In this document: positions 1 to 64,000 of the stretch, in pieces
Numbering within the stretch: position 1 is the stretch's first letter
Layout of the letters: each line of letters begins with the position of its first letter
DNA from: Gemmatimonadota bacterium
Lineage (GTDB): Bacteria; Gemmatimonadota; Gemmatimonadetes; JACCXV01; JAHWKZ01
DNA length: 64,000 bases
Direction of reading: 5' to 3'
NCBI GenBank assembly: GCA_039588915.1
Contig: JBDGYV010000009.1
Location: 517-64,516 of the forward strand
Program-made: the position numbers and the translations under genes
The notes under the pieces: model-generated
Databases searched by the model: none
What the model was told of the DNA's origin: nothing
The model's input: only the letters and a program-made list of their open reading frames with translations

Positions 1-676
1 CCTCCACGACGGCTTCGACCTTGGGGTGGCTGGCGCTTCCCTTGGTCGAGAATGACAGCAGGGCGACCCGTGGCTCCCCACCGGTCAGCGCGTGATGCGT
101 GGCCGCTGAGGCGATGGCGATGTCGGCCAGCTGGTCTGGCGTTGGTTCGGGCACGACACCGCAGTCGCCGAAAGTGAACGCTCCCGCTTCGCCGATCAAA
201 AGGAAAACCGACGAGATCGTCCGGATGCCGGTCGCCGGCCCGATCACGCGGATTGCCGCGCGTACCGTGTCAGCGGTCGTCGATAGGTTCCCTGATACGC
301 ACGCGTCAGCCTCACCGCGCTGGACGAGATAGGCGCCAAACATGAGCGGGTTCTCGAGGGCGGTTCGTGCTTCATCGGTGGTCAGCTCGCGACCGCGGCT
401 CGCCTGCAGGGCCCGGAAGGCGTCGGCATAGGTATCGAGCCGGGGCGATTGCGCCGGTGCTATGGTGGTCGTGCCCTCCAGGCCGACGCCGGCCTTTTCG
501 GCCGCCTCGCGGATCGCGTAGCCGCCACCGAGTAGTGTGACCTCGGCAATGTTGAGCTCGCGAATCGTTTGGGCAGCTTTTACCGCCCGTGGATCGGCGC
601 CGTCGGCGAGCACGATTCGGTGATCGCCGGCTGCCGCCCGGCTTCTCAAGTCCGCGATTACTTGAGCCGGGTTCAC
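1..676 (-). CDS. pta: phosphate acetyltransferase (PTA_PTB family, Pta/EutD type), N-terminal ~225 aa; 3' end runs off the window
   Basis: Not in the ORF track because it is open at the window edge. My own minus-strand translation from GTG at 676 gives [36 protein letters not shown]...[39 protein letters not shown]...[23 protein letters not shown]...[15 protein letters not shown], typical of Pta/EutD. GTGA start/stop overlap with the upstream ORF. Confidence 0.8.
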
Positions 677-1002
677 TGACCCCAACGGGCTAGGACTCGC
701 TCCGCGATCTGACGCACCTGGGTCGCATCCGCTTCTGGCACCAGACCGCGGACGCGTTCGACGACGCGCTCCACATCGCCTGGATTACAGGTCGGTACGT
801 GAAGCTCGGAAACTGGAGAGGTGGGTGATTGTTTGCTCGCTTGGTCGACCAGCTCGATGCCATGGCGGTCAGCTTCTTCCTTGGCCAACGGCGTCACTAT
901 CGCGTGCTCGGGGACGACCAGCTGAATCCCCCCATCACGATGTACCGCGCGCACGTCGTCGGCCGAGACGACGGGCCGGTTTCCACGCCGCTGCACGGTC
1001 AC
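673..1002 (-). CDS. small (109 aa) BMC-locus protein of unknown function; N-terminal [40 protein letters not shown] module, Ser/Pro linker, helical C-terminus ending ...RVLARWGQ
   Basis: This is the 3' part of track ORF 673..1470. I trimmed the start to GTG at 1002, which forms a GTGA overlap with the ParA stop (999-1001). The ORF stop in turn overlaps the pta GTG. The N-terminal motif resembles, from memory only, short modules in hypothetical proteins of eut/pdu-type loci. Confidence 0.55.
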
Positions 1003-1814
1003 GACGCCTGCTTGACGACCGCCTCTTCGCGCCGTGCGGCGAGGCGTTCGGCGATCTCGGCGGCCACGCTGTAATAGGCTGCCGCCCCAGCCGAGTTGGC
1101 GTTGATCTCGAACAGTAGCCGCCCTTCGCGGGCGGCTTCGGCGAGCGCGATGTTGATCGGAATCGGTTCGCGGAACAGCATCTCGCCCCACTTCTCTTCC
1201 ATCGCTGTCACGCATTCCCGACCCACGCGGGTCCGCCGATCGTAAAGCGTCGCCAGATAGCCCAATAACTCCAGCCGCGGATTGAGCCGCCTTCGAACCT
1301 TGTCGATGAGGTCGAGGGTGCGTGGGACAGCGTTCAATGCGAACGGGTGGGTCTGGACGGGGATCACAACGGTGTCGGCCAACCGGAGTGCGTTGACCGT
1401 GTACAGCGACAGCGCCGGCGGAACGTCGATGATCGCCATTCGGTATGGGAGCTCCGGCCCGGCCTCCCAAGCGTCCGCTAAGAGCCCCTCGCGACCCGAG
1501 ACATTGGCTAGCTCGGATTCCATTTGGCCCAAGCTCTCGTGAGCCGGGACACAGAATAGCCGCTCGTAGCGGGTAGGCATCGTCGCGCGTGCCAATCCAC
1601 CGACCGGGTCGATCAACACGTCGGTGACGGTGACGTCGAGGTCGTCCGGGTCGATCCCCAGATGACGGGTCGCTGAAGCTTGGGGGTCGAGGTCGATCAG
1701 GACCGTCTCGATGCCGGTTTCAGCGAAGGCGCCGGCAATGTGGACCGCCGAAGTGGTCTTCCCTACCCCGCCCTTTGCGTTGGCAAACACGAGCGCATAC
1801 GGTCGCCGCATCAT
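999..1814 (-). CDS. ParA/Soj-type deviant Walker A ATPase (271 aa) embedded in the BMC operon
   Basis: The N-terminus ALVFANAKGGVGKTTSAVHIAGAF is a KGGxGKT deviant Walker A with the signature lysine. Also VLIDLDPQASAT, IIDVPPALSLYTVNALRLADTVVIPVQ and the overall Soj/ParA layout. No ParB-like gene is adjacent. The start overlaps the BMC-H stop (TAATG). Confidence 0.9.
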   Translation of the reverse strand: MMRRPYALVFANAKGGVGKTTSAVHIAGAFAETGIETVLIDLDPQASATRHLGIDPDDLDVTVTDVLIDPVGGLARATMPTRYERLFCVPAHESLGQMESELANVSGREGLLADAWEAGPELPYRMAIIDVPPALSLYTVNALRLADTVVIPVQTHPFALNAVPRTLDLIDKVRRRLNPRLELLGYLATLYDRRTRVGRECVTAMEEKWGEMLFREPIPINIALAEAAREGRLLFEINANSAGAAAYYSVAAEIAERLAARREEAVVKQAS

Positions 1815-2404
1815 TAGCTAGCCGGGTAGTAGCGGCTCTCGACCTTTTCTATCGCGCCCCGATCGAGCAGCTGCTTGACGGGACCGATCAGTCGACGCCA
1901 CTCGGTGCCAAGCGCCGCCCCGAGGTCGGGCAGCGATATCCCCTGCTCCCCTGCACGCCGGATCGCCGTCAGACACCGCGCTTCGAGGTCGGTGACCGAC
2001 ACCGGTTGGGTGGCGGGCTTTGTCGTAACCTCGGTTGGCGGAGCTACGGTCGGTTTGGCAGGCGCGGCCGGCTCCGGACTCGGCTTGGAACGCTGTCCGA
2101 TCGGGTACGTCCCGATGGCTGGGCTTTCTGGCAAGACGTCGATCAGCTGGTCGGTGGCTTGATGCGGTCGAGGGATGACATGCACGCTGACCAACTCGCC
2201 GACCTTTGCCGCGGCTACGGCACCTGCATCGGTGGCGGCCTTAACCGCTGCCACGTCGCCCCGGACGAGAATCGTCACCAGGCCGGCTTGTGAATACTCG
2301 CGCTTGACGAATTCGACTGGTGCCGCCTTCGACATCGCGTCGGCGGCTTCTGTGGCACCGACAAAACCGCGGGTCTCGATCAGACCGAGGGCGTTACCGG
2401 CCAT
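1814..2404 (-). CDS. BMC-H shell protein with Pro-rich linker and C-terminal winged-helix/HTH-like domain (EutK-like architecture)
   Basis: Residues 1-85 (MAGNALGLIETRGFVGATEAADAMSKAA...LVTILVRGDVAAVKAATDAG...VHVIPRPH) form a canonical BMC (PduA/EutM-type) domain. A PSPEPAAPAKPTVAPPTEVTTKPATQP linker follows. The last ~60 aa (LEARCLTAIRRAGEQGISLPDLGAALGTEWRRLIGPVKQLLDRGAIEKVESRYY) look like a wHTH. Confidence 0.85.
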   Translation of the reverse strand: MAGNALGLIETRGFVGATEAADAMSKAAPVEFVKREYSQAGLVTILVRGDVAAVKAATDAGAVAAAKVGELVSVHVIPRPHQATDQLIDVLPESPAIGTYPIGQRSKPSPEPAAPAKPTVAPPTEVTTKPATQPVSVTDLEARCLTAIRRAGEQGISLPDLGAALGTEWRRLIGPVKQLLDRGAIEKVESRYYPAS

Positions 2405-2406
2405 CG

Positions 2407-3063
2407 TCAGTACCGCACCGGGTCGGCGTATACCGACGTGACCGCTGCCTCGAACGCTTCACACGCCGCGCGGCAGTCGGCCTCGGTTCCGGTTACCAGT
2501 GCGCCACCCATGTTCGTGGGGGTCGGCGGCTCGATCCACTCTCCCACCCGCACATCAGCTGTCTTGAGCGCCTGATCGAGTCCAAAGACGGCCTCCAGCG
2601 GGGTCGCCTTGAGGTAGCCAAGCGCGTCACCGCGTGCGATACCAGCCCTTTCGGACAGATAGCTACCGGTTTGAGCGACCAAATGCGCCAAATACGGCCA
2701 GCGCCCCTCATCGTCGGCCGACCGGTAGTTGACACGCGACTCGAGGTGAACGATCGTAGCGTCCATTCCTGCTTCGACTTCCCCGATTCGATCGCCGGCC
2801 AATATTACCAGGGTTTCGGAGGTCGGTAGTTCCAAGCTTGACCGCGGGCCGCTGCGGTAGAACGTGCGCGCGAACACGACATCGACCTCGGCCTTCTTGG
2901 TGGCCTCGTCGGCCGCCACGTACGTGGGGTCGTCTTGGTCGACGGTGAGAAACCCGATCGCGGCGTGCGACGGCCTCAGCCCCAGCGCGTCGACCAGCGA
3001 GGGTGCGACGTTTGGGACTGTACGGACCGCTAAAACACGCGGCGCGAGGGTCGTGGTCACCAT
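2407..3063 (-). CDS. BMC-T shell protein, EutL/PduB-type (tandem permuted BMC domains, 218 aa)
   Basis: Collinear with my memory of E. coli EutL: ...GFLTVDQDDPTYVAADEATKKAEVDVVFAR..., ...EVEAGMDATIVHLES..., ...LAHLVAQTGSYLSERAGIARGDALGYLKATPLEAVFGLDQALKTADV..., and a similar length (~219 aa). Confidence 0.85.
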   Translation of the reverse strand: MVTTTLAPRVLAVRTVPNVAPSLVDALGLRPSHAAIGFLTVDQDDPTYVAADEATKKAEVDVVFARTFYRSGPRSSLELPTSETLVILAGDRIGEVEAGMDATIVHLESRVNYRSADDEGRWPYLAHLVAQTGSYLSERAGIARGDALGYLKATPLEAVFGLDQALKTADVRVGEWIEPPTPTNMGGALVTGTEADCRAACEAFEAAVTSVYADPVRY

Positions 3064-3107
3064 GGAGATGGATCCGGGTTCGGGAATTGCCGGGTGAAGC
3101 CCCGGGG

Positions 3108-3136
3108 AGTCTAGGAGCGCGGTCTAGACAGGTCAA
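3108..3136 (-). promoter_or_regulatory. candidate sigma70-like promoter of the BMC operon (TTGACC-N17-TAGACT) with GTCTAGAC palindrome in the spacer
   Basis: The minus strand reads cgcTTGACCtgtctagaccgcgctccTAGACTcccc, ~45 nt upstream of the BMC-T ATG (3063). It lies in the only sizeable non-coding gap (3064-3149) ahead of the operon. Confidence 0.4.
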
Positions 3137-3149
3137 GCGGGCCGAGGGT

Positions 3150-3830
3150 CTAGAAGCGCATCTCGGCGCGGGTCCATTGGACGACTCCGGAGCCGCCGCG
3201 TTGGGCGGGCACGTAGAGCATCTGCTTGGCGGCCGCCAGCGCTAGCGTGTCGAGCAGCGCGAAGCGACTCCCTTTCTCGATCCTGACCTCTCCAACCGAA
3301 CCGTCGGCGAGCACTTCGACCAGGAGGTGAACCGACGCGCCGCGGACCCGCTTCTTGTCGAGGTCATCCGGGATCCTTGGAACGACGAGGTGCAGGGGCC
3401 GCGGCGGACTGACGACCCCACCGCCCCGACCGGCAGCCGGGTCCGTCGTGCCTTCGCCGTCCGGCTCGCCGTCATCGCGACCTTCACCGTCGCTCGGAGC
3501 AGCGTCCGGCTCGGACACCGTCTCCTCGATCGGAGCCTCGGCGATCTCGATTTCGACCACCTCTTCGACCGGCTCGGGATCGGGCTTTGTCTCGGCGACT
3601 TCCTCGGATGGCGGCTGAAGCTCAACTACCTCAAGCTCGCTACCAGGCCCACCCGGGATCACAAACACGTACGGCGACGGAATCAACGCCTCGTGAAGTC
3701 GATCGGCGATCACCCTCGGCAGCGCGAGCAGGATGAACGCGTGGATTCCGATTGCTACCAGCAGGCTCCAGCGCCGGACTCGATCGTACGAATCCCGCCA
3801 TACCGTGTTCTTGCTCGAGAGGACTCGCAT
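3150..3830 (-). CDS. TonB-family energy transducer (226 aa)
   Basis: N-terminal TM helix with conserved His (LLVAIGIHAFILLAL), a Pro/Glu-rich spacer (PPSEEVAETKPDPEPVEEV...), and a C-terminal TonB_C-like fold (VHLLVEVLADGSVGEVRIEKGSRFALLDTLALAAAKQMLYVPA). AGGAG lies ~10 nt upstream of the ATG. Confidence 0.75.
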   Translation of the reverse strand: MRVLSSKNTVWRDSYDRVRRWSLLVAIGIHAFILLALPRVIADRLHEALIPSPYVFVIPGGPGSELEVVELQPPSEEVAETKPDPEPVEEVVEIEIAEAPIEETVSEPDAAPSDGEGRDDGEPDGEGTTDPAAGRGGGVVSPPRPLHLVVPRIPDDLDKKRVRGASVHLLVEVLADGSVGEVRIEKGSRFALLDTLALAAAKQMLYVPAQRGGSGVVQWTRAEMRF

Positions 3831-3860
3831 GAATGAAAAACTCCTGGCGGGTGCGCTGGG

Positions 3861-6341
3861 TTAGACCACTAGGCTCACTAGTTTGTTCGGCACCACGATC
3901 ACCTTGCGAACCTGCTCGCCATCGAGCAGCGCCGGGATTCGCCCATGGGCCAACGCTCGAGCTTCGACCTCCTCGTCCGACAGATCGCGCGGGACGCGCA
4001 TCTCGTCGCGCACCTTCCCGTTGACTTGTATCACGACTGTCACCTCCTCGGTGCGCAGGATCTCGGGGTCATACTCGGGCCATCCTGCGTCGACGACTGG
4101 CGGTTGGTGACCGGTCACGACCCACAGCTCTTCGCTCAAGTGAGGTGCGATAGGCGCCAGGAGTCGGATCATCGTCTCCATCGCAGTTCTCAGCAGTGAC
4201 GCGTCGTCAGGCTCGCGGGTTTCTTCAACCGGGGCGTATTGGTAGCATTCGTTGACGAGCTCCATGATGCGTGCGATAGCGGTGTTGAACTGCCAACTGG
4301 CGAGATCTTCGGTCGCTCCCTTGACGGATCTGTGCAGGACGAGCTGCAGCGATCGCGCGGCTTCCGAGTCAGGAAGCCCCCCATGGCGCTCAGCGCTCTC
4401 ATCCCAAAGGTCCCGATGACGATCGACCAATCGCCACACCCGCTGCAGCCAAGCGGCGATCGCCTTGATCCCCTCGTCTTTCCAATCGCCGCCCTCAGTA
4501 AACGCGAAACCGAACATCAGGTAGGCGCGAAAAGCGTCGGCGCCGTACTCATCGATGTAGTTGTCAGGGCTGATCACGTTGTCCCGGGACTTTGACATCT
4601 TGGTCCCGCGATTGGTGATCGTCCCCTGGTGAACGAGCCGCTGAAATGGCTCGCTGATGTCGAGGTGGCCGAGGTCGCGCATCGCCTTGACCATGAACCG
4701 CGCGTATAACAGGTGCAGGACGGCGTGCTCGATTCCACCCGAGTACTGGTAAATTGGGCACCACCGATCGATCAAGTCTCGGTTCCACGGCCGTTCGTCG
4801 TCGTCGGGTGACAAATAGCGCAGGAAATACCACGCCGAGTCGACGAACGTGTCCATCGTGTCGGGGTCTCGCCGCGCCTCCGAGCCACAGCTCGGGCAAG
4901 CCACGTTCATGAACGCATCCGAACGCTCGAGCGGGCTCTTGCCTGCACCAAGCGAAAAATCCACGTCGTACGGCAGTTCGACCGGCAGATCGTGGACCCC
5001 CACCGGCACCTCCCCGCAGTCGGAGCAATGTACGATCGGGATCGGAGCTCCCCAGTAGCGTTGCCTGGATATGAGCCAGTCACGGAGACGGTAGTGGACG
5101 GTCGCTTTCCCCTGCCCCTTGGCCACGAGGTCGGCCGTAACCTGGTCGAGCATTTCTTCTGATCGCATGCCGGTGTAGGGGCCTGATGCGACGACCGTAC
5201 CGTGACCGGTGTAAGCCTCGTCGCGGCCGATATCGGTCGAGGCGGGTTCAATCACCCACACGATCGGGAGATTCAGCGCCCGGACGAAGTCGAAATCACG
5301 GTCGTCGTGGGCGGGCACACCTTGAATCGCGCCGGTGCCGTAGCTCGCGAGCACGAAATCCGCGACCCAGATCGGTACCGGCTCCCCAGTCAATGGGTGG
5401 AGCGCGTAGGCGCCGGTAAACTCGCCGGTCTTCTCGGCGTCGGTCGATGTGCGCTCGATCTCCGACAGCCGACGGGCACGCTCGCGGTACGCGTCGACCT
5501 GGGCCCGATGCGCATCGGTCACGATGTCATCCAGCGCACTGTGCTCTGGCGCTAGCGCCAGGAAGGTGACGCCGTAGAGCGTGTCCGGACGGGTCGTAAA
5601 CGTCTTGATCGAGGTCTCTCCGTCGCCGACCTGCCAGTCGATCTCGACCCCGATTGAGCGACCGATCCAGTTTCGCTGCAACGTCTTCGTTCGAATCGGC
5701 CAATCGACATGGTCGAGTCCATCCAGCAGTTCATCCGCGTAGTCGGTGATCTTGAAGAACCATTGGGTGAGACCTCGCTTCTCGACCAGCGCGCCACAGC
5801 GCTCGCAGACGTTGCCTTCGAGGACTTGCTCGTTGGCGAGCACCGTTTGGTCGGTCGGGCACCACCAGACGGGTGCCGCCCGCCGGTAGGCCAGCCCGGC
5901 CTTGTAGAGCTCGAGAAAGAGCCACTGAGTCCACTTGTAGTACTCGGGTTGGCTGGTGTTGAGCGTGCGCTCCCAATCCCACATCGCGCCCATCGTCTTG
6001 AGCTGCTCGATCATGTTGACGACGTTGCGATCGGTGGAATCCTTGGGGTGGATTCCGGTCCGCACAGCGTAGTTCTCGGCCGGTAGGCCGAACGCATCAA
6101 AGCCGAACGGCTCGAAGACCGATCGGCCACACATGCGTTGAAACCGGGCCCACGTGTCGGCCGGTCCATAGTGGTACCAGTGGCCGACATGGAGTCGATC
6201 GCCAGAGGGGTAGGCGAACATGACGAGCGCGTAGCAGGGATTTACCGCGGCCTCGAGGTCGGTCCGGAACAGATCCCCGGCTTCCCATTCCGCGCGCCAC
6301 TTCGGCTCGATCGCATGGGGGTCGTAACGATGCTCGGTCAT
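3861..6341 (-). CDS. leuS: leucine--tRNA ligase
   Basis: 826 aa with HIGH-type motif (PSGDRLHVGHWYHY), KMSKS motif (GTKMSKSRDNVISP) and full-length class Ia LeuRS collinearity. Confidence 0.97.
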   Translation of the reverse strand: MTEHRYDPHAIEPKWRAEWEAGDLFRTDLEAAVNPCYALVMFAYPSGDRLHVGHWYHYGPADTWARFQRMCGRSVFEPFGFDAFGLPAENYAVRTGIHPKDSTDRNVVNMIEQLKTMGAMWDWERTLNTSQPEYYKWTQWLFLELYKAGLAYRRAAPVWWCPTDQTVLANEQVLEGNVCERCGALVEKRGLTQWFFKITDYADELLDGLDHVDWPIRTKTLQRNWIGRSIGVEIDWQVGDGETSIKTFTTRPDTLYGVTFLALAPEHSALDDIVTDAHRAQVDAYRERARRLSEIERTSTDAEKTGEFTGAYALHPLTGEPVPIWVADFVLASYGTGAIQGVPAHDDRDFDFVRALNLPIVWVIEPASTDIGRDEAYTGHGTVVASGPYTGMRSEEMLDQVTADLVAKGQGKATVHYRLRDWLISRQRYWGAPIPIVHCSDCGEVPVGVHDLPVELPYDVDFSLGAGKSPLERSDAFMNVACPSCGSEARRDPDTMDTFVDSAWYFLRYLSPDDDERPWNRDLIDRWCPIYQYSGGIEHAVLHLLYARFMVKAMRDLGHLDISEPFQRLVHQGTITNRGTKMSKSRDNVISPDNYIDEYGADAFRAYLMFGFAFTEGGDWKDEGIKAIAAWLQRVWRLVDRHRDLWDESAERHGGLPDSEAARSLQLVLHRSVKGATEDLASWQFNTAIARIMELVNECYQYAPVEETREPDDASLLRTAMETMIRLLAPIAPHLSEELWVVTGHQPPVVDAGWPEYDPEILRTEEVTVVIQVNGKVRDEMRVPRDLSDEEVEARALAHGRIPALLDGEQVRKVIVVPNKLVSLVV

Positions 6342-6360
6342 GCTTCGCTTTTGTAGGGGT

Positions 6361-6396
6361 AAAAACGGAGAGCGGCGGGAACCCGCTCCCGCCGCT
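6361..6396 (-). terminator. hairpin plus T-tract (candidate intrinsic terminator after dapF, or attenuator in the leuS leader)
   Basis: The minus strand reads AGCGGCGGGA-gcgggt-TCCCGCCGCT (perfect 10-bp stem at 6371-6380/6387-6396), followed by ctccgTTTTTa. It sits 82 nt after the dapF stop and ~25 nt before the leuS ATG. Confidence 0.45.
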
Positions 6397-6477
6397 GGTC
6401 ATCACGCATCAGACAGCTGCAAAGTAGTTTCGCCATCCCGCTCGATCAACCGGGCGACCGGGGCTTTTGGTGGCGCT

Positions 6478-7254
6478 CTAGATTTCTTCGAGAACGCCCG
6501 AGTAGACAACGCGCGCGTGGCCGGTGAGATGCGGGGCGAGCGCAGCAGGGTCTCTCTCCGCGACCGGTGGTGTGAAATCGACCTCGAGCGGAAAGCCACC
6601 GCTGGTCTCGACCCTGATCGGGGGTTCTGCGGACTCCCATGACCACGCCAGGACGGCGGCCGCGACGGCGCCGGTTCCACACGACAACGTCTCGGCTTCA
6701 ACGCCGCGCTCGTAAGTGCGCATCTGGATCCGGTGTCGATCTTGGATTGTCACGAAATCGACGTTCGTGCCCGCGGGCTGCCATCGCCAGTCCAGCCTCA
6801 ACCTCCTCCCTTCCCCGCTTATGTCGTGGGTCGCCAGCTCGTCGACCGTGGCCACGACGTGCGGTGTCGACGTGTCGACGAATCCGACATGCTGGTACGT
6901 GGATCCTTCCAGGTCTGGATAACTGTCGACAAGCGCCTCCAGGGTACCGCTTCCGGTGGCCACGCGAACGAGTGGTTGGGATGCAACATCAATCATCCGC
7001 GCGTAGCGGGCGATGCACATCGCACCATTGCCACACATCGGGGCTTCGCTACCGTCCGCGTTGTAGTACACCATCCTCACATCTGCGTTGGGGTCGTCCT
7101 CCAGCAGCAAGACCGCATCCGCGCCAACGCCCAGGCCACGTCGACACAATCGGACTACCGGCTCGCCGCCACCGGGAAACCAGTGCGGGCGGTTGTCGAG
7201 CACGACGAAATCGTTTCCGCCGCCCGACATCTTCAGGAACGGACGTGACCTCAC
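6478..7254 (-). CDS. dapF: diaminopimelate epimerase
   Basis: FLKMSGGGNDFVVLDNR, PMCGNGAMCIARY and LSCGTGAVAAAV show the two catalytic Cys motifs. The track ORF extends to 7308. I prefer GTG at 7254, which forms a GTGA overlap with the upstream GT2 stop. The start is uncertain. Confidence 0.88.
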   Translation of the reverse strand: MRSRPFLKMSGGGNDFVVLDNRPHWFPGGGEPVVRLCRRGLGVGADAVLLLEDDPNADVRMVYYNADGSEAPMCGNGAMCIARYARMIDVASQPLVRVATGSGTLEALVDSYPDLEGSTYQHVGFVDTSTPHVVATVDELATHDISGEGRRLRLDWRWQPAGTNVDFVTIQDRHRIQMRTYERGVEAETLSCGTGAVAAAVLAWSWESAEPPIRVETSGGFPLEVDFTPPVAERDPAALAPHLTGHARVVYSGVLEEI

Positions 7255-7976
7255 GACCGGTCGAGCCAAGGCGCGATACGCCAGCATCGCATGCGCCACA
7301 CCATCCAAATCGCCTCCCAGACGATCGCGCGATTCATCTTACTGCTACCGACGTTGCGATCGACAAAGACGATGGGGATCTCGACCAGCCGGAAGCCCGC
7401 GCGATCCGCGCGAAACACAGTTTCGATTTGGAACGCATAGCCGGTGGAGTGGATGCGATCCAGGTCGATCGTTTCGAGAACTTTACGCCGATAGCACTTG
7501 AACCCGCTGGTCAGATCGTTGAGCGGCAACCCGGTTACCATTCGTGCGTAGGCATTGGCTAACCAGGACAACAGCAGCCGCCCCATCGGCCAGTTCACGA
7601 CTGTTACACCGCGGGTATAGCGTGAGCCGATAACCAGATCGAAGTCGTCGGCCAACTCCAGAAACTCCGGCAGGTGACGGGGATCGTGTGAGAAGTCGGC
7701 GTCCATTTCGAACACCAGCTGGTAGCCACGCTCGAGCGCGAAGCGAAATCCATCGATGTACGCCGTTCCGAGACCGAGCTTGCCCGCCCGGTGGATGACG
7801 TGAACCCGCTCGTGATTGTTCGCCAGCGAGTCGGCAATCTCACCGGTACCGTCCGGCGAAGCATCATCGATGACGAGTACCTCTAAACGTTCGCTTTGCG
7901 CCAGGACCTCGTGTACGAGCGGTTGCAGGTTCTTCCGCTCGTCGTACGTGGGGACGATGACGAGGGCGTCACGCAT
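7251..7976 (-). CDS. GT2 polyprenol-phosphate mannosyl/glycosyltransferase (Dpm1/Ppm1-like, soluble, 241 aa)
   Basis: ALVIVPTYDERKNL, VLVIDDASPDGTGEIA, FEMDADFSHDP and LTSGFKCYRRKVLE give a typical Dpm1-like GT2 layout. Confidence 0.85.
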   Translation of the reverse strand: MRDALVIVPTYDERKNLQPLVHEVLAQSERLEVLVIDDASPDGTGEIADSLANNHERVHVIHRAGKLGLGTAYIDGFRFALERGYQLVFEMDADFSHDPRHLPEFLELADDFDLVIGSRYTRGVTVVNWPMGRLLLSWLANAYARMVTGLPLNDLTSGFKCYRRKVLETIDLDRIHSTGYAFQIETVFRADRAGFRLVEIPIVFVDRNVGSSKMNRAIVWEAIWMVWRMRCWRIAPWLDRS

Positions 7977-9258
7977 CGCGATTACGGATGACGGACCCGA
8001 ATCTCAGGGGCACCTCGCTTGTCGGTTGTAGCTCAGGGGTGTCGGGTTTATCGCGCATCGTGTCGGCGTGCCGAGCGTACCAGGCGGCACCCGGGATCGC
8101 CGTCAGCCCGTGCGCGACGATGCTCATTAGTACGGTGAAGACGACGATCGAGAAGATGAGATCGGCTGACATTATAGCCGAGCGCTCGACGATCAACAGG
8201 CCAAACAGGATTGAGGCTAACCCGCGCGGGCCGAACCAGCCGACAAACGCGACCGTGGGCCAACTCAGTTTCAAACCGAACAAGCTGAGCCAAACCGGGA
8301 CGATACGGATCACACTCAAGCTCAACAGGCCGTACAGCAGAACGCTGCCGCTAAACAAGCCCGACATCTGCGGGACCAGGACGGCGCCAAACACGAGAAA
8401 GACGAGCAATGTGAGCAATTGGCCTTCAGCTTCCGCGAAGGCGTACAGCCCTTGACAATGATCACGCACCGCAGCACCCAACGCGAGACCCGCGGCGAAA
8501 GCGGCGATAAACCCGTTGCCACCGAGGACCTCAGAGATACCGAAAGCCAACAGCGCGAGGCCGATCAGCGAAAGGTCACGAAACACGTCATTCATCCAGC
8601 CCGTGGAAACGGCCCGATCGACGAGCCGGCCGCCGACCAGACCAACCGCCACTCCGGCCGCAGGGCCGATGGTGACCTGGAGCACGGCGAACCGAATCCA
8701 CCCCACGGTCCCATCCGCGGTCCCGGAGGCACCGGCCAGCGCCAAGCAGATCAGCAACACGGGAAGCACGAGCCCGTCGTTGAGCCCACTCTCCACGTTC
8801 AGTGCCTGGCGTATCCGCACCGGTACGCGAGGGTTGGATACGACCGCGTGACCTAGCGCGGCGTCGGTGGGCGCGAGCATCACGCCCAACACTGCAGCTT
8901 CCCAGATCGAGAATGAGGGAAAGAGAGTGGTCGCCACCAACGCACCCAGGACGATTGTCAAGGGCAACCCGATGCCGAGGAGGCGCACCGGCATGTTGTG
9001 ATCGCGGATCAGAGTTCGGATGTCGATTCTCGCCGCGTCGGTAAACAGGACCAGCATCAACGTCACTTCGGCCAACGTGTGGATGGCGGCGTGACCGATC
9101 TCCGGTGTCGCGAGAGCAAGCCCGAGTGGACCGACGAGCAGTCCGGCAAAGGTGAACATCATCGGTGGGGTGATGGCGGTTCGTTCTATCCGATTGGATA
9201 CCAAGCCGTATCCGACCACGCAGGCCCCGATCACGATGAGGGCGAGCGTTCCGCTCAC
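7969..9258 (-). CDS. Na+/H+ (cation/proton) antiporter, CPA1 family (429 aa)
   Basis: About 11-12 predicted TM helices. Motifs LAPTDAALG and ESGLNDGLVLP are typical of the NhaP/Na_H_Exchanger family. Confidence 0.85.
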   Translation of the reverse strand: MSGTLALIVIGACVVGYGLVSNRIERTAITPPMMFTFAGLLVGPLGLALATPEIGHAAIHTLAEVTLMLVLFTDAARIDIRTLIRDHNMPVRLLGIGLPLTIVLGALVATTLFPSFSIWEAAVLGVMLAPTDAALGHAVVSNPRVPVRIRQALNVESGLNDGLVLPVLLICLALAGASGTADGTVGWIRFAVLQVTIGPAAGVAVGLVGGRLVDRAVSTGWMNDVFRDLSLIGLALLAFGISEVLGGNGFIAAFAAGLALGAAVRDHCQGLYAFAEAEGQLLTLLVFLVFGAVLVPQMSGLFSGSVLLYGLLSLSVIRIVPVWLSLFGLKLSWPTVAFVGWFGPRGLASILFGLLIVERSAIMSADLIFSIVVFTVLMSIVAHGLTAIPGAAWYARHADTMRDKPDTPELQPTSEVPLRFGSVIRNRDA

Positions 9259-10241
9259 TTCTTCTGCTCACTGTCGGCGGTGGCGGCCGTCGATAAGTCG
9301 CGATACCCAAAAAGGGCGGCCAGCGCGCCGGCCACGGCCACTTCGACGGCGGTCAACCAGAGGCGCGATAGGATCGCGGCGGCGGCAGCGGCTGACGGTG
9401 GTAGGAACCGCGCGAGTAGAAGTGCGTACACGCCCTCCCTCACGCCGATGCCACCCGGCGCGAAGACCGCCAGCCAACCGACCGCATATCCGGCTGCGCT
9501 GACGCCGACGAGCGGCCAGAGATCGGCCGCGGCCACCACCGTTAAACCAGACAAGAAGAGGTAGAACCCCGTGCCGAAGAAGAACCATGCGATGACATAG
9601 CCGACCACCAGCAACCCGCGCTGACGCATCCCGATCGACACGGTCTCGGAGACATCGTTGGGTTGGCAGCGCGTCAGTACGGCTCGGACACCATCGAACA
9701 GTGGCGTGAAGACGAGCCCCGCTAAGCCAACGAGCACCACGAACGGCAGCCACGTTGGCCCGGGGATCGAGCTGCCGCCTAACGTGGCGACGGTCACGAT
9801 CACCGCACTGCCGATCACGAACGCTTGCGCCAGCACGCTGGCTGCAACGGTGGTTGACGAGGAGACACCTTTGGCGCGGGCGAGATAGGCCGTCCCGGCG
9901 AGCTGAAACACCTTGCCTGGTACGTACCGCGCGAGGTTGCCGAAGTACCAGATCCGATGCGCGTCGACCAAAGCCAACCGACCGCCCAATGCGTAGAGGA
10001 GTTTTCGCCACAGAACCACGAATAGGCTGTACGCGGTGATGACGCAGAGCGAGCCCAGCGCCAATCGGGGCCAGCGAAACGACCATGAATACGCCTCGAC
10101 CTGGTTCCAATGGCGAGCCACGTACCATACCAGAGCGACGAGTACGATCGCCGCTCCGACTCGCTCGAGCCACGCCAACCGTTGGCGGTCGCGCGCCGGG
10201 CCGTCGACTGGGCTCAGCTTGCCAAGTCCCTCTTGCGCCAC
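9255..10241 (-). CDS. flippase-like membrane protein (lysylphosphatidylglycerol-synthase TM-region / UPF0104 family, 328 aa)
   Basis: Polytopic membrane protein. WRKLLYALGGRLALVDAHRIWYFGNLARYVPGKVFQLAGTAYLARAKG and a C-terminal PGGIGVREG motif match my memory of the MprF flippase-domain family. 4-nt overlap with the antiporter gene. Confidence 0.7.
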   Translation of the reverse strand: MAQEGLGKLSPVDGPARDRQRLAWLERVGAAIVLVALVWYVARHWNQVEAYSWSFRWPRLALGSLCVITAYSLFVVLWRKLLYALGGRLALVDAHRIWYFGNLARYVPGKVFQLAGTAYLARAKGVSSSTTVAASVLAQAFVIGSAVIVTVATLGGSSIPGPTWLPFVVLVGLAGLVFTPLFDGVRAVLTRCQPNDVSETVSIGMRQRGLLVVGYVIAWFFFGTGFYLFLSGLTVVAAADLWPLVGVSAAGYAVGWLAVFAPGGIGVREGVYALLLARFLPPSAAAAAAILSRLWLTAVEVAVAGALAALFGYRDLSTAATADSEQKK

Positions 10242-12592
10242 GTAGCGACCAACAATCCAAGCCAGAGCGCCAAACCGCCGAGGCTACCCCATCGCCCGTA
10301 GGTTACGAACGGATCTTCGAACTCCATTTCGATCCGATGCCGGCCGGTGGGAACGGCGACAGCCCGGAGAGCGACGTCGACTTGCGAGACCCGTGTCGGC
10401 TCACCATCGATCGTAGCTCGCCAGTACGGGTGGTAGATCTCACTCGTGACGAGCAATCCGTCGGCTGCCATTTGTGCGTCGAGGATTAGACGATCGGTGT
10501 CGCGTGTGACCCATTCAACGGTGCTCGATCCCGGTTCCGCGCTGCTCAGCGCGGGACGCTCCGCCTTGCTCGTCAGGATCGCGGTGTGAAGGGGATCGAA
10601 ATCGGGGTCGAGTAGCCGAGCGCGCGCGTCAGGCGCATCGTCGACAGGTACCGCGTCATGGACGACCCAAGCCCGCGGCGTCACGGCTTGCCGTGCGTAG
10701 ACGTGACGCCCCCCGTCTTGGTGAACGAGGTCGAAGCCGGCCGCCTGCACAGCAGGCCCCGAGACCACGTACCGTACGTTCAACAACGACCACACGTGGG
10801 GCTCAGCCAGTCCCTGTAAATCTTCACCAACCAGATCGTCCCACCAAGCCAATCGAAAGTTCTGTGAGCCGGTGACCGACTCGATCCCGAAAAGCATGAG
10901 GTCGTTAGGACCGTAGGCGTTTGGCAAAGGCCAGACGCGAAACGGCGCGGGCTGTTGCCGCAAAAAGTCGACCGTCGGGTCGGCACGGGTGACGCGCTCG
11001 ATTGGCAACGTGTCGTAGAAGTCCCGGTCCACACGCCAAAGATCGACCAGCGCGATGCTGGCCAGGATCGCACACGCGATCAACGGTGCCATTTGCCGAC
11101 GAGCGGCAAGCCAGCAGATCACGACGCCAGCACCCCAGAACAGGGCGAATAAACCCAACCCCGTGACGAATGCGGGCATCGCCTGCAGGATGTCGGGGGT
11201 GCGACGGACGCTGAACTGCGTGTCGTAGAGCAGGCTCGTCCATATGTTGGCGAATCCGTCGGGTGCGGTGGTTGCCCAGGCCCACAGAGCGAACCAGACG
11301 ACGCCCAAGCCCCCGGCGACCTTCCACGCTAGATGTCGGCGATCCGCCAGAGCTTCCCACCGGTCGTAAAGACACTGGGCGCCGAACCCGGCCAATACGC
11401 AGGTCGAGAGCGCGACGACCGAATACATCATCGCCGGTGCACGAAACGACTTCATGATCGGAAGCGTCCAGTAGAACAGGCGGTGGACTGGTGTCGCCGC
11501 ACCCCAGGCGAAGAGAAGGCCACCGATGGCGAGCGCGGCGAAGAACCATACGCGAGCCGATCGTCGAACAACCAGCGCCAGCAGCGCCAGCAGAACCGGC
11601 ACCGCGCCCAGGTACTCGGTGTGGAGCTTGAACGGGTTGGTGCCCCAATACTCGTGCAAGTACCCCTGAAACCCGGGCCATACTGTGGCCAGTGTCTCTT
11701 GTACCGGCATCGACCACGAGGATGCGTATTCGTACCCACGATCGGCGCGATGCGAAAACTGTAGCATGTTGGCCGTCGGCCAGATCTCGATCAGCGCCAG
11801 CAGGCCAGCCAACGCGTATGCGCCGACGAACGACGCGCCGAGCAGTGCAACGGTTCGGGTGGCGTCCGTCTCTCGGTACAGCTGGACCAAACGAAATGCG
11901 ACATACGCCGCGACGCCCATGGCCGCGAAATACATCATCTGGACGTGCGGTGTAAACGCTTGCAGCGCCACGACCGCCGTGAGCCACAGAAACCAGTGCG
12001 GGCGACGGCGTTCGATGGCGCGCTCGGCCAGCAGGAACAGCGCCGGGGTCCAGCTCATGGCAAACATCCGGCCGTCCTGACCAGCGTACAGATGGCTCAT
12101 CAGGTAGCCGGTGAAACCATATGCGACGCCGGCGACGAGCGCTGCCCCGGGAGCGAGCTTGAGCTCACGGGCCAAGCCGTACATGAGTGCGCCAGCGAGG
12201 ATTACATGCAACACGAAGCCCCAGCCGATCGCGCGGTGGAGTGGCATCGCGAAATAGAGGAGCGACGATGGATAGTAGACCGGGTAAGGCAGGGTCGACA
12301 GGTAAGGCAGCCCACCGAACACGAACGGGTTCCACTGTGGCAGACCGTGACCAGACTGAACTTGTTCGACGGCGAAGGATCGGCTCTGATACGCTTGCGA
12401 CAACATGTCCGTGCCGAACATGACGCTGTTGCGCTCGGTGATGAAAGACCCAAAGAACGTCAGTGTGGCGATCGTCAAACCGATCAAGAACAGCCACCAA
12501 ATCCGACGAGATGGAGTTGTCCGAGCCGGGGGTGAGGGTGGTCGGGTTTTTGCGCGCTTTCCCTTCTTCTTCCCCTTTTTGGCCGCGGTCAT
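10214..12592 (-). CDS. YfhO-family polytopic membrane glycosyltransferase (GT-C-like), 792 aa
   Basis: The track ORF runs to 12886, but its first 98 aa are Arg-rich junk overlapping the upstream gene. ATG at 12592 (MTAAKKGKKKGKR...) makes an ATGA overlap with the methyltransferase stop. The multi-TM N-terminal two thirds (FGGLPYLSTLPYPVYYPSSLLYFAMP...) and extracytoplasmic C-terminal domain fit YfhO. Confidence 0.8.
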   Translation of the reverse strand: MTAAKKGKKKGKRAKTRPPSPPARTTPSRRIWWLFLIGLTIATLTFFGSFITERNSVMFGTDMLSQAYQSRSFAVEQVQSGHGLPQWNPFVFGGLPYLSTLPYPVYYPSSLLYFAMPLHRAIGWGFVLHVILAGALMYGLARELKLAPGAALVAGVAYGFTGYLMSHLYAGQDGRMFAMSWTPALFLLAERAIERRRPHWFLWLTAVVALQAFTPHVQMMYFAAMGVAAYVAFRLVQLYRETDATRTVALLGASFVGAYALAGLLALIEIWPTANMLQFSHRADRGYEYASSWSMPVQETLATVWPGFQGYLHEYWGTNPFKLHTEYLGAVPVLLALLALVVRRSARVWFFAALAIGGLLFAWGAATPVHRLFYWTLPIMKSFRAPAMMYSVVALSTCVLAGFGAQCLYDRWEALADRRHLAWKVAGGLGVVWFALWAWATTAPDGFANIWTSLLYDTQFSVRRTPDILQAMPAFVTGLGLFALFWGAGVVICWLAARRQMAPLIACAILASIALVDLWRVDRDFYDTLPIERVTRADPTVDFLRQQPAPFRVWPLPNAYGPNDLMLFGIESVTGSQNFRLAWWDDLVGEDLQGLAEPHVWSLLNVRYVVSGPAVQAAGFDLVHQDGGRHVYARQAVTPRAWVVHDAVPVDDAPDARARLLDPDFDPLHTAILTSKAERPALSSAEPGSSTVEWVTRDTDRLILDAQMAADGLLVTSEIYHPYWRATIDGEPTRVSQVDVALRAVAVPTGRHRIEMEFEDPFVTYGRWGSLGGLALWLGLLVATWRKRDLAS

Positions 12593-13392
12593 TGGGCGCT
12601 TCCGTGACGTATGAGGAAAAACCACTGCGGCGAGAAGAGCTCGAGGGCCCGTTGCCGAGATCCGGCTGGCAACGAACGGGCGACCCGCCCCACTAGCCGA
12701 CCGATCCGGCTCGTATAGCGACCGAGTTCGGTCACCAGCACTCGATCGGTCAAATCGTCGAGTATTAGGCCGTGACGGCCCGCGGCAGTGGCCAGACGAC
12801 GATACGTGGTGAACTTGATGTCGGCGTAGCCCTTCCCGCGCCCGCTCCACTGCAGGATCCGCGTCGCGACTGACTCGGGCCACCATGCCAAAGTGGGGAT
12901 GCGGTAATGGGGCTCAATGACTGCAAATCGGTTGCCGGCTGTCATGTACACGCGGCCATTGGTGGCTAACACTCGGGCAAGCTCCGTAAAGAAGGCATCC
13001 AGGTTCCGAACGTGCTCGTAGACGTGGTTCGCGATTCCGAAGTCGACGCTCCGATCGCGCAGCGGTAGCCGCTCCAGATCAGCGACCGCCATCCGCTCCG
13101 GATCCTCCACGAACGCAAGATCGATCTCAAACCCGATGATCGGACGACCAACCCGCTCCTCCAATCGTCTTCGGATTAGCCCGGTACCAGCGCCGAGATC
13201 GACAACCATCGGCGCGGTCTCGAGCCACGACTGACAGACGGCATGGATAAGGTCCGCTTTCTGGCGACGTGATGCTCGGTATTTGGGGTTCGCCAGCCAC
13301 CGGGTGTAATAATCGCCCGTCAATCCTGGGTCGTTACCGTTCCACCGGGCTTCGCGTACACGTGATCGAGGCGTGTCAAGATCATGTCCCAA
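12589..13392 (-). CDS. class I SAM-dependent methyltransferase (267 aa)
   Basis: VVDLGAGTGLIRRRL (SAM motif I) and DFGIANHVYEHV. The start is uncertain because the ORF overlaps the upstream GT4 stop by 73 nt. Confidence 0.8.
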   Translation of the reverse strand: MGHDLDTPRSRVREARWNGNDPGLTGDYYTRWLANPKYRASRRQKADLIHAVCQSWLETAPMVVDLGAGTGLIRRRLEERVGRPIIGFEIDLAFVEDPERMAVADLERLPLRDRSVDFGIANHVYEHVRNLDAFFTELARVLATNGRVYMTAGNRFAVIEPHYRIPTLAWWPESVATRILQWSGRGKGYADIKFTTYRRLATAAGRHGLILDDLTDRVLVTELGRYTSRIGRLVGRVARSLPAGSRQRALELFSPQWFFLIRHGSAQ

Positions 13393-14516
13393 CCAAACGC
13401 TTCGCGCACGTGTTTACGACCGGCAGAGCCGATTCGGTTCGCCAGCCCCGAGTCGTCCAGCACACGTCGAATGCCGTCAGCGATCGCCGGTACCGTGTCC
13501 TCGACCAGCAACCCGGTGTGCCCGTCTTCGACGATGTCGGTGATGCCACCTCGGCGCGTTGCTACCACCGGTACTCCGTACGTCATCGCTTCGAGCAACA
13601 CCACGCCGAGCCCCTCGGTGTCGTCACGCTCGTCGACCGTAGCCGGCAAGACGAAGCACGCCGCCCGCCGATACGCTGTCACCAGCTCTTCTTGGCTGAC
13701 TTTGCCGAGGAACTCGACACGTCCGGCGATACCGAGTTCTTCAGCTAGCTTCGCCAGCCGGTCGTGCTCGGGACCAAACCCGACTAGCTCCAATCGCCAA
13801 CGATGATCGCATTGCGTGGCCAGCGCCTCGAGCAAGCGGTGAACGCCTTTGCGCTCGACGAGACGGCCGACAAACAGGATGACCGGGTCACCACCGCTTG
13901 AGGATGGTCCGGTCGCGCCGTCGTGTGCAGGCAATGGCACTCCATATGGAATGATCTCGATCTTGGCCGGCGTGTAGGGCACCAGCGAGGCTTGCGTGCT
14001 GGCTGAGATGGCGACCAGTTTCGACCGCCGGCAGTACCACCGCAGAAACGCCTTGGCAGGTGGGAAACGCGTCTCCGCCCATCGGATCTCGGCGCCGTAA
14101 AACGTGGTCACAAGCTCGGCTCCAGCAGCTCTGGAAGCCGTCCAGCCGATCATACCGTGGGGTACGGCCCAGTGAACATGCACCACGTCGAACCGTTCCC
14201 GGCGCCCCAGCCGACGCCCGGCAGCCATTCCCGCGGTCAAGTACGAAGGCAGCAGCAGCGCGTATGCTGGTTGCCGCTGTAGCCGATCCGGGGTCGCCTC
14301 CTCGTGCGTCAGTCGCTCCCACTTGGACGGCGCGTACCGAAACCGATGAACGGTTACCGGACCCTGACGCTGCCTGCCCAATCCGCGATAGGTGGGTACG
14401 AGCACGTGCACATCGTGTCCAGCCTCGGCTTGTTTTTGGCACAAGGTGACGAGCCAGGGCGTGATCACGTCGTCGGTCGATCGCGGCCAGGCGGTAGCGA
14501 CGTGGAGTAAGCGCAT
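13320..14516 (-). CDS. GT4-family glycosyltransferase (GT-B fold)
   Basis: MRLLHVATAWPRS...; C-terminal EGLGVVLLEAMTYGVPVVATRRGGITDIVEDGHTGLLV (E-x7-E region). I trimmed the start from the track's 14579 to ATG at 14516. Confidence 0.85.
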   Translation of the reverse strand: MRLLHVATAWPRSTDDVITPWLVTLCQKQAEAGHDVHVLVPTYRGLGRQRQGPVTVHRFRYAPSKWERLTHEEATPDRLQRQPAYALLLPSYLTAGMAAGRRLGRRERFDVVHVHWAVPHGMIGWTASRAAGAELVTTFYGAEIRWAETRFPPAKAFLRWYCRRSKLVAISASTQASLVPYTPAKIEIIPYGVPLPAHDGATGPSSSGGDPVILFVGRLVERKGVHRLLEALATQCDHRWRLELVGFGPEHDRLAKLAEELGIAGRVEFLGKVSQEELVTAYRRAACFVLPATVDERDDTEGLGVVLLEAMTYGVPVVATRRGGITDIVEDGHTGLLVEDTVPAIADGIRRVLDDSGLANRIGSAGRKHVREAFGWDMILTRLDHVYAKPGGTVTTQD

Positions 14517-14547
14517 CACCCTGCGAGAGCCTGGCGGGCGGGGCGCT

Positions 14548-15504
14548 TCACCCCTCCGTGCCCGGTGGCTTGTCAGCATCGAGCAGCCGGCGCTCGAGGT
14601 GCTCGACGCGATCGCGAACCTGGACGATTCCCTCTGCCAAAACGCCCAAAGAGAAGAACAATACGCCCAAGAGGAGCAGCAGTATGACGAGGTAGAGCAA
14701 CGGTCGGTACCCTTGGTCGAGCCCGAATCGGAAATACAGAGCGACGATTCCGACCGCGAACCCGCTTGCCCCTAGAACAATGCCTAGGGTGCCAAAGAAC
14801 ACGAGCGGTCGACGGAGAATCGAAGTCAGCATCTTGACCGATAAGAGGTCGAGCACACCGGTGAGTATGCGTCCTGTCCCAGAGTACTTGGATGTCCCGA
14901 ATCGTCTCGGATACAGCCTAATCGGTATTTCAGTCACCCGGTAGCCATGGTCATGCGCCAGAACCACGAAGAAACGGTGCCAGTCGTGTCGCAGCGGAAT
15001 GACGTCCAGGATATCTCTACGAAAGGCCTTCATCGAGTTGAGATCGTGAACGGGCACCCTGAAGAGCTTCCGCGACAACCAGTTGTAGATAACCGAAACG
15101 AACCGTTTTTCGTACGGGCCTTGTTTCCAGCCGGTCACCACGTCGTATCCCTCGTGGAGCTTATCGAGGAAGCGTGGAATCTCGTCTGGCGTGTGTTGCA
15201 GATCGGCGTCAAACAGAACGATGTACCGCTGCCGGGTAGCGGTCGAAGCGGTCACCATGGCTTCCGTTTTTCCGCAGTTCGCGGCATGGCGCTCGATTCG
15301 AACTGGCACTGGGAAGTTTCGAGCCGCTTCGACCGCGGCTGACGCGGTGCCGTCGGTGGAACCGTCATCGATTAGCAGGATCTCGCCGCCCAGTTCGTGG
15401 TCAAGCCATGTCTTGCGCAGTGCGTCGAAGAGCGGGGTCATGCTTTCGACCTCGTTATACGCCGGGATAGCCAGCGCGAACCCGCCTCGGGACTCTGCCG
15501 TCAT
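14548..15504 (-). CDS. GT2 polyprenyl-phosphate glycosyltransferase with two C-terminal TM helices (GtrB/CsbB/ArnC-like, 318 aa)
   Basis: ALAIPAYNEVESM, ILLIDDGSTDGT, VLFDADLQHTPDEI and C-terminal TM helices (LVFFGTLGIVLGASGFAVGIVALYF; LLYLVILLLLLGVLFFSLGVL). The track ORF extends to 15858. ATG at 15504 gives an ATGA overlap with the upstream stop. Confidence 0.85.
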   Translation of the reverse strand: MTAESRGGFALAIPAYNEVESMTPLFDALRKTWLDHELGGEILLIDDGSTDGTASAAVEAARNFPVPVRIERHAANCGKTEAMVTASTATRQRYIVLFDADLQHTPDEIPRFLDKLHEGYDVVTGWKQGPYEKRFVSVIYNWLSRKLFRVPVHDLNSMKAFRRDILDVIPLRHDWHRFFVVLAHDHGYRVTEIPIRLYPRRFGTSKYSGTGRILTGVLDLLSVKMLTSILRRPLVFFGTLGIVLGASGFAVGIVALYFRFGLDQGYRPLLYLVILLLLLGVLFFSLGVLAEGIVQVRDRVEHLERRLLDADKPPGTEG

Positions 15505-16619
15505 GTGCTCGTTCCGCTCGCCTGCTGGAGCACCGCCATGGTCTGGGTCGCCGCAGCGTCCCACGTGTAGTGCTTGGCCCGCTCGATGGCCGCCAGTTCC
15601 AATCGCTGCCGTTCGCTTGGTTCTACGATCGCTCGGCTCATGGCAGCCGCTAGGCGCCGCACGTCGCCGTGCGGCACCGCCCACCCGGTTTCGCCGGCCA
15701 CAATCGTATCCCTCAAGCCCGGCGCGTCGCTGACGATGGCGATCGTCCCCACGCGTTGAGCCTCGAGGCTGGATATGCCCCACCCCTCCTTGGGGCTCGT
15801 ATAGCAAAGCGCCCACGCGGATCTGAGGAACTCCCACTTGCGGTCTTCCGCGACCCAACCGACGAACTCGATTCGGTCTGAGCCGCTGGCCGCCGCGCGA
15901 CGCTCGAGCTGCGATCGGTGGTCACCATCGCCGGCGATGACGAGTCTTGCGTCCGGATGGTCAAGGGACACGAGCGCGAAAGCCTCCAAGATCAGCTCGA
16001 TCGCCTTGTAACGCTTCAATCTCCCCAGATACAGAAACAGGGGTGTCGGTGACTTCTCTTTACTGATCAGGTCATCGAAGGGCGCGTCGGAGATGCCATT
16101 GGGGATGACCGTGATCTGCTCTCGGCGCACTCCGCGCCGCGTCAACTCGTCTGCGGTAGAATCGGACACCGCGATAAAAGCTGAGTGCCGGTAGGCGCGC
16201 GAGATCGGTCGCTCGCCGAGCCAGACATAAGTCGCGAACGCTGGGTTCGTCTCATGGTAGGCAGTTCGGCCGAGAAGGTGATGAACCAGCGCCACGACCG
16301 GCTTATCGGCGAACAGCGGTGACAGAAAAGGGATCTTGTTCAGGTCGTCGACGATTACATCATAGTCATTGTGACGGAGAACCCGTCGGTAGAAGCCCGG
16401 CACGACGTAGTTGAAAAGTCGGTATCGTTGTCCGCGCCTGAGGATATTGATCCCCTCCAGTTGCTCGTCGGACGGTGCGCCCGGATGGGCCGCGCACAAC
16501 AGATCCACGCGGTGACCCAACCGAGCGATCCGGCCAAAGACCTCACGCAAATGGAACTCCGCCCCACCAGCGAACGGGTGCGTCCAGTCCTGCCAGTTGA
16601 TGACAAGAACGCGCATCAA
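15501..16619 (-). CDS. GT4-family glycosyltransferase (372 aa)
   Basis: MRVLVINWQDWTHPFAGGAE...; EGWGISSLEAQRVGTIAIVSDAPGLRDTIVAGETGW (GT-B E-x7-E region). Confidence 0.85.
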   Translation of the reverse strand: MMRVLVINWQDWTHPFAGGAEFHLREVFGRIARLGHRVDLLCAAHPGAPSDEQLEGINILRRGQRYRLFNYVVPGFYRRVLRHNDYDVIVDDLNKIPFLSPLFADKPVVALVHHLLGRTAYHETNPAFATYVWLGERPISRAYRHSAFIAVSDSTADELTRRGVRREQITVIPNGISDAPFDDLISKEKSPTPLFLYLGRLKRYKAIELILEAFALVSLDHPDARLVIAGDGDHRSQLERRAAASGSDRIEFVGWVAEDRKWEFLRSAWALCYTSPKEGWGISSLEAQRVGTIAIVSDAPGLRDTIVAGETGWAVPHGDVRRLAAAMSRAIVEPSERQRLELAAIERAKHYTWDAAATQTMAVLQQASGTST

Positions 16620-17389
16620 GGATTACTGGGCTTGCGAGCCACGATCCCTATTGTGTGTGCTAGGTAATGGGCGACACGTGGCGCCAACAAGCGATCTCGG
16701 ACCTCGCGGCGGGCTCGCCGAAAAACCTTTGGTCCACGCGGTTCTAGGGGCAGCGATGCCATCGGCCGGGCCGCGTGGCGAAGTAACCGGTAGGCCAAGC
16801 TCGGCACCATCCAATCACCATAGGTCTCGATCACCTCGTAGCCGGCGCCCGATACCAACCGCTGGAGCTGACCGATCGTATATTCGGTTTCCCAGCCCGC
16901 GAACCATCGGTCAAAACGCAATGCCATTCGCTTGAGGAACGTCCATGGATGAAAGGTCTGTGGAACGTCGACCACCAGCAGGCCGCCCGGTTGGGTAACC
17001 CGCGAGTTTTCCGCCAGGAACGCGGTCGGGTTTCCAAAGTGTTCGAGCACGCCTTGATGGAATACGACATCGAAAGTCGCATCCGCAAACGGAAGATGCA
17101 GGGCATCGCCGCCAACGAGCCCTCGTCCCACTAAGCTCGGCGCCGACCGCGCCATGAGCGACCAGGCGGTCGGAGAGCTGTCGAGCGCAATCGCGAAGAG
17201 TCCTCTCTCGGACAGCCACGCAGTGTCGCGCCCCGTTCCGGCGCCTACTTCGAGTACTCGCTCTGCATCTGGCGGAAGCGCTCGCATGACCGCCTCGAGC
17301 ACTCTCGGGCTAGATCGGTAGACCTGTTCGAGGTCGTCCTTCTCGGCCCAGAACCGGTCCCAGCGTGGGACGTCCGGCCTTTCGGTCAC
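16616..17389 (-). CDS. class I SAM-dependent methyltransferase (257 aa)
   Basis: VLEVGAGTGRDTAWLSERG (motif I) and FDVVFHQGVLEHF. 4-nt overlaps on both sides. Confidence 0.8.
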   Translation of the reverse strand: MTERPDVPRWDRFWAEKDDLEQVYRSSPRVLEAVMRALPPDAERVLEVGAGTGRDTAWLSERGLFAIALDSSPTAWSLMARSAPSLVGRGLVGGDALHLPFADATFDVVFHQGVLEHFGNPTAFLAENSRVTQPGGLLVVDVPQTFHPWTFLKRMALRFDRWFAGWETEYTIGQLQRLVSGAGYEVIETYGDWMVPSLAYRLLRHAARPMASLPLEPRGPKVFRRARREVRDRLLAPRVAHYLAHTIGIVARKPSNP

Positions 17390-18165
17390 AGCCCCATCGC
17401 CAATCTGGCGGCCTCGAAACGCGGGAGCCCGCGGCGATCAATGGCGTCTTGCGCTGCTGCGATATCGTACTCGAGTCGGACCATGTGCACCGTGTCCGAG
17501 CCCAGATCGAGCACCGCACAGGCTGCCCGAGGATCGCGGTCTCGTGGCTGGCCGACGGCGCCCGGGTTGATGATCGCCCGGCGGTATTGGTTCAAGGGTA
17601 CCTCCCTCTCGTCCACGGCGGCTGCGTCCTCCGCATTGTCGACGTCGACTCGGCTGATTTCACCGTCAGCTGTTTGAGCGAACACCGCCGGAACGTGCGT
17701 GTGCCCAACAAGCCCGTAGCGGGTCGCCAGGGCTTCGAACTCAACCACCGCGTCGGCTTCACCGTGGATGTACCTGTAACGACTGGGGTTGGCGAATCCG
17801 CTGTGACCTAAGGTGACTCCATCGAGGTCGATCGTTGGTGGCAACTCAGCCAACCAGACGAGCTCCGCCTCACCGAGCAGCTCGGCTTGACGTTCAACCG
17901 CTCGGCGCGCGTGTTCGTTGAACCGTCCTCTGAGCGATGGTTCGACGACCGCGTGATCGTGGTTCCCCCTGACCGTGCCCGCGCAGCGTTCGCGGATGAT
18001 CCGAATGCAATCTTCAGGATCACCCCCATATCCGACCACATCGCCCAAGCAGTAGATGGCGTCTACGCCCGCATCATCGAGGTACTGTACTGCCCGGGTC
18101 AGCGCCTGGAGATTCGCGTGGACGTCGGCGACAACACCGTAGCGGGCGGGCGTGTGTTCAGTCAT
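17386..18165 (-). CDS. metallophosphoesterase family protein (259 aa)
   Basis: VVADVHAN, LGDVVGYG, GNHD and GHTH are calcineurin-like phosphoesterase motifs. Confidence 0.8.
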   Translation of the reverse strand: MTEHTPARYGVVADVHANLQALTRAVQYLDDAGVDAIYCLGDVVGYGGDPEDCIRIIRERCAGTVRGNHDHAVVEPSLRGRFNEHARRAVERQAELLGEAELVWLAELPPTIDLDGVTLGHSGFANPSRYRYIHGEADAVVEFEALATRYGLVGHTHVPAVFAQTADGEISRVDVDNAEDAAAVDEREVPLNQYRRAIINPGAVGQPRDRDPRAACAVLDLGSDTVHMVRLEYDIAAAQDAIDRRGLPRFEAARLAMGL

Positions 18166-18198
18166 GGTCTGGGGCTGACAGCCGCTGTGTGGGGCGGC

Positions 18199-18621
18199 TC
18201 AGGAGGGAATGATATCGAGCCGCCGGCCTGCAGCGTCGAGAACTCCGTTGACGAAGCGAGCCGAGTCCTTTCCGCCGTAACGATCGGCCAACTGGATCGC
18301 CTCGTCGATCGTTACCTTGAATGGAACGTCGCTCATGTAACAGAACTCGACCAGCGCGAGCCGCAGTATGGATCGATCGATGACCGACATCCTGGCGGGG
18401 TCCCAGTTCTCTGCTGCCTGATCGACCATCATGTCGATCTCATCCATGTTGTCCGAAAGCGCTGCCAAGATCTCTTCGGCGAAAGACCGGGTGCCGGAAG
18501 CGATCTTTCGCCGGCTAAAGAAGTCTTGTGCTTCATCCAAAAGCGACCGGGAGCGGCTCTGAATCTCCCATGCGTATAGAATCTGAAGCACCCACCGCCG
18601 TGCCTTGTGGCGACGCTTCAT
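18199..18621 (-). CDS. nusB: transcription antitermination factor NusB
   Basis: 140 aa; RRWVLQILYAWE..., SVIDRSILRLALVEF..., VTIDEAIQLADRYGGKDSARFVNGVLD. Conserved ribH-nusB adjacency. Confidence 0.9.
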   Translation of the reverse strand: MKRRHKARRWVLQILYAWEIQSRSRSLLDEAQDFFSRRKIASGTRSFAEEILAALSDNMDEIDMMVDQAAENWDPARMSVIDRSILRLALVEFCYMSDVPFKVTIDEAIQLADRYGGKDSARFVNGVLDAAGRRLDIIPS

Positions 18622-19130
18622 CGGGCCTGGAATCCTCGCACGGCAGGTTCGGTCTCGGCCAGGTGCGTGTAGAGGGACAGTTGCGAGAGCACAGCGCGGG
18701 CAGCTTCTCCGCCCTTGTCGCCGCCCTGCCGGCCGGCACGTTGCTCCGCCTGCTCTCGAGTATCGGTCGTCAACACACCAAACCCGAGGGGAATGTTCAA
18801 TTCGACCGCCAACCGCTGAAGTCCTTGAGCCGCAGCTTCAGCAATGATGTCGAAGTGCGGGGTCTCGCCGCGAATCACCGCACCAAGCGCGACAACGGCA
18901 TCGATATCTGGCCGCAAGCCGACCACCTGGCGGCAGGCGGGGGCTAGCTCAAAAGCGCCAGCCACGTGGTGTTCCTCGATATCGGGTTCGACCACACCGG
19001 CGGCGAGCAGCGCTTCACGAGCACCAGCGGCCAGTTCGCTCGTGATCTGCTGGTTGAATTCCGCGACCACCAGCGCGACTCGCTTTCCCGTGGCATCGAT
19101 CTCCGACTTGTGTGCGCCTCCAGTTACCAC
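18618..19130 (-). CDS. ribH: 6,7-dimethyl-8-ribityllumazine synthase
   Basis: RVALVVAEFNQQIT..., VAGAFELAPA..., DAVVALGAVIRGETPHFD..., IPLGFGVLTTD. Confidence 0.93.
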   Translation of the reverse strand: MVTGGAHKSEIDATGKRVALVVAEFNQQITSELAAGAREALLAAGVVEPDIEEHHVAGAFELAPACRQVVGLRPDIDAVVALGAVIRGETPHFDIIAEAAAQGLQRLAVELNIPLGFGVLTTDTREQAEQRAGRQGGDKGGEAARAVLSQLSLYTHLAETEPAVRGFQAR

Positions 19131-19142
19131 GTTACCACCCGC

Positions 19143-20354
19143 TCATTGTCGAAGGAGGTGCCCAAGCTTGTCGCGCTTGGTTTCGAGATAGCGCCGGTTG
19201 TAGGCGGTGGGTTCGATCTCGATCGGGACGTGCTCGGTAATCTTGAGTCCATAGCCCTCGATCGCCGCTCGCTTCCGCGGGTTGTTGGTCAGCAGTCGCA
19301 ATGTGGTCAATCCGAGATCCACGAGGATTTGACACCCGATACCATAGTCGCGTGGATCGGGTCGAAAGCCGAGGTGTTCATTGGCCTCGACAGTGTCAAG
19401 ACCCTCATCCTGAAGCATGTACGCCTTGAGCTTATTGACGAGCCCGATGCCCCGGCCCTCCTGGTGCATATACAAAACGACTCCCCGACCCTCCTGCTCG
19501 ACTTGGAACAGCGCTTGATTGAGCTGGGGTCCGCAATCGCATCGCAGGCTGCCTAACACGTCGCCCGTAAAGCACGATGAATGGACTCGCGTCAGGATGT
19601 CCCCCTTCCCCTTTACCTCGCCTTTGACCAGGGCCAAGTGGTGCTCGTCGTTGATCGTTGTGCCATAGAGGATCAACCGGAATTCCCCGAAGTGGGTAGG
19701 TAACGGAGTCTCGGCCACACGGACGATCATCTTTTCCTTGATCCGGCGGTACTTGATGAGGTCCTGGATGGTGATGATCCCGAGATGGTGCTCGCGCGCG
19801 ATCTCGAGAAGTCGCGGGAGGCGGGCCATCGTTCCATCATCGTCGACGACCTCGCAAAGCACCGCCACTGGACTTAAGCCAGCCAGTCTCACTAGATCGA
19901 CCGCCGCCTCGGTGTGGCCAGCGCGTCGTAGAACGCCGCCGTTTTTGCCGCGTAACGGAAAAATGTGGCCGGGTCGAGCCAGATCGCTCGGCTCGGTGGT
20001 TCGATCGACAAGTGCGCGGACCGTGGCGGCCCGATCGGCAGCACTGATTCCGGTGGTCACGCCGTGCTTCACGTCTACTGACACGGTGAAGGCGGTTTCG
20101 TGAAGGGCCGTGTTGTCGGTGACCATGGGGTCGAGCCCCAGCTCGTCGGCACGGTTCACGGCGATGGGGGCACAGATGAGCCCTCGACCCTCCCGAGCCA
20201 TGAAGTTGATCGTTTCCGCGGTCACCCGCTCAGCCGCCATGATGAAATCGCCTTCGTTTTCGCGATCTTCATCGTCTACGACGACGAGAATCTCGCCACG
20301 GCGGATCGCTTCGAGGGCTTCCTCGATCGGGGTGAATGTCGCTGGCTGGATCAT
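19143..20354 (-). CDS. ribBA: bifunctional 3,4-dihydroxy-2-butanone-4-phosphate synthase / GTP cyclohydrolase II
   Basis: This is the C-terminal 403 aa of track ORF 19143..20915, starting at [42 protein letters not shown]. Also LRCDCGPQL and [16 protein letters not shown] at 20354 sits in an ATGA arrangement with a stop in the adjacent frame. Confidence 0.9.
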
Positions 20355-20915
20355 TCGCGAGCCTCCATGAGGCGCTGAACGTAACGGGCCACCAGATCGT
20401 AAGAGATCCTCGAAAGTCGTCGCCAACCAGGTGTGCGGAACGATCGATAGTCGAACGCCGGTGTCGGTTGCCGACAGAACCGTCAGGCTCACTCCGTTCA
20501 CCGCGATCGAGCCGCGATCGGCGACCAACACCCGCCCGGATTCTGGCAACAATATAGAAATGTACCGGTTCTCCTCGCGCCGTTCAATCGAATCCACTGT
20601 TCCGACATCGTCGACGTGGCCTTGAACGAGATGTCCCCCGAGGTGGTCACCCACGACCAGCGAGCGCTCGAGATTGACGCGTCGCCCGGGTTCGTAGTGA
20701 CCGATGATCGTGAGTGCGATCGTCTCGCGAACGGCCTCGACACGAAACACTTCGTTCGAGTGCCCGACTACCGTCAGGCACACACCGTCGACCGCCACCG
20801 ATTCACCAGTCTCGAGATCGCCTGCCCAGTCAGCCGAAATCTCGATGGTTCGGCCCTCACCCAACGGTTCGATAGCGTTTACTATCCCGATCGTTTCGAT
20901 GATGCCGGTAAACAC
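20351..20915 (-). pseudogene. ribE: riboflavin synthase (RibE) with disrupted C-terminus; as assembled it reads through in frame into ribBA
   Basis: MFTGIIETIG...GESVAVDGVCLTV...GRRVNLERS...GGHLVQGHVD...SIAVNGVSLTV...SIVPHTWLATTFEDL is canonical up to about residue 171. The expected G-D-x-V-N-x-E strand is then missing. The canonical C-terminal helix [16 protein letters not shown]-stop is encoded in the +1 frame, ending in ATGA with ribBA. The frame switch is near 20400-20405. Confidence 0.7.
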
Positions 20916-20930
20916 TCGACCCCGGTCGGC

Positions 20931-22079
20931 TCAGCCGTCCGAAACGGTCTCGACGAGTCCGGTCACGGCTGCGTCGCGACCGTGTAATTGCCACTCTGGT
21001 TTGTCGAGCCGGAACCCGTTACGAGGCGCATCGGATAGAAGCAGTGGGAGGGCGCCCTTGGAAGCGACCCAATCGGGCGCGAGAAACATCGTCCAACGAT
21101 CCACGAGGCCGGCGGCGACGAATGCGGTCGCGAGCGTCGGACCGGGTTCGACGAGGACTCCGGCCACCGCACGAGCAGCCAGTGTGTCAGAAACAGCCTG
21201 CAGGTCAACGCCCTCGTCGGAGCCCGCGATCGGGATGACATCGACGCCCCGTTCGATCAAAGCCCTGCGTCGCGTCGCATCGGCCGATTGGGAGCAGAAG
21301 ATCCACACCGGTTGTGCTGCAGCTGACTTCACGAGGTTCGAATCGGGTGGCGTCCTCAGCCCGGAGTCCAGGACGATCCGGATCGGTTGAACCTCCGGCC
21401 ATTCGATATCACGATTGGTGTGCCCCGGGGGTGGCCATTCGCGCACCGTCAGCAGGGGATCATCGTCCAACACGGTGCCCGCACCGACCATGACCGCCGG
21501 AGTGAGACGTCGCAAGCGGTGGACTTCCGTTTGTGCCGCCTTGCCGGTAATCCAGCGATTGCCTTCGCGACCGGTCGTCACTCGACCATTGAGCGTCTGC
21601 GCGGTTTTCATGTGAAAGAACGGGCGGCTTGTGTGCACGAAGTGCAACCACGCCTCGTTGAGCCGCTCCGCTTCGGCGACGAGGATACCGCCTGTGACGG
21701 CAATCCCGGCGGCTTCGAGGGCTCGTTCCCCCCCAGCACCCGTGGCAGGGTCTCGGGCCCCGTAGAACACGCTGCCGATGCCGGCGCTGGAGAGGGCGTC
21801 TGTACAAGCCGGCGTGCGTCCCTGCGCAGCGCACGGCTCGAGACTGACGATGGCGATGGCGCCTCGAATGTCGTGCGCCGCCTTTCGTGACGCCTCGAGC
21901 GCTGCGACCTCGGCGTGAGGTCCGCCAGCCTGGGCGTGATATCCTTCACCGAGCACGCGACCATCGGGATCGACCAGGACGCACCCAACCATCGGGTTGG
22001 GCGCGGTCTTTCCGCCACCGCGCTCGGCGAGAGCGAGTGCTCTGCGCATCAGTTCTTCGATGCGGTTGCGCTTCAACAC
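20931..22079 (-). CDS. ribD: bifunctional diaminohydroxyphosphoribosylaminopyrimidine deaminase / 5-amino-6-(5-phosphoribosylamino)uracil reductase
   Basis: PNPMVGCVLV, HAEVAAL and SLEPCA (deaminase zinc motifs), then a reductase domain (KTAQTLNGRV...). Confidence 0.92.
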   Translation of the reverse strand: MLKRNRIEELMRRALALAERGGGKTAPNPMVGCVLVDPDGRVLGEGYHAQAGGPHAEVAALEASRKAAHDIRGAIAIVSLEPCAAQGRTPACTDALSSAGIGSVFYGARDPATGAGGERALEAAGIAVTGGILVAEAERLNEAWLHFVHTSRPFFHMKTAQTLNGRVTTGREGNRWITGKAAQTEVHRLRRLTPAVMVGAGTVLDDDPLLTVREWPPPGHTNRDIEWPEVQPIRIVLDSGLRTPPDSNLVKSAAAQPVWIFCSQSADATRRRALIERGVDVIPIAGSDEGVDLQAVSDTLAARAVAGVLVEPGPTLATAFVAAGLVDRWTMFLAPDWVASKGALPLLLSDAPRNGFRLDKPEWQLHGRDAAVTGLVETVSDG

Positions 22080-22085
22080 GATCGC

Positions 22086-22916
22086 CTACGTTCCACCAAG
22101 TCGAGCGCCGATCGCCCCAAACCAGCCGCCATCGTACCGACCGACCTCGATGGCGAAGCCGAGCAGCGCTAACCCCAGCTCCAAACCACCATAGACCTTC
22201 CCGTGGGTGCTGGATGTTTCAATATCACCCCTTATCTCCACGCCTCCGGTCGAACTCCCGAGCGGAATGCGGTAGTCCGCCTTGATCTCTGTTCGATCGA
22301 CGCCCACGCCCGCATATGGGGTGAACAGCACGAGCCCCTTTGAAACGTCGAGACGAAAAGAGAGTGAGTTGACGTCGGCGTTGTACGACACCACGTCGGA
22401 ATCGAACTCTTCAAAATCGAGTCCCGTTACCCACGACCGAAAAACAGAAGCGGTAATAGCCGGCATGGCGATCGACTCGTCCAGGATGCTGACGCGTCCA
22501 CCGAGCGCGAGCAGACCGACGCTGCCCTCAAGATCCCCGGTTCCGGTGAGTATTCCGGCGCGGCCCATAACGTCGACCGATCCAGAACCTGGGCCCCACA
22601 GCCCAACGGCACCGTTGAGCATGCCCATCGGCACGTGGAAGTCGACGTCTCCGGTTGAGCGGCGCGGGTCAAGTATGCCGACGTTGGTTAAACCCAACGC
22701 CGCTCCGATCCGAAACCCGCCGAGGCCCCCGGTCGTGGGTGCCGGTCCCGTGAGCGGGCTACCACCGGCGAGCGCTTGCCCAAGACCACGGGACGCGTCT
22801 TCGATCGCGGCACGCACCCGGAGCTCGGAGACCGTTTGCCCGTCAGCCGGGGTAGTTGCACCGCAAGCCCAGGTGACGAGAACGACGGTAACGATGTTTC
22901 TGGGGGTCAGACCCAC
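22086..22916 (-). CDS. hypothetical Gly-rich secreted protein, possibly an outer-membrane beta-barrel or lipoprotein
   Basis: The track ORF runs to 23024 and overlaps purM. GTG at 22916 gives VGLTPRNIVTVVLVTWACG..., a signal-peptide or lipobox-like N-terminus. The rest shows alternating hydrophobic/Gly patterns (GFRIGAALGLTNVG..., LVLFTPYAGVGVD..., KVYGGLELGLALLGFAIEVG). I recognise no family. Confidence 0.5.
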   Translation of the reverse strand: MGLTPRNIVTVVLVTWACGATTPADGQTVSELRVRAAIEDASRGLGQALAGGSPLTGPAPTTGGLGGFRIGAALGLTNVGILDPRRSTGDVDFHVPMGMLNGAVGLWGPGSGSVDVMGRAGILTGTGDLEGSVGLLALGGRVSILDESIAMPAITASVFRSWVTGLDFEEFDSDVVSYNADVNSLSFRLDVSKGLVLFTPYAGVGVDRTEIKADYRIPLGSSTGGVEIRGDIETSSTHGKVYGGLELGLALLGFAIEVGRYDGGWFGAIGARLGGT

Positions 22917-23971
22917 TGCAGGTCTTCCCCGGCAACAACCTCGCCGATCTTGAGCGCGGGCTCGCCGGACGCCTGGCACTGCTTGGCGATCTCGCTGGCG
23001 CGCTCGGCGGCCACTATCAAACAAAACCCGATCCCCATGTTGAAAACCCGGTACATCTCATCGCTGGTAACGCTTCCAACGGTCGCGAGGTAGTCGAACA
23101 ATGGGCCAGGTGTCCACGCGGAGCGGTCGATAACCGCGCTCAATCCGGGTGGTAATGCCCGCGCAAGATTAGCGGAAAACCCGCCGCCCGTGATGTGGGC
23201 GGCGGCGTGCAACTCTTCGTCTCGCAGTAACGGTTCGACCGCTCGCAGATACGATCGGTGAACCGCCAAAAGCTCATCGGCCCAGCTCGTCTCAGCCCAG
23301 GGCACCGCGTCCTCCGGTCGTTGGCCAGCGATGTCGAAAACGATTCGCCGCGCCAGCGAATAGCCATTGGTGTGAAGACCACTCGAGCCCAAACCGAGAA
23401 TCACGTCTCCGACCCGCACCCGGTTCTCGGAAGCTCCCCATCGCGCGATCATCGAACCGACCGCGAAACCGGCGAGATCGTACTTGCCTGCTGAGTACAG
23501 ATCCGGCATCTCTGCGGTTTCTCCCCCGAGGAGCGGGATCGCGTTGGCCGCACACGCACGCGCGAATCCGGTCACAATCGATAACACGACCTCAGACTCG
23601 AGTTTTCCGGTGGCGATATAGTCCAGAAAGAACAGGGGTCTCGCGCCGGCTGCCAAAAGATCGTCGACGCAGTGGTTAACCAAGTCCTCGCCGACGGTGT
23701 CGTGCCGATTGGCGAGCTGAGCGACCAGTACCTTTGTCCCGACGCCATCAGCGGATGCGACCAACACCGACCCGGTGTTGGGGACCGAAGCGAGATCGTA
23801 GCCACCGGCGAAGCCGCCGATCTCGGTGACGACCCGATCATCGAGAGTCGGCTCGACGATCTCCCTGAGGCGTCGCTTGATGTGGTCTGCGGTGGCCAAG
23901 TCGACCCCGGCTTCCCGGTAGCTGGGCGCCGCGTCGGTCGAGGTCTCAGGCATCCTGGAGAATTGGCTCAT
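22907..23971 (-). CDS. purM: phosphoribosylformylglycinamidine cyclo-ligase (AIR synthetase)
   Basis: SYREAGVDLATAD..., ASADGVGTKVLVAQ..., DCVDDLLAAGARPLFFLDY..., GGETAEMP. The start is ambiguous: ATG at 24013, 23971 and 23953 are all in frame. Confidence 0.9.
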   Translation of the reverse strand: MSQFSRMPETSTDAAPSYREAGVDLATADHIKRRLREIVEPTLDDRVVTEIGGFAGGYDLASVPNTGSVLVASADGVGTKVLVAQLANRHDTVGEDLVNHCVDDLLAAGARPLFFLDYIATGKLESEVVLSIVTGFARACAANAIPLLGGETAEMPDLYSAGKYDLAGFAVGSMIARWGASENRVRVGDVILGLGSSGLHTNGYSLARRIVFDIAGQRPEDAVPWAETSWADELLAVHRSYLRAVEPLLRDEELHAAAHITGGGFSANLARALPPGLSAVIDRSAWTPGPLFDYLATVGSVTSDEMYRVFNMGIGFCLIVAAERASEIAKQCQASGEPALKIGEVVAGEDLQWV

Positions 23972-24872
23972 AATCGAATCGCGTAAGATGTTCGAACTCG
24001 CGGAACCGAGCATCGATTTGAGTAGACTCCAAATGAGCTAACCGGTCAACCGAGAAGTCTTCGCAGCAAAATGAGCCCATCGCGGAGCCATAGATGGCGG
24101 CTCGCCTGATGCCCTCAGGAGTGATCTGCCCTGTCGCCGCGATGTAGCCGAGGAAACCGCCGGCGAACGAATCGCCGGCTCCGGTTGGGTCCACGATCGT
24201 TTCCAACGGCAGACCGGGAACCGCGAAAAGCCAATCGTCTGCGAACGCGATCGCGCCGTGTTCGCCCTTCTTGACTACGAGGAGCTGTGGGCCCCAACCC
24301 AGTATCTTGTTGGCCGCGGTACGGATATTGGGCTCTTGAGCCAACTCTCGAGTTTCGGAGTCGTTGATGAGTACGATATCGACGCGCTCGAGAACTCTAC
24401 GGAGCTCGTCGGGGGCCCCCTCAATCCAGTAATCCATAGTGTCGAGCGCGGCCGATTGTGGCGCGGCCATCTGATCGAGCACGGTCAACTGAAGCGATGG
24501 CGCGATATTGGCGAGAAAGACGTGTTTGGTTTGACGGTATTCTTCCGGGATGATGGGATTGAACTCGGCGAACACGTTGAGATCGGTGAACGTCGTTTCA
24601 CGGGCGTTGAGATCGTAGCCGTACCGACCGCCCCACCGGAACGTCGCGCCATCCCGCACTTGAAGACCCGTCAGATCGATTCCGCGGGCTGCCAAAACGT
24701 CCAAATGAGGCTGTGGAAAATCGGTGCCAACCACACCGACCAACCGAACGTCAGTAAAGTATGAGGCCGCCAAACCGAAATACACAGCGGCTCCCCCCAA
24801 CGCCGATGTCCGTTTACCAAACGGCGTCTCGACATCGTCAAGCGCGACTGACCCTACCACCAAGATCGACAT
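23946..24872 (-). CDS. PfkB-family carbohydrate kinase (308 aa)
   Basis: ILVVGSVALDDV..., GGAAVYFGLA..., and C-terminal DPTGAGDSFAGGFLGYI (PfkB signature 2). Confidence 0.85.
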   Translation of the reverse strand: MSILVVGSVALDDVETPFGKRTSALGGAAVYFGLAASYFTDVRLVGVVGTDFPQPHLDVLAARGIDLTGLQVRDGATFRWGGRYGYDLNARETTFTDLNVFAEFNPIIPEEYRQTKHVFLANIAPSLQLTVLDQMAAPQSAALDTMDYWIEGAPDELRRVLERVDIVLINDSETRELAQEPNIRTAANKILGWGPQLLVVKKGEHGAIAFADDWLFAVPGLPLETIVDPTGAGDSFAGGFLGYIAATGQITPEGIRRAAIYGSAMGSFCCEDFSVDRLAHLESTQIDARFREFEHLTRFDYEPILQDA

Positions 24873-24912
24873 TGATATTCACCGCTCCTCGTGAAGAAGG
24901 TTATGGTGTAGC

Positions 24913-26565
24913 TCACATCGACTCCGGCGCGGTCACGCCGAGTTGTCTCAATCCCTGTCGAAGCACGTACTGAGTCGCCCGAGCGAGCGCCAAGCGCGCA
25001 CGCGCCAACGGCTCGTTATCCACCAGAATGTGCTCACCGTGGTACCACAGATGAAACCGACGAGCCAGCGACTCCAGGTAATCCGTGACCCGGTGCGGTT
25101 CTAGCGCGTCGGCAGCATCAGCGATGACATCTGGATAGTCGTCGAGTATGCGTAGAAGGTCGATCTCGGTAGGCGCGGTCAAGAGTTCCAGGGTCTCGGG
25201 CACGCCAGATGCTTCAGGGTCCCAGGTTGGCTCTTCGAGGCGTCCAAACACGCTGGTGATCCGTGCGTGCGCATACTGAACGTAGTAAACGGGATTCTCC
25301 TCCGTTTGGCGTCGGGCCAGATCAAGGTCTAGGACCATGTGGGTGTCGCCCTTGCGCATGACGAGAAAGTAACGCGTCACGTCGACGCCGATATCATCCA
25401 TGAGGTCCTCGAGCAGCACGATGCGGTCGCTCCGGGTTGACAGCCGGACTTCCTGGCCGTCCTCGAGCAAGCTGATCTGTTGGTAAATCACGGGGCGCAG
25501 CCAATCCGGTGAGTACCCGAGGGCGCTCAGAGCGGCACGCATTCTGACTGCGTAATCGTGATGATCTGCGCCCCACACATCGATGGCCGTGTCAAAGCCG
25601 CGTTCGTGCTTGTCACGGTGATAGGCGATGTCCGGTAACAAGTATGTCGGCTGGCCGGTGCGCTTGACGAGAACGCGGTCTTTAGCGTCGCCGAACTCCG
25701 ACGCCCGAAACCAGGTCGCACCATCGTCTTCATACACGGCCCCGGCGTTTCTGAGGTCAGCGATTGTAGCCGCCAATCGGTCGTCGCTGTAGAGCGTTGA
25801 CTCGTTGAACCATACTTCAAACTCCACTCGGAAACGGGCTAGATCGGCTCGGATCGCCTCGTTCATATGCTTACCCGCAAACTCGCGAAACTCAGAGCCA
25901 CACTCTTCGATCGGTTTTCTTACCCAACGATCCCCGACCTCATCACGCATGGCTTCGGCCAAGTCACGTATGTACTGGCCGCGATAGCCACTCTCGGGAA
26001 ACGGAAACGAAGGGTCTTCGAGTTGCTGATAGCGGGCGTGGACGGATGCTCCCAGAATATCCATCTGCCGTCCGGCGTCGTTGAAGTAGTACTCGCGGGT
26101 TACGCTTGCCCCCTGACTTTCCAACAGAGATGCGATGGCATCGCCCAGGGCAGCGTTACGGGCGTGACCGATGTGCAGCGGACCGGTTGGGTTGGAAGAA
26201 ACGAACTCGACATTGATTTGCTGACCTTTCAGGCGGTCGGATCCCCCGTACGAATCGGAGTGAGTGAGGATCTCCCGTACCACTTCCTGGAGATAGCGAG
26301 GTGCCAGTCGAACATTGATAAAGCCGGGGCCAGCGACGATGATATCGCGAAAGCGATCGGGGTCTAGACGGAGTCCATCGACTAGCTCGGCCGCGATCTC
26401 ACCGGGCGAGCGCTTTAACGGTCGAGCCAGCGCTAGAGCAATGGGTGAGGACCAATCTCCGTGCTCGGGATCACCAGGGCGTTCGACAACGATCTCCTCG
26501 CTCGGCCATCCCAACTCGTCGAGACGCGCGCGGATCGTGGCGCGGAACTCCTCACGTGGACGCAT
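24913..26565 (-). CDS. argS: arginine--tRNA ligase
   Basis: The track ORF extends to 26961 through junk overlapping the upstream gene. ATG at 26565 gives MRPREEFRATIRARL... Also SSNPTGPLHIGHARNAALGD (HIGH), the anticodon-binding C-terminus and a final M. Confidence 0.93.
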   Translation of the reverse strand: MRPREEFRATIRARLDELGWPSEEIVVERPGDPEHGDWSSPIALALARPLKRSPGEIAAELVDGLRLDPDRFRDIIVAGPGFINVRLAPRYLQEVVREILTHSDSYGGSDRLKGQQINVEFVSSNPTGPLHIGHARNAALGDAIASLLESQGASVTREYYFNDAGRQMDILGASVHARYQQLEDPSFPFPESGYRGQYIRDLAEAMRDEVGDRWVRKPIEECGSEFREFAGKHMNEAIRADLARFRVEFEVWFNESTLYSDDRLAATIADLRNAGAVYEDDGATWFRASEFGDAKDRVLVKRTGQPTYLLPDIAYHRDKHERGFDTAIDVWGADHHDYAVRMRAALSALGYSPDWLRPVIYQQISLLEDGQEVRLSTRSDRIVLLEDLMDDIGVDVTRYFLVMRKGDTHMVLDLDLARRQTEENPVYYVQYAHARITSVFGRLEEPTWDPEASGVPETLELLTAPTEIDLLRILDDYPDVIADAADALEPHRVTDYLESLARRFHLWYHGEHILVDNEPLARARLALARATQYVLRQGLRQLGVTAPESM

Positions 26566-26854
26566 TCTTGTCGCCACCTTTTGGCTTCTTCCTTGTCTTC
26601 TTGTTTTCCTGTTTCTCGCTCTTGCCAGATCCGGTTTCCTTATCCGCCGATGCCTTTGATCGGTACTCGTCACTCCGGTAGTCGGTGGTGTAGAACCCCG
26701 AACCCTTGAAGAGAAAACCAGCTCCGCCTGAGATCTGGCGTTCGGCGCGTCCGCCGCACTCCGGGCAACGGCGGGCTCGGGCGCGAGTGGCCTTCTTCTG
26801 AAAGACCTCAAATGCACTGTCGCACTGAACACACTTGTAGACGTAAGTCGGCAA
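26552..26854 (-). CDS. FmdB-family zinc-ribbon protein with Lys-rich tail (100 aa)
   Basis: MPTYVYKCVQCDSAFEVFQ...RRCPECGG gives CxxC...CxxC, the typical FmdB/CxxC_CxxC_SSSS N-terminus. GAGGAGG lies upstream. Confidence 0.75.
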   Translation of the reverse strand: MPTYVYKCVQCDSAFEVFQKKATRARARRCPECGGRAERQISGGAGFLFKGSGFYTTDYRSDEYRSKASADKETGSGKSEKQENKKTRKKPKGGDKNAST

Positions 26855-26878
26855 CGCTCCTCCTCGTGATCTATACCT

Positions 26879-28549
26879 TCAGGGACGACCGGCGGTGGGG
26901 TCCTTGTAGATACCCCCGATGTCACGAAATACATCAGCGATTTCGCCGACGGTGGCACCAACGATGCACGCTGCGCGGATACCAGGCATTAGGTTTTTCT
27001 TGCTGCTCGCTATGGACGACAACGCGTCCAGTGCGTTCTCCACCTGCGTCGAGTCCCGATTCGCCCGCCATTCCGCGAGCCGTTCGGTCTGGCGTCCGGC
27101 GAGCTCTTCGGTATCAGCGGTCCGGATTTCCGATGACGGCTCATCCGTCTCAGCCCAACGGTTGACGCCAACCACGACCTCCTCGCCGTTCTCAACCCGC
27201 CGCTGGTGCTGGTATGCCTCACGCTCGATCTCGCTCTGGAAAACCCCACCTTCAATTGCCGCTACTGAACCACCTATGTCCTCGATTTGGTCGAGGTATG
27301 CGCGCGCTCTCTCTTCGAGATCGACCGTCAGCCGTTCAACGTAGAACGAGCCTCCGAGCGGATCAGCGGTGTCGGTGACACCGCTTTCGTGGGCTAGAAT
27401 CTGCTGCGTCCTCAGGGCCAAACCTGCCGATCGCTCCGAGGGTAATGCCAGCGCTTCGTCGTAGCTGTTTGTGTGAAGGCTCTGGGTGCCACCGAGGACC
27501 GCCGCCAGGGCCTGCAAGGTGACGCGGACGACATTGTTCAATGGTTGTTGCGCGGTCAGTGTTGCACCATCGGTCTGCGTGTGGAACCGCAGTTTGGCAG
27601 CGGACGGGTCGGCAGCACCAAAGCGGTTCCCCACCAAGTCCGCCCAGATCCTGCGGGCGGCTCGAAACTTGGCGACTTCCTCGAACAAATTGTTGTGAAC
27701 GCCAAAGAAGAACGACAACCGACCTATGAACGTGTCGACATCTATCCCGGCTTCGCGGGCTGCCTCGACGTAACAGATCGCGTTGGCGAACGTGAACGCG
27801 ATCTCTTGGGCCGCATTGGCGCCAGCCTCACGGATGTGATAGCCGGAGATCGAGATCGGGTTCCAACGCGGAGTTTCCTGCGCGCACCACGCGAACGAAT
27901 CGACGATCAGCCGCAAACTGAACTCCGGTGGGTAGATGTACGTTCCACGAGCGATGTACTCCTTCAGGATGTCGTTCTGGACTGTTCCCCGGAGCGCGCC
28001 GAGCTCAGTTCCCTGCTCTTCTCCGACGAGCGTGTACAGCGCCAGGAGCGTGGTTGCGGTGGCGTTGATCGTCATTGATGTCGATACGTCACTTAGCGGG
28101 ATGTCTAGCAACAGACGTCGCATGTCATCCAGCGTGTCGATCGCGACGCCGACACGACCGACTTCCCCGCTGGCCCGTGGATCATCCGAGTCCATGCCCA
28201 TCTGGGTTGGAAGATCAAACGCCGTCGAGAGGCCTGTCTGTCCACGGTCGAGCAAGAACTTGAATCGTGCGTTAGTCTCAGAGGCAGTTCCGAATCCAGC
28301 GTACTGGCGCATTGTCCATAGCCGGCCGCGGTACATGTTGGGGTAAATGCCGCGGGTGAATGGTGGCTCACCGGGATGGTCGGAAGCCACGCCACTGTCT
28401 GAGATCGAGTCGGCCGTGTAGCAGGGTTCGATCGGATGTCCGCTGCTCGTCTCAAATCCCGGTTTACGTTCAGGGGAGCGCTCGAGGTGAGGCTCGAGGG
28501 TCTCCTTTCTCCATCGGTCGCCGTCGGTGTTCGCAGATGGGGGGATCAT
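26879..28549 (-). CDS. methylmalonyl-CoA mutase, catalytic (substrate-binding TIM barrel) subunit, 556 aa, no B12-binding domain
   Basis: [55 protein letters not shown]..., [13 protein letters not shown]... and [19 protein letters not shown] are strongly MCM-like. Confidence 0.9.
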
Positions 28550-29085
28550 TCTGGCTCGCTCGGGGGCTCGATGGCACAGATAAAGAATCCCTGCTCGATC
28601 GGCTGCCCGGATCGTATTCTGAGATCGCGGACGACTCCATCAATTGGTGCTGTGATCTCGTTTTCCATTTTCATCGCCTCGATAATCGCCAGCCCTTCCC
28701 CAGCATGGACGTGGTGTCCCTCCTCGACCTCGACCTCTAGTACCAACCCCGGCATGGGAGCATGGATCTTCTGCGTGCTGTCGGACACGTGGGGCGCCAA
28801 TGAAGCCAGCCTATGGCGTGCTTCACTGACCACGGTGAACCCGTAGCGAGAGCCGTCCAACACCACCGCTCCCTTGTCGCCGGCACTGGCTCGCCATTCG
28901 ACGCGTCTGGGTCGGCCTTCGACCCACGCTTGAGCGTCGCCGGGCCCAGCCACGACAGAGAAGGTCCATGACTCGTCACCGTGTTCGACTTTGATCTCAC
29001 AACCATCGTCGGTCCCCAGCAGCGTCACACGATACGACGTCTCGACGCCGTCGGGCGTTACGATATAGTGCTTCCTTGCGGTCAT
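28546..29085 (-). CDS. biotin carboxyl carrier (biotinyl domain) protein with ~105-aa N-terminal beta-rich region
   Basis: The C-terminus [44 protein letters not shown] carries the EAMKM biotinylation motif. I trimmed the start to ATG at 29085 (ATGA overlap); the track ORF runs to 29283. Confidence 0.8.
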
Positions 29086-30413
29086 CGATCCGGCCGCGAC
29101 AGCACGGCCACGGCTTCGACATGAGCTGTCTGCGGAAAGAGATCGAATGCGCGCAGGGATTCGAGCCGCCAGCCCGTGCCCAGCCGGCGCACATCGCGAG
29201 CCAATGTCGCGGGGTTGCACGCCACGTAGACCAGCCGTTTCGCCGGCGAGGCCGAGATTCCCGAGAGGATCCGCCGCGGGCAACCGCCTCGCGGGGGGTT
29301 CAGGACGACGATCTCGGGCCTAGGTCGAGACCACTCCACTCGGTCAGCGGGCAACTCCAGCACGTGTACTGACCCAGTGGCGACATTCGAGTGGGCGTTG
29401 GCTCGCAAATCGGAGGCGGTCCCCGAATGAGCTTCGATCGCTGTCACGACAGCGCCCGCAGCCGCCAGTTGGCACCCAACCACCCCGATGCCGGCGTAGG
29501 CATCGATCACGCGCTTGCCGGATGCGGGCCCGACGGCCTCGACCACCGCGTCGTACAATCTCTCGGCGCCGCTGAGGTCGGCTTGGATGAAACTATCGAA
29601 GCCGATCCTGAGATCCAAGCCCCGATACTGAAAACGGCTGGTTAACCGTGGGGCATCGGTCGCGAGCGTGAGACTCGACTCGGTACGCCAGCCCCCCCAC
29701 GTCGTTTCGATGTCGGCGTTGTCAGAGAGGGCGCCAGCCAGGATGGGCGCGAGATCGGCCTGGTGGACGAACAATCCCGCCTGCACCGGCCCCGGAGGTA
29801 GACACCGGAGCGCCAGTCGGCCTTCCAGGATTCCAGAGTCGCATGCAACCGCGTGGTCACGAAGAGCCAGTTCGAGCGCCCCACGCAGCCTCGCTAGTTG
29901 TACGTCTATTTGATCGTTAACGATCGGGCAGCCGCCGATTGATATGATGCGGCGAGGCTCATTGGCATGGTGATACCCGAAATGGAGCTCATCGCCCGTC
30001 CAGCGCCAGGAGACGACCGCTCGTTTTCGGTATCCCCAACCGCTGGCTGCCGGCTCGCACACCAACCCATCGAGCCCTCGGTGACCGCCGATCCTCTCCA
30101 TTGCATCGACTACCGCCTGGGCCTTGGCTTCGCGTTGGGCGGCCACGGTCAGATGTTGGAGCTGACATCCCCCGCAAGAACCAAAAACTGGGCAACGCGG
30201 CTCGATTCGAGCTGCGGCGGGTTCCAGCACAGCTTCGAGTCTTGCCCTCGCGTAGCGCGGGTGACGCTCGACAACGGTCGCCCGCACCTTCTCGCCGGGC
30301 ACGGTCCACGGCACAAAGACGACCAGCCCATCGACGTGCGTGACGCCCTCGCCGCCATAGGCGAGCCTCTGGACGATCGCTTCGACGGTGGCTTTCTCGA
30401 TCATCGGTACCAC
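29082..30413 (-). CDS. 23S rRNA (uracil-5-)-methyltransferase, RlmD/RumA family (TRAM + Fe-S + SAM MTase)
   Basis: TRAM-like N-terminus (GEGVTHVDGLVVFVPWTVPGEKV), Cys cluster (CPVFGSCGGCQLQH), DAYAGIGVVG, VLNPPRGG, YVACNPATLARD and FDLFPQTAHVE. Confidence 0.85.
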   Translation of the reverse strand: MVPMIEKATVEAIVQRLAYGGEGVTHVDGLVVFVPWTVPGEKVRATVVERHPRYARARLEAVLEPAAARIEPRCPVFGSCGGCQLQHLTVAAQREAKAQAVVDAMERIGGHRGLDGLVCEPAASGWGYRKRAVVSWRWTGDELHFGYHHANEPRRIISIGGCPIVNDQIDVQLARLRGALELALRDHAVACDSGILEGRLALRCLPPGPVQAGLFVHQADLAPILAGALSDNADIETTWGGWRTESSLTLATDAPRLTSRFQYRGLDLRIGFDSFIQADLSGAERLYDAVVEAVGPASGKRVIDAYAGIGVVGCQLAAAGAVVTAIEAHSGTASDLRANAHSNVATGSVHVLELPADRVEWSRPRPEIVVLNPPRGGCPRRILSGISASPAKRLVYVACNPATLARDVRRLGTGWRLESLRAFDLFPQTAHVEAVAVLSRPDR

Positions 30414-31939
30414 ACCCAGGGGCGAGTTGCTCTCCAGCCAGCTCGACCATCCGATGTGGTCGGACTGGCGAGGCTCGTGGTCGGCGCCGGCCGAAGAGAG
30501 TCCCTACGCCAGGCCGCCAGGGCCGCCGCCAGTGGCTCCTCGAGGCGGGCCTCTTGCGCCATCCGCGAGACGATCGCCTGTGCGCGTCTCTCCAGTGTGC
30601 GCGTTGTGACCTGTCCTTCGGCGACCGCTGGCTCGGCCAACAACGCGCGCAGAAAACCGAGATTGGTCATGAGCCCTCCAATCTCTGTCTCGGCGAGGGC
30701 TCGATCGACCCGGCTCAAAGCCTCACCCCGTGTTCGTCCCCAGCCGATGCACTTGGCGAGTAACGGGTCGTAGTGGGGGGTGATCTCGACACCTGCCTCG
30801 ATACCGCTGTCGAATCGAACGCCTACCCCGCCTGGTTCGCGGTACGACGTAACCGTGCCGGTGGCGGGAAGGAATCCTCCTGTCGCGTCCTCAGCCGCTA
30901 TCCGGCACTCGATCGCGTGACCGCGCAACTCGACTTCAGCTTGACTCAAGGGCAGCTCGCCCCCAGCGGCGATCTCGAGTTGAAGACCCACCAGATCGAC
31001 ACCGGTCACCATCTCGGTTACCGGGTGTTCAACTTGGATACGGGTGTTCATCTCGAGGAAGTAGAACTCGCCGGTTGGGATCATGAGGAACTCCACCGTG
31101 CCGGCTCCGACGTAGTCGACCGCTTGGGCGGCCGCGACGGCGAGCCGACCCATCTCGTTGCGTAGCTCCGCACTCAAGCCTGGCGCTGGCGCTTCCTCGA
31201 TTACCTTCTGATGGCGGCGCTGTAGCGAGCACTCTCGTTCGCCGAGATGAATCGCGTGACCGGTTGCGTCTGCTATTACTTGAATCTCGATATGCCGGGC
31301 CTCAGGGAGATACTTTTCCATGTAGACATCTGAATCGCCGAAAGCGCCCGCAGCCTCGCGGGATGCGGCGGCCAGCGCGGCTTTCAGATCGGCTTCCCTC
31401 TCTACCACGCGCATCCCCTTTCCCCCTCCACCGGCAGCCGCCTTGAGGAGTACAGGGTATCCGATGCGGTTCGCCTCCGCGCCGGCTGTCGTTATGTCAT
31501 CGAGTCGTTCCAGCGTTCCTGGAATGACCGGCACCTTGGCTGTCGCCATTGACCGTCTGGCCGAGGTCTTCTCCCCCATGATCCGGATGCTTCTCGGTGG
31601 TGGGCCGACCCACGCCAAGCCGGCGGCTTCAACCGCCTCCGCGAAGCTCGCGTTTTCGGCCAGGAACCCGTACCCAGGATGCACCGCGTCGGCGGCGGTT
31701 CGCTTGGCGGCATCTAGTATCCGCTCAGGTGAAAGGTACGATTCGGCAGCCACCGCAGGTCCGATCTCCACGGCTCGGTCCGCCAGCCAGACGTGCGGTG
31801 AGCGTCGATCGGCCTCAGAGAACACCGCCACGGCCTCGAGCCCCGTTTCTTGACAAGCTCTGATGACGCGGACCGCGATCTCACCGCGGTTGGCGATCAG
31901 CACCCGGCGCCAGTTCTTCGTTTCCGATCCAGGTCTCAT
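30401..31939 (-). CDS. biotin carboxylase subunit of acyl-CoA (propionyl/acetyl-CoA) carboxylase, 512 aa
   Basis: VLIANRGEIAVRVIRA..., ATP-grasp GYPVLLKAAAGGGGKGMRVV, EMNTRIQVEHPVTE. There is a ~60-aa C-terminal extension beyond AccC length and no biotinyl domain. Confidence 0.9.
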   Translation of the reverse strand: MRPGSETKNWRRVLIANRGEIAVRVIRACQETGLEAVAVFSEADRRSPHVWLADRAVEIGPAVAAESYLSPERILDAAKRTAADAVHPGYGFLAENASFAEAVEAAGLAWVGPPPRSIRIMGEKTSARRSMATAKVPVIPGTLERLDDITTAGAEANRIGYPVLLKAAAGGGGKGMRVVEREADLKAALAAASREAAGAFGDSDVYMEKYLPEARHIEIQVIADATGHAIHLGERECSLQRRHQKVIEEAPAPGLSAELRNEMGRLAVAAAQAVDYVGAGTVEFLMIPTGEFYFLEMNTRIQVEHPVTEMVTGVDLVGLQLEIAAGGELPLSQAEVELRGHAIECRIAAEDATGGFLPATGTVTSYREPGGVGVRFDSGIEAGVEITPHYDPLLAKCIGWGRTRGEALSRVDRALAETEIGGLMTNLGFLRALLAEPAVAEGQVTTRTLERRAQAIVSRMAQEARLEEPLAAALAAWRRDSLRPAPTTSLASPTTSDGRAGWRATRPWVWYR

Positions 31940-31948
31940 GTCACACTT

Positions 31949-31977
31949 GATATAGCACGCCTTAAGGATTGCGGCAA
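31949..31977 (-). promoter_or_regulatory. candidate promoter TTGCCG-N17-TATATC immediately upstream of the biotin carboxylase ATG
   Basis: The minus strand reads TTGCCGcaatccttaaggcgtgcTATATCaagtgtgacATG. The -10 element ends only 9 nt before the start codon, which would imply a near-leaderless mRNA. This is weak, pattern-only evidence. Confidence 0.25.
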
Positions 31978-31983
31978 AGAGAC

Positions 31984-33528
31984 TTACAGGGGAAGGTTGC
32001 CGTGCTTTCTGGTCGGGTTGGCATCGCGCTTGTTAAGTACCGCAAGCAGACCGCTGACGAGCCTCGAGCGTGTCTCCACCGGATCGATGATGGCATCCAC
32101 GTAGCCCCTTTCGGCGGCGATGTACGGGTTAGCGAACCGCTCTCGGAACTCCTCGGTGCGGCGATCGATAACCGCCTCGGGGTCATCCGCGGCTTGGATC
32201 TCTTTTCTCCACAGGATCTCCGCCGCCCCCTTGGGTCCCATAACCGCTATCTCTGCAGTGGGCCAAGCGAGATTTAAATCCCCACGAATGTGCTTGGACG
32301 ACATGACGTCGTAAGCACCCCCGTACGCTTTTCTCAGGATCACCGTCAGTTTTGGCACCGTGGCTTCGCAGTACGCGTATAACAGCTTTGCCCCATGCTT
32401 TATGATCCCGCCCCACTCCTGGCCGGTGCCGGGCAGAAATCCAGGAACGTCGACGAACGTGATCAGCGGGATGTTGAAAGCGTCACAGAACCGAACGAAA
32501 CGCGCCCCTTTTAAGCTGGCATTGATATCGAGTACGCCAGCGAGGACGGCTGGTTGATTGGCGACGATGCCGACCGAGCGTCCTGCCAGTCGGGCAAAAC
32601 CCACGACCAGGTTCGGGGCGTACCCGGCCTGGACCTCGAGAAAAGAGTCCTGGTCAACGATCCTTTGAATGATCCCGTGGACATCGTACGGCTTGTTCGG
32701 GTTGTCGGGAACCGCGTCGGCTAGCTCCGGTACGCGTCGGTACCAGTCGTCGTCCGAATCGACAATTGGAGGATCCTCCTGATTATTGGACGGCAAGTAG
32801 TCGACCAAATCGCGGATCCCTCTCAAGCAAGCCACCTCGTCCGCGAAAGTGAAGTGACTCACTCCACTCTTGGTCGCATGCACAGCGGCTCCACCAAGCT
32901 CGTCAAAGGACACCTCTTCGTGGGTGACCGTCTTCACCACGTTTGGCCCGGTCACGAACATGTATGAGATGCCCTCGACCATGCATACAAAATCGGTAAG
33001 GGCCGGCGAGTAGACAGCGCCACCAGCGCAGGGGCCGAGAATCGCGCTGATCTGTGGCACCACTCCACTGGCCAGTGTGTTGCGTAGAAATATCTCAGCG
33101 TACCCACCGAGTGACGCCACACCTTCCTGTATCCTCGCGCCTCCCGAATCATTGAGTCCGATGATCGGAGCGCCCACTTTCAACGCCAGATCCATTACCT
33201 TGCAGATCTTCTCAGCGTGCGCCTCGGACAGCGAACCGCCGAATACTGTGAAGTCTTGACTGAAGACGTAGACGGTCCGGCCGTTGATCGTGCCGTGCCC
33301 GGTTACGACGCCATCCCCGGGGATTCTCTGGGACTTGAGCCCGAATTCCTCGGTGCGATGGGTGACGAGCATGTCGAACTCGAAGAACGAGTCCTCATCG
33401 AGCAGCAGGTCGATCCGTTCCCGAGCTGACAGCTTACCCTTGGCGTGTTGTGCCTCCAGGCGGTCGATCCCACCGCCCAGCAGAGCCAGCTCCTCGCGGG
33501 CGCCCAGGTCTTCGAGTCGATCACTCAT
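31984..33528 (-). CDS. acyl-CoA carboxylase carboxyltransferase subunit (propionyl-CoA carboxylase beta / methylmalonyl-CoA carboxyltransferase 12S type)
   Basis: 514 aa; [14 protein letters not shown]..., [17 protein letters not shown]..., [10 protein letters not shown]..., [12 protein letters not shown]..., and the typical C-terminus KHGNLPL. Confidence 0.92.
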
Positions 33529-33535
33529 CGTCTGG

Positions 33536-35278
33536 CTACCAGTCGACGGCCGTCGCCTGGCCGCTCTCGATTCGATGCACGATCACCGCGCGTCGGGTTC
33601 CAACGTCGGTGAACCGAAATAGGCCGGATGCGCCCCGATACTCGTGGCCAACAGCGGTGGCAGTCCCACCACCCCCAACAACGAAGTGCTCGATCGCCAA
33701 GCGAGCGGCGTCATAGCCCCACGCCGCGATCCGATTATCGGCCGGTTCACCGTACCGGGCTTCATAGCGTTCGGCGAAAGCCCCCCAACTCGTGATCGCA
33801 GGATCACGGCTAAACGTGTCGGCAAAATAGCCGCGCGTGAATCGGCGCCCCTGGACAGCGAACATCTCATCGTTCCAGGCGTCGGTGCCGAGTGGCAACA
33901 GGTCGCGAAGCTCAAAGAACGCCATCTGGTTGAGGATCCGTAGCGCCTCATTGGATCGGTTCGTTGCCAGAAAGACAGCATCTGCTCCGGCCCTTACGAT
34001 CTCTCCGAGCCGATCGGTAAATCCGGTCGACCCGGGTGGGTAGGTACCACGATACACGACTCGTGCACCGACCGATTCGACGGCGCTGACGAAAGCGTCG
34101 GTTTGAATGCGTCCGTAGGCGTTTTCGGGAGCCAGTATCGCGAACCGCTTGCGACCCAGGTTCTGCGTTGCGTACAGCCCAATGATATGGCCGATCGCCC
34201 CGTCGAGTGCGTTTACGGTAAACACCCGCGGGCCTATCTCCAACAAGCGAGCATCGGTCGCGGTCGGGCTCACCAACGCGATACCTTCCTCTTGCGCGGC
34301 GCGTCCTGCGGGGATTGCGAACTCGCTCGTCAACGGTCCGAGGACCGCCTGGACGCGATCGCCTCGAGCGAGGGCTCGAATCACGCCGATGGTCGAATCT
34401 GGGTCGCTGGCTGTCGAACGAGAAACCAGCTCGTAGGGTGGCGTTCTGCCGCGATTGACCTCTTCCATCGCGAGTTGGACGCCCCTTTGGATCTCTTCTT
34501 TGACGTTGGCAAACCGGCCCTCGATCGGGGCGATCAGGCCGAGCTTTGGGGGCGCGGTGGTGACTGCACCCGCCGCTAGGGCGGCAGCCTCGGCGCGCAT
34601 GGCATCCGGCAAGCCGGCTACGCCTTCGACTTGGCGCGCCAGCGAGCGCGCGAGTTTCGAGTCCCCAGCTGCATGCGCCCAGCGAGCCGATTGCAGATAA
34701 AACGGTGCGAGCCAGTTCCGGTCGGACTCGAATTGCGAGGTGTCTTCGATGATCTGCCGTGGCAGGCGTTCCAGCAGGTCGAGCGACAAATCCAAGAATG
34801 CGCTCAGACGTTCACGCGAGGCTTTTTTGATCTCCAGTGTCGTCGCGAGCGAGTTCTCGAATTCGCCCTGCCCATAGTAGGCGTTAGCCAACAGCAGCGT
34901 GGCGTGCTCCCGGCGTGGAACCGTCGGCGACAAGCTCAGGTATCTCGCGAGCGCCGCGGCCGCACCCCGATCATCATCGAGCTGATAGTGGGATCGGCCC
35001 TGCCAGTACAGCGCAAGCGCAGCGTTCTCACTGGAGGGGTACTCCTCTACAACCCGCGTGAACTCATCCAGCGCCGCCCGATAGCTGCCGGCCTCGATCA
35101 AGCTGAGGCCGTTCTGGTATGCGTCTTCAGCGACTCGGGCTTCAGCCCGCGTGAGTGGACGATCGCTCAGGGTTGGTATGCGATCACGCGAAATACAGGC
35201 GACGGTGAGGGAGACCGCAAGTATGGCCCACGGTCTAACGCGGTCTAGGAAAGCGTTGGGGGTAGAGATCGATATCAT
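33536..35278 (-). CDS. lipoprotein with N-terminal TPR-like region and C-terminal periplasmic-binding-protein (LivK/Peripla_BP_6-like) domain; LpoA-like penicillin-binding-protein activator architecture
   Basis: Lipobox-like LAVSLTVAC; TPR-like helices ([30 protein letters not shown]..., [13 protein letters not shown]); then [15 protein letters not shown]..., VLGPLTSEF..., [11 protein letters not shown]... Confidence 0.65.
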
Positions 35279-35302
35279 GCGCCGAACGCCGCCCGAGGAG
35301 AG

Positions 35303-37282
35303 CTAGGCTTCGGCTCCGTCCCCGGCCACGTCCTCCCCGGTTGCGTCGGGGTTGGCTTCAGCGAGCGCTTCCGCCTTTTCGGTAGGTGGTTCCTCGTCAG
35401 ACAGTTCTTCTTCCGGCGCGGCCTCATCAGTTTCGGCGGCCTCATCAGTTTCGGCGGTCTCATCAGTTTCAGCGGCCTCATCGGCGTCGGCTAACTCCTC
35501 TGGTTCGGAGTCGATGTCCGGCCGATCGCGGTGACTGGGGATATCGATCACCGACAGAACGATCCGGCGGTTATCCGGATCCGACTCGATGACCTTGAGA
35601 ACCATGAGGTCACCTTCGCGGAACTTGTCGGATGGGTTCTCGAGATTCCGATAGCCGAGTTGTGATATCGGAACGAAACCTTCCACCTCGCCATCGAGAT
35701 CGACCACGACCCCCTTGTCGAGCAGGCGCAGTAATTTGGCGTCGGTTTCGACTCCCACCGCGTACTTATCACCGAGCCCCGGCCACGGGTTCTCCTCGAG
35801 ATCCTTGATGCTCAGGGAGATCCGTTTGTTCTCCGCGTCGATGTTGAGAACCTGAACCTTCACGGTTTCGCCCTTGCGAACGACCTCGCTCGGATGGTGA
35901 ATTCGCCGCGTCCAAGACATGTCGCTGATGTGTACCAAGCCGTCGATCCCCTCTTCGATTTCGACGAATGCACCAAAAGTGGTCAGGTTCCGGACCGTCC
36001 CGTTCAAGATCGTGCCATCCGGATATTTCTCCGCCAGGCCGTTCCAAGGATCTTCCTCGATTTGCTTCATCCCGAGGGAGATCTTCTCTTCTTCCTGGTT
36101 CACGTTGAGCACGACGGCCTCGATAACGTCTCCGATTGAGACGACTTTGGAGGGATGCTTGATGTGACGAGTCCACGACATCTCCGATATGTGGACCAGC
36201 CCTTCAACCCCCTTCTCGAGCTCGACAAAGGCGCCATAGTTCGTGATTGACACCACTTTGCCATTGATGCGGGTGTTTACCGGGAACTTCTCGGCGACAC
36301 CCTCCCACGGATACGGCTGTAGTTGTTTGAGGCCCAGAGAGATTCGGTTGTTCTCCAAATCGAGGTCGAGAATCTTCACCTCGAGCTCATCGCCTATCGA
36401 TACGAGCTCGGATGGATGACCCACCCGGCCCCATGACATATCGGTGATATGCAGCAGGCCGTCGGCACCGCCCAGGTCGATAAATGCGCCGAAATCGGTG
36501 ATGTTCTTGACGATGCCTGTGCGTAGCTGGCCAACGGCTATCTCGGTTAGGAGCCGGCCTCGTTTCTGCTCTCTGATCTGCTCGAGGATGGTTCGCCGGC
36601 TCACGACGATGTTTCGACGCCGCTTGTTCAGCTTGATGATCTTGAACTCCATCGTCTGTCCGATGAGGGCATCAATGTCGGGAACGCGACGGAGCGCGAT
36701 CTGAGACCCCGGTAGAAAGGCGTCTACTCCAAACAGATCGACGATTACTCCGCCCTTGATCTTTCTGGCGAGCGTGCCCTGGACGAGCGTGCCATCATCG
36801 TAGGCGAGCCGAATCTTGTCCCAAACCTTGAAGAAGTCGGCTTTCTTCTTCGATAGGACGACGCGGCCCTCTTTATCCTCCAGGTTCTCGAGGAAAACGT
36901 CCACCTCGGCTCCGACATCCATCGGATCTGTATCCTTGAACTCATCGAGCGAAACCGCTCCCTCGCTCTTAAACCCGACGTCGAGAACAACGATGTTCTC
37001 GTCCACGCGCAGAATGTGCCCGGTGACGATCTGGCCCTCCTTGATGTCCTGGATCGATTCCTCATAGATGCCAAGGAGTTCCTGGTACTCATCGAGCGAG
37101 TACTCATCTTCGTCGAAAAGATCAGGACGAATGTTCAGCTGTTCGGCGGTGGGTTTTGGGTCTTCTGGGACCAACTCGTTGGCAGAAACGCGCAGTGGCG
37201 CCTCGGCAGGCTCGCGAGGATCAACGGCGACGCCGCTAGATTCGGGGCCACCTCCGGGGGAGGTGTCGGTTGGGTCAATCAT
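35303..37282 (-). CDS. rpsA: 30S ribosomal protein S1 (six S1 domains) with acidic repeat tail
   Basis: Repeated S1 motifs (GQIVTGHILRV..., VDAFLPGSQI..., GLLHITDMSW..., GLVHISEMSW..., GLVHISDMSW...). The track start at 37288 is TTG, and ATG at 37282 (MIDPTD) is more likely. Conserved cmk-rpsA adjacency. Confidence 0.93.
   Translation of the reverse strand: MIDPTDTSPGGGPESSGVAVDPREPAEAPLRVSANELVPEDPKPTAEQLNIRPDLFDEDEYSLDEYQELLGIYEESIQDIKEGQIVTGHILRVDENIVVLDVGFKSEGAVSLDEFKDTDPMDVGAEVDVFLENLEDKEGRVVLSKKKADFFKVWDKIRLAYDDGTLVQGTLARKIKGGVIVDLFGVDAFLPGSQIALRRVPDIDALIGQTMEFKIIKLNKRRRNIVVSRRTILEQIREQKRGRLLTEIAVGQLRTGIVKNITDFGAFIDLGGADGLLHITDMSWGRVGHPSELVSIGDELEVKILDLDLENNRISLGLKQLQPYPWEGVAEKFPVNTRINGKVVSITNYGAFVELEKGVEGLVHISEMSWTRHIKHPSKVVSIGDVIEAVVLNVNQEEEKISLGMKQIEEDPWNGLAEKYPDGTILNGTVRNLTTFGAFVEIEEGIDGLVHISDMSWTRRIHHPSEVVRKGETVKVQVLNIDAENKRISLSIKDLEENPWPGLGDKYAVGVETDAKLLRLLDKGVVVDLDGEVEGFVPISQLGYRNLENPSDKFREGDLMVLKVIESDPDNRRIVLSVIDIPSHRDRPDIDSEPEELADADEAAETDETAETDEAAETDEAAPEEELSDEEPPTEKAEALAEANPDATGEDVAGDGAEA
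35421..35490. repeat. 18-bp tandem repeat (about 3.5 copies) encoding (A/T)AETDE units in the S1 C-terminal tail
   Basis: gcctcatcagtttcggcg occurs at 35421 and 35439 (identical), at 35457 with 2 mismatches, and as a degenerate copy at 35475. It is in frame and gives AAETDETAETDEAAETDEAAPEEE. Confidence 0.85.
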
Positions 37283-37348
37283 AGACAAAAAGCGCTTCAG
37301 GGCCCGGTTTCAAGTGTATGTTTGTACCCGCAACTCGGGGAAGTTGTG

Positions 37349-37378
37349 AAGATACCGGCCGTTTTTACTCTCTGTCAA
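37349..37378 (-). promoter_or_regulatory. candidate sigma70-like promoter for rpsA (TTGACA-N18-TATCTT)
   Basis: The minus strand reads cTTGACAgagagtaaaaacggccggTATCTTcac in the 101-nt cmk-rpsA gap, ~65 nt upstream of the rpsA start. Confidence 0.4.
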
Positions 37379-37389
37379 GCGATTCCGGC

Positions 37390-38088
37390 CTAAGGCGTCC
37401 GATTCATCCGATCCCGGGCCATCCGAACCACCCGCCCGATCTGGGCCTCCAGATCCAGGTTCGTCGTGTCGAGGCGAACGGCATCGGGGGCCGCGGCCAG
37501 GGGCGCCGCGGCTCTCTCTCGATCCTGCCGATCCCGCTCGGCAAGGCCCTGCGCGTAGCTCGCCAGGAGCGCCGCGTCGAGTTCTTGCCCCTCAGGCTCC
37601 ACCTCGCTCGCTCGCCGGCGGGCCCGTTCCTCCAGTGAAGCGACCAGGTAGACCTTCAGAAACGCATCCGGGAATACAACCGTCCCGATGTCCCGCCCAT
37701 CAACCACGGCCGGGCTATCGCCGACACGCCGCCGGAGGTCTTGGTTTACGATGGAGCGTACCGATGGGTCCTCGGCAACCCGGGAAACAGTCCGGGTAAC
37801 CGCCGGTGACCGGATCGGATCGGTGATGTCCGTCCCGTCGAGCCACGTCCGGAGTCTCCCCCCAACCATCCGCTGGTCGATGCGCGCGCTCCCCAGACGG
37901 TCACGTAATGCTGCTCGTCCGGACGCGTCTTCGAGATCGACGTCGTAGCGTAGCGCCAACAGCGCGGCTGCTCTGTAGAACGCTCCGCTGTCCACGTACG
38001 CCCACTGCAGCGCAGAGGCGACACCTTGAGCGGTGGAGGACTTGCCTGTCCCGGCCGGACCGTCGATAGCGATGATCGGAGCGTTCAC
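37390..38088 (-). CDS. cmk: cytidylate kinase
   Basis: IIAIDGPAGTGKSSTAQGVA (P-loop), YVDSGAFYRAAA and VVDGRDIGTVVFPDA. Confidence 0.9.
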   Translation of the reverse strand: MNAPIIAIDGPAGTGKSSTAQGVASALQWAYVDSGAFYRAAALLALRYDVDLEDASGRAALRDRLGSARIDQRMVGGRLRTWLDGTDITDPIRSPAVTRTVSRVAEDPSVRSIVNQDLRRRVGDSPAVVDGRDIGTVVFPDAFLKVYLVASLEERARRRASEVEPEGQELDAALLASYAQGLAERDRQDRERAAAPLAAAPDAVRLDTTNLDLEAQIGRVVRMARDRMNRTP

Positions 38089-38109
38089 GCGCCGGCTAGA
38101 ATCTCGGGG

Positions 38110-38721
38110 TCAGCCGGAGTGCTTTATACAACGAAAGGCAGTCGGGATCTCCTCGAGCCGGGCCCGCAGGATCGGCCGCCTGCAAACCTGACACTTTCCA
38201 TATTGCCTCGAGTCAATCAGCGCCATCGCAGTTTGGATCCTGCTGAGCTCTCCCTGCTCCCGCTGCTCGAGCCGAATCAAGATGTCGCGGTCCTTCTCTT
38301 CCTGCGCCCACTCTTCTAACTCCCGCGGTCGCTCTTGAAGGCCCCGCAACTCGTCTCGGAGATCGTGCAAACGACGCTCGATTCGGCCTCGCTTCTCGAG
38401 AAGCTTCTCGCGAAAGTGGTCGAAAAACGCCTGGCTGCGGTATACACGGGGGGCTTTTCTCTTGACGGCTTTTTTCTTCTTGGTCGCTTTCTTCTTGCCG
38501 ACGGCTTTCTTTTTCTTGGCCGTCTTTTTCTTCCGAACGGCCTTCTTTTTCTTGGCCGTCTTTTTCTTCCGAACGGCCTTCTTTTTCTTGGCCGTCTTTT
38601 TCTTCCGAACGGCCATCTTCTTCGTAGTCTTCTTGCGGATAGTCTTCTTCCGGGCGGTCTTCTTCTTGGCGGCTTTCTTCTTCCCAGCCGTTTTGCGCTT
38701 CGTTTTTTTCTTGCCAGGCAT
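38110..38721 (-). CDS. TraR/DksA-family C4-type zinc-finger protein with ~90-aa N-terminal lysine-repeat (histone H1-like) tail
   Basis: The C-terminus has a coiled-coil region plus GKCQVCRRPILRARLEEIPTAFRCIKH (CxxC-N17-CxxH). The N-terminus is MPGKKKTKRKTAGKKKAAKKK...(AVRKKKTAKKKK)x3... Confidence 0.8.
   Translation of the reverse strand: MPGKKKTKRKTAGKKKAAKKKTARKKTIRKKTTKKMAVRKKKTAKKKKAVRKKKTAKKKKAVRKKKTAKKKKAVGKKKATKKKKAVKRKAPRVYRSQAFFDHFREKLLEKRGRIERRLHDLRDELRGLQERPRELEEWAQEEKDRDILIRLEQREQGELSRIQTAMALIDSRQYGKCQVCRRPILRARLEEIPTAFRCIKHSG
38498..38641. repeat. 36-bp tandem repeat (two perfect copies flanked by degenerate copies) encoding AVRKKKTAKKKK units
   Basis: cgaacggccttctttttcttggccgtctttttcttc occurs at 38534-38569 and 38570-38605 (identical). 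Diverged copies lie at about 38498 and 38606. All are in frame within the DksA-like CDS. Confidence 0.85.
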
Positions 38722-38749
38722 AGAGTTCCCCGTTTACAGGCGGCGGCCT

Positions 38750-38778
38750 ATTGTAGCTGTGGGCGGGAACCGCTGCAA
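38750..38778 (-). promoter_or_regulatory. candidate promoter TTGCAG-N17-TACAAT upstream of the DksA-like gene
   Basis: The minus strand reads gTTGCAGcggttcccgcccacagcTACAATagg, 28 nt upstream of the ATG at 38721, in the 70-nt intergenic gap. Confidence 0.35.
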
Positions 38779-38791
38779 CAACTATCGGTTC

Positions 38792-39313
38792 CTACCCACC
38801 AGTCAGTCGGTCTAGCCAGCCACGCCAATCTAAACCGGAACGCGACGGGCCCTTTCTTGAGCCAGCAAGGACGGAGTCGAGGTCCCGGCCGATCACGATC
38901 GTCACGTCCAGGAACAAGGTCGGATCCGGGCTCGACTCGATCGGGACACCGGGAAGCACCGCCGCTACTTCGCGCGCAGCAACCGAGGAGCCCATCCGAT
39001 CGATGATTCGGGTTCGCTCGTAGTCGAACCGGTCGGCGTTGCCATAATCGACCACATCAAATCCCGCCTCGCGAAGAAAAGTGGTCACCTCGCCGGCTGC
39101 ACCTGACACTCCCGAGCCATTCCGTACCTGAACCCGGATTCGGGCTCGATCCACTGGGGGCTCTGCATCACCACTTTGGGTGGATTCTGGTCCACGCTGT
39201 GGGCCAGATCCCGTGTGCCGGGCGATGGTCGACATTAGAAAGGCGCCGACCACGATCCCGAAGAGGGCGATCGCACCGACCTCGAGAGCTCCCCTCCGGA
39301 AGACGTTGAGCAC
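38792..39313 (-). CDS. LytR_C domain-containing membrane-anchored protein
   Basis: N-terminal TM helix (ALEVGAIALFGIVVGAFLM) and LytR_C-like IRVQVRNGSGVSGAAGEVTTFLREAGFDVVDYGNAD...TIVIGRDL. The track start is 39388. I prefer GTG at 39313, just after the upstream stop. Confidence 0.7.
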   Translation of the reverse strand: MLNVFRRGALEVGAIALFGIVVGAFLMSTIARHTGSGPQRGPESTQSGDAEPPVDRARIRVQVRNGSGVSGAAGEVTTFLREAGFDVVDYGNADRFDYERTRIIDRMGSSVAAREVAAVLPGVPIESSPDPTLFLDVTIVIGRDLDSVLAGSRKGPSRSGLDWRGWLDRLTGG

Positions 39314-39315
39314 CG

Positions 39316-39939
39316 CTATGTCTCGGCGCTCGCGATCAGCGCAGCCCAACTCAGCGGGTGAACCGGCCGCTCGCGCTCCACCAGCCAATGGACACGGTGA
39401 TCAAGCACTCGAGCGGCGGCACGCCGGAGCCCAGCCGGACCCTGTCCCGCGAGAACGATCAGAGAGGCGGTCTGAATCTCTTGCGCGTGGTCGCGCAGGG
39501 GCTCACAGAAGTCCGCCACGTAGAGAAGCCAGCCGACCGTTCCCCAATCCGGATGACCTGTTGGATGGTGTCGCACGGCGGCCAGGACCTCGGTGTCCTG
39601 CTCAGCCCACTCGACGACCGCCCAGGCAGCGGCAGCGTGCGCGTGCAGCAGCTTGGGCGCGTTGGAGGCTGCCCAGCCATCCGGCTCCTGGCCAACCGCG
39701 GCGATGAAACGGAGCCATTCATCGATCGAATCGGCTTTCAGTGCGTCGTGGTACCAAGCCGCCCTGGTCGATGCCTCAACGACGGCTTGCGGCCAACCGC
39801 CCCCCCTCGCGATCTGCTCGACGGTGGCCGCGACCGAACGCACATGATCCAAGCGGTCCGTCGCGCCGCGCCCGGCCAGTCGTGCGGCAACCGCCTCGGA
39901 CAGCGACTCCCGGTAGTTACTCTCTGCCCGCTTGAGCAT
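39316..39939 (-). CDS. HD-domain phosphohydrolase, YqeK-like (bis(5'-nucleosyl)-tetraphosphatase type)
   Basis: LDHVRSVAATVEQIA..., AAWYHDALK..., LLHAHAAAAW..., AVRHHPTG... and LYVADFCEPLR match the YqeK pattern. Confidence 0.7.
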   Translation of the reverse strand: MLKRAESNYRESLSEAVAARLAGRGATDRLDHVRSVAATVEQIARGGGWPQAVVEASTRAAWYHDALKADSIDEWLRFIAAVGQEPDGWAASNAPKLLHAHAAAAWAVVEWAEQDTEVLAAVRHHPTGHPDWGTVGWLLYVADFCEPLRDHAQEIQTASLIVLAGQGPAGLRRAAARVLDHRVHWLVERERPVHPLSWAALIASAET

Positions 39940-39945
39940 CAGTCG

Positions 39946-40698
39946 CTACCGCGTTCGATTGCGCAAGACCGCATCTGCCATCGCCAACTGCACCCGATCG
40001 TTGACGCCCAGTATCTCCTGCGGGTCCGGCGCTTCACACAAATGCCCGGGTGTGCCCGCCGCCGATAATAACTTCATGACATCGGTCAGATAGCGTTCGC
40101 CCTGGGAGTTGGTTGTTCCCAAATCCGCAAGCAGCGGGTAGACGGTTGGCCAATGAAAACAGTACACACCGGCATTGATCCGACAAATGCTCAGCGTGTC
40201 GACGTCGGCATCGGCCTCCTCGACGATCGCCGCAACACGCTGATCGCTGTCAGTGACGACACGACCATACCCGCTTGGATCATCGAGCGTGGCGAAAAGC
40301 ATCGTAGCCGGCGCGTCATTATAACGATGGTCGTCGACCAACGCCTTCAACAACGCTCCAGTTAGCAACGGAGTATCTCCGCAGCAAACAAGCACGTCGC
40401 CGTCGAAACCCATTAGGTTTGGACCCGCACACGCTAGTGCATGTCCGGTTCCGAGGGGCTCCTCCTGAACTGTCAGTTCGACTGTGTCGCGGTCAGCTAC
40501 GACCTCACCGACTCGATCACTCTGATAACCGACCACGCAGACCGTTTTTTTCGCGCCCGCCGCTTCGACCGCGTCGATGACATGCATGATCATTGGCTGG
40601 CCAGCGAGCGGGTGGAGCACCTTGACCAGTTCCGACTTCATCCTGGTCCCCCGGCCAGCCGCCAGGATCACTGCCGCCAGCGATCCGTCAGTCGACAT
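39946..40698 (-). CDS. sugar-1-phosphate nucleotidyltransferase, GlmU N-terminal (uridylyltransferase) domain only, 250 aa
   Basis: AVILAAGRGTRMKSELVKVLHPLAGQPMIMHVID..., QEEPLGTGHAL..., CGDTPLL..., NAGVYCF... There is no left-handed beta-helix acetyltransferase domain. Confidence 0.8.
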   Translation of the reverse strand: MSTDGSLAAVILAAGRGTRMKSELVKVLHPLAGQPMIMHVIDAVEAAGAKKTVCVVGYQSDRVGEVVADRDTVELTVQEEPLGTGHALACAGPNLMGFDGDVLVCCGDTPLLTGALLKALVDDHRYNDAPATMLFATLDDPSGYGRVVTDSDQRVAAIVEEADADVDTLSICRINAGVYCFHWPTVYPLLADLGTTNSQGERYLTDVMKLLSAAGTPGHLCEAPDPQEILGVNDRVQLAMADAVLRNRTR

Positions 40699-41548
40699 CG
40701 GACATGAGCCACATGTTGTCGATCAAGCGCGTGGAGCCGACCCGCGCGGCCACGGCAGCGAGTGCGCCGGGCGTCACGACCCTCAGCGGTTGAAACGAGC
40801 GACCATCGACGACGGCTGCATACTCGACCTCTATCCTGTCGTCGGCCGACAAGACATCTTGCATTGCGACCTCCAGCTGGCCGGCCCCTCGCTCGCCGTT
40901 GGTGACCAGCTTTTGCGCACGGCGAAGCGCTCCGAACAACCGAGTGGCCGATTGACGCTCTGGACCGGTGAGAAACACGTTGCGGCTCGAACACGCCAGG
41001 CCATCCTCTTCTCTGACCGTTGGGGCGACCACGATCTCCACCGGAACCGCCAAGTCCGATACCATTCTGAGGATAGCGGCGGCCTGCTGCGCGTCCTTCT
41101 GGCCGAACACGGCTGCATCTGGCTGAACGATCTGGAACAATTTCATCACAACCGTCAAAACGCCATCGAAGTGGCCGGGACGAGCTGCGCCCTCGAGCCC
41201 GTCGGTCACGCCACTCATCGTGATACGAGTAACTGGGGTTTGTGCGTACATCTCGCTCTCGTCAGGCGCGAAAACCAGCTCGACCCCACGATCTGCGCAC
41301 AAATCGAGATCGCGGTCGAGATCCCTGGGGTAGGCCTCGAAACCTTCGGTCGGACCAAACTGCAACGGATTGACGAACACCGATACAACTACACAATCGG
41401 TCGACTCTCTTGCCCGATCGATCAGCGACAGATGTCCTTCGTGCAAGTGTCCCATGGTGGCGACATACCCGATCCGCCGCCCGGCCTCTCGCTCATCGCA
41501 AAGAGCGTGTCGACACTCCGAGATCGAAGTGACACGCGACGGAGTCAC
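40688..41548 (-). CDS. panC: pantoate--beta-alanine ligase
   Basis: VATMGHLHEGHLSLI..., VVSVFVNPLQFGP..., RPGHFDGVLTVVMKLFQIVQPDAAVFGQKDAQQ. Confidence 0.92.
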   Translation of the reverse strand: MTPSRVTSISECRHALCDEREAGRRIGYVATMGHLHEGHLSLIDRARESTDCVVVSVFVNPLQFGPTEGFEAYPRDLDRDLDLCADRGVELVFAPDESEMYAQTPVTRITMSGVTDGLEGAARPGHFDGVLTVVMKLFQIVQPDAAVFGQKDAQQAAAILRMVSDLAVPVEIVVAPTVREEDGLACSSRNVFLTGPERQSATRLFGALRRAQKLVTNGERGAGQLEVAMQDVLSADDRIEVEYAAVVDGRSFQPLRVVTPGALAAVAARVGSTRLIDNMWLMSDVD

Positions 41549-42348
41549 TCGAACGATTCTGCTTCTCCCGGAAATCGTCCAGTTCGGACATCGGCCACGA
41601 ACTTTTCGAGAGCGCCAGCAACGACCTGATCGAGGTCGGCGTAACGGCGGACAAACTTCGGTCTGAAGTCAGGTGTCATCCCGAGAACATCGTGGGTGAC
41701 CAAGATCTGGCCGTCGGTTTCGGGACCAGCGCCGATCCCGAGCGTGACCGCTGGGATCTTGGTTGTCACTCGGGCACCTAGAGCACGAGGTATCTTCTCC
41801 AACACGATCGCGAAGCAACCAGCCTCGGACAATGCGATCGCATCAGCAACCAATTCATCTGCCGACGTCTCATCTGCCGCCCTGAGGCCGTAGCCGCCAA
41901 ACGCGTGGATCGACTGTGGTGTCAGTCCAAGGTGGCCCATCACCGGAATGCCGACATCGGTCAGCCGCCGGATCGTTTCGGCCAATCGAGCACCGCCTTC
42001 GAGCTTGACCCCCTGCGCGCCAGTCTCCTTCATCACCCGGCCCGCGTTGCGAAGCGTGTCCTCCGGGGAGATCTGAAACGAGAGAAACGGCATGTCGACG
42101 ATCAGAAAGATCTCCGGGGCACCGCGCCGGGCAGCGCGAGCGTGGTAGATCATCTCGTCGAGGGTCGCCGGGAGGGTCGAATCATGGCCCCCGAATACTT
42201 GGGCTACGCTGTCTCCAACTAGTATCCCGTCGACCCGTGCTTGGGCCACATAGCGAGACAGCATCCAATCGTAGGCGGTGAGAAACACGACCCTCTCGCC
42301 GTCCGCCTTCATCTGGCTGAAGGTGTTGACGCTCGCACGCATCGTCAT
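41545..42348 (-). CDS. panB: 3-methyl-2-oxobutanoate hydroxymethyltransferase
   Basis: LTAYDWMLS..., GILVGDSVAQVFGGHDSTLP..., VKLEGG..., GIPVMGHLGLTPQS. Confidence 0.93.
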   Translation of the reverse strand: MTMRASVNTFSQMKADGERVVFLTAYDWMLSRYVAQARVDGILVGDSVAQVFGGHDSTLPATLDEMIYHARAARRGAPEIFLIVDMPFLSFQISPEDTLRNAGRVMKETGAQGVKLEGGARLAETIRRLTDVGIPVMGHLGLTPQSIHAFGGYGLRAADETSADELVADAIALSEAGCFAIVLEKIPRALGARVTTKIPAVTLGIGAGPETDGQILVTHDVLGMTPDFRPKFVRRYADLDQVVAGALEKFVADVRTGRFPGEAESFE

Positions 42349-42818
42349 GTGGCCTCGACGCAGGAACGCGAAGTTTCTGGCAGCCAGGCGATTGGCACGC
42401 CAACCTGGTTACACAGCTCGATAAAGAAGGGTCGCTCGGCCAGCCTCGGATGTGGAATCGTCAGCCCAGGCTCATCGAGCCCCACCCCACCGTACAACAG
42501 GATGTCAATGTCTATAGATCGCGGTCCGCCCCGTGGGGTCGCGCCCCGATCCCTCCCCATCCGCTGCTCGATCGCCATACACGTTTCGAGCAATTCGAGG
42601 GGTTCCAGCTTTGTGTCCAACCCGATCACCTGGTTGAGAAAATCTGGTTGGTCCAGATAGTCGACGGGAGCTGTTTCAATGACGGCAGAGCACGATACCA
42701 TTCGAACGCCATCGGGCAACGCGATCAAGGATGCCCGTGCCAGGCCTAGGTTCTGTACGCGATCGCCCATGTTGGCGCCCAAGCTCAGGTACGCTCGCTG
42801 TACCGGCGCTCGTTTCAC
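42345..42818 (-). CDS. folK: 2-amino-4-hydroxy-6-hydroxymethyldihydropteridine diphosphokinase
   Basis: AYLSLGANMGDR..., PRSIDIDILLYG... and IPHPRLAERPF. I set the start to GTG at 42818 (GTGA overlap with the folB stop); the track ORF runs to 42872. Confidence 0.88.
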   Translation of the reverse strand: MKRAPVQRAYLSLGANMGDRVQNLGLARASLIALPDGVRMVSCSAVIETAPVDYLDQPDFLNQVIGLDTKLEPLELLETCMAIEQRMGRDRGATPRGGPRSIDIDILLYGGVGLDEPGLTIPHPRLAERPFFIELCNQVGVPIAWLPETSRSCVEAT

Positions 42819-43177
42819 GGGCGGCAAACCTCGACTTCCACCCGATCCACCGGGCCTGGCAAGGCAGCCCACGGCTTGCGGCAGCAGACCCGGACCTTAT
42901 CAACTCGGTCTAACTCGATGACGCGATCTGCGATCCGCGCGCAAAGCGCTTCCAGCAGCCGGGGTGCATGCTCAGGGTCATCGCTGATGGTGTCGCGGAC
43001 CGCTTGATATACCTGCCTGTAGTCGATACCCACGGTCAGTGAATCCGCATCCGCGGATTCGTCGAGATCAGCCATGACCTCTACGTCGACCTCGATCGGC
43101 TGCAACATCTCCCGTTCGTGAGGCAGATCTCCGACCATGGCGTGAAAACGGATCCCGAGAAGTCGAATCGAGTCCAC
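42815..43177 (-). CDS. folB: dihydroneopterin aldolase
   Basis: IRLLGIRFHAMVGDLPHEREMLQPIEVDVEV..., DYRQVYQAV... The 120-aa product from GTG at 43177 matches FolB size. The track ORF to 43327 overlaps the upstream gene. Confidence 0.85.
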   Translation of the reverse strand: MDSIRLLGIRFHAMVGDLPHEREMLQPIEVDVEVMADLDESADADSLTVGIDYRQVYQAVRDTISDDPEHAPRLLEALCARIADRVIELDRVDKVRVCCRKPWAALPGPVDRVEVEVCRP

Positions 43178-43181
43178 TGGC

Positions 43182-46100
43182 CTATCGAACGACAAGCACG
43201 CGAATCGTTCGCTCCGCGCCGCTGGCGACGAGTCGCACCACGTATACGCCGGCCGGGACCGATACACCCGAATCTGCCTGGCCATCCCACGTGGCGGCTT
43301 GTTCGCCGGCGATGATATCGCCGTCAACCAACGTCCGAACGCGCTGCCCCAGTACGTTGTAAACGATCAACTCGACACGCGCACCACTGCCACCGCCAGC
43401 CGCTGGCACGGTAAACGGTATCGTGGTCTGTTGGCCCATCCTGAATGGGTTTGGGAAGTTCTGATCGAGGGCCAGCGCCTCGGGAGGCGGAGGAGGCGGA
43501 GGAGGAGGAACGCCGAGCACCCGATTAAAGTACGCGTCGCGGGCAGACTCGGCGGCGGCTTGCAGCGCCTGACGATCCGTTCCGGCCAACATCGCAACGG
43601 CCACCGTATCGGAGGCCCCTGCGCCAATCGTCAATGGACCCCGCCCGATGATCTGAAAAGCGTCTTGCGGTTGTGCTACGCTGGTCTGCGATTGCCCGCT
43701 TGTGAGGGCATCCCACTTCTCTTGATCCGAGAACTCCCCGCTGAACAGGTTGGGGGCCTCGGCAGGGACGAGCGTTGTACCGGGATTGCCAACCAGGCTA
43801 TTGACAATCTCGGCGCGAGTCACAGCTGCGAAAGAGATCTGCGCAAGGGTTACATCGTCCAGCCAGGCCACGCCCAGCGCTGGTTGTCCCGCTTGAGTGC
43901 CCTCGACGAAGCCCAATAGCCGCGACGGGTCCCAACCGACCGTCTCGGCGACGCCTCCCTGGCCATCGGGCAGGTCCCAATCAGCGAACAATCCAACGCG
44001 CAACCCACCTATCGTTTGTGACGATCTGTTCGTGAGAACGATCTGCAGCAGCACAAAGCTGTCCTCACCAGGCTCGCCAAACGCGAAACTCTCCTGACGC
44101 ACCTCGACGCCCAGTGGAGCCAGTGCGTGACGGTCATCATAGCGGGCTGTGATGCGCTGACCACCGGCGGCCTCGTCGACAACCATCGGGGAACCGGCCA
44201 GCGGGGACCAGTCGGTTGCGTTCTGGGTGTTTTCTCCGTATGGAACATCGTCAGAAAGTTGGTTGGCGCTAACGCCCACCATGAGTCCACCATGGAAGAG
44301 CCAGTTGTCACTCGTGGCCGGGAACCGGAAGCCGTTGCCGCGTAACCGGAAGCCGCTCTGGTGGATTCCAGTGTAGAAACCGACCCCTCCAAAGTTGGTG
44401 ACCGTCAGCCGAACTTGACCCCGATCATGGGTCGCGAAAGCCCCCTCGACCGGGTCACCGGCTTTGAGGACCATCCGGAAGGGTCCGATCTGCGCCCCTT
44501 GGATCGTCACATCCAGAACGATGTCCGTGCCCTGACTCACCGATGTTCCGATGTCGATCCCGAACGTCGAGTTGTCGCCCGGCTCGAAGACACCGCCGGG
44601 ACCAGCCAACGTGAGCGGGATCGACGACCGAGTGACCGAGATTCCCGGCGTCGGACTCGATAACAGTGCGGTTGTGGGCGGCACCGAAGCGCCATGATTG
44701 GTCAGGATCGGAATCAAACTCACGCTCACGCCGGGCCGCAGGACGAGCGCATCTTCGATACCGGACAACCCGAGCTTGACAGCACCCGCAGGCTCGGTGA
44801 ATCCGACCAACCGCGCGACCTGCTGATCGGGCCGGTTGACCCTCGCCAACGCGGCTTCCGCGTCGACCAGACCTTCCCCCGTGTCGTTGTCGTCACCTGG
44901 GAAACCTAGGTCTACCGCCGTGTCCAACAAGATCGCCTTTGCATCCTCCGGCGTGATGTCGGGATCTTTGGAGCGCATCAACGCCGCCACCCCGGCGACC
45001 ATTGGCGTCGAGAACGACGTCCCGCTCACGGTCCGAAAATCGTTGAACAATCCGCGACTGATAACGCCTTCGCCGCGGGCGACGACATCCGGCTTGGTGG
45101 CGTTCGGGCCGCCACACGCTGATGGGCCGCGACCCGACGATTGGGCAACAACGTTGCTCGCGTCGACCGACCCGACTGCGAACGCGTTGATCCGTGAGTC
45201 GGCACGGCTCGCTGGCGAGGTGACGCCCTGCTGGCCCTCATTTCCGGCCGACCACACCACGATTGGTCCGGCCGCTTCCAGCGCGTCAATCGCGTCATCA
45301 AAGATCGTATCACACACCAGCTGACCCGAGTCGTCAGTGTTCGTCAAGCCAAACGAGTTGCTCACGACATCTGGTACGTCACTGCGCGTCGCTGGATCCC
45401 CATCGGGGTCGCTCAACCACTCGAATATCTTGATCACGTTCGAGACAAATCCTTCGCCGCTTTCGAACGCATCGCCCGCGATCCACGTAGCGTGAAACGC
45501 AACGCCGTACGTCTGGTTGCCTCCGGTTATCAGACCCATCGTGGAGGTCCCATGGCCGGTTCCGATCGAGAAATCGTCTTCCGGGAACACCGTGAGCGAC
45601 ACCGGCGAGAGCCAGCTCGCGTCGCCGCCGGCGAAGCGACCTCGCCAACGATCACCGAAAGTGTCATCGTCTCCGTTGACGCCCGAGTCGACGTTGGCCA
45701 CGATCGCGCCGCGTCCGGTCACGCCCTGAGCCCACACTTGGGGTACTTTGAGTTGTTCGAGCTGTTCTTCGGGTACCGATAGCTGATTCGCTTCGACCGG
45801 CACCGAGCGGAAATTTTCGCCAAGCGTTAAGCGTCGATCCGGAACGATCTCGGCGATGCTCGGATCGGCCTGGAGCCGCGCTTTCCACTCAGGGTCCAAC
45901 TCAGCGACAACGGCGTTGATGACCCACAACCTATCGATCTCGACCAGCGCACCAGCTTGCGCTGCTTCCTCGAGCGGTTGCCGAGCCGCGGCTATCGATC
46001 GGCCATGAATCGCCTTGAGTCCGACAATCGCTCGCTGGTGGCGGATGTCCAGGGTCACTCCCCTCGTTCGAACGCTAGCGAGCAGGTTGGCTCGCGCCGC

Positions 46101-46223
46101 GGCGGCGTCCGCCAACCGGATGATCACGCGTTCACGCTCAGCGTTCGGGGCCGGACCCGCAGCCAGCCCGATCGCGCTGCCGATCGCCATGACCGCCCAC
46201 CACCGTGTTTGCTTTGGCTTCAC
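43182..46223 (-). CDS. S8-family (subtilisin-like) serine peptidase with poly-Pro linker and T9SS-type C-terminal sorting domain (1013 aa)
   Basis: Catalytic triad motifs VANVDSGV (Asp), GHGTSTMG (His) and GTSFSTPMVAGVAALM (Ser). N-terminal signal peptide. P9 linker. The C-terminus LDQNFPNPFRMGQQTTIPF...VELIVYNVLGQRVRTLVDG...WDGQADSGVSVPAGVYVVRL is typical of T9SS type A / FlgD-Ig-like CTDs. Confidence 0.88.
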   Translation of the reverse strand: MKPKQTRWWAVMAIGSAIGLAAGPAPNAERERVIIRLADAAAARANLLASVRTRGVTLDIRHQRAIVGLKAIHGRSIAAARQPLEEAAQAGALVEIDRLWVINAVVAELDPEWKARLQADPSIAEIVPDRRLTLGENFRSVPVEANQLSVPEEQLEQLKVPQVWAQGVTGRGAIVANVDSGVNGDDDTFGDRWRGRFAGGDASWLSPVSLTVFPEDDFSIGTGHGTSTMGLITGGNQTYGVAFHATWIAGDAFESGEGFVSNVIKIFEWLSDPDGDPATRSDVPDVVSNSFGLTNTDDSGQLVCDTIFDDAIDALEAAGPIVVWSAGNEGQQGVTSPASRADSRINAFAVGSVDASNVVAQSSGRGPSACGGPNATKPDVVARGEGVISRGLFNDFRTVSGTSFSTPMVAGVAALMRSKDPDITPEDAKAILLDTAVDLGFPGDDNDTGEGLVDAEAALARVNRPDQQVARLVGFTEPAGAVKLGLSGIEDALVLRPGVSVSLIPILTNHGASVPPTTALLSSPTPGISVTRSSIPLTLAGPGGVFEPGDNSTFGIDIGTSVSQGTDIVLDVTIQGAQIGPFRMVLKAGDPVEGAFATHDRGQVRLTVTNFGGVGFYTGIHQSGFRLRGNGFRFPATSDNWLFHGGLMVGVSANQLSDDVPYGENTQNATDWSPLAGSPMVVDEAAGGQRITARYDDRHALAPLGVEVRQESFAFGEPGEDSFVLLQIVLTNRSSQTIGGLRVGLFADWDLPDGQGGVAETVGWDPSRLLGFVEGTQAGQPALGVAWLDDVTLAQISFAAVTRAEIVNSLVGNPGTTLVPAEAPNLFSGEFSDQEKWDALTSGQSQTSVAQPQDAFQIIGRGPLTIGAGASDTVAVAMLAGTDRQALQAAAESARDAYFNRVLGVPPPPPPPPPEALALDQNFPNPFRMGQQTTIPFTVPAAGGGSGARVELIVYNVLGQRVRTLVDGDIIAGEQAATWDGQADSGVSVPAGVYVVRLVASGAERTIRVLVVR

Positions 46224-47029
46224 AACAACTCCAGCTGGATATCGCTGTATCCACCGGCCCGAATGCGAGCTAGGCTCTGCAGACCCGCTTCCACCGGCAT
46301 CTCGATTACCTTTATCGCGTCGGGGGCATAGCGGAAGAGTTTCTCAAATACGTTCTTCCAATCGATCGCCCCGTCACCGAGCAGTAGATGATCGTCCGAG
46401 AAGGTGTCCGTGTCATGCAGGTGCACCTCGCGGATTCCGCTCCCCAATTCCTGCCACCAGGTATCGATGGATACGGTACCAAAAATGTGAACGTGGGCCA
46501 CGTCCAGGGTAAAACCGAGGTGCCTGGCATCCAACTGGTCCCGGAGATCAAGTAATACTCGAGGTGTGGGCTCGAACATGTTCTCCAGCAGCAACGTAAT
46601 GCTGGCGTCGGCAGCGAGGCCTACAAGCCTCTCCCAGACTTCCAGGCTTAGGGCCATCCAGCCCGGAAGCGTCGACTCCGGCAACAGGGGCAGGTACCCG
46701 GTGTGGAAGTTGGCGTGCCGGGCTCCCAACGCACCGGCTACGCTGATCGTGCGCTCCCAGCAGAGTCGGGTGTGCTTGCGTACGACGGGGTCCAAACTGC
46801 CGGGGTTGAGATCGAAGATCGGTGCGTGGACCGAGACCTCGATCCCACGTTGGGCGAGCTCGTCGCCGAGCTTTCTGACCCCCGTGGTTTTGCCCAGATT
46901 GAGCAGCCACTCCGTGTCGTAGAGCGCGATCTCGACGCCAAGCTCCCGCTCCGCCAATCGGTCCAGCTGACGGCTGACGTCGGAGAAAGAGGTGCTGAGC
47001 GAAAACCGGGGTGCCATGAAGGACGCCAA
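46220..47029 (-). CDS. sugar phosphate isomerase/epimerase (xylose isomerase-like TIM barrel) family protein
   Basis: 269 aa with an HAPIFDLNPGS..., ANFHTGY..., LLLENMFE..., HLHD metal-ligand pattern typical of the AP_endonuc_2 TIM-barrel family. Confidence 0.75.
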   Translation of the reverse strand: MASFMAPRFSLSTSFSDVSRQLDRLAERELGVEIALYDTEWLLNLGKTTGVRKLGDELAQRGIEVSVHAPIFDLNPGSLDPVVRKHTRLCWERTISVAGALGARHANFHTGYLPLLPESTLPGWMALSLEVWERLVGLAADASITLLLENMFEPTPRVLLDLRDQLDARHLGFTLDVAHVHIFGTVSIDTWWQELGSGIREVHLHDTDTFSDDHLLLGDGAIDWKNVFEKLFRYAPDAIKVIEMPVEAGLQSLARIRAGGYSDIQLELL

Positions 47030-47104
47030 TCTACCGGCGCCTTTTGACCCACGTCCAGCCGCTTCCGATTCTATCGTCTGGCTACCGCTCCTCGCGGCGA
47101 ATCA

Positions 47105-48547
47105 TCACGCGTCGGAGAAGTGGCTCGGTATATCTATCCCATACTTGTCGGGATCGAGCACCTTGACGATCGATCGTGGGTACCGTCCGTCTTCATCCTT
47201 CTCCGTCAAGCTCACCTCTGGTCCATCGATTCGTGTGCCATCGGCGGCCGCGATCAATCTGACCTGGGGTCGACGAAGGTTCTTGGGACTCGGATCGGGG
47301 CTCATCACGATCGCGACTTCACCGGTGTCGAGCAGACACATCGATCCGACTGGAACGATGCCGAGAACGCTAATGAACGCTTTGACCAGGACGTGATCGA
47401 ATCGAGTCCCGCTCTGTTCCTCGAGGATCTCGACCATCCGGGCTGGGGTGATGGGATCGGTCTTGTAGACGCGAGGCGTCGTGCCTGCGTCAAAGGCGTC
47501 GGCGATACCGACGATCTTGGAGTAGAAGGAGAGCTCACGAGGTGCATAAAGCTTCGGATAGCCAGAAAGGTCAATGTTGAGGTGGTGCTCGAAAGCCACC
47601 AGCATCTCGTGGGCCGGCATCGTCCCTGTTACCCGGTCGGTGATCAGGCGCCACGCCCCGTAGGTCGTGTGCCGCTGCATGACGCTCCATTCATCGTCGG
47701 TCAAGCCACCGGCCTTGTTGAGCACCCCCTTGGGCACGTCCACTTTTCCGACGTCGTGCAGTAGCGCCGCCAATCCGAGCTTGTAGAGCTCGAGCCGAGT
47801 CAAACCGATTTTATGACCCAGCGACACCGACAGGATGCATACGTTCACGGAGTGGGTGAACGTGGGCTCATCGTAGTCCCGGAGGCAGGTCATCCCGAGG
47901 ATCAGCATCTCCTCGGTGAGGACCTCGTCGACGATGGACTGGACGGCACGCCGGATTCGGTAACGCGGCGGCAAACGACCCTCCCGTTGGCTCTCGAGCA
48001 GGTCGCGAACGACCGCCACCCCCATCCGGTACGTGACACCGACCCGTTCTTTTGTGAGGGCGTCAGCACCAGCAAAAGGATCGTGTACGATTTCGCTGCC
48101 TCGCGTCAGCACCTCCACATTCTGAATCCCGGCTTCAGTGAGCCGCGTACCAAGAGTCGCGTGCGCCGCGCCCCCGTTGCTCTGGTAGCGTCCAACCACA
48201 GCCGCGAAGTGGGCCGCTTCGTCTCCGTCCATTGGTCCGGTCCACTCGAATCCGCCGACCCCGAGATCGTTCACGAACTGCCGCAGCTTCGAGTACAGCT
48301 CGTAGGTATGCAGCTCCATGCGCACACGGGTTCCGTTGACCTCGATGATGTCGTCGCCGACCTCAAGCTTGGCTGCTTGGTCGAGCTCGCGCAGCGATCG
48401 TAGGCAGGTCGCCAACTTCTCGCCCGCCAGTTTCAGGGTTTCGTTGCTTGGCTCATAGAGCTGTGCCGATCGGAGAGCGACCCAGAGGTCCTGCACTAGC
48501 TCGGCAGCGAGCGCATGCCGGGCGTGAGAGACCGAACTCACGCTCAT
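47105..48547 (-). CDS. HD-GYP domain protein (putative c-di-GMP phosphodiesterase) with N-terminal sensor-like module
   Basis: HSVNVCILSVSLG..., AALLHDVGKVDVP..., MQRHTTYG..., FEHHLNIDLSGYP and IADAFDA. Confidence 0.88.
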   Translation of the reverse strand: MSVSSVSHARHALAAELVQDLWVALRSAQLYEPSNETLKLAGEKLATCLRSLRELDQAAKLEVGDDIIEVNGTRVRMELHTYELYSKLRQFVNDLGVGGFEWTGPMDGDEAAHFAAVVGRYQSNGGAAHATLGTRLTEAGIQNVEVLTRGSEIVHDPFAGADALTKERVGVTYRMGVAVVRDLLESQREGRLPPRYRIRRAVQSIVDEVLTEEMLILGMTCLRDYDEPTFTHSVNVCILSVSLGHKIGLTRLELYKLGLAALLHDVGKVDVPKGVLNKAGGLTDDEWSVMQRHTTYGAWRLITDRVTGTMPAHEMLVAFEHHLNIDLSGYPKLYAPRELSFYSKIVGIADAFDAGTTPRVYKTDPITPARMVEILEEQSGTRFDHVLVKAFISVLGIVPVGSMCLLDTGEVAIVMSPDPSPKNLRRPQVRLIAAADGTRIDGPEVSLTEKDEDGRYPRSIVKVLDPDKYGIDIPSHFSDA

Positions 48548-50232
48548 GGTCGGTGGTCGACCTTCCCGGTGTCGCCGCTCAACGCCCTCCGGGCAGCCTG
48601 TCGGACATGCGGGCTGCCGGATTCACTCGCCTGCTGGAGGATCTCGCGCCCAGTGACCGTCTCGGTGGCCAAAAGTCCGACGGCCGCGTTGAAAGCCCCC
48701 TCGGGGTCCACCCGACGGAAAAAACCGCCTCGCCGTCTCAGGCGTCGTGCGAGCGAATCGACAACGGTCGATCCGCCGAGCGCACCGTAGGCCTCGAAAA
48801 ACAGCCGTCGCTCTGCCGGCGATCGATCAGACAGTTCTCGGGAGTTAACCAGCGACGCAACGCGCTGGAGGGCGAGCGAGTACCTGCGGCCAATCACATG
48901 TCTCAGAGCGTAGAGACGAATCGCTGGGTCGCTGTCGTCGACCCGCTCCGCGATCAACCCCAACGCGCGAGGGTCCTCGAATTGCTTGAGTGCCAGCAAG
49001 GCCTCGCGTCTCAGCTTCGCCTCGCGCCTGGCCAGCATTTTCCCTAACGGGTCGACCAAGCTCGGGTCGCCCAGTAGGCCAGCCAGATACGCCGCCGAGC
49101 CGGCCGCACCGAGGTTTTCACCCTCCATCGAAGCGACCAAGGCCTCCGGGTCGGACTCGGCCAGTTGCACAAACGTCTCGGCTAGGATCGGGCGCTGACA
49201 GAGGCGCTTGAAGTCGGGCAATCCCGCCAGCAGGACGGCAATGTTCCCAGTGCCGAAGACCTGGTAGAAGCCAGCGACTTCGGCATCCGTCACCTGACCC
49301 GCCTCAAGGCGCATGCTCAGCTGTTCTAGCACCTTCGTCGCAAGCGATTGGGCTCGCATCTGCCCAAAGGTCTCTTGCGCACGCACGTCGGCTTGGCTCT
49401 CGTCCACGCAGGGCTTGAACAGTTCATGCATCCCCTGTACGGCGTCAAACTCGTTGCGTTCAAGGAGGCCGTCCTGGATCTCTTCCAGCGCTCCAAGAAT
49501 CGGGCTTGGGTCTTCGTGGGGCGGATTGAGAACGAGCTCGCGCATGCAGCTCAGCACCTGCTCCAGAACCCCTCGCTCCTGTTCGGCGCGCAATTGCCGC
49601 TCGAGGTACGCCAGATCTTCATCGTCGAGCCGATACAAGTTTGGCTCGCTCTCATGAATCATCGGAAGACGGGTGACGTCGATGCGGTCTTCGTCATCGA
49701 GATCGAGGGTCGGTACGTCCTCATCGGAGCCCACCTCTGGAACCAGTTCGGGCTTGGCGGGCACCCACTCGCGGTCGGCGAGTCGCTCGACATACGAGTA
49801 CTGGATGTGCAGCAGCCGCTCCTCCCAGAGTCGGGCGATCAGCTCGGACTCGAAACCAACTCTGGCGGAGGCCGCGACATTATCCAGAAAGATCGCCAAC
49901 TCATCTTCCACGAGTCCGGGATAGAAAGCGAGTTTCCGCAACCCCTCGCGGTACATCAGGAAAGCGAGCGAGTCAGTGCCCGTCGGACGACGGTACACGA
50001 TCTCGTCGAGCCACTGGAACGTGTCTTCCTTGATCTCCAGTTCGATGGGACCGAAGGTGTTGAGGAGCTCGTCGATTCGTGCGGTGGCCGCTGCCTCGGT
50101 CTCGAGGCGTTGTGGATGTCCGGGATCGTAGAGCCGTCGCCCCTTGAAGACGCGCACCAGCTCGTTCATGAGCTCAGCGGCCGCGTGAGCGTGGGGCGAG
50201 CTGATCCCAGCGCCGATGGACTCGCTGCTCAC
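48544..50232 (-). CDS. HEAT-repeat protein with N-terminal module paralogous to the N-terminus of the adjacent HD-GYP protein
   Basis: C-terminal HEAT-like repeats (DPAIRLYALRHVIG..., GSPHVRQAARRAL...). The track start at 50340 would leave only 15 nt to the divergent lexA. GTG at 50232 (VSSESIGAGISSPHAHAAAELMNELV...) parallels the HD-GYP N-terminus and leaves a 123-nt divergent promoter region. The start is uncertain. Confidence 0.65.
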   Translation of the reverse strand: MSSESIGAGISSPHAHAAAELMNELVRVFKGRRLYDPGHPQRLETEAAATARIDELLNTFGPIELEIKEDTFQWLDEIVYRRPTGTDSLAFLMYREGLRKLAFYPGLVEDELAIFLDNVAASARVGFESELIARLWEERLLHIQYSYVERLADREWVPAKPELVPEVGSDEDVPTLDLDDEDRIDVTRLPMIHESEPNLYRLDDEDLAYLERQLRAEQERGVLEQVLSCMRELVLNPPHEDPSPILGALEEIQDGLLERNEFDAVQGMHELFKPCVDESQADVRAQETFGQMRAQSLATKVLEQLSMRLEAGQVTDAEVAGFYQVFGTGNIAVLLAGLPDFKRLCQRPILAETFVQLAESDPEALVASMEGENLGAAGSAAYLAGLLGDPSLVDPLGKMLARREAKLRREALLALKQFEDPRALGLIAERVDDSDPAIRLYALRHVIGRRYSLALQRVASLVNSRELSDRSPAERRLFFEAYGALGGSTVVDSLARRLRRRGGFFRRVDPEGAFNAAVGLLATETVTGREILQQASESGSPHVRQAARRALSGDTGKVDHRP

Positions 50233-50289
50233 GATTCGCCGTCCCTCATTAGGACGCTCCCGAGACGCGAGATCCAGCGCTGCCGCGAC

Positions 50290-50317
50290 TTGACTTTCGG
50301 GATTTCTTCGGTAATTT
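50290..50317 (+). promoter_or_regulatory. candidate lexA promoter (TTGACT-N16-TAATTT)
   Basis: The plus strand reads cTTGACTttcgggatttcttcggTAATTTtgcc, ~40 nt upstream of the lexA ATG. GGGAGG Shine-Dalgarno at 50343-50348. Confidence 0.3.
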
Positions 50318-50355
50318 TGCCCATCGGGACTTACCACCACCTGGGAGGTCTGCGC

Positions 50356-50958
50356 ATGAACCTAACAAAGCGCCAGCGTGAAATATATGACTATATCCAA
50401 TCATTTATGGAGCAGCGTGGGTACGCTCCAAGCCTCGAGGAGATCGCTGCCGAATTCGGTCTCTCCTCGGTGGCCACCGTCCACGAGCACATTCGCAACT
50501 TGGAGGCCAAAGGGATCCTCAAGCGTGACGCACACCGGAGTCGGGCATTGGAGCTGACCCCACCCGCGTCTGCCACGGCGGTTGAACTCCCATTGCTCGG
50601 TCAGGTCGCTGCGGGCGAGCCGCTCGAGGCGATACAGACCGAGGACACGATAGCTATTCCCGAGCACCTACTGGGACGAGGCGAGACGTTCGTGCTACGC
50701 GTCCGCGGGGATTCGATGATCGATGAGCAGGTACAGGACGGCGACTACTTGATCGTTGAACGACGTCAGACCGCTCGGGACGGGGAACGCGTGGTTGCGC
50801 TCATTGACGGCGAGAACGCGACATTCAAGACGTTCCACCGCGGCCCCGATGGCACCGTAGTGTTGAAGCCGGCGAACGATGAGCTAGAACCGATGCGGCT
50901 AGACGCTGGCAGGGTCGAAATCCAGGGCGTGGCGATCGGAATACTTCGGAAGTACTAG
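50356..50958 (+). CDS. lexA: LexA repressor
   Basis: MNLTKRQREIYDYIQSFMEQRGYAPSLEEIAAEFGLSSVATVHEHIRNLEAKGIL (wHTH), the Ala-Gly cleavage site (QVAAGEP), RVRGDSMID (Ser) and LKPAND (Lys). It is the 3' 200 codons of track ORF 49348..50958. Confidence 0.93.
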   Translation: MNLTKRQREIYDYIQSFMEQRGYAPSLEEIAAEFGLSSVATVHEHIRNLEAKGILKRDAHRSRALELTPPASATAVELPLLGQVAAGEPLEAIQTEDTIAIPEHLLGRGETFVLRVRGDSMIDEQVQDGDYLIVERRQTARDGERVVALIDGENATFKTFHRGPDGTVVLKPANDELEPMRLDAGRVEIQGVAIGILRKY

Positions 50959-50965
50959 TGGCGGG

Positions 50966-52255
50966 TTAGACTCGGGTTTCCGAGGTCCAAACGGGTTCTT
51001 CGCCACCTGGTGCAACGGGCGGAACCGCAGCCAGATCTCCCTCGGAGGCCGCCACGATCACGGCGCACGATGAATCGCCGGTGACATTGACGGCCGTTCT
51101 GCACATGTCGAGTATCCGATCGACCCCGAGGATCAACGCGATGCCCTCGAGCGGTATCCCCACCGTCCGGAGCACCAAGGCCAATGTGATCATGCCGACA
51201 CCTGGCACCCCGGCGGCACCAACTGATGCCAACGTGGCGGTCAGCACTACGAGCAACTGCTGGGTTAGCGACAGTTCGAGCCCGTATACCTGAGCTATGA
51301 AGATCGTCGCTGCCCCCTGGTAGAGTGCTGTGCCGTCCATGTTGATCGTCGCACCAAGCGGGAGGACGAACGCCGAAACCTCCTCCCCAACCCCCAGGTT
51401 CTCCTCCGCGCATTCCATCGTCACCGGCAGCGTCACGTTCGACGACGACGTGCTGAAGGCAACCAGTTGAGCGGGCGCGATTCCCTTGAAGAAATGAACC
51501 GGGTTCATCCCACCAAGGAAACGAACGGCGGTTGGGTAGATGACGCCCCCATGGATGATGAGGCCGACAATCACAACCGCCGCGTAAACAAACAACGTCT
51601 TGAGGATTCCAACGCCGTACTGCCCGACGATTGCGGCGATCAGCGCAAAAACCCCGTACGGCGCGATTCTCATGACCAAGTGAACCAGCTTTATCATCGC
51701 TTCATTGATGCCTTCAGCCAGATCCACGATCGGCTTGACATGTTTCCTATCGAGTTGGGTCAACACGACACCAAGGATCAGGGCAAAGAAAATGACCTGC
51801 AGCATGTTGGCTTGGGCCAGCGATTCGATCGGGTTGGTTGGAATGATGTCGAGCAGCGTGTCTATGACGCTCGGCTTGTCGCCTAGCCGATCGATGTTGA
51901 CCTGTGTGGCGCCGGAAAAATCGGTCAGCAGGCGGTCCTTGATCGCTGGATCGAGTCGCGAGCCCGGCCGGATGATGTTGGCCAGCACCAGCCCGATCGT
52001 GATCGCGATCGAGGTTGTCGCCAGGTAGTAGCCTATCGTCTTGATCCCGATACGCCCCAGTTTCGCCAGGTCACCGAGGCTGGTCACGCCCAGCAGGATC
52101 GATGCGAAGACGAGTGGGACCACGATCATCGTTATCAACTTGATGAACGCGTCGCCGATCGGTTTTACAACCGCAATCGGTGGCCCAACGATGACGCCGG
52201 CCACTGCGCCCAACGCGAGTCCGAGGAGGATCTGTGTGTGGAGTTTTAGCCGCAC
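50966..52255 (-). CDS. dicarboxylate/amino acid:cation symporter (DAACS/GltP family)
   Basis: 429 aa, polytopic. SSSNVTLPVTM, GATINMDGTALY and AVNVTGDS are SDF-family motifs. Confidence 0.9.
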   Translation of the reverse strand: MRLKLHTQILLGLALGAVAGVIVGPPIAVVKPIGDAFIKLITMIVVPLVFASILLGVTSLGDLAKLGRIGIKTIGYYLATTSIAITIGLVLANIIRPGSRLDPAIKDRLLTDFSGATQVNIDRLGDKPSVIDTLLDIIPTNPIESLAQANMLQVIFFALILGVVLTQLDRKHVKPIVDLAEGINEAMIKLVHLVMRIAPYGVFALIAAIVGQYGVGILKTLFVYAAVVIVGLIIHGGVIYPTAVRFLGGMNPVHFFKGIAPAQLVAFSTSSSNVTLPVTMECAEENLGVGEEVSAFVLPLGATINMDGTALYQGAATIFIAQVYGLELSLTQQLLVVLTATLASVGAAGVPGVGMITLALVLRTVGIPLEGIALILGVDRILDMCRTAVNVTGDSSCAVIVAASEGDLAAVPPVAPGGEEPVWTSETRV

Positions 52256-52330
52256 GGCAGTCGAACGTAGCGAGGTGAATTGCTTCCCGACAACCCCCCC
52301 GGTATTTTGCTACTTTACTTGGACGAACGC

Positions 52331-53068
52331 ATGTCGAAGCGCCTGAAAGGTGTGCTCCACTACGACGGTACCAGCTATCGCGGCTGGCAGAGGCAGGCCG
52401 ACGCGGAGACGGTGCAGGGAGTCTGCGAGCGCTCGCTCGAAAAGATCTTCGGAGAACCCGTATCGTTGGTCGCCTCGGGTCGCACCGATACCGGCGTTCA
52501 CGCCCGTGGCCAAGTGGTTCACTTCGAACACGAGACAACGATCGAGAATCGCGAGTTGATGCGCGCCTGGAACACACAGCTACCTGACGATGTATGGGTT
52601 GAGCGGTTGACGACCGCTTCGGCACGCTTCCATGCCCGGCACGATGCGGTGAGCCGTACGTATCGGTATTTCATCGCCGACGGGCGACTCGCACACTCAC
52701 CGTTTGTGTGCCGTTACACGTGGCCGCTTGATCGCCGCCTCGATTGGGACGCGGTCCACGAGGCGACATCCTCGATTAGCGGGGCGCATGACTTTCGGCA
52801 CTTCGCCAAGGGAATATCAGAGGGCCCGTGTTCTGTGTACTCCGCTGAATGGCACCGTACCCGGAACGGGCACGCGTTGGAAATCACCGCTAATCGCTTC
52901 TTACGTCACATGGTGCGCGCCCTCGTTGGGGCGCTCGTTTCCATAGGGCGCGGACAGGTCCACCCATCGTCGTTGCCCCGAGCGCTTCAACCGCGTGGCG
53001 AGCCCGTTTCGGCGGCCCACGCACCCCCACAAGGACTCTTCCTTTGGAAGGTTCAGTATGCGCGCTGA
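52331..53068 (+). CDS. truA: tRNA pseudouridine(38-40) synthase
   Basis: MSKRLKGVLHYDGTSYRGWQRQ..., ASGRTDTGVHARGQVVHF..., FLRHMVRALVGALV. Confidence 0.92.
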   Translation: MSKRLKGVLHYDGTSYRGWQRQADAETVQGVCERSLEKIFGEPVSLVASGRTDTGVHARGQVVHFEHETTIENRELMRAWNTQLPDDVWVERLTTASARFHARHDAVSRTYRYFIADGRLAHSPFVCRYTWPLDRRLDWDAVHEATSSISGAHDFRHFAKGISEGPCSVYSAEWHRTRNGHALEITANRFLRHMVRALVGALVSIGRGQVHPSSLPRALQPRGEPVSAAHAPPQGLFLWKVQYAR

Positions 53069-54497
53069 CCGCCTGATTGCCGGTTTAGGCCTCTTGGCGC
53101 TACTGGCCGGCGTATCATGGTGGCGGTCGGCAGACTCAATACCTGGTGACAACCCGTCGCCAGCCACCGCTCGCGCCCAGTCACCCGACCAGATCGACGA
53201 GTTGCGGCGCACCGCCATCGTCGTGGCCGCCGAGCGCGTGGGCCCCGCCGTCGTCTCGGTCAACGTCGTCGCGACCCAGGTCGTCCGTGAGCAAAGTCCG
53301 TTCGATGATCCTTTCTTCCGGGGCCTGTTCCCTCCGCGGGAGCGACTGCGGCAAGTCCAGAACCTGGGCTCCGGTTTTATTGTGTCCGAGGATGGCTACG
53401 TGATTACAAACCAGCACGTGGTGAGCGGAGCGACCGACATCGTGCTGACGTTGATGGATGGTCGTCAGCTCGCGGCTGAGCTGGTAGCCGGCGACGAGGT
53501 CACTGATCTCGCGTTCCTGCGAATTGAAGCTGAAGATCTACCGGTAGCAACACTGGGGGACTCGGACGATCTGCTGATCGGCGAGTGGGCGATCGCGATC
53601 GGCAATCCCTACGGTTATCTACTCGCCGACCGAAACCCCTCTGTAACAGTGGGTGTGATCTCCGCACTGGGTCGCGACGTGCAGCCCGAGAGCCGCAGTG
53701 CTGGGCGGCGACCCGAAGTCTGGTCAAACATGATTCAGACAGATGCCGCCATAAACCCTGGGAACTCCGGCGGTCCACTTGTCAACGCGCAAGGTGAAGT
53801 GATCGGCGTCAACGCCTTCATCTTCTCGGGCGGTGGTGGGGGCTCGATCGGTCTCGGGTTTGCAATTCCAATCAACCGCGCTCAGCGAGCGCTGGCCGAT
53901 GTCGTTCGGTTTGGATCGATCCGGCGTCCCTGGACGGGATTGCATCTGGCGGAGCTCGACAATGATGGCCAACCCCCCCGGGGAGTCGCGGTCGAACGGG
54001 TGGATCCGGGGAGCCCGGCTGACCAAGCCGACCTTCGGCCTGGGGACATCATCACCGAGACCAACGGTCAGGTGTTGCCGTCGCCGATCGAGTGGCAGGG
54101 TCGGCTTCTCGATTCGCCCTCCGGCCAACCGATCGCAATCACCGCGGAACGCGACGGCAACGTCTTCAATATCACGCTCGTTCCGCAGGAGGATCCCCTC
54201 GTACTTGCGGAACGGCTCGAAACTCCCTTTGGCGCCTCGGTCGTCATCGTCAATCAAACGCTGGCGTCTCATCTAGGCCTCACCAATGACTACGGGTTCT
54301 ATCTGGATCGGGTCGATGTGACTTCCGGTTTCCGGCGCTTGGGCCTTCGGTCCGGCGACATACTTCTGGCGATTGGGCAGCGCCGACTCGACGGCGCGGA
54401 GGACCTGAGTGAGTTTGTGGACGCCTTACAGTCAGGACGACCGCTCACCCTGTTCATCGAACGCAACGGTGTGGTCTCTAGGATTGCAACCCGCTGA
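53058..54497 (+). CDS. HtrA/DegP-family serine endoprotease with two PDZ domains
   Basis: Signal/TM helix (LIAGLGLLALLAGV); triad motifs VITNQHVV (His), DLAFLRI (Asp) and GNSGGPLVN (Ser); two PDZ-like regions. The start ATG at 53058 overlaps the truA end by 11 nt. Confidence 0.88.
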   Translation: MRADRLIAGLGLLALLAGVSWWRSADSIPGDNPSPATARAQSPDQIDELRRTAIVVAAERVGPAVVSVNVVATQVVREQSPFDDPFFRGLFPPRERLRQVQNLGSGFIVSEDGYVITNQHVVSGATDIVLTLMDGRQLAAELVAGDEVTDLAFLRIEAEDLPVATLGDSDDLLIGEWAIAIGNPYGYLLADRNPSVTVGVISALGRDVQPESRSAGRRPEVWSNMIQTDAAINPGNSGGPLVNAQGEVIGVNAFIFSGGGGGSIGLGFAIPINRAQRALADVVRFGSIRRPWTGLHLAELDNDGQPPRGVAVERVDPGSPADQADLRPGDIITETNGQVLPSPIEWQGRLLDSPSGQPIAITAERDGNVFNITLVPQEDPLVLAERLETPFGASVVIVNQTLASHLGLTNDYGFYLDRVDVTSGFRRLGLRSGDILLAIGQRRLDGAEDLSEFVDALQSGRPLTLFIERNGVVSRIATR

Positions 54498-54507
54498 GAG
54501 GACAACA

Positions 54508-55446
54508 GTGCGACCGACATTGACGACCGAAGTGACGTCCGTCACTCTTCCCGTTCCACATTTGTCTAGCGGCAAGGTGCGCGAGATGTTCGCGCTTGGC
54601 GATGAGCTGCTGATCGTAACCACCGATCGCCTGTCGGCCCACGACATCGTCTTTGAGCAAGGTGTTGTGGACAAGGGCGCGGTTCTCACACACCTGTCTG
54701 ACTACTGGTTCGATCGGCTTGAAGCAGCCAGCCCGCATCACCGGCTCACGACCGACATCGACGACATTATCGAGCACGCGCCGGAGCTGATCGACCATCG
54801 CCACACGCTCGCTGGGCGTTCTATGCTTTGCCGCCGAGCTGAACCATTGCCGGTCGAGTGCGTGGTACGTGGTTACCTCGACGGTTCCGCGTGGCGCGAG
54901 TACACCGAAACGGGAACGGTGACCGGCATCGAGGTGCCGCCTGAGCTTGAGCGCGGCGGCCTGCTCCCGAAGCCTATCTTTACGCCGGCCACCAAGGCCG
55001 AGACCGGTCACGACGTGAACATCTCTTATGATGAGCTCGCATCAACAGTAGGCGCCGACCTTGCCTCCCATCTTAGAGACCGGTCGTTGGCACTGTACAC
55101 CGAGGCACGCGCACACGCCCTTGAGCGAGGTCTGATCCTGGCGGACACGAAGTTCGAGTTCGGTTGGACCACGAGAGGCGAGCGGGAGCTCTTGCTGATC
55201 GACGAGGTCCTGACACCCGACTCGTCACGCTACTGGGATGCCACAGAATGGTCCCCAGGTGGCGCCCAAGCCTCGTTCGACAAGCAGCCGATACGGGACT
55301 TCCTCGACAGCGAACGTGCCGCCGGTCGCTGGAACGGAGAGCCACCACTGCCCCAACTTCCAGACTCAGCGGTTCGCGCCACGGCAGATCGATATCGCGA
55401 AGCCTACAGCCGTATCACCGGTCGAGAGTTGCCCAGGTACTCGTGA
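54508..55446 (+). CDS. purC: phosphoribosylaminoimidazole-succinocarboxamide synthase
   Basis: SSGKVREMF..., IVTTDRLSAHD..., VECVVRGYLDGSAW..., FTPATKAE... and ILADTKFEFG. GTG at 54508 is preceded by GAGAGGA. Confidence 0.92.
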   Translation: MRPTLTTEVTSVTLPVPHLSSGKVREMFALGDELLIVTTDRLSAHDIVFEQGVVDKGAVLTHLSDYWFDRLEAASPHHRLTTDIDDIIEHAPELIDHRHTLAGRSMLCRRAEPLPVECVVRGYLDGSAWREYTETGTVTGIEVPPELERGGLLPKPIFTPATKAETGHDVNISYDELASTVGADLASHLRDRSLALYTEARAHALERGLILADTKFEFGWTTRGERELLLIDEVLTPDSSRYWDATEWSPGGAQASFDKQPIRDFLDSERAAGRWNGEPPLPQLPDSAVRATADRYREAYSRITGRELPRYS

Positions 55447-55700
55447 AGGCTCATGTCGAGGTCCACATCCAGCTCAAGCCGGGCATGCTCGATCCCCAGG
55501 GTGAGACTCTCGAGCACGCGCTAACCGCCATTGGATACGAAGGCGTCCGCAGTATGCGCGTCGGCAAGTGGATCACGTTCGAAATTGAGGGGGACGAGCC
55601 CGACGCAGTCGAATCACAAGTCGAGGAGATGTGCGATCGACTGCTCGCCAATCCGATCATCGAGCGCTACGAGTATCATGTGACGCGAGAAGAACGCTAA
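55443..55700 (+). CDS. purS: phosphoribosylformylglycinamidine synthase subunit PurS
   Basis: 85 aa: VKAHVEVHIQLKPGMLDPQGETLEHALTAIGYEGVRSMRVGKWITFEIEG...ANPIIERYEY. GTGA overlap with the purC stop. Confidence 0.88.
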   Translation: MKAHVEVHIQLKPGMLDPQGETLEHALTAIGYEGVRSMRVGKWITFEIEGDEPDAVESQVEEMCDRLLANPIIERYEYHVTREER

Positions 55701-56398
55701 TGACCCAAGTCCCCATCGGGATCGTTCGCTTCCCCGGCACAAATTGTGATCAGGACGTGTTTGACGCGGTGGCCTCTGTCGAGCGCGCGTGTCCGGTGTG
55801 GTTGTGGCACAAAGAGACTGATCTGCAAGGCGTAAAAGGCGTCGTTTTGGCGGGCGGGTTCTCGTACGGTGATTACCTACGAGCCGGCGCGATCGCGCGG
55901 TTCAGTCCGATCATGGAAGAGGTGGCTCGCTTTGCCACCGATGGTGGGCCCGTGCTCGGGATCTGCAACGGCTTCCAGATCTTGACCGAGGCAGGGCTGC
56001 TACCCGGCGCTCTCATGCGCAACGATCGGCTGACGTTTGTCTGTCGACCACAATCCCTCATGGTCGAAACCGCTGACACGCTGTTTACTTGGCAATACGA
56101 GCGTGGGCAGGTCGTTTCGTTCCCGGTCGCGCACGCCGAAGGCAACTTCGTTGCTGACCCCGACGTGATCGACCGTCTCAAGGACGAACGTAGGGTCGTG
56201 TTCCGCTATGTCGACGATCGGGGTGACAAGCGTCTGAATGCGAACCCCAACGGTTCTATCAACGATATCGCTGGCGTGATCAACGAGCGCGGCAACGTGT
56301 TGGGGCTCATGCCGCATCCCGATCGCGCGATGGACCGGATGCTGGGTTCGGCTGATGGACGAGGCATCTTCCAGGGGTTAGTGGAGGCGGCCGCATGA
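55700..56398 (+). CDS. purQ: phosphoribosylformylglycinamidine synthase subunit PurQ (glutaminase)
   Basis: [14 protein letters not shown]..., [13 protein letters not shown]..., GICNGFQIL... and MPHPDRA. Confidence 0.92.
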
Positions 56399-58641
56399 CG
56401 GTCACGCTTCACGATCCGGCGGTCAACCCCGAGATCGTTGCTGCCCACGGATTGACAGCCGACGAGTACGAGCAGATTTGCGCGCTTCTAGGCCGCGACC
56501 CCAACCTGACAGAGCTGGGTGTGTTCAGCCTCATGTGGAGCGAGCACTGCGGCTACAAACACTCGCGTGCCCGGTTGGCGGATTTGCCATCCACCGGTCC
56601 GCAAGTCATTCAGGGGCCAGGCGAGAACGCCGGTGCGATCGACATCGGTGAGGGGTTGGCGATCGTCTTCAAAACGGAATCGCACAACCACCCATCGGCC
56701 GTCGAACCCTACCAAGGTGCAGCCACGGGTGTGGGTGGCATTCTGCGCGACGTATTCACCATGGGGGCAAGGCCGATCGCGCTGCTCAACAGCCTGCGTT
56801 TCGGCGAACTGGACGATCCTCACGTTCGGTATCTTTTTCGACGCGTCGTGGCCGGAATCGGCGATTACGGTAACTGCGTCGGGATCCCCACCGTTGGGGG
56901 CGAGGTAGTGTTCGACGACGCCTACCGCGGCAATCCGCTCGTGAATGCGATGTGCGTGGGTATTCTCGCGCAGAACGACCTCACTCGTGGAGTCGCTAGC
57001 GGTCCCGGCAACGCGGTCTACGTCTTGGGTGCATCAACCGGTCGTGATGGAATCCACGGCGCGAGTCTGCTGGCGTCTGCCGAGCTCGCTGACGACACGG
57101 CCGAGAGTCGGCCAACGGTCCAGGTTGGCGACCCGTTCAGCGAGAAGCTGCTGCTCGAAGCGACCCTCGAGCTGATCGAGTCGGGGGCCGCGATCGGGAT
57201 TCAGGATATGGGCGCCGCAGGTCTCACGTCGTCGAGCAGTGAGATGGCCACCCGTGCCGGCACCGGCATCGAGTTCGATGTCTCGCGCGTGCCGCGCCGT
57301 GAGCCCGACATGTCTCCGTACGAAGTGCTGCTCTCCGAGTCGCAGGAGCGGATGTTGGTCGTCGCCGATCCCCATCGAGAGCCTCAGCTCATGGCGATCG
57401 CGGACAAGTGGGACCTCGCGTGCACCCGGATCGGATCGGTTACCGGTGATGGTGTCTGGCGGGTCTTCGAGGATCGCGAGGAAGTGTGCGCGATTCCGGT
57501 CGAAGCGCTGACAGATGCGGTGCCCACGTACGTGCGCGAGGTCGAGCCACCGGTCTACCTGGCCTCGCTGCACGCCTGGTCGCCCAACCTGGGTTGGCTG
57601 GACGGCGTCGAGCCGTTGGCCGCGCTGGCGACGCTGATCTCGGCCCCGAGCCTAGCCAGCAAGCGATGGGTGTTCGAGCAGTACGACCACCACGTCAGGA
57701 CGGCGACCGTGATCGGCCCGGGCGCGGATGCGGCTGTCCTGGCGATCAAGGGCACACAACGCGGCTTGGCGCTCACCATAGATGGCAATGGACGCTACGT
57801 GTACTGCGACCCGTATCGCGGTGGCGCACTGGCGGTAGCCGAAGCAGCTCGCAACCTGGTGGCGGTCGGCGCGACCCCGCTCGCAATCACCGACTGCTTG
57901 AACTTCGGGAACCCCGAGAAGGACGACATATACTATCAGTTCGTCGAGGCGTTGCGCGGTATCGCCGATGCGTGCCGAGCTCTTGATACACCGGTCGTGA
58001 GCGGCAACGTATCCTTCTATAACCAGTCGAGCGCCGGCGCCGTCTACCCGACGCCGACGATCGGGATGGTCGGGCTGATCCAAGACATCGAGAAGCGCAT
58101 CCATCCAGGGCGAGCCTCGGTCGGGGACCGGTTGCTGCTCGTCGGCGGTGACGGCGCGCACCTGGGCGCCTCATCGTTTCTGAAGGAAGTATTGGGTGAG
58201 GTCGCGGGCCGACCACCGACCGTCGATCTGAATGCCGAGCGGATGAGCGGCAAAGCGATCCTAGCGCTGAATGAGGCCGGCTTGATCGGCACCTGCCGCG
58301 ACGTCGGCGATGGCGGACTCGCGGTTGCCGCAGCTGAGCTAATGTTCGGTCTCGAACCGGGTCTCGGCGTCGAGCTGGGCATCCCGGATCGCGCTGACCC
58401 GCACGCTTTGCTTTTTGGTGAGGACGGCGCGCGTTATCTCATCACCGTGGCAGAGGACGACGAGTCCCGTGCGACCGAGCTGCTAGCGAAGCAGGAGGTG
58501 GTGACCCGCACTTGCGGACGGGTGACCGGCGACGCTGCGTACCACGTCGTCGACGTTGGGAGCGCCGATCGCTCGGTTTTGCAAGCCAGCTCGGAAACCA
58601 GCATCCCGAACGCGATGCGGCAAACGGAATCGAACCGATGA
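56395..58641 (+). CDS. purL: phosphoribosylformylglycinamidine synthase subunit PurL
   Basis: 748 aa; [11 protein letters not shown]..., [25 protein letters not shown]..., and the full FGAM synthase II layout. Confidence 0.95.
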
Positions 58642-60065
58642 GCGGTCCACGCGAAGAGTGCGGAATCGTCGGGGTCATGAGTCACCGGCGCGCCGCGGAG
58701 TGGGTCTACCTCGGGCTGTACGCGCTTCAACACCGCGGGCAGGAGTCGGCCGGCATCGTCGCTGCAGACGGTGACAACGCGTTGGCGCGCAGGGGGATGG
58801 GGCTTGTAGCTGAAGTTTTCGATGAGAGCGCGCTTGCGCGTCTCGAGGGGACCTGTGCGATCGGTCACAACCGCTACTCGACCACCGGGTCACCAACGCT
58901 CGCCAATGCGCAGCCGATTCTTGTCAACTACCGGGATGGGTTCCTGGCCGTCGCCCACAACGGCAACCTCGTTAACGCTCGCACGCTGCGCAGCCGGCTC
59001 GAGGGTGCGGGGTCGATCTTCCAATCGACGATGGACACGGAGGTCCTGGTGCACCTGATCGCCGCATCCCGTCAGCCATCACGCGACCTCGCTGTGCTTG
59101 AGGGACTCCGTCAGCTGGAGGGCGCGTACTCGTTCTTGATCCTCACGCCCGACGCGCTGTATGCGGCCCGCGATCCCTACGGCTTCCGGCCGCTTGCCAT
59201 CGGGCATCGTGGAGAGACGGTGGTGGTCGCATCCGAAACGTGCGCACTCGATCTCGTAGGTGCTCAGTTCGAGCGTGAGATCTCGCCGGGCGAGATCGTC
59301 AAGGTGACCCCGAACGGGGATGTCACAACGTTGCGACACGAACCCGCCGATGTCGAGTGCATGTGCGTCTTCGAGCAGATCTACTTTGCGCGTCCCGACT
59401 CCGTCCTGTTTGGCATGAGCGCGGCTGACGCACGACGCAGCATGGGCCGCGAGCTGGCGCGTGAGCACCCCGCGAGCGGTGACTGTGTATTCTCAGTGCC
59501 AGATTCCAGCAACGCGGCTGCCGCCGGCTTCGCCGAACAGAGCGGCCTGCCGCTGGAGCACGGACTGATCCGGAACCACTACATCGGTCGAACGTTTATT
59601 CAGCCTGCTCAGGACGTCCGCGACTTCGGCGTCAAGATCAAGTACAACCCGGTTACAAGCGTCATCAAGGGGCAGCGAGTCGTGATCGTGGACGACTCGA
59701 TCGTGCGCGGGACGACATCGGGCGCGTTGGTACGGCTGGTGCGCGAGGCTGGCGCGCAGGCGGTTCATCTGAGGATCGCCTCCCCACCCCTCCGACACCC
59801 GTGCTACTACGGGATCGATATCCCCAAACGATCGGAGTTGGTCGCCGCGCAGATGTCAATCGACGAGATCGCCGAACGGGTCGGAGCCGACTCGCTGGCG
59901 TATCTCTCGTTTGACGGGCTCTACCGAGCGGTGGGGGCCCGCGAGCGCCATTGTGATGCTTGCTTTAGCGGGAACTATCGGGTATCGGTTGAGCCCGGGA
60001 TCGACGAGAAAGCCGCCTTTGAGCAAACACTCACGACCGGGGCTACTTCCCCGCTCGGGCGATAA
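58638..60065 (+). CDS. purF: amidophosphoribosyltransferase
   Basis: [13 protein letters not shown] (N-terminal Cys nucleophile), [11 protein letters not shown]..., GHNRYSTTG..., [13 protein letters not shown]... ATGA overlap with purL. Confidence 0.95.
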
Positions 60066-60080
60066 ACAACGGGAGGCACC

Positions 60081-60536
60081 GTGCCGGTACGACATCGTCG
60101 CTATGGGGGGACTCCCCAGACCGCGCTCGCAGACTACATCGAGCAAAACTCTCGTCGCTGGGTCGAGGCGTGGCTCGAAACGGTCAAGCGCGACGGCGGT
60201 ACACCGCGCTACCATGACATCGAGGACGCCGCGGAGTTTATTCGCGACACCGAGGCGCTCTACAACTACCTGGCGTTATGGCTCCGCACAGCCAGGTGGG
60301 ACCCGCGGATCGACCCTCATTACGAACGGATCGGTCGTACCCGGCGCGAGGCCGGGTTCCCGCTGAGCGAAGTCGTCCGCGCTATTCTGCTCGCGAAGCG
60401 GCACCTATGGGATGGAATCGTCGCCGACTGCCAGCTGTCGACCGCGTTGGAGCTACAGGCGTCGAAGGCGAATGGGATGTTCTACGACCGAGCGATCTAC
60501 TACACCATCGTCGGTTACGAGGAGGACGAGCGCTAG
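60081..60536 (+). CDS. hypothetical protein (151 aa), helical; faint resemblance to RsbRD-N / sensor N-terminal domains
   Basis: Clean ORF directly after purF with coding-like composition. I recognise no confident motif. Confidence 0.5.
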   Translation: MPVRHRRYGGTPQTALADYIEQNSRRWVEAWLETVKRDGGTPRYHDIEDAAEFIRDTEALYNYLALWLRTARWDPRIDPHYERIGRTRREAGFPLSEVVRAILLAKRHLWDGIVADCQLSTALELQASKANGMFYDRAIYYTIVGYEEDER

Positions 60537-60709
60537 CGTTCTGCCGGGGGTGACTCCGGTTCTACAATCTCGACGCCGTTCTCGATCGTCTGTGGTTTGT
60601 TGTCGCCCCCCCGCAATAGATGGTCCACGTACAACACGGTCGCTAGTGCGATGACCAGCGCCACCAACGCCAGCGCCCAGCGGCTCGGACGGTCACCCAA
60701 CGCTCTCAC
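60533..60709 (-). CDS. possible small membrane-anchored protein (58 aa from GTG 60709)
   Basis: RPSRWALALVALVIALATVLYV looks like a TM helix followed by a short polar tail. The track ORF runs to 60802 and overlaps the upstream gene. Existence is uncertain. Confidence 0.3.
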   Translation of the reverse strand: MRALGDRPSRWALALVALVIALATVLYVDHLLRGGDNKPQTIENGVEIVEPESPPAER

Positions 60710-61106
60710 CGTCGTTCTCGCCTCGCGCTGAACGGTGCATCGCTTGTCGCACCGCGATCGCCAGCTCCGCCACCGCCGGCATCGGGCGCTGATATCCGAC
60801 AACCCGATACGCCCAATTTGGCTCAGTCGTCAAGATCTGCACTCCGAACATCGTTCGCTGGACATTCAACACGCGACCCCATGGGATACGGCGGTAGCGC
60901 CAGAGATACTTGACCCCGAGAGCCTTGGAGCCGATCCGAATCGCCGGAGCCACGTAGGCGCCCAACCCGAGACTGAAAAGCGACCACAGCAGAATGAACC
61001 AGCGGTGGACAAAGACATCGATCGAGAAGAGGTACAAGAACAACGCGGCGCTCGCAAAGAACCAGCCCTTCAGCAGCCATCGGACGAGCGGGTAGGCGAA
61101 CTCCAT
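60693..61106 (-). CDS. hypothetical membrane protein (two TM helices plus a small PH-like C-terminal region), 137 aa
   Basis: WFFASAALFLYLFSIDVFV and WFILLWSLFSLGLGAYVAPAI look like TM helices, followed by YLWRYRRIPWGRVLNVQRTMFGVQILT. It starts 3 nt after the rnr stop. Confidence 0.55.
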   Translation of the reverse strand: MEFAYPLVRWLLKGWFFASAALFLYLFSIDVFVHRWFILLWSLFSLGLGAYVAPAIRIGSKALGVKYLWRYRRIPWGRVLNVQRTMFGVQILTTEPNWAYRVVGYQRPMPAVAELAIAVRQAMHRSARGENDGESVG

Positions 61107-61108
61107 GA

Positions 61109-63244
61109 CTATGTCTCCGGCTCAATCAGCGCGAAGTCGATCTGTCGTGCGTCCTTGTTGACCGCGGCGACGGACACTCGGATCGGGTCCGCTAGCCGAA
61201 ACCGACGACCGGTGTTGCGGCCAAGCAAGGCGTAGTGGTCTTCGTGAAACTCGTAGTAGTCGTCATTTAGCCCGCTGACGTGCACCAGGCCGTCCACGAA
61301 GTAGTCGTCGAGCCGGACAAAAAAACCAAACGAGCGCACGCGGCTGATACAACCGGAAAACTCGTCGCCAATGTGGCGCTCCATGAACTCGACTTTCTTC
61401 AGATCGATCGAGTCACGCTCAGCGTCATCGGCAATGCGCTCTCTAAGAGACGCGTGCTCTGCGGTCCGCTCGAGTCGGGCGACCAGCCGTTCCCGGCGCT
61501 CGGGATCTTTCCAACGCTCGCCCCCGCTGTGCCTCTTGAGCACCCGATGCGCGACCAGATCGGGGTAGCGCCGAATCGGTGACGTGAAATGTCCGTAGTG
61601 CTCAGCTGCCAGACCGAAATGACCGTTGTTCTCGACCTCGTAGCTGGCTCGCATCATGGACGTGAGAACGACGCTGTTCATGAGCTCCTCTTCGGGTTTG
61701 CCCCTGACATCGTTCAACAACTTGGCGAGGTGCTGGGGCTTCACCTCGTTTCCACGACCTGAGAGTGAGCAGCCGCAAACGGCCGCAAAACGACGAACGC
61801 GGTCAAGTTTTTCCGGCGATGGTCGCTCGTGAACGCGGTAGATGAACGGGATTTTTTGCTCGCTGGCGTGCCGGGCCACGATCTCGTTGGCCAACAGCAT
61901 GAACTCCTCGATCAACCGCATGCTATCCAGTCGGACCTTCTCTTTGATGTCTATCGGAAACCCATCCTCATCCAGCTCGACGCCGGCCTCCGGTAGATCA
62001 AAGTCGAGGCTACCCCGCTCAGCGCGGCGGTTGCGTAGCACCTTCGCGAGCCGTCTCAACGTCTGGAGCTCCCACAGAATCTCCTTGTGCTCCTCGACCT
62101 CGGGCTCGCTCTGAATCATCGCTTGAGCCTCCATATAGGTCAGCCGGAATCGACTCCGGATCACCGTTTCCGTGATTTGGTAATCCTGGATGTTGGCATC
62201 GCCATCGATGGTCGCGATCACCGAGTACGTGAGGCGATCCTTGTTTGGCACTAGCGAGCACAAGTCATTGGAGAGGCGCTCGGGGAGCATGGGGATGACG
62301 CGGTCCACCAAGTAGATCGACGTCGCGCGCTCGTAGGCCTCCTCGTCGATGTCGCTGTCCATTGCCACGTAGTGGCTCACATCCGCGATGTGGATCCCCA
62401 CTTCATACAGATCGTCATCGAGACGCCGAATCGATAGCGCATCATCGAAATCCTTGGCATCCGCCGGGTCGATCGTGAACGCGGCTCTATCCCGCAGGTC
62501 GAGCCGCCGGCCGGCTTCGAGCTCGAGGTTCACGGTGATTTCCGTGGCGGCAGACTCAACATCCGCGGGAAAGTCGGTGTCGAGTCCGTGCCCCATAATG
62601 ATCGACAGGATATCGACCCCGGGGGTGTCGGCATCGCCCAGCACCTCGGTGATCCGGCCCTCGGGGCTCTTTTTTCCGTCGCCCCAATCGTCGATCGTAG
62701 CGACGACCTTTTGGCCCTCTTCGGCGTCTTGCAGGTGCTCCCCGGCCACGAATACGTCGAACCGAAGGCGTGGGTTGTCGGGGCGAACAAAACCGAAGTG
62801 CTTTCCGTGCTGAAGCGTCCCAACGACCTGAGTCCTCGCGCGCTCCAGAACACGAATCACCTGACCCTCGGGATTGCCTTCCCGTCGGCGGTGCTCGGTT
62901 CGGGCAACGACGCGATCCCCGTGTCGCGCCCCCGCCAACCGGTGGGACGGCACGAAGACATCGGCGCCGGGAAGGCGCCGCTCCGGGACCACGAACCCAG
63001 CTCCCCCGCGAGTACCATCGAGACGACCGACCACCAGGTTGATCTGTTCGGGTAACGCGTACCGCTGGCCTTTGATCCGATAGATCGAACCTTCGTCGGT
63101 CAACCGAACGAGCTCAGTCTTGAGCCCTTGATACCCCTCATCCCCCACCCCGAGTCCACGGGCGATCTCCTTTAGCTTGAGCGGTCGCTTCGCATGCTCG
63201 CCTAGGTGCTGGATGATTCGGCGTTCGAGGGCGTCAACGCTCAA
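61109..63244 (-). CDS. rnr: ribonuclease R
   Basis: 711 aa; cold-shock/OB N-terminus, RNB domain ([16 protein letters not shown]..., [21 protein letters not shown]..., [26 protein letters not shown]) and a C-terminal S1 domain. Confidence 0.93.
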
Positions 63245-63408
63245 AACGACTCTGCCTCGTCAATCAACATGATCGGGATGTCGTCTTTGATCGGATAGCG
63301 CAGCTTGCAGGCCGCGCACTCGAGAACCTGTTCGTTTTCCTTGTACTCCAGGTCGCCCTTGCATTTTGGGCAGGCCAGGATCTCCAGCAACTCCTTGTCC
63401 AGCGCCAT
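63241..63408 (-). CDS. Trm112-family (UPF0434/YcaR) zinc-ribbon protein, 55 aa
   Basis: [59 protein letters not shown] lies 6 nt upstream of ATG at 63408. The track ORF to 63933 is an artefactual extension. Confidence 0.85.
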
Positions 63409-63449
63409 TGAAGGCTCCTTTCTGTGCAATCGTTCGATGAGTCGATCGG

Positions 63450-64000
63450 CTACGGCTTGTAGCCAAAGAACTTGAGGTCCGCTTCCCGTCGCGACCACTT
63501 TTTCCGAACCTTGACTCGGAGGGACAGATGGACCGGTCCGGCGATCAACTCTTCGATCGTCTGGCGGGCTCGGATGCCGATCGCCTTTATCTTCTTGCCC
63601 CCCTGCCCGATCACCATTCCCTTCTGGCTCTCGCGCTCGACATACAACGTGGCGTCCAGGGCGGTCTTTTCCTTCTTGCCGCTTGGATCGACCCAGTCGG
63701 TGACCGCAGCATGAATGCTGTATGGCAGCTCTGCGCCCAGCTCTCGATAACACGCCTCTCGAATGAACTCGGCGGCCACGAAACGAAGACTCAGGTTGGT
63801 CAGATCTTCCGCGGGGTAGAAAAATGGTTGCTCGGGCAGCGCCCCACGCGTGGACGCCAGCAGGTTGTCTACTCCCTCGCCAGTGACCGCGCTCACCCGG
63901 TGGCGCCCAGCCCACCGAAAGACATCGCCCCACATGGACTCCCGGCGATCGAGCGTGGTCTGACTCGCGCGATCGGACTTCGTCAGGACGAGAAACACCG
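63450..64000 (-). CDS. era: GTPase Era, C-terminal part (KH domain); 5' end beyond the window
   Basis: ...LVLTKSD..., [11 protein letters not shown]..., [10 protein letters not shown]..., [22 protein letters not shown]..., [11 protein letters not shown]. The ORF is still open at 64000. Confidence 0.9.

Follow-up and report, generated by a model that had tools for sequence, protein, structure and literature searches.

A ParA-family ATPase in a Eut-like microcompartment operon of Gemmatimonadota as a candidate metabolosome-positioning factor

What does a ParA-type ATPase do when its gene lies within an operon for the shell of a bacterial microcompartment (BMC)? An earlier note on the window (the whole 64-kb stretch of Gemmatimonadota DNA analysed here) had proposed that such a gene forms part of a metabolosome-positioning system, and that the system was undescribed. 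The claim of novelty was not borne out, as ParA (PF01656) was already listed in 2014 as an ancillary family of BMC loci (PMC4207490), McdA/McdB-like genes were reported from non-carboxysome BMC operons in 2021 (PMC8359340, PMC8262871), and reviews from 2025-2026 repeat that observation (PMC13052382, PMC12866334). MacCready et al. 2021 place McdA/B-like genes in four non-carboxysome BMC loci, and BMC positioning by a ParA has its precedent in McdA (PMC8359340). What is new here is this ParA clade and its gene neighbours, not the general idea of a BMC ParA. To our knowledge, the role of McdAB has been proven only for carboxysomes, and heterologous McdAB does not move the Pdu BMCs of Salmonella.

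The ParA gene and its operon

The gene encodes a full-length ATPase of the Soj/ParA type with intact catalytic motifs, as the earlier note had stated, and its reading frame, Pfam matches, motif position and similarity to Soj/ParA proteins all agree on this point (Table 1). The protein begins with MMRRPYALVFANAKGGVGKTT. Its deviant Walker A box, KGGVGKT, is the sole such motif in the 64-kb window, is invariant in 24 of 24 aligned orthologues, and is kept both in the clade to which the protein belongs (n=69) and in generic ParAs (n=44). Walker A' reads DLDPQ (residues 41-45) and Walker B reads IIDVPP (127-133); residues D41, D43, P44, Q45, D130, P132 and P133 are conserved across the clade and the 44 generic ParAs. 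The best solved relatives are the ParA of 8RAY (134.6 bits) and Thermus thermophilus Soj 1WCV (129 bits), both aligned over residues 7-258. Overall, the window ParA scores 125-135 bits against Soj/ParA segregation ATPases versus 31-50 bits against MinD and other branches (McdA 50, ParF 40, MinD 31-34), and NCBIfam gives weak matches to BcsQ, CooC and Mrp. The alignment of 24 orthologues showed variable, charged tails and no MinD-type C-terminal amphipathic membrane-targeting helix, and the ParA sequence lacks a CXC motif for metal binding such as that of CooC/Mrp.

Table 1. Coordinates of the features discussed, given as positions in the window.
Feature	Position	Strand	Basis
Pta/EutD-type phosphotransacetylase, first 225 aa, cut by the window start	2..676	-	PF01515 1.1e-59
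Stand-alone EutQ N-terminal-domain homologue, 109 aa, GTG start	673..1002	-	NCBIfam EutQ, family profile, AF2
ParA/Soj-type deviant Walker A ATPase, 271 aa	999..1814	-	Pfam AAA_31 2.3e-38, CbiA 1.2e-19
Deviant Walker A KGGVGKT, residues 14-20, signature Lys14 and Lys19	1755..1775	-	motif search
EutK-like shell protein, 196 aa	1814..2404	-	BMC PF00936 9.8e-25; E. coli EutK BLASTP; 24-orthologue alignment
C-terminal winged-helix module, last 66 aa, ends KVESRYYPAS	1817..2014	-	AF2 model, Foldseek
EutL-like BMC-T shell protein, 218 aa, first gene of the conserved block	2407..3063	-	EutL PRK15405

Direct reading of the junctions confirmed that the gene is closely coupled to both of its neighbours. 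The stop codon of the BMC-H shell gene (TAA, 1816-1814) shares one base with the ATG of ParA (1814-1812), giving TAATG, and the ParA stop (TGA, 1001-999) overlaps the GTG (1002-1000) of a 109-codon frame, giving GTGA; a third overlap, GTGA at 673-676, couples this frame to pta. The earlier note had placed ParA between a shell gene and pta, which is correct on the shell-gene side only, as the 109-residue frame intervenes and pta lies one gene further on. Strict codon overlaps at both ParA junctions are kept only among close relatives. In distant orthologues the gap from BMC-H to ParA is 3-18 nt and that from ParA to the small frame is -4 to +34 nt; therefore it is the tight packing of the operon that is conserved, not the exact coupling.

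The remaining genes point to a metabolosome of the Eut type. The Pta/EutD protein is 42% identical to E. coli EutD, the EutL-like protein scores 241 bits against NCBIfam EutL PRK15405 (cutoff 198) and is 42% identical to E. coli EutL, and the EutE-like aldehyde dehydrogenase (AldDH) of the locus bears an N-terminal helix resembling an encapsulation peptide. The locus lacks an ethanolamine ammonia-lyase, and it also lacks RuBisCO, CsoS2 and Ccm genes, its neighbours being homologues of EutL, EutK, the EutQ N-domain, EutD, EutM and EutE. The E. coli EutN sequence, used as a probe, revealed no shell pentamer gene in the window or in the orthologous loci, and Rfam returned no riboswitch or other RNA in the window that might point to a substrate. 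Genes for LeuRS and DapF lie nearby, giving the BMC locus a chromosomal housekeeping neighbourhood.

The ParA proteins of this kind form a discrete clade of about 76 clusters at ≥60% identity, and the next sequences, generic ParAs, reach only 41-45%. Every named member belongs to the Gemmatimonadota, and the sources annotate clade members as 'chromosome partitioning protein'. The clade members all come from uncultured MAGs. The nearest ParA outside the clade (P0083) is an orphan gene with no parB, and its context was uninformative.

Linkage of the clade to the BMC operon is strict. The order EutL-like, EutK-like BMC-H, ParA, small ORF, Pta/EutD, EutM-like, EutE-like was found in all 23 related genome or contig loci (20 GTDB species representatives and 3 other contigs), and, with one exception, in those metagenome loci that had enough sequence (about 18 informative contigs). 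An independent metagenome scan seeded with the C-domain of the shell protein found ParA directly downstream wherever the sequence sufficed, again with one exception. All recovered ParA orthologues lie between the extended BMC-H gene and the small ORF and pta, the neighbourhood that the earlier note had suggested checking. Orthologues beside parB or oriC genes, which that note had named as evidence against its hypothesis, were looked for in the same loci and none occurred, so that the hypothesis survived; a parB neighbour was present in 0 of the 23 orthologous loci. The note's statement that ParB and centromere-like repeats are missing near ParA likewise stood up to searches of the window, which recovered no ParB box, second ParA or parS with fewer than 3 mismatches in the 64 kb, and no repeat array at positions 1-4000. 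The ParA dN/dS of 0.06-0.09 is the lowest in the locus, at or below that of LeuRS, and indicates strong purifying selection.

The shell protein and the EutQ-like protein beside ParA

The EutK-like shell protein consists of a BMC-H domain (residues 5-80), a variable linker rich in Pro, Lys and Arg (about residues 92-137) and a winged-helix C-domain. BLASTP aligns it to E. coli EutK with 32% identity over residues 4-192 (E 6e-25), and the two proteins share the arrangement of BMC-H, linker and small helix-turn-helix-type C-domain, with a colinear alignment that continues to a common terminal SRY motif. They differ in that the window gene is coupled to ParA, whereas enterobacterial eut operons have no ParA. 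Homology of the two C-domains is moderately supported by sequence comparison: Smith-Waterman alignment scores 55 versus 22.7±4.5 for shuffles (z about 7), and hhalign against EutK_C gives E 1.8e-4 at 49% probability. The Pfam EutK_C model gave no score on the C-domain of the shell protein, and the top 50 Foldseek matches of the module did not include EutK 3I71.

The AF2 model of the C-terminal module (pLDDT 90.6) has an HHH-beta-beta topology and matches Z-alpha, MarR, CymR, IclR and ScpB winged helices in Foldseek (TMq 0.7-0.84); the charge of the module is near neutral. It is a candidate cytosol-facing adaptor or DNA-binding domain. Its divergence tracks that of ParA beyond the locus background, with a partial Mantel r of 0.54 (p 0.0002) compared to 0.18 for the BMC domain and -0.04 for the N-domain of the small ORF, in a test that is prone to false positives for sequences related by descent. 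The same module also occurs in a gas-vesicle gene cluster (L041) with no ParA nearby, and therefore does not require a ParA encoded in cis. With the 66-residue C-domain as query, a database search returned only 5 short fragments, in which no other architectures were visible, and profile searches of the winged-helix and small-ORF domains against PDB sequences gave matches at chance level only.

The 109-residue protein had been treated in the earlier note as an anonymous potential partner of ParA, and this description needs to be corrected: NCBIfam and profile matches identify it as a homologue of the N-terminal shell-cargo linker region of EutQ. NCBIfam EutQ PRK15457 matches it over positions 4-98 (E 1e-7), and the family profile (positions 4-100) aligns with residues 3-100 of E. 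coli EutQ at 32.4 bits. EutQ consists of an N-terminal four-helix region that binds shell and cargo (residues 1-99), followed by a C-terminal cupin domain. The cupin domain is missing from the window protein, which ends at residue 109; it is therefore a EutQ domain homologue and not a EutQ orthologue. The AF2 model contains an N-terminal alpha/beta domain (pLDDT >90 for residues 11-53), a disordered linker and two helices. Foldseek with this model found nothing meaningful, and an exhaustive HMMER search with the protein yielded only 9 representatives, several of them frameshift fusions. By its sequence similarity the protein is probably a shell-cargo linker, more likely a lumenal one.

A McdB identity for this protein was also considered on account of its C-terminal ARWGQ and was rejected after 31 orthologues had been aligned. 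The Trp at position -3 occurs only in the subclade of the window, and most orthologues end in ERLGG. The N-terminus is basic, with an invariant early arginine (R9 in the window protein, within MSRP in most orthologues).

Comparison with Soj, McdAB and EutP

The best full-length relatives of the window ParA are Soj/ParA proteins (1WCV/2BEK, 8RAY and Helicobacter pylori Soj 6IUB), with which it shares the Walker A, A' and B motifs and the equivalent of Soj R189. It differs from them in having neither ParB nor parS, in the context of its clade, which is always a BMC operon, and in several motifs that are changed in 99-100% of the clade: NQKGG to NAKGG, QCEYYAL to QTHPFAL, and PRNVRLxEAPS to P(I/T/V)N(I/V)ALAEAAR. 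The last of these affects the presumed DNA-binding surface. In Bacillus subtilis Soj, R189 and R218 are the surface arginines for non-specific DNA binding, and the second arginine of PRNVRL, R218, reportedly contributes to DNA binding (Hester and Lutkenhaus 2007). The R189 equivalent is conserved (R194 in the window ParA), but PRNVRL has become P(I/T/V)N(I/V)AL in 99% of the clade, so that the R215 equivalent is I, T or V and, in 99%, the R218 equivalent is Ala. Two new arginines, R229 and R232, lie close to the altered region, and clade-specific substitutions cluster at residues 131-166. Replacement of the R218 equivalent together with the gain of R229 and R232 suggests that the DNA-binding surface has been remodelled, and nucleoid binding by this ParA is, on its sequence, uncertain and not assured.

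As in McdAB, a small ATPase of the ParA type is encoded here next to shell genes within a BMC operon, and the signature lysine is common to the window ParA, alpha-McdA and beta type 2. The expected logic would also be the same, namely an ATPase gradient and a cargo-bound stimulator. However, instead of a carboxysome the cargo here is a metabolosome, Eut-like and aldehyde-oxidising, and the solved beta-McdA (6NON/6NOO) scores only 50 bits (query residues 7-175) compared to about 130 for Soj. McdB proteins are largely disordered, with a charged N-terminus and, among their final four residues, an invariant Trp (or Tyr). The 109-residue protein, by contrast, is a folded EutQ N-domain homologue without the invariant C-terminal Trp or Tyr.

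The position of ParA in the operon resembles that of EutP: the eutP gene of E. coli immediately precedes eutQ, with an overlap between the two, and ParA precedes and overlaps the EutQ-N-like frame in the same way. Like ParA, EutP and PduV are P-loop NTPases; within the PduV/EutP family, a part in BMC positioning has been suggested for PduV (PMC8262871). However, EutP and PduV belong to the Ras-like PF10662 family, which has no sequence relationship to the ParA/MinD family. Judging from gene order alone, ParA may be a non-homologous replacement of EutP.

Proposed function and its alternatives

On balance we lean toward the view, by analogy with McdA and further ParA systems, that the protein is a dedicated positioning ATPase of a Eut-derived metabolosome, with the EutK-like shell protein possibly serving as its adaptor. 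Positioning is the best reading because the orthologues are all found in the BMC operon, never beside parB or oriC, and are under strong purifying selection. To this extent the proposal of the earlier note stands; what cannot be assumed is nucleoid binding, given the loss of the R218 equivalent. As in analogous systems, ATP-bound ParA dimers would coat a cellular matrix, most likely the nucleoid, and a partner on the outer face of the microcompartment would stimulate ATP hydrolysis locally. Zones depleted of ParA would form as a result, and these would hold the compartments at a distance from one another, keep them mobile and allow their even inheritance. The most likely partner on the shell side is the EutK-like BMC-H protein encoded immediately upstream, whose C-terminal winged helix, together with the basic, flexible linker, would be expected to extend into the cytosol; the downstream 109-residue protein is more likely to be a lumenal shell-cargo linker, like residues 1-99 of Salmonella EutQ. 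Such analogy is the basis on which we infer positioning as the function, as well as the cycling of the ATPase, its matrix and its partner.

A more specific form of this proposal, which we put forward tentatively as a possibility, is that the shell itself is the adaptor of ParA and takes the place of a soluble McdB-like protein: the EutK-like BMC-H would display its basic linker and winged helix on the outside, interact with ParA, and possibly with DNA, and play the part of a ParB built into the shell. Eut BMCs of Salmonella are polar and static when eutK is deleted, and a ParB-like role for EutK was put forward as a speculation in the same study (PMC12487888); PduK has the same role for Pdu BMCs as EutK for Eut BMCs (PMC12487888, PMC13052382). 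However, EutK functions in Salmonella although the ParA and MinD of this host have no effect on the placement of Pdu BMCs (PMC12866334), which we count against the model, as we do the near-neutral charge of the winged helix and its presence in the gas-vesicle cluster with no ParA nearby. The order of the genes should be considered as well. Classical ParA partners are encoded downstream of ParA, not upstream, which also counts against the EutK-like protein as adaptor.

That order would instead favour the 109-residue protein as the partner through which ParA positions the compartment, acting like McdB with an N-terminus that stimulates ParA and a EutQ-like domain that binds the shell. The GTGA overlap puts it in the canonical position, more basic residues follow its invariant arginine, its central linker is disordered in the AF2 model, and its C-terminal helices co-vary weakly with ParA (r 0.18, p 0.02); the Trp at -3 in the subclade of the window also fits, as does the finding that helices H1/H2 of the Salmonella EutQ N-domain bind the EutM/EutL shell interface (PMC12487888). 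However, the C-terminal aromatic is not conserved, the N-domain shows no co-variation with ParA, and the protein is mostly folded, unlike the disordered McdB proteins. It also aligns end to end with EutQ residues 3-100, a region that in Salmonella lies inside the compartment, where it links the encapsulation peptides of the cargo to the inner shell, and would therefore be inaccessible to a ParA in the cytosol; the locus AldDH offers an encapsulation-peptide-like helix for it to bind. We consider this partner unlikely. It is also rather doubtful that the ATPase serves the compartment without matrix-based positioning, whether as an ATP-dependent assembly or scaffolding factor for the shell and cargo or as a functional stand-in for EutP. 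The EutP slot just upstream of a EutQ-like gene, the loss of the arginine pair of PRNVRL, the clustered substitutions at 131-166, which suggest new contacts, and the existence of non-positioning relatives in the ParA/MinD family (BcsQ, CooC and Mrp) are all compatible with such a role. Against it, Soj/ParA segregation ATPases are the most similar proteins over the full length, the R189 equivalent and the signature lysine are retained, the CXC motif of CooC and Mrp is missing, and EutP is dispensable and cytosolic in Salmonella (PMC12487888) and so provides no positive model. Finally, it is very improbable that this is an ordinary chromosome- or plasmid-partition ParA that lies beside shell genes by chance. 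Its closest solved relatives are indeed chromosomal Soj/ParA proteins, and the annotation of clade members agrees with them, but parB and parS are missing, the gene is embedded in a BMC operon at all orthologous loci in at least 20 species, the clade is discrete from generic ParAs, and the surroundings are those of chromosomal housekeeping genes.

The EutK-like shell protein, ParA and the EutQ-N-like linker form a compact, conserved three-gene module within a seven-gene Eut-like operon that is amenable to synthesis and reconstitution, and would permit a direct test of a ParA-positioned metabolosome and of an extended-shell adaptor. If positioning is not confirmed, the locus would be a tidy example of what surveys of BMC loci have already noted; if it is confirmed, the module could be transferred to engineered microcompartments as a device for spacing them. 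Should the shell protein prove to be the adaptor, a positioning system would for the first time be defined for a catabolic metabolosome, and the winged helix, which is also found on gas-vesicle proteins (L041), would be a general handle of different protein-shelled organelles. It would also provide a mechanistic reason why extended shell proteins of the EutK/PduK type control BMC distribution in enterobacteria.

Organisation and conservation of the ParA locus

The ParA gene lies in a closely packed block of minus-strand genes at window positions 1-3063 (table). As the earlier note described, a ParA with a KGGVGKT motif sits within this BMC block and, as read from the sequence, overlaps its neighbours at TAATG and GTGA junctions. 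The claimed absence of ParB and of centromere-like repeats was also borne out, as neither a ParB box nor a parS with fewer than 3 mismatches was found in the 64-kb window, and a repeat search of positions 1-4000 found no repeat array. Four matches to the parS consensus with 3 mismatches, one of them palindromic, occur in the window (0.76 expected by chance); these are distant from the ParA gene and too degenerate to be labelled parS. Between LeuRS and the BMC block lies a gene for a 226-aa TonB_C-domain protein with an acidic Pro/Glu-rich middle, which was detected in the majority of related loci (L001-L016) and not in L017-L023.

Features of the ParA locus and other sites in the window
Feature	Position	Strand	Remarks
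Pta (PF01515)	2-676	-	continues past window edge
109-aa ORF/pta junction	673-676		second GTGA
109-aa ORF	673-1002	-	
ParA/109-aa ORF junction	999-1002		GTGA
ParA, 271 aa	999-1814	-	Pfam AAA_31 2.3e-38, CbiA 1.2e-19
IPINIA	1146-1163	-	window version of altered PRNVRL site; ParA residues 218-223
KGGVGKT deviant Walker A	1755-1775	-	within ParA; sole such motif in window
BMC-H/ParA junction	1812-1816		TAATG
BMC-H with C-terminal extension, 196 aa	1814-2404	-	
EutL-like BMC-T	2407-3063	-	NCBIfam EutL 241 bits, cutoff 198
TonB_C-domain protein	3150-3830	-	
parS-like, 3 mismatches	36096-36111		
parS-like, 3 mismatches	52515-52530		
parS-like, 3 mismatches	60621-60636		

This ParA belongs to a distinct clade bound to BMC loci. 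A database search recovered approximately 76 clusters at 60-91% identity to it, below which identity falls sharply to 41-45%, the level of generic ParAs from many phyla. All members of the clade come from uncultured MAGs, and all named members from Gemmatimonadota. When the window proteins were mapped onto neighbourhoods in three long contigs and 20 GTDB species representatives, a single order was found in 23 of 23 loci (EutL-like, extended BMC-H, ParA, small ORF, Pta, short BMC-H, aldehyde dehydrogenase), with parB in none. A separate metagenome scan, seeded solely with the shell-protein C-domain, yielded 21 further loci, in which ParA was directly downstream wherever the contig extended, except in L038. 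Thus the linkage to BMC genes, whose loss in relatives, or replacement by parB or oriC neighbours, the earlier note would have taken as refutation, withstood this check. In L038 (354-2044), the sole locus with no ParA after the extended BMC-H gene, approximately 1.1 kb downstream of that gene contains no convincing ORF; this 2-kb contig may be a chimeric or broken assembly, or a true ParA-less variant. The dN/dS of ParA among close relatives (0.06-0.09) is the lowest in the locus and no higher than that of LeuRS, and its clade-wide identity (69-98%) parallels that of LeuRS (70-95%), consistent with vertical inheritance along with the locus.

The encoded proteins resemble E. coli EutL (42% identity), EutD (42%), EutM (76%) and EutE (55%). 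The E. coli eut operon has the order P-Q-T-D-M-N-E-...-L-K, with eutP overlapping eutQ, whereas the window locus reads L-K-[ParA]-Q'-D-M-E, where Q' is the EutQ N-domain only. The two are colinear once eutLK is put first, and ParA therefore sits exactly in the EutP slot. EutBC (ethanolamine ammonia-lyase), EutA, EutT, EutN and EutS are absent from the locus (window 2-3063 and L001-L023), and neither a signature enzyme nor, with an E. coli EutN probe, a shell pentamer gene was detected in the window or in the relatives' 8-10 kb flanks. The locus type is probably uncatalogued, since Gemmatimonadetes have no entry in the 2021 BMC catalogue's complete BMC-Tsp tree.

A Soj-like ATPase with altered motifs

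The nearest solved relatives of the window ParA are chromosomal ParA/Soj proteins, with full-length matches of 134.6 bits to 8RAY, 129 bits to T. thermophilus Soj, 126 bits to M. smegmatis 4PFS and 102 bits to H. pylori Soj. In contrast, solved beta-McdA scored 50 bits, over the N-terminal part only, and MinD 31-34 bits; a MinD-type membrane helix is absent from the ParA C-terminus. When motifs were compared between 69 members of the clade and 44 generic ParAs, Walker A, A' and B and R194 (equivalent to B. subtilis Soj R189) proved to be kept in both. Specific to the clade are the changes NQKGG to NAKGG, QCEYYAL to QTHPFAL and LSQL to VPRT, and in 99% of its 69 members P(I/T/V)N(I/V)ALAEAAR stands in place of the near-universal Soj PRNVRLxEAPS, so that the counterparts of Soj R215 and R218 are lost and R229 and R232 are gained. 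Soj R218 reportedly contributes to non-specific DNA binding, a finding attributed to Hester and Lutkenhaus in 2007; with its equivalent lost, nucleoid binding by the clade ParA would be plausible but not assured. Clade-specific substitutions are concentrated in residues 131-166 and 220-232, and this clustering suggests, at the sequence level, that the partner and matrix (DNA-binding) surfaces were remodelled.

The proteins encoded beside ParA

The 109-aa protein is best interpreted as a free-standing EutQ-N linker, because several observations agree. It matches N-terminal positions 4-98 of the NCBIfam EutQ model (E 1e-7), a profile made from 31 orthologues could be aligned along its entire length with residues 3-100 of E. 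coli EutQ (32.4 bits), and the pairwise Smith-Waterman score is 86, compared to 29±5 for shuffled sequences. Its AF2 model contains a small, confidently predicted alpha/beta N-domain, followed by a disordered linker and a pair of C-terminal helices. This arrangement mirrors the layout of EutQ 1-99 (H1/H2, flexible, H3/H4), which in Salmonella is a shell-cargo linker whose H1/H2 bind the EutM/EutL interface and whose H3/H4 bind encapsulation peptides (PMC12487888). The aldehyde dehydrogenase encoded in the locus begins with an amphipathic helix of the kind typical of encapsulation peptides. A McdB-type tryptophan in the terminal ARWGQ was rejected, as most orthologues terminate in ERLGG.

In the close relative L006 (6309-7487), a short deletion has removed the last helix of the EutQ-N-like ORF and the first Pta residues, and the ORF continues in frame into Pta to give a fusion of 393 aa or more; linker and cargo are either naturally joined here or have been joined by an assembly artefact. 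Proteins P0168 and P0169 are similar fusions, frameshifted. An exhaustive search also found P0170, a 163-aa protein from another lineage, in which an encapsulation-peptide-like N-terminus, MDLELIRRVVEEEVRRAV, precedes two EutQ-N H1/H2-like modules; the module thus seems to be a portable unit for shell binding.

The long BMC-H is extended by a variable linker rich in Pro, Lys and Arg and then by a domain of approximately 58 aa that is invariant and ends in KVESRYYPAG. AF2 predicts a winged helix (pLDDT 90.6), for which Foldseek returned Z-alpha, MarR, CymR, IclR and ScpB winged helices (TMq 0.7-0.84); its charge is close to neutral. The domain is colinear with the E. coli EutK C-domain up to a common terminal SRY motif, with a Smith-Waterman score of 55 (shuffles 22.7±4.5, 0/2000 reaching 55) and an hhalign E of 1.8e-4 (probability 49%), and on these alignments and scores the label EutK-like is moderately supported. 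Homologues of the module also end two neighbouring ORFs (...GVEWRRLIRPAKELVEAGLVAKKETQYFPS and ...GVEWRTLIRPAKEILEVGNVQKKDTNYYPAS) on metagenome contig Ga0208045_1001248 (L041:1630-2802), in a low-GC gas-vesicle cluster with genes for GvpN-like AAA_5, GvpL/F, GvpO and Hsp20; no ParA was found in the 6.5 kb covered by the sequence. One of these proteins (313 aa) has three repeats of approximately 18 aa and may be GvpC-like. Gene clusters for two different kinds of protein-shelled organelle therefore share this module.

A candidate partner and a possible role in positioning

The earlier note proposed an undescribed system, but the general concept of ParA in BMC loci is already in print as a proposal. 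ParA (PF01656) was reported in BMC loci by Axen et al. in 2014 (PMC4207490), and putative McdA/B-like proteins in several non-carboxysome BMC operons by MacCready et al. in 2021 (PMC8359340) and in a 2021 mBio review (PMC8262871); a 2025 review restates this and asks for direct studies (PMC13052382). A 2026 paper found McdAB, ParA and MinD to be without effect on Salmonella Pdu BMCs (PMC12866334). We found no published description of the Gemmatimonadota clade, of its Soj-like rather than beta-McdA-like sequence, of its Eut-like host locus, or of the conserved grouping of ParA with a EutK-like shell protein and a EutQ-N linker. Nor did we find one of the absence of a McdB-like protein.

Three arguments favour the EutK-like shell protein as the candidate partner of ParA. 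The termini of BMC-H proteins are on the concave face, said to point outward in solved shells (attributed to Sutter et al., 2017), so the linker and winged helix would be cytosolic. Divergence of the winged helix follows that of ParA across 21 loci with the locus background controlled (partial Mantel r 0.54, p 0.0002; 109-aa N-domain -0.04, its C-helices 0.18, BMC domain 0.18), which supports a partner role as a lead and not as proof, since the test is liberal for sequences related by descent. In Salmonella, deletion of eutK leaves the Eut BMCs static and at the poles, and the authors of that study speculated on a ParB-like role (PMC12487888); PduK behaves similarly (PMC13052382). However, the near-neutral charge of the winged helix, its occurrence in the gas-vesicle cluster lacking a neighbouring ParA and the position of the shell gene upstream, when classical ParA partners are encoded downstream, count against this protein. 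The more novel idea of a shell-integrated adaptor for ParA is a possibility of fairly low probability.

On this analysis, a ParA dedicated to the metabolosome is most likely and is the parsimonious reading. ATP-bound ParA dimers would occupy a matrix, probably the nucleoid, and ATP hydrolysis would be stimulated locally by a partner displayed on the surface of the compartments, which would in this way be held apart and evenly inherited, as with McdA.

What the first reader, a model, noticed from the sequence alone, without database searches (positions are those of the whole stretch)
1814..2404. BMC-H shell protein fused to a Pro-rich linker and winged-helix domain, immediately upstream of ParA
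The architecture is a BMC domain, then a ~50-aa PSPEPAAPAKP... linker, then a ~60-aa HTH-like domain. This matches E. coli EutK, whose C-terminal helix-turn-helix domain is structurally nucleic-acid-binding-like but has no assigned function. Here the fusion protein is encoded directly before, and overlapping, a ParA gene. ParA systems need a cargo-bound adaptor and the nucleoid as matrix. A shell hexamer displaying a flexible, tethered DNA- or ParA-binding domain could be that adaptor built into the organelle surface. This would also suggest a function for the EutK C-terminal domain in general.
Basis: partly seen in the sequence, partly recalled or inferred. Interest (0 to 1): 0.7.

Follow-up and report, generated by a model that had tools for sequence, protein, structure and literature searches.

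The report
Microcompartment shell protein paired with ParA
A Gemmatimonadota microcompartment shell protein carries a flexibly tethered winged-helix domain and is always encoded immediately before a ParA ATPase, so it is a good candidate for the handle by which cells space and inherit these organelles; the same domain also occurs on gas-vesicle proteins.

Summary
ORF 1814-2404 (-) encodes a BMC-H domain (residues 1-91), a disordered Pro-rich linker (92-135) and a confidently predicted winged helix (136-196). Its stop overlaps the start of a Soj-type ParA (TAATG).

The gene sits in a translationally coupled operon: EutL-like BMC-T, the fusion, ParA, a stand-alone EutQ N-terminal domain, Pta, BMC-H, AldDH. 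This order is kept in 25 of 25 Gemmatimonadota species genomes.

- The domain is EutK-like in architecture and in gene position after EutL. It fails the EutK_C family threshold and is near neutral rather than basic.
- All ParA co-occurrence comes from one lineage.
- A profile search shows the winged helix belongs to an unannotated family. That family is found mostly on proteins encoded between gvpA and gvpN in gas-vesicle clusters, and on membrane-anchored proteins, usually without a ParA.

A 2025 Salmonella study already showed that EutK is needed for Eut microcompartment partitioning and proposed a ParB-like role.

Best reading (about 0.45): a shell-integrated, outward-facing adaptor linking the organelle to nucleoid-bound ParA. 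I rate it a new variant of a known kind.

The parts
3108..3136 (-). Predicted sigma-70-type promoter of the BMC operon: -35 TTGACC (3136-3131), 17-nt spacer, -10 TAGACT (3113-3108).
   Evidence: Coordinates are. TTGAC(C/G) followed about 17 nt later by TAGACT, TAGAAT, TAGGTT or TACAAT is kept upstream of the BMC-T gene in nearly all related loci.
2407..3063 (-). EutL-type permuted tandem-BMC shell trimer (BMC-T), 218 aa; first gene of the operon.
   Evidence: Pfam BMC matches in two stretches, E 2.7e-16. NCBIfam EutL PRK15405 scores 241 bits against a cut-off of 198. Present in all 24 Gemmatimonadota loci whose sequence reaches upstream of the fusion (L013 starts at the fusion).
2132..2404 (-). 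BMC-H domain of the fusion protein (residues 1-91). It carries the K-A-A and PRPH inter-hexamer edge motifs.
   Evidence: Pfam PF00936 E 9.8e-25. AF2 pLDDT is about 90. The sequence reads ...AMSKAAPVE... and ...IPRPHQ....
2000..2131 (-). Disordered linker (residues 92-135). It begins with a conserved short motif, PG(D/N)R(R/K)IGTYPI(R/G/A)H in the family and PESPAIGTYPIGQ in the window. A hypervariable stretch follows.
   Evidence: pLDDT is below 50 with no secondary structure. The motif is found in 113 of 115 homologues. After it, the linker is 17-78 aa long and family-wide is 17.5% Ala, 17.5% Gly, 16.9% Arg and 14.9% Pro. The alignment shows hypervariable length.
1817..1999 (-). C-terminal winged-helix domain (residues 136-196). 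It belongs to an unannotated family with the core motif G-I-x-L-x-(D/E)-(I/L)-G-x-x-L-x-x-(D/E)-W-R-x-L-I-x-x-x-K-x-L-(L/V)-D-x-x-x-(I/V)-(E/D)-K-(I/V)-(E/D)-x-x-Y-Y-P.
   Evidence: AF2 pLDDT 89.5 alone and above 90 in the full-length model. Foldseek matches are all winged helices. The profile search finds 214 representative proteins with E <= 1e-3. Identity to the gas-vesicle-cluster copies is 42-49%.
999..1814 (-). Orphan Soj-type ParA ATPase, 271 aa, deviant Walker A KGGVGKT. Its start overlaps the fusion's stop codon (TAATG).
   Evidence: Pfam AAA_31 E 2.3e-38 and CbiA E 1.2e-19. Closest solved structures are 8RAY (4.5e-38) and Thermus Soj 1WCV (2.1e-36); McdA 6NON scores only 2.6e-12. No ParB-domain gene appears in the flanks. 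Present in 25 of 25 loci.
673..1002 (-). 109-aa stand-alone EutQ N-terminal-domain homologue (probable shell-cargo linker). Its GTG start overlaps the ParA stop (GTGA).
   Evidence: NCBIfam EutQ PRK15457 E 1e-7 over profile positions 4-98. hhalign of 17 orthologues against E. coli EutQ gives 93.6%, E 2e-7, residues 10-103 against 3-97. The function of EutQ(1-99) is taken from PMC12487888.
1..676 (-). 5' part of a Pta-type phosphotransacylase (EutD-like). It runs off the window edge; the GTG start overlaps the preceding stop.
   Evidence: Translation. PF01515 PTA_PTB is recorded on the full 337-aa gene in the source contigs. On longer contigs a 106-aa BMC-H and an acylating AldDH follow.

Best explanation
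The gene encodes a minor hexameric shell protein of a Gemmatimonadota metabolosome. Its core set is eut-like: EutL-type trimer, this protein, EutQ-N-like linker, Pta, major BMC-H and aldehyde dehydrogenase.

The BMC domain has normal edge motifs, so the protein should tile into shell facets. In BMC-H proteins the C-terminus emerges on the concave face, which points to the cytosol in solved shells. Each hexamer would therefore display six winged-helix domains on basic or Pro-rich disordered tethers of about 40-100 residues.

The protein is co-transcribed and translationally coupled with an orphan Soj-type ParA. I propose it is the cargo-side partner of that ParA. ParA-ATP dimers coat the nucleoid. 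The tethered module (conserved RR-IGTYPI motif, basic linker, winged helix) engages ParA and/or the DNA beneath it and stimulates ParA turnover. Microcompartments would then be spaced along the nucleoid and shared at division, as McdB does for carboxysomes and ParB does for plasmids. Here the adaptor is fused into the shell instead of being a separate protein.

What is shown: the architecture, the fold, the operon structure, the synteny and the domain family.
What is inferred: the outward display, and the idea that ParA positions this organelle.
What is unresolved: whether the direct ligand is ParA, DNA or both.
For: - Architecture and fold.
- One-base overlap with ParA, plus GTGA overlaps down the operon and a conserved promoter only upstream of the BMC-T gene.
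- The order fusion-ParA-EutQN-Pta is kept in 25 of 25 species-level Gemmatimonadota genomes, while protein identity falls to about 59% (fusion) and 69% (ParA).
- Neither ParA nor the domain occurs in 40 BMC loci of other phyla.
- ParA is a canonical Soj-like ATPase with no ParB gene nearby, as in other cargo-positioning orphan ParAs.
- The neighbouring 109-aa protein already has a different, well-supported role as an EutQ N-terminal shell-cargo linker: and PMC12487888. It also lacks the conserved C-terminal aromatic residue of McdB.
- The linker carries a conserved short motif in 113 of 115 homologues and is 17% Arg family-wide. This resembles the basic flexible tails through which ParA partners act: together with the statement on basic N-termini in PMC11321042.
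- Basic residues on the recognition helix (R, K) and wing (K) are conserved.
- Independent genetics: deleting eutK, the analogous BMC-H-plus-HTH protein, leaves Eut BMCs static at the poles, and the authors propose a ParB-like role: PMC12487888.
- ParA-like genes have been noted in BMC loci before: PMC4207490 and PMC8359340.
- BMC-H termini lie on the concave face: PMC5534457. That the concave face points outward is from my own knowledge of the Haliangium shell structure (Sutter et al. 2017).
Against: - The co-occurrence comes from a single lineage, so it counts as one evolutionary event.
- The winged-helix family occurs mainly on gas-vesicle-cluster proteins and membrane-anchored proteins that have no adjacent Soj-type ParA. 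Its conserved surface therefore probably binds something more general than this ParA.
- The domain is near neutral (mean net charge 0.04, pI 7.1, n = 123). This is unlike EutK's basic domain and is not what a strong non-specific DNA binder would look like.
- Known ParA partners act through short basic peptides, not through a folded winged helix.
- No parS-like or operator-like conserved repeats were found in or next to the operon.
- No binding, localisation or ATPase data exist for any member.
- The window's own linker is a Pro/Ala/Thr/Lys variant and much less basic than the family norm.
Confidence: 0.45

Rival explanations
1. The winged helix is a general surface-display module that does not depend on ParA. 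It would tether large protein or membrane surfaces (BMC shell, gas vesicle, membrane) to a shared ligand. Candidates are the nucleoid, an RNA, or another copy of itself, the last of which would cluster organelles. In this reading ParA works alongside it, through another contact or simply as an anti-aggregation system.
For: - Of 149 representative clusters carrying the domain, none except the query's own cluster has a BMC domain.
- 63 have the N-terminal region typical of proteins encoded between gvpA and gvpN. Others have one or several transmembrane helices, or an Asp23 domain.
- All 5 context look-ups (7 loci) place the homologues between gvpA and gvpN. Five of those seven loci contain no ParA-like gene at all.
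- The same positions are conserved in the BMC and gas-vesicle versions (W-R-x-L-I, K, E-K, Y-Y-P), at 42-49% identity, which points to a common ligand.
- The layout 'anchor, flexible linker, winged helix' recurs in every context.
Against: - It does not explain why a ParA is inserted, translationally coupled, right after this gene in every BMC locus that has the domain.
- The near-neutral or acidic net charge argues against simple non-specific DNA binding.
- There is no evidence for dimerisation.
Confidence: 0.25
2. The ParA adaptor is the 109-aa protein encoded immediately downstream of ParA. It would be a McdB-like factor whose basic N-terminus contacts ParA and whose helices bind the shell. 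The winged-helix fusion would have a separate role.
For: - Its position directly after ParA, with a GTGA overlap, matches the usual mcdA-mcdB order: and PMC8359340.
- Its N-terminus is basic ([10 protein letters not shown]...; R-rich in other clades).
- Its EutQ-N homology implies direct shell binding through H1/H2: and PMC12487888.
- In the window's clade it ends in ...RWGQ, with a Trp near the C-terminus as in McdB.
- It is present in 25 of 25 loci.
Against: - The C-terminal Trp is absent in most orthologues, which end ...ERLGG or ...EQGGA. The defining invariant aromatic residue of McdB is therefore not met.
- The whole length aligns to EutQ 3-97, whose demonstrated role is bridging shell and cargo.
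- The same N-terminal segment occurs in BMC loci of other phyla that have no ParA.
Confidence: 0.1
3. The winged helix is a sequence-specific transcription-factor domain that couples shell assembly to gene expression. Free hexamers would bind an operator, and incorporation into shells would titrate them away. PhaR works this way on PHB granules (own knowledge).
For: - The nearest structural and profile neighbours are bacterial repressors: MarR, Rrf2/CymR, ArsR, DtxR, IclR, and MarR_2 at E 3.8e-6 for the best member.
- A near-neutral charge is normal for sequence-specific winged-helix factors.
- Basic residues on the recognition helix and wing are conserved.
Against: - Apart from the -35 and -10 boxes, no conserved palindrome or repeat was found in the promoter region across 24 loci. 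None was found inside the operon either.
- TCTAGAC copies are at chance level and are not conserved.
- The domain would stay exposed after assembly, so sequestration is not obvious.
- The idea does not explain the ParA.
Confidence: 0.1
4. The ParA neighbourhood has no functional meaning for the organelle. ParA would serve another cargo, such as the chromosome, and merely ride in this operon.
For: The ParA is an ordinary Soj-like sequence with no BMC-specific feature detectable by sequence.
Against: - It lies between shell genes and core-enzyme genes, with overlapping stop and start codons on both sides.
- That position is kept in 25 species genomes while the flanks vary. TonB is present or absent, and an S9 peptidase is inserted in some loci.
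- No ParB gene lies nearby.
Confidence: 0.05

Closest known systems
EutK (E. coli / Salmonella ethanolamine-utilisation shell protein; C-terminal domain Pfam PF16365, PDB 3I71)
   Same: - Both have a BMC-H domain, a linker and a roughly 60-aa helix-turn-helix or winged-helix domain at the C-terminus.
- Both are encoded directly after the EutL-type trimer gene.
- BLASTP aligns the two proteins end to end, including a shared ...SRY in the wing.
- The family HMM aligns in register to EutK 109-161.
- EutK is required for subcellular partitioning of Eut BMCs and has been proposed to act like ParB: PMC12487888.
   Different: - The C-terminal domain fails the EutK_C family test: best E 0.0065 in 5 of 28 members, hhalign 49%, 20% identity.
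- It is near neutral, while EutK's domain has pI about 10.
- The BMC part keeps PRPH and scores as EutM-like. E. coli EutK has GRPD at that position.
- The eut operon has no ParA.
McdA/McdB carboxysome positioning system
   Same: - An orphan ParA-type ATPase is encoded in or next to a BMC locus and is expected to use the nucleoid as its matrix.
- A cargo-bound partner is required.
- The partner region here is disordered and basic in most of the family.
- The fusion ends in an invariant YYP(A/V)(G/S), so it has an aromatic residue within the last 4-5 positions. This was reported for McdB-like proteins of non-carboxysome BMCs: PMC8359340 and PMC11321042.
   Different: - The ATPase is much closer to Soj than to McdA: 1WCV 2e-36 against 6NON 2.6e-12.
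- There is no separate disordered McdB.
- The candidate adaptor is covalently part of the shell and carries a folded winged helix.
- The Tyr residues sit in a well-ordered beta-strand (pLDDT above 90), not in a free tail.
Type Ib ParB proteins such as ParG and omega (own knowledge): a small DNA-binding domain preceded by a flexible basic tail that stimulates ParA
   Same: The layout 'flexible basic tail plus small DNA-binding-type fold', encoded next to a small ParA with KGGxxGK(T/S), is the same.
   Different: - The fold is a winged helix, not a ribbon-helix-helix.
- The gene order is partner then ParA.
- No centromere repeats were found.
- The module is fused to the cargo, so no centromere would be needed.
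- There is no ParB Pfam domain.
PhaF / PhaM of polyhydroxyalkanoate granules (own knowledge): a granule-surface domain fused to a DNA-binding tail, which ties granules to the nucleoid for segregation
   Same: The logic is the same: an organelle-surface anchor is joined to a nucleic-acid-binding-type module by a flexible or low-complexity segment. The Ala/Pro/Lys-rich linker in the window is reminiscent of AKP/PAKKA tails.
   Different: There is no sequence relationship. PhaF and PhaM work without a dedicated ParA, and their DNA-binding parts are strongly basic, unlike this domain.
Proteins encoded between gvpA and gvpN in gas-vesicle clusters (the position GvpC holds in known clusters, own knowledge; found here, not described in the searched literature)
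   Same: - They carry the same C-terminal winged-helix family: profile E down to about 1e-11 against 1.8 billion proteins and 42-49% identity.
- They share the layout: surface-binding part, Pro/Ala/Glu-rich linker, then winged helix.
   Different: - The anchor is an amphipathic, apolipoprotein-like repeat region rather than a BMC domain.
- No Soj-type ParA is adjacent. Two loci (L072 and L073), nearly identical copies of one cluster, have a 665-670-aa double ArsA-like ATPase further along.
PduK (propanediol BMC-H with a C-terminal extension)
   Same: It is a BMC-H with a C-terminal extension that has been implicated in the subcellular location of its BMC, as cited in PMC12487888.
   Different: According to that paper the extension is disordered and is not a winged helix. 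No ParA link is reported.

Membership tests
BMC-H shell protein (Pfam PF00936) | A single BMC domain above the Pfam gathering score. | tested here: met
   86.8 bits against a cut-off of 24.5, E 9.8e-25, residues 5-80. The AF2 BMC fold has pLDDT about 90.
BMC-H shell protein (Pfam PF00936) | Inter-hexamer edge motifs K-A-A-x and (P/A)RPH, which allow tiling into facets (Sutter 2021). | tested here: met
   SKAAP and IPRPH are present. K26, A27, A28, R79 and P80 are invariant and H81 nearly invariant among 26 homologues.
EutK family | The C-terminal domain belongs to Pfam PF16365 (EutK_C). | tested here: not met
   No hit for the window protein at E <= 10. Only 5 of 28 family members hit, best E 0.0065. 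hhalign probability is 49%, the family HMM scores 4.9 bits on E. coli EutK, and identity is 20%.
EutK family | The whole protein reaches the NCBIfam EutK equivalog score (PRK15466). | tested here: not met
   82.2 bits against a cut-off of 218, and only the BMC part (residues 4-92) aligns. EutM scores higher.
EutK family | The gene is encoded immediately after the EutL-type trimer gene. | tested here: met
   In the window, BMC-T (2407-3063) is followed by the fusion (1814-2404). In E. coli, eutL is followed by eutK.
EutK family | A positively charged C-terminal domain (PMC12487888). | tested here: not met
   Mean net charge is 0.04 and pI 7.1 over 123 homologues. The E. coli EutK C-terminal domain has net charge +3 and pI 10.0.
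Winged helix-turn-helix fold | Three helices followed by a beta-hairpin wing, with structural matches to known winged helices. | tested here: met
   Elements are H10-27, H31-38, H42-54, E58-61 and E64-67. The top 50 Foldseek PDB matches are all winged helices with TMq up to 0.81, although E-values are only about 7e-3. Sub-threshold MarR_2 and B-block_TFIIIC hits occur in 14 and 23 of 28 members.
ParA/Soj partition ATPase | Deviant Walker A with the signature lysine, KGGxxGK(T/S), and a ParA/MinD-type P-loop domain. | tested here: met
   The sequence has AKGGVGKT. AAA_31 scores 132 bits and CbiA 70.9 bits, both above cut-off. Soj structures match at E 2e-36 to 4.5e-38.
ParABS system | An adjacent ParB (ParBc domain) and parS repeats. 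| tested here: not met
   No ParB-domain gene appears among the called genes in the 10 kb upstream of the fusion or in the operon genes after it, or among the ORFs examined downstream on longer contigs. No conserved repeats were found.
McdA (carboxysome ParA) | The closest relatives are McdA proteins. | tested here: not met
   McdA structures 6NON and 6NOO score only E 2.6e-12 over residues 7-175, while Soj-type proteins score 1e-36 or better over the full length.
McdB-like adaptor (tested on the 109-aa protein) | An invariant aromatic residue within the last 4-5 residues (PMC11321042, PMC8359340). | tested here: not met
   Trp is present only in the window's clade and two others. Most orthologues end ...ERLGG...EQGGA or similar.
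McdB-like adaptor (tested on the fusion's C-terminal module) | Adjacent to the ParA gene; a disordered basic region; a conserved C-terminal aromatic residue. | tested here: inconclusive
   The gene is adjacent and overlapping. The linker is disordered and 17% Arg family-wide. YY is invariant at positions -5 and -4. However, the Tyr residues lie in an ordered strand, the protein is itself a shell subunit, and there is no sequence similarity to McdB.
EutQ N-terminal shell-cargo linker (tested on the 109-aa protein) | Homology to EutQ residues 1-99 without the cupin domain. | tested here: met
   hhalign gives 93.6%, E 2e-7, over 92 columns, with residues 10-103 aligned to EutQ 3-97. NCBIfam EutQ gives E 1e-7. 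Pfam finds no cupin domain.
Functional ParA adaptor (works like ParB/McdB) | Binds ParA-ATP, stimulates its ATPase, and is required for cargo spacing. | not testable with these tools
   This needs biochemistry and imaging. The available structure tool does not do multimers and returns no contacts.

The most novel reading that the evidence does not exclude
The C-terminal winged helix would define a new, unannotated 'organelle handle' domain. Bacteria would display it on flexible tethers on the outside of unrelated large assemblies: microcompartment shells, gas vesicles and membrane anchors. Its job would be to couple them to the nucleoid or partition machinery. The Gemmatimonadota operon would then be the minimal complete version, a two-gene organelle-segregation module in which the ParB/McdB role is fused into the cargo shell and paired with its own ParA. 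The remote resemblance to EutK would mean that the partitioning role of EutK in enteric bacteria works by the same principle.
Probability: 0.25. Interest if true: 0.8.

Novelty: new variant of a known kind. Interest (0 to 1): 0.6.

Why it matters
How catabolic microcompartments are spaced and inherited is largely unknown. McdAB explains carboxysomes. For metabolosomes there are three strands so far:
- scattered McdA/McdB-like genes near some loci;
- the PduK and PduV observations;
- the 2025 finding that EutK is needed for Eut BMC partitioning, with no known ATPase partner.

This operon supplies a natural, conserved pairing of an EutK-style shell protein with a dedicated ParA. That makes the 'shell-integrated ParB-like adaptor' idea directly testable with two proteins.

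It also matters for engineering. A shell subunit that carries its own positioning handle would be a compact way to distribute synthetic microcompartments.

Separately, the same winged helix on gas-vesicle-cluster proteins and on membrane anchors points to a wider, undescribed family of surface-tethered winged helices. Its ligand is worth identifying.

Tried and rejected
1. McdB-like reading of the 109-aa gene. Rejected as the leading idea. Its C-terminal Trp is not conserved, and the whole protein is an EutQ N-terminal domain.
2. The TCTAGAC copies between TonB and the BMC-T gene as an operator or parS. Rejected. There are 5 matches in the window against 3.8 expected. Only the copy forming the -10 box is conserved across loci.
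3. A search for conserved direct or inverted repeats inside the operon in three divergent loci found only chance-level matches.
4. A single-sequence search of the C-terminal domain against PDB sequences gave nothing meaningful. The top hit was a designed repeat protein matched through one short helix.
5. A word-indexed homologue search with the 69-aa domain alone returned only 6 short fragments. The full-length search and the profile search were needed.
6. A search for other BMC genes or a second ParA in the 64-kb window by tblastn found none. EutN has no hit, so no pentamer gene is nearby and the locus is only part of a dispersed BMC gene set.
7. I tried to place the locus in the Sutter 2021 catalogue. 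MUF2 and FRAG8 are the Gemmatimonadetes types. [quoted passage not shown] No description matches this exact gene set, and ParA is not discussed.
8. I considered an AlphaFold run on a linker-joined ParA-plus-winged-helix chimera. I did not run it.


Full report
**1. What is in the sequence**

The minus-strand ORF 1814-2404 encodes 196 aa. Pfam places a BMC domain at residues 5-80 (E 9.8e-25).

The C-terminal 69 residues were modelled with a 28-sequence alignment. They fold with pLDDT 89.5 into three helices and a beta-hairpin. The full-length model gives three segments:
- a confident BMC domain at residues 1-88;
- residues 92-135 with pLDDT below 50 and no secondary structure;
- a confident winged helix at 137-194.

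The overall pTM is 0.47, so the two domains are independent beads on a string.

The top 50 Foldseek matches in the PDB are all winged helices. They include Rrf2/CymR (TMq 0.80), MarR, ArsR, DtxR-type repressors, the Z-alpha domains of ADAR1 and ZBP1 (0.78-0.81), ScpB and the N-terminal domains of O-methyltransferases. E-values are only about 7e-3, as expected for a 60-residue domain.

The fusion's stop codon shares one base with the ParA start (TAATG). The ParA/next-gene and next-gene/Pta junctions are GTGA overlaps. The upstream BMC-T gene ends 2 nt before the fusion starts.

**2. The operon**

Reading the minus strand, the genes are:
1. a predicted promoter, TTGACC-17 nt-TAGACT at 3136-3108;
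2. an EutL-type BMC-T, with NCBIfam EutL at 241 bits against a cut-off of 198;
3. the fusion;
4. a 271-aa ParA with KGGVGKT;
5. a 109-aa protein;
6. a Pta-type phosphotransacylase that runs off the window.

Source contigs and related genomes continue with a 106-aa BMC-H and an acylating aldehyde dehydrogenase. After that, genes switch strand to an unrelated ThiS-ThiF-rhodanese/JAB/PALP cluster.

The -35 and -10 pair is the only conserved element upstream of the BMC-T gene across 24 loci.

tblastn finds no pentamer (EutN-type) gene and no second ParA anywhere in the 64 kb. This is therefore one piece of a dispersed BMC gene set, as described for Gemmatimonadetes loci in the Sutter 2021 catalogue. 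[quoted passage not shown]

**3. The 109-aa protein**

This gene sits where mcdB would sit, and in the window it ends ...RWGQ, so I treated it as a rival adaptor.

The Trp is absent from most orthologues. A profile of 17 orthologues aligns over its whole length to E. coli EutQ residues 3-97 (hhalign 93.6%, E 2e-7).

In Salmonella, EutQ(1-99) is the bridge between shell and cargo. H1/H2 bind EutM/EutL and H3/H4 bind encapsulation peptides (PMC12487888). The first half of the domain also occurs in BMC loci of other phyla that have no ParA.

The 109-aa protein therefore has a good explanation that does not involve ParA.

**4. Conservation and co-occurrence**

More than 120 full-length homologues (54-98% identity) exist in metagenomes, and the ones that carry names are Gemmatimonadota.

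In a collection with one genome per species, 25 Gemmatimonadota loci encode the fusion. All 25 keep fusion-ParA-EutQN-Pta with gaps of at most about 10 nt, and every locus that reaches upstream also keeps the BMC-T gene. Meanwhile the flanks vary: TonB may be present or absent, and some loci have an S9 peptidase inserted.

Forty BMC loci from other phyla, recovered by the same scan, have neither the domain nor a ParA.

The association is therefore perfect but confined to one lineage. It shows long-term selection for the arrangement, not repeated independent pairing.

**5. The linker**

The linker varies greatly in length, from 17 to 78 aa after a conserved start. Family-wide it is rich in Ala, Gly, Arg and Pro, with 17% Arg. 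The window's clade has a Pro/Ala/Thr/Lys version.

The linker begins with a short conserved motif, PG(D/N)R(R/K)IGTYPI(R/G/A)H, present in 113 of 115 homologues. A conserved linear motif with flanking basic residues inside a disordered tail is what ParA-stimulating partners usually offer. This motif is a concrete candidate contact.

**6. Relation to EutK**

The architecture and the gene order match: the EutL-type gene comes first, then this gene, as with eutL then eutK in E. coli. BLASTP aligns the two proteins end to end, with a shared SRY in the wing.

The C-terminal domain nevertheless fails the family test:
- PF16365 is hit by 5 of 28 members, best E 0.0065.
- hhalign probability is 49%.
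- The family HMM scores 4.9 bits on EutK.
- Identity is 20%.

The domain is near neutral, whereas EutK's has pI 10. The BMC half retains PRPH and scores as EutM-like.

I therefore call the protein EutK-like in design, possibly a remote homologue, but not a demonstrated family member.

A 2025 study then showed that Eut BMCs in a eutK deletion stay at the poles and are static. It proposed that EutK acts like ParB or with ParB (PMC12487888). The E. coli eut operon has no ParA.

**7. The unexpected result**

I searched a profile of the winged helix against 1.84 billion representative proteins. It found 214 proteins at E <= 1e-3. Apart from the query's own cluster, none has a BMC domain.

In nearly all of them the domain is C-terminal. 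The other parts vary:
- 63 of 149 representatives share an N-terminal amphipathic region with occasional apolipoprotein-like Pfam hits.
- Others have one or several transmembrane helices, or an Asp23 domain.

All five context look-ups for the first group (seven loci) place the gene between gvpA and gvpN in gas-vesicle clusters, the slot classically occupied by gvpC. One source names one of them 'gas vesicle protein'.

These proteins also have a Pro/Ala/Glu-rich linker before the winged helix. They share 42-49% identity with the BMC version, including W-R-x-L-I, K, E-K and Y-Y-P.

I found no paper combining the terms gas vesicle, GvpC and winged helix. So the same tethered domain is displayed on two unrelated protein-shelled organelles and on membrane anchors.

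**8. Mechanism**

BMC-H termini lie on the concave face (PMC5534457). In solved shells that face points to the cytosol (own knowledge, Sutter 2017). The module should therefore be displayed outside the shell, six copies per hexamer.

The ParA is Soj-like (8RAY 4.5e-38, 1WCV 2e-36). It is far from McdA (2.6e-12) and has no ParB gene nearby. This is the pattern of cargo-positioning orphan ParAs.

The most economical reading is that this shell protein is the cargo-side partner, a ParB/McdB function built into the shell. The conserved motif and basic linker, and/or the winged helix, would contact nucleoid-bound ParA.

The gas-vesicle homologues, which usually lack a ParA, and the neutral charge argue that the winged helix itself recognises something more general than this ParA. 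That could be DNA in a specific way, RNA, itself or another common factor.

I give the adaptor model about 0.45. The 'general surface handle, ParA independent' model gets about 0.25. Smaller shares go to the 109-aa protein as adaptor, to an assembly-coupled transcription factor, and to an incidental ParA.

**9. Novelty and score**

Several things are already known:
- ParA-based BMC positioning (McdAB).
- ParA genes in BMC loci (PMC4207490; PMC8359340).
- BMC-H proteins with folded C-terminal domains 'analogous to EutK' (Sutter 2021 supplement).
- A partitioning role for EutK.

What I found in no searched paper:
- the conserved, translationally coupled pairing of such a shell protein with its own ParA;
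- the conserved linker motif;
- the shared winged-helix family linking microcompartments and gas vesicles.

I rate it a new variant of a known kind, with interest 0.6.

Noticed in passing
L072 7001-7951, L074 7001-7741, L075 7001-7741, L077 5364-6467, L078 7001-7783: Gas-vesicle gene clusters encode a 246-367-aa protein between gvpA and gvpN, the classical gvpC slot. It has an amphipathic N-terminal repeat region, a Pro/Ala/Glu linker, and the same C-terminal winged helix as the BMC fusion. It has no Pfam or NCBIfam family, and I found no paper on it.
   Followed up: partly
L072 11857-13854 and L073 11857-13869: One of these gas-vesicle clusters carries a 665-670-aa protein with two ArsA_ATPase domains (ParA/Get3 superfamily) between gvpO and gvpA/J. 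The other clusters examined lack it.
   Followed up: no
proteins P0136, P0140, P0179, P0204, P0227 (single TM helix); P0189, P0193, P0195, P0199, P0209 (several TM helices); P0219, P0240 (Asp23): The same winged helix also sits at the C-terminus of small membrane-anchored proteins and of Asp23-family proteins. P0127 (455 aa) contains three matched stretches of the domain. Their genomic contexts could not be looked up.
   Followed up: no
window 673-1002 (-): This is a stand-alone EutQ N-terminal domain without the cupin/acetate-kinase part. It suggests that the shell-cargo bridging function of EutQ exists as a separate small protein in non-eut metabolosomes. It has two conserved amphipathic C-terminal helices (VERVVERVR..., VRQIAERVL...).
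   Followed up: partly
L030 12873-14970; also L013, L020, L022, L023 between Pta and the second BMC-H: Some related loci have a roughly 2.3-kb insertion encoding an S9 prolyl-oligopeptidase inside the BMC operon. In L030 it is split over two overlapping ORFs, which suggests a frameshift or an assembly error.
   Followed up: partly
window 3108-3154: The intergenic region before the operon has three CTAG-containing near-repeats (TCTAGACC, TCTAGACC, CCTAGACT), which is unusual in this G+C-rich DNA. Only the last one, the predicted -10 box, is conserved in relatives. One of the others overlaps the TonB-like gene's stop codon.
   Followed up: yes
window 1-64000: tblastn finds no BMC pentamer (EutN/CcmL-type) gene and no signature aldehyde-producing enzyme next to the shell genes. 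The organelle's substrate and the rest of its shell genes must be encoded elsewhere in the genome.
   Followed up: partly
L011 14581-17534 (-): Directly after the BMC operon in a related genome lies a cluster on the opposite strand. It has a ThiS-ThiF-rhodanese fusion, a JAB deubiquitinase-like protein and a PLP-dependent enzyme, which resembles a sulfur-carrier-protein cysteine/thiocarboxylate pathway.
   Followed up: no
L001 13225-13536; L011 13142-14398: All five metagenome contigs carrying the identical fusion protein end within about 3 kb downstream of it. In L011 the aldehyde dehydrogenase ORF is short (Pfam match only to profile positions 29-292 of 461). This hints at an assembly-breaking or variable region at the end of the operon.
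   Followed up: no
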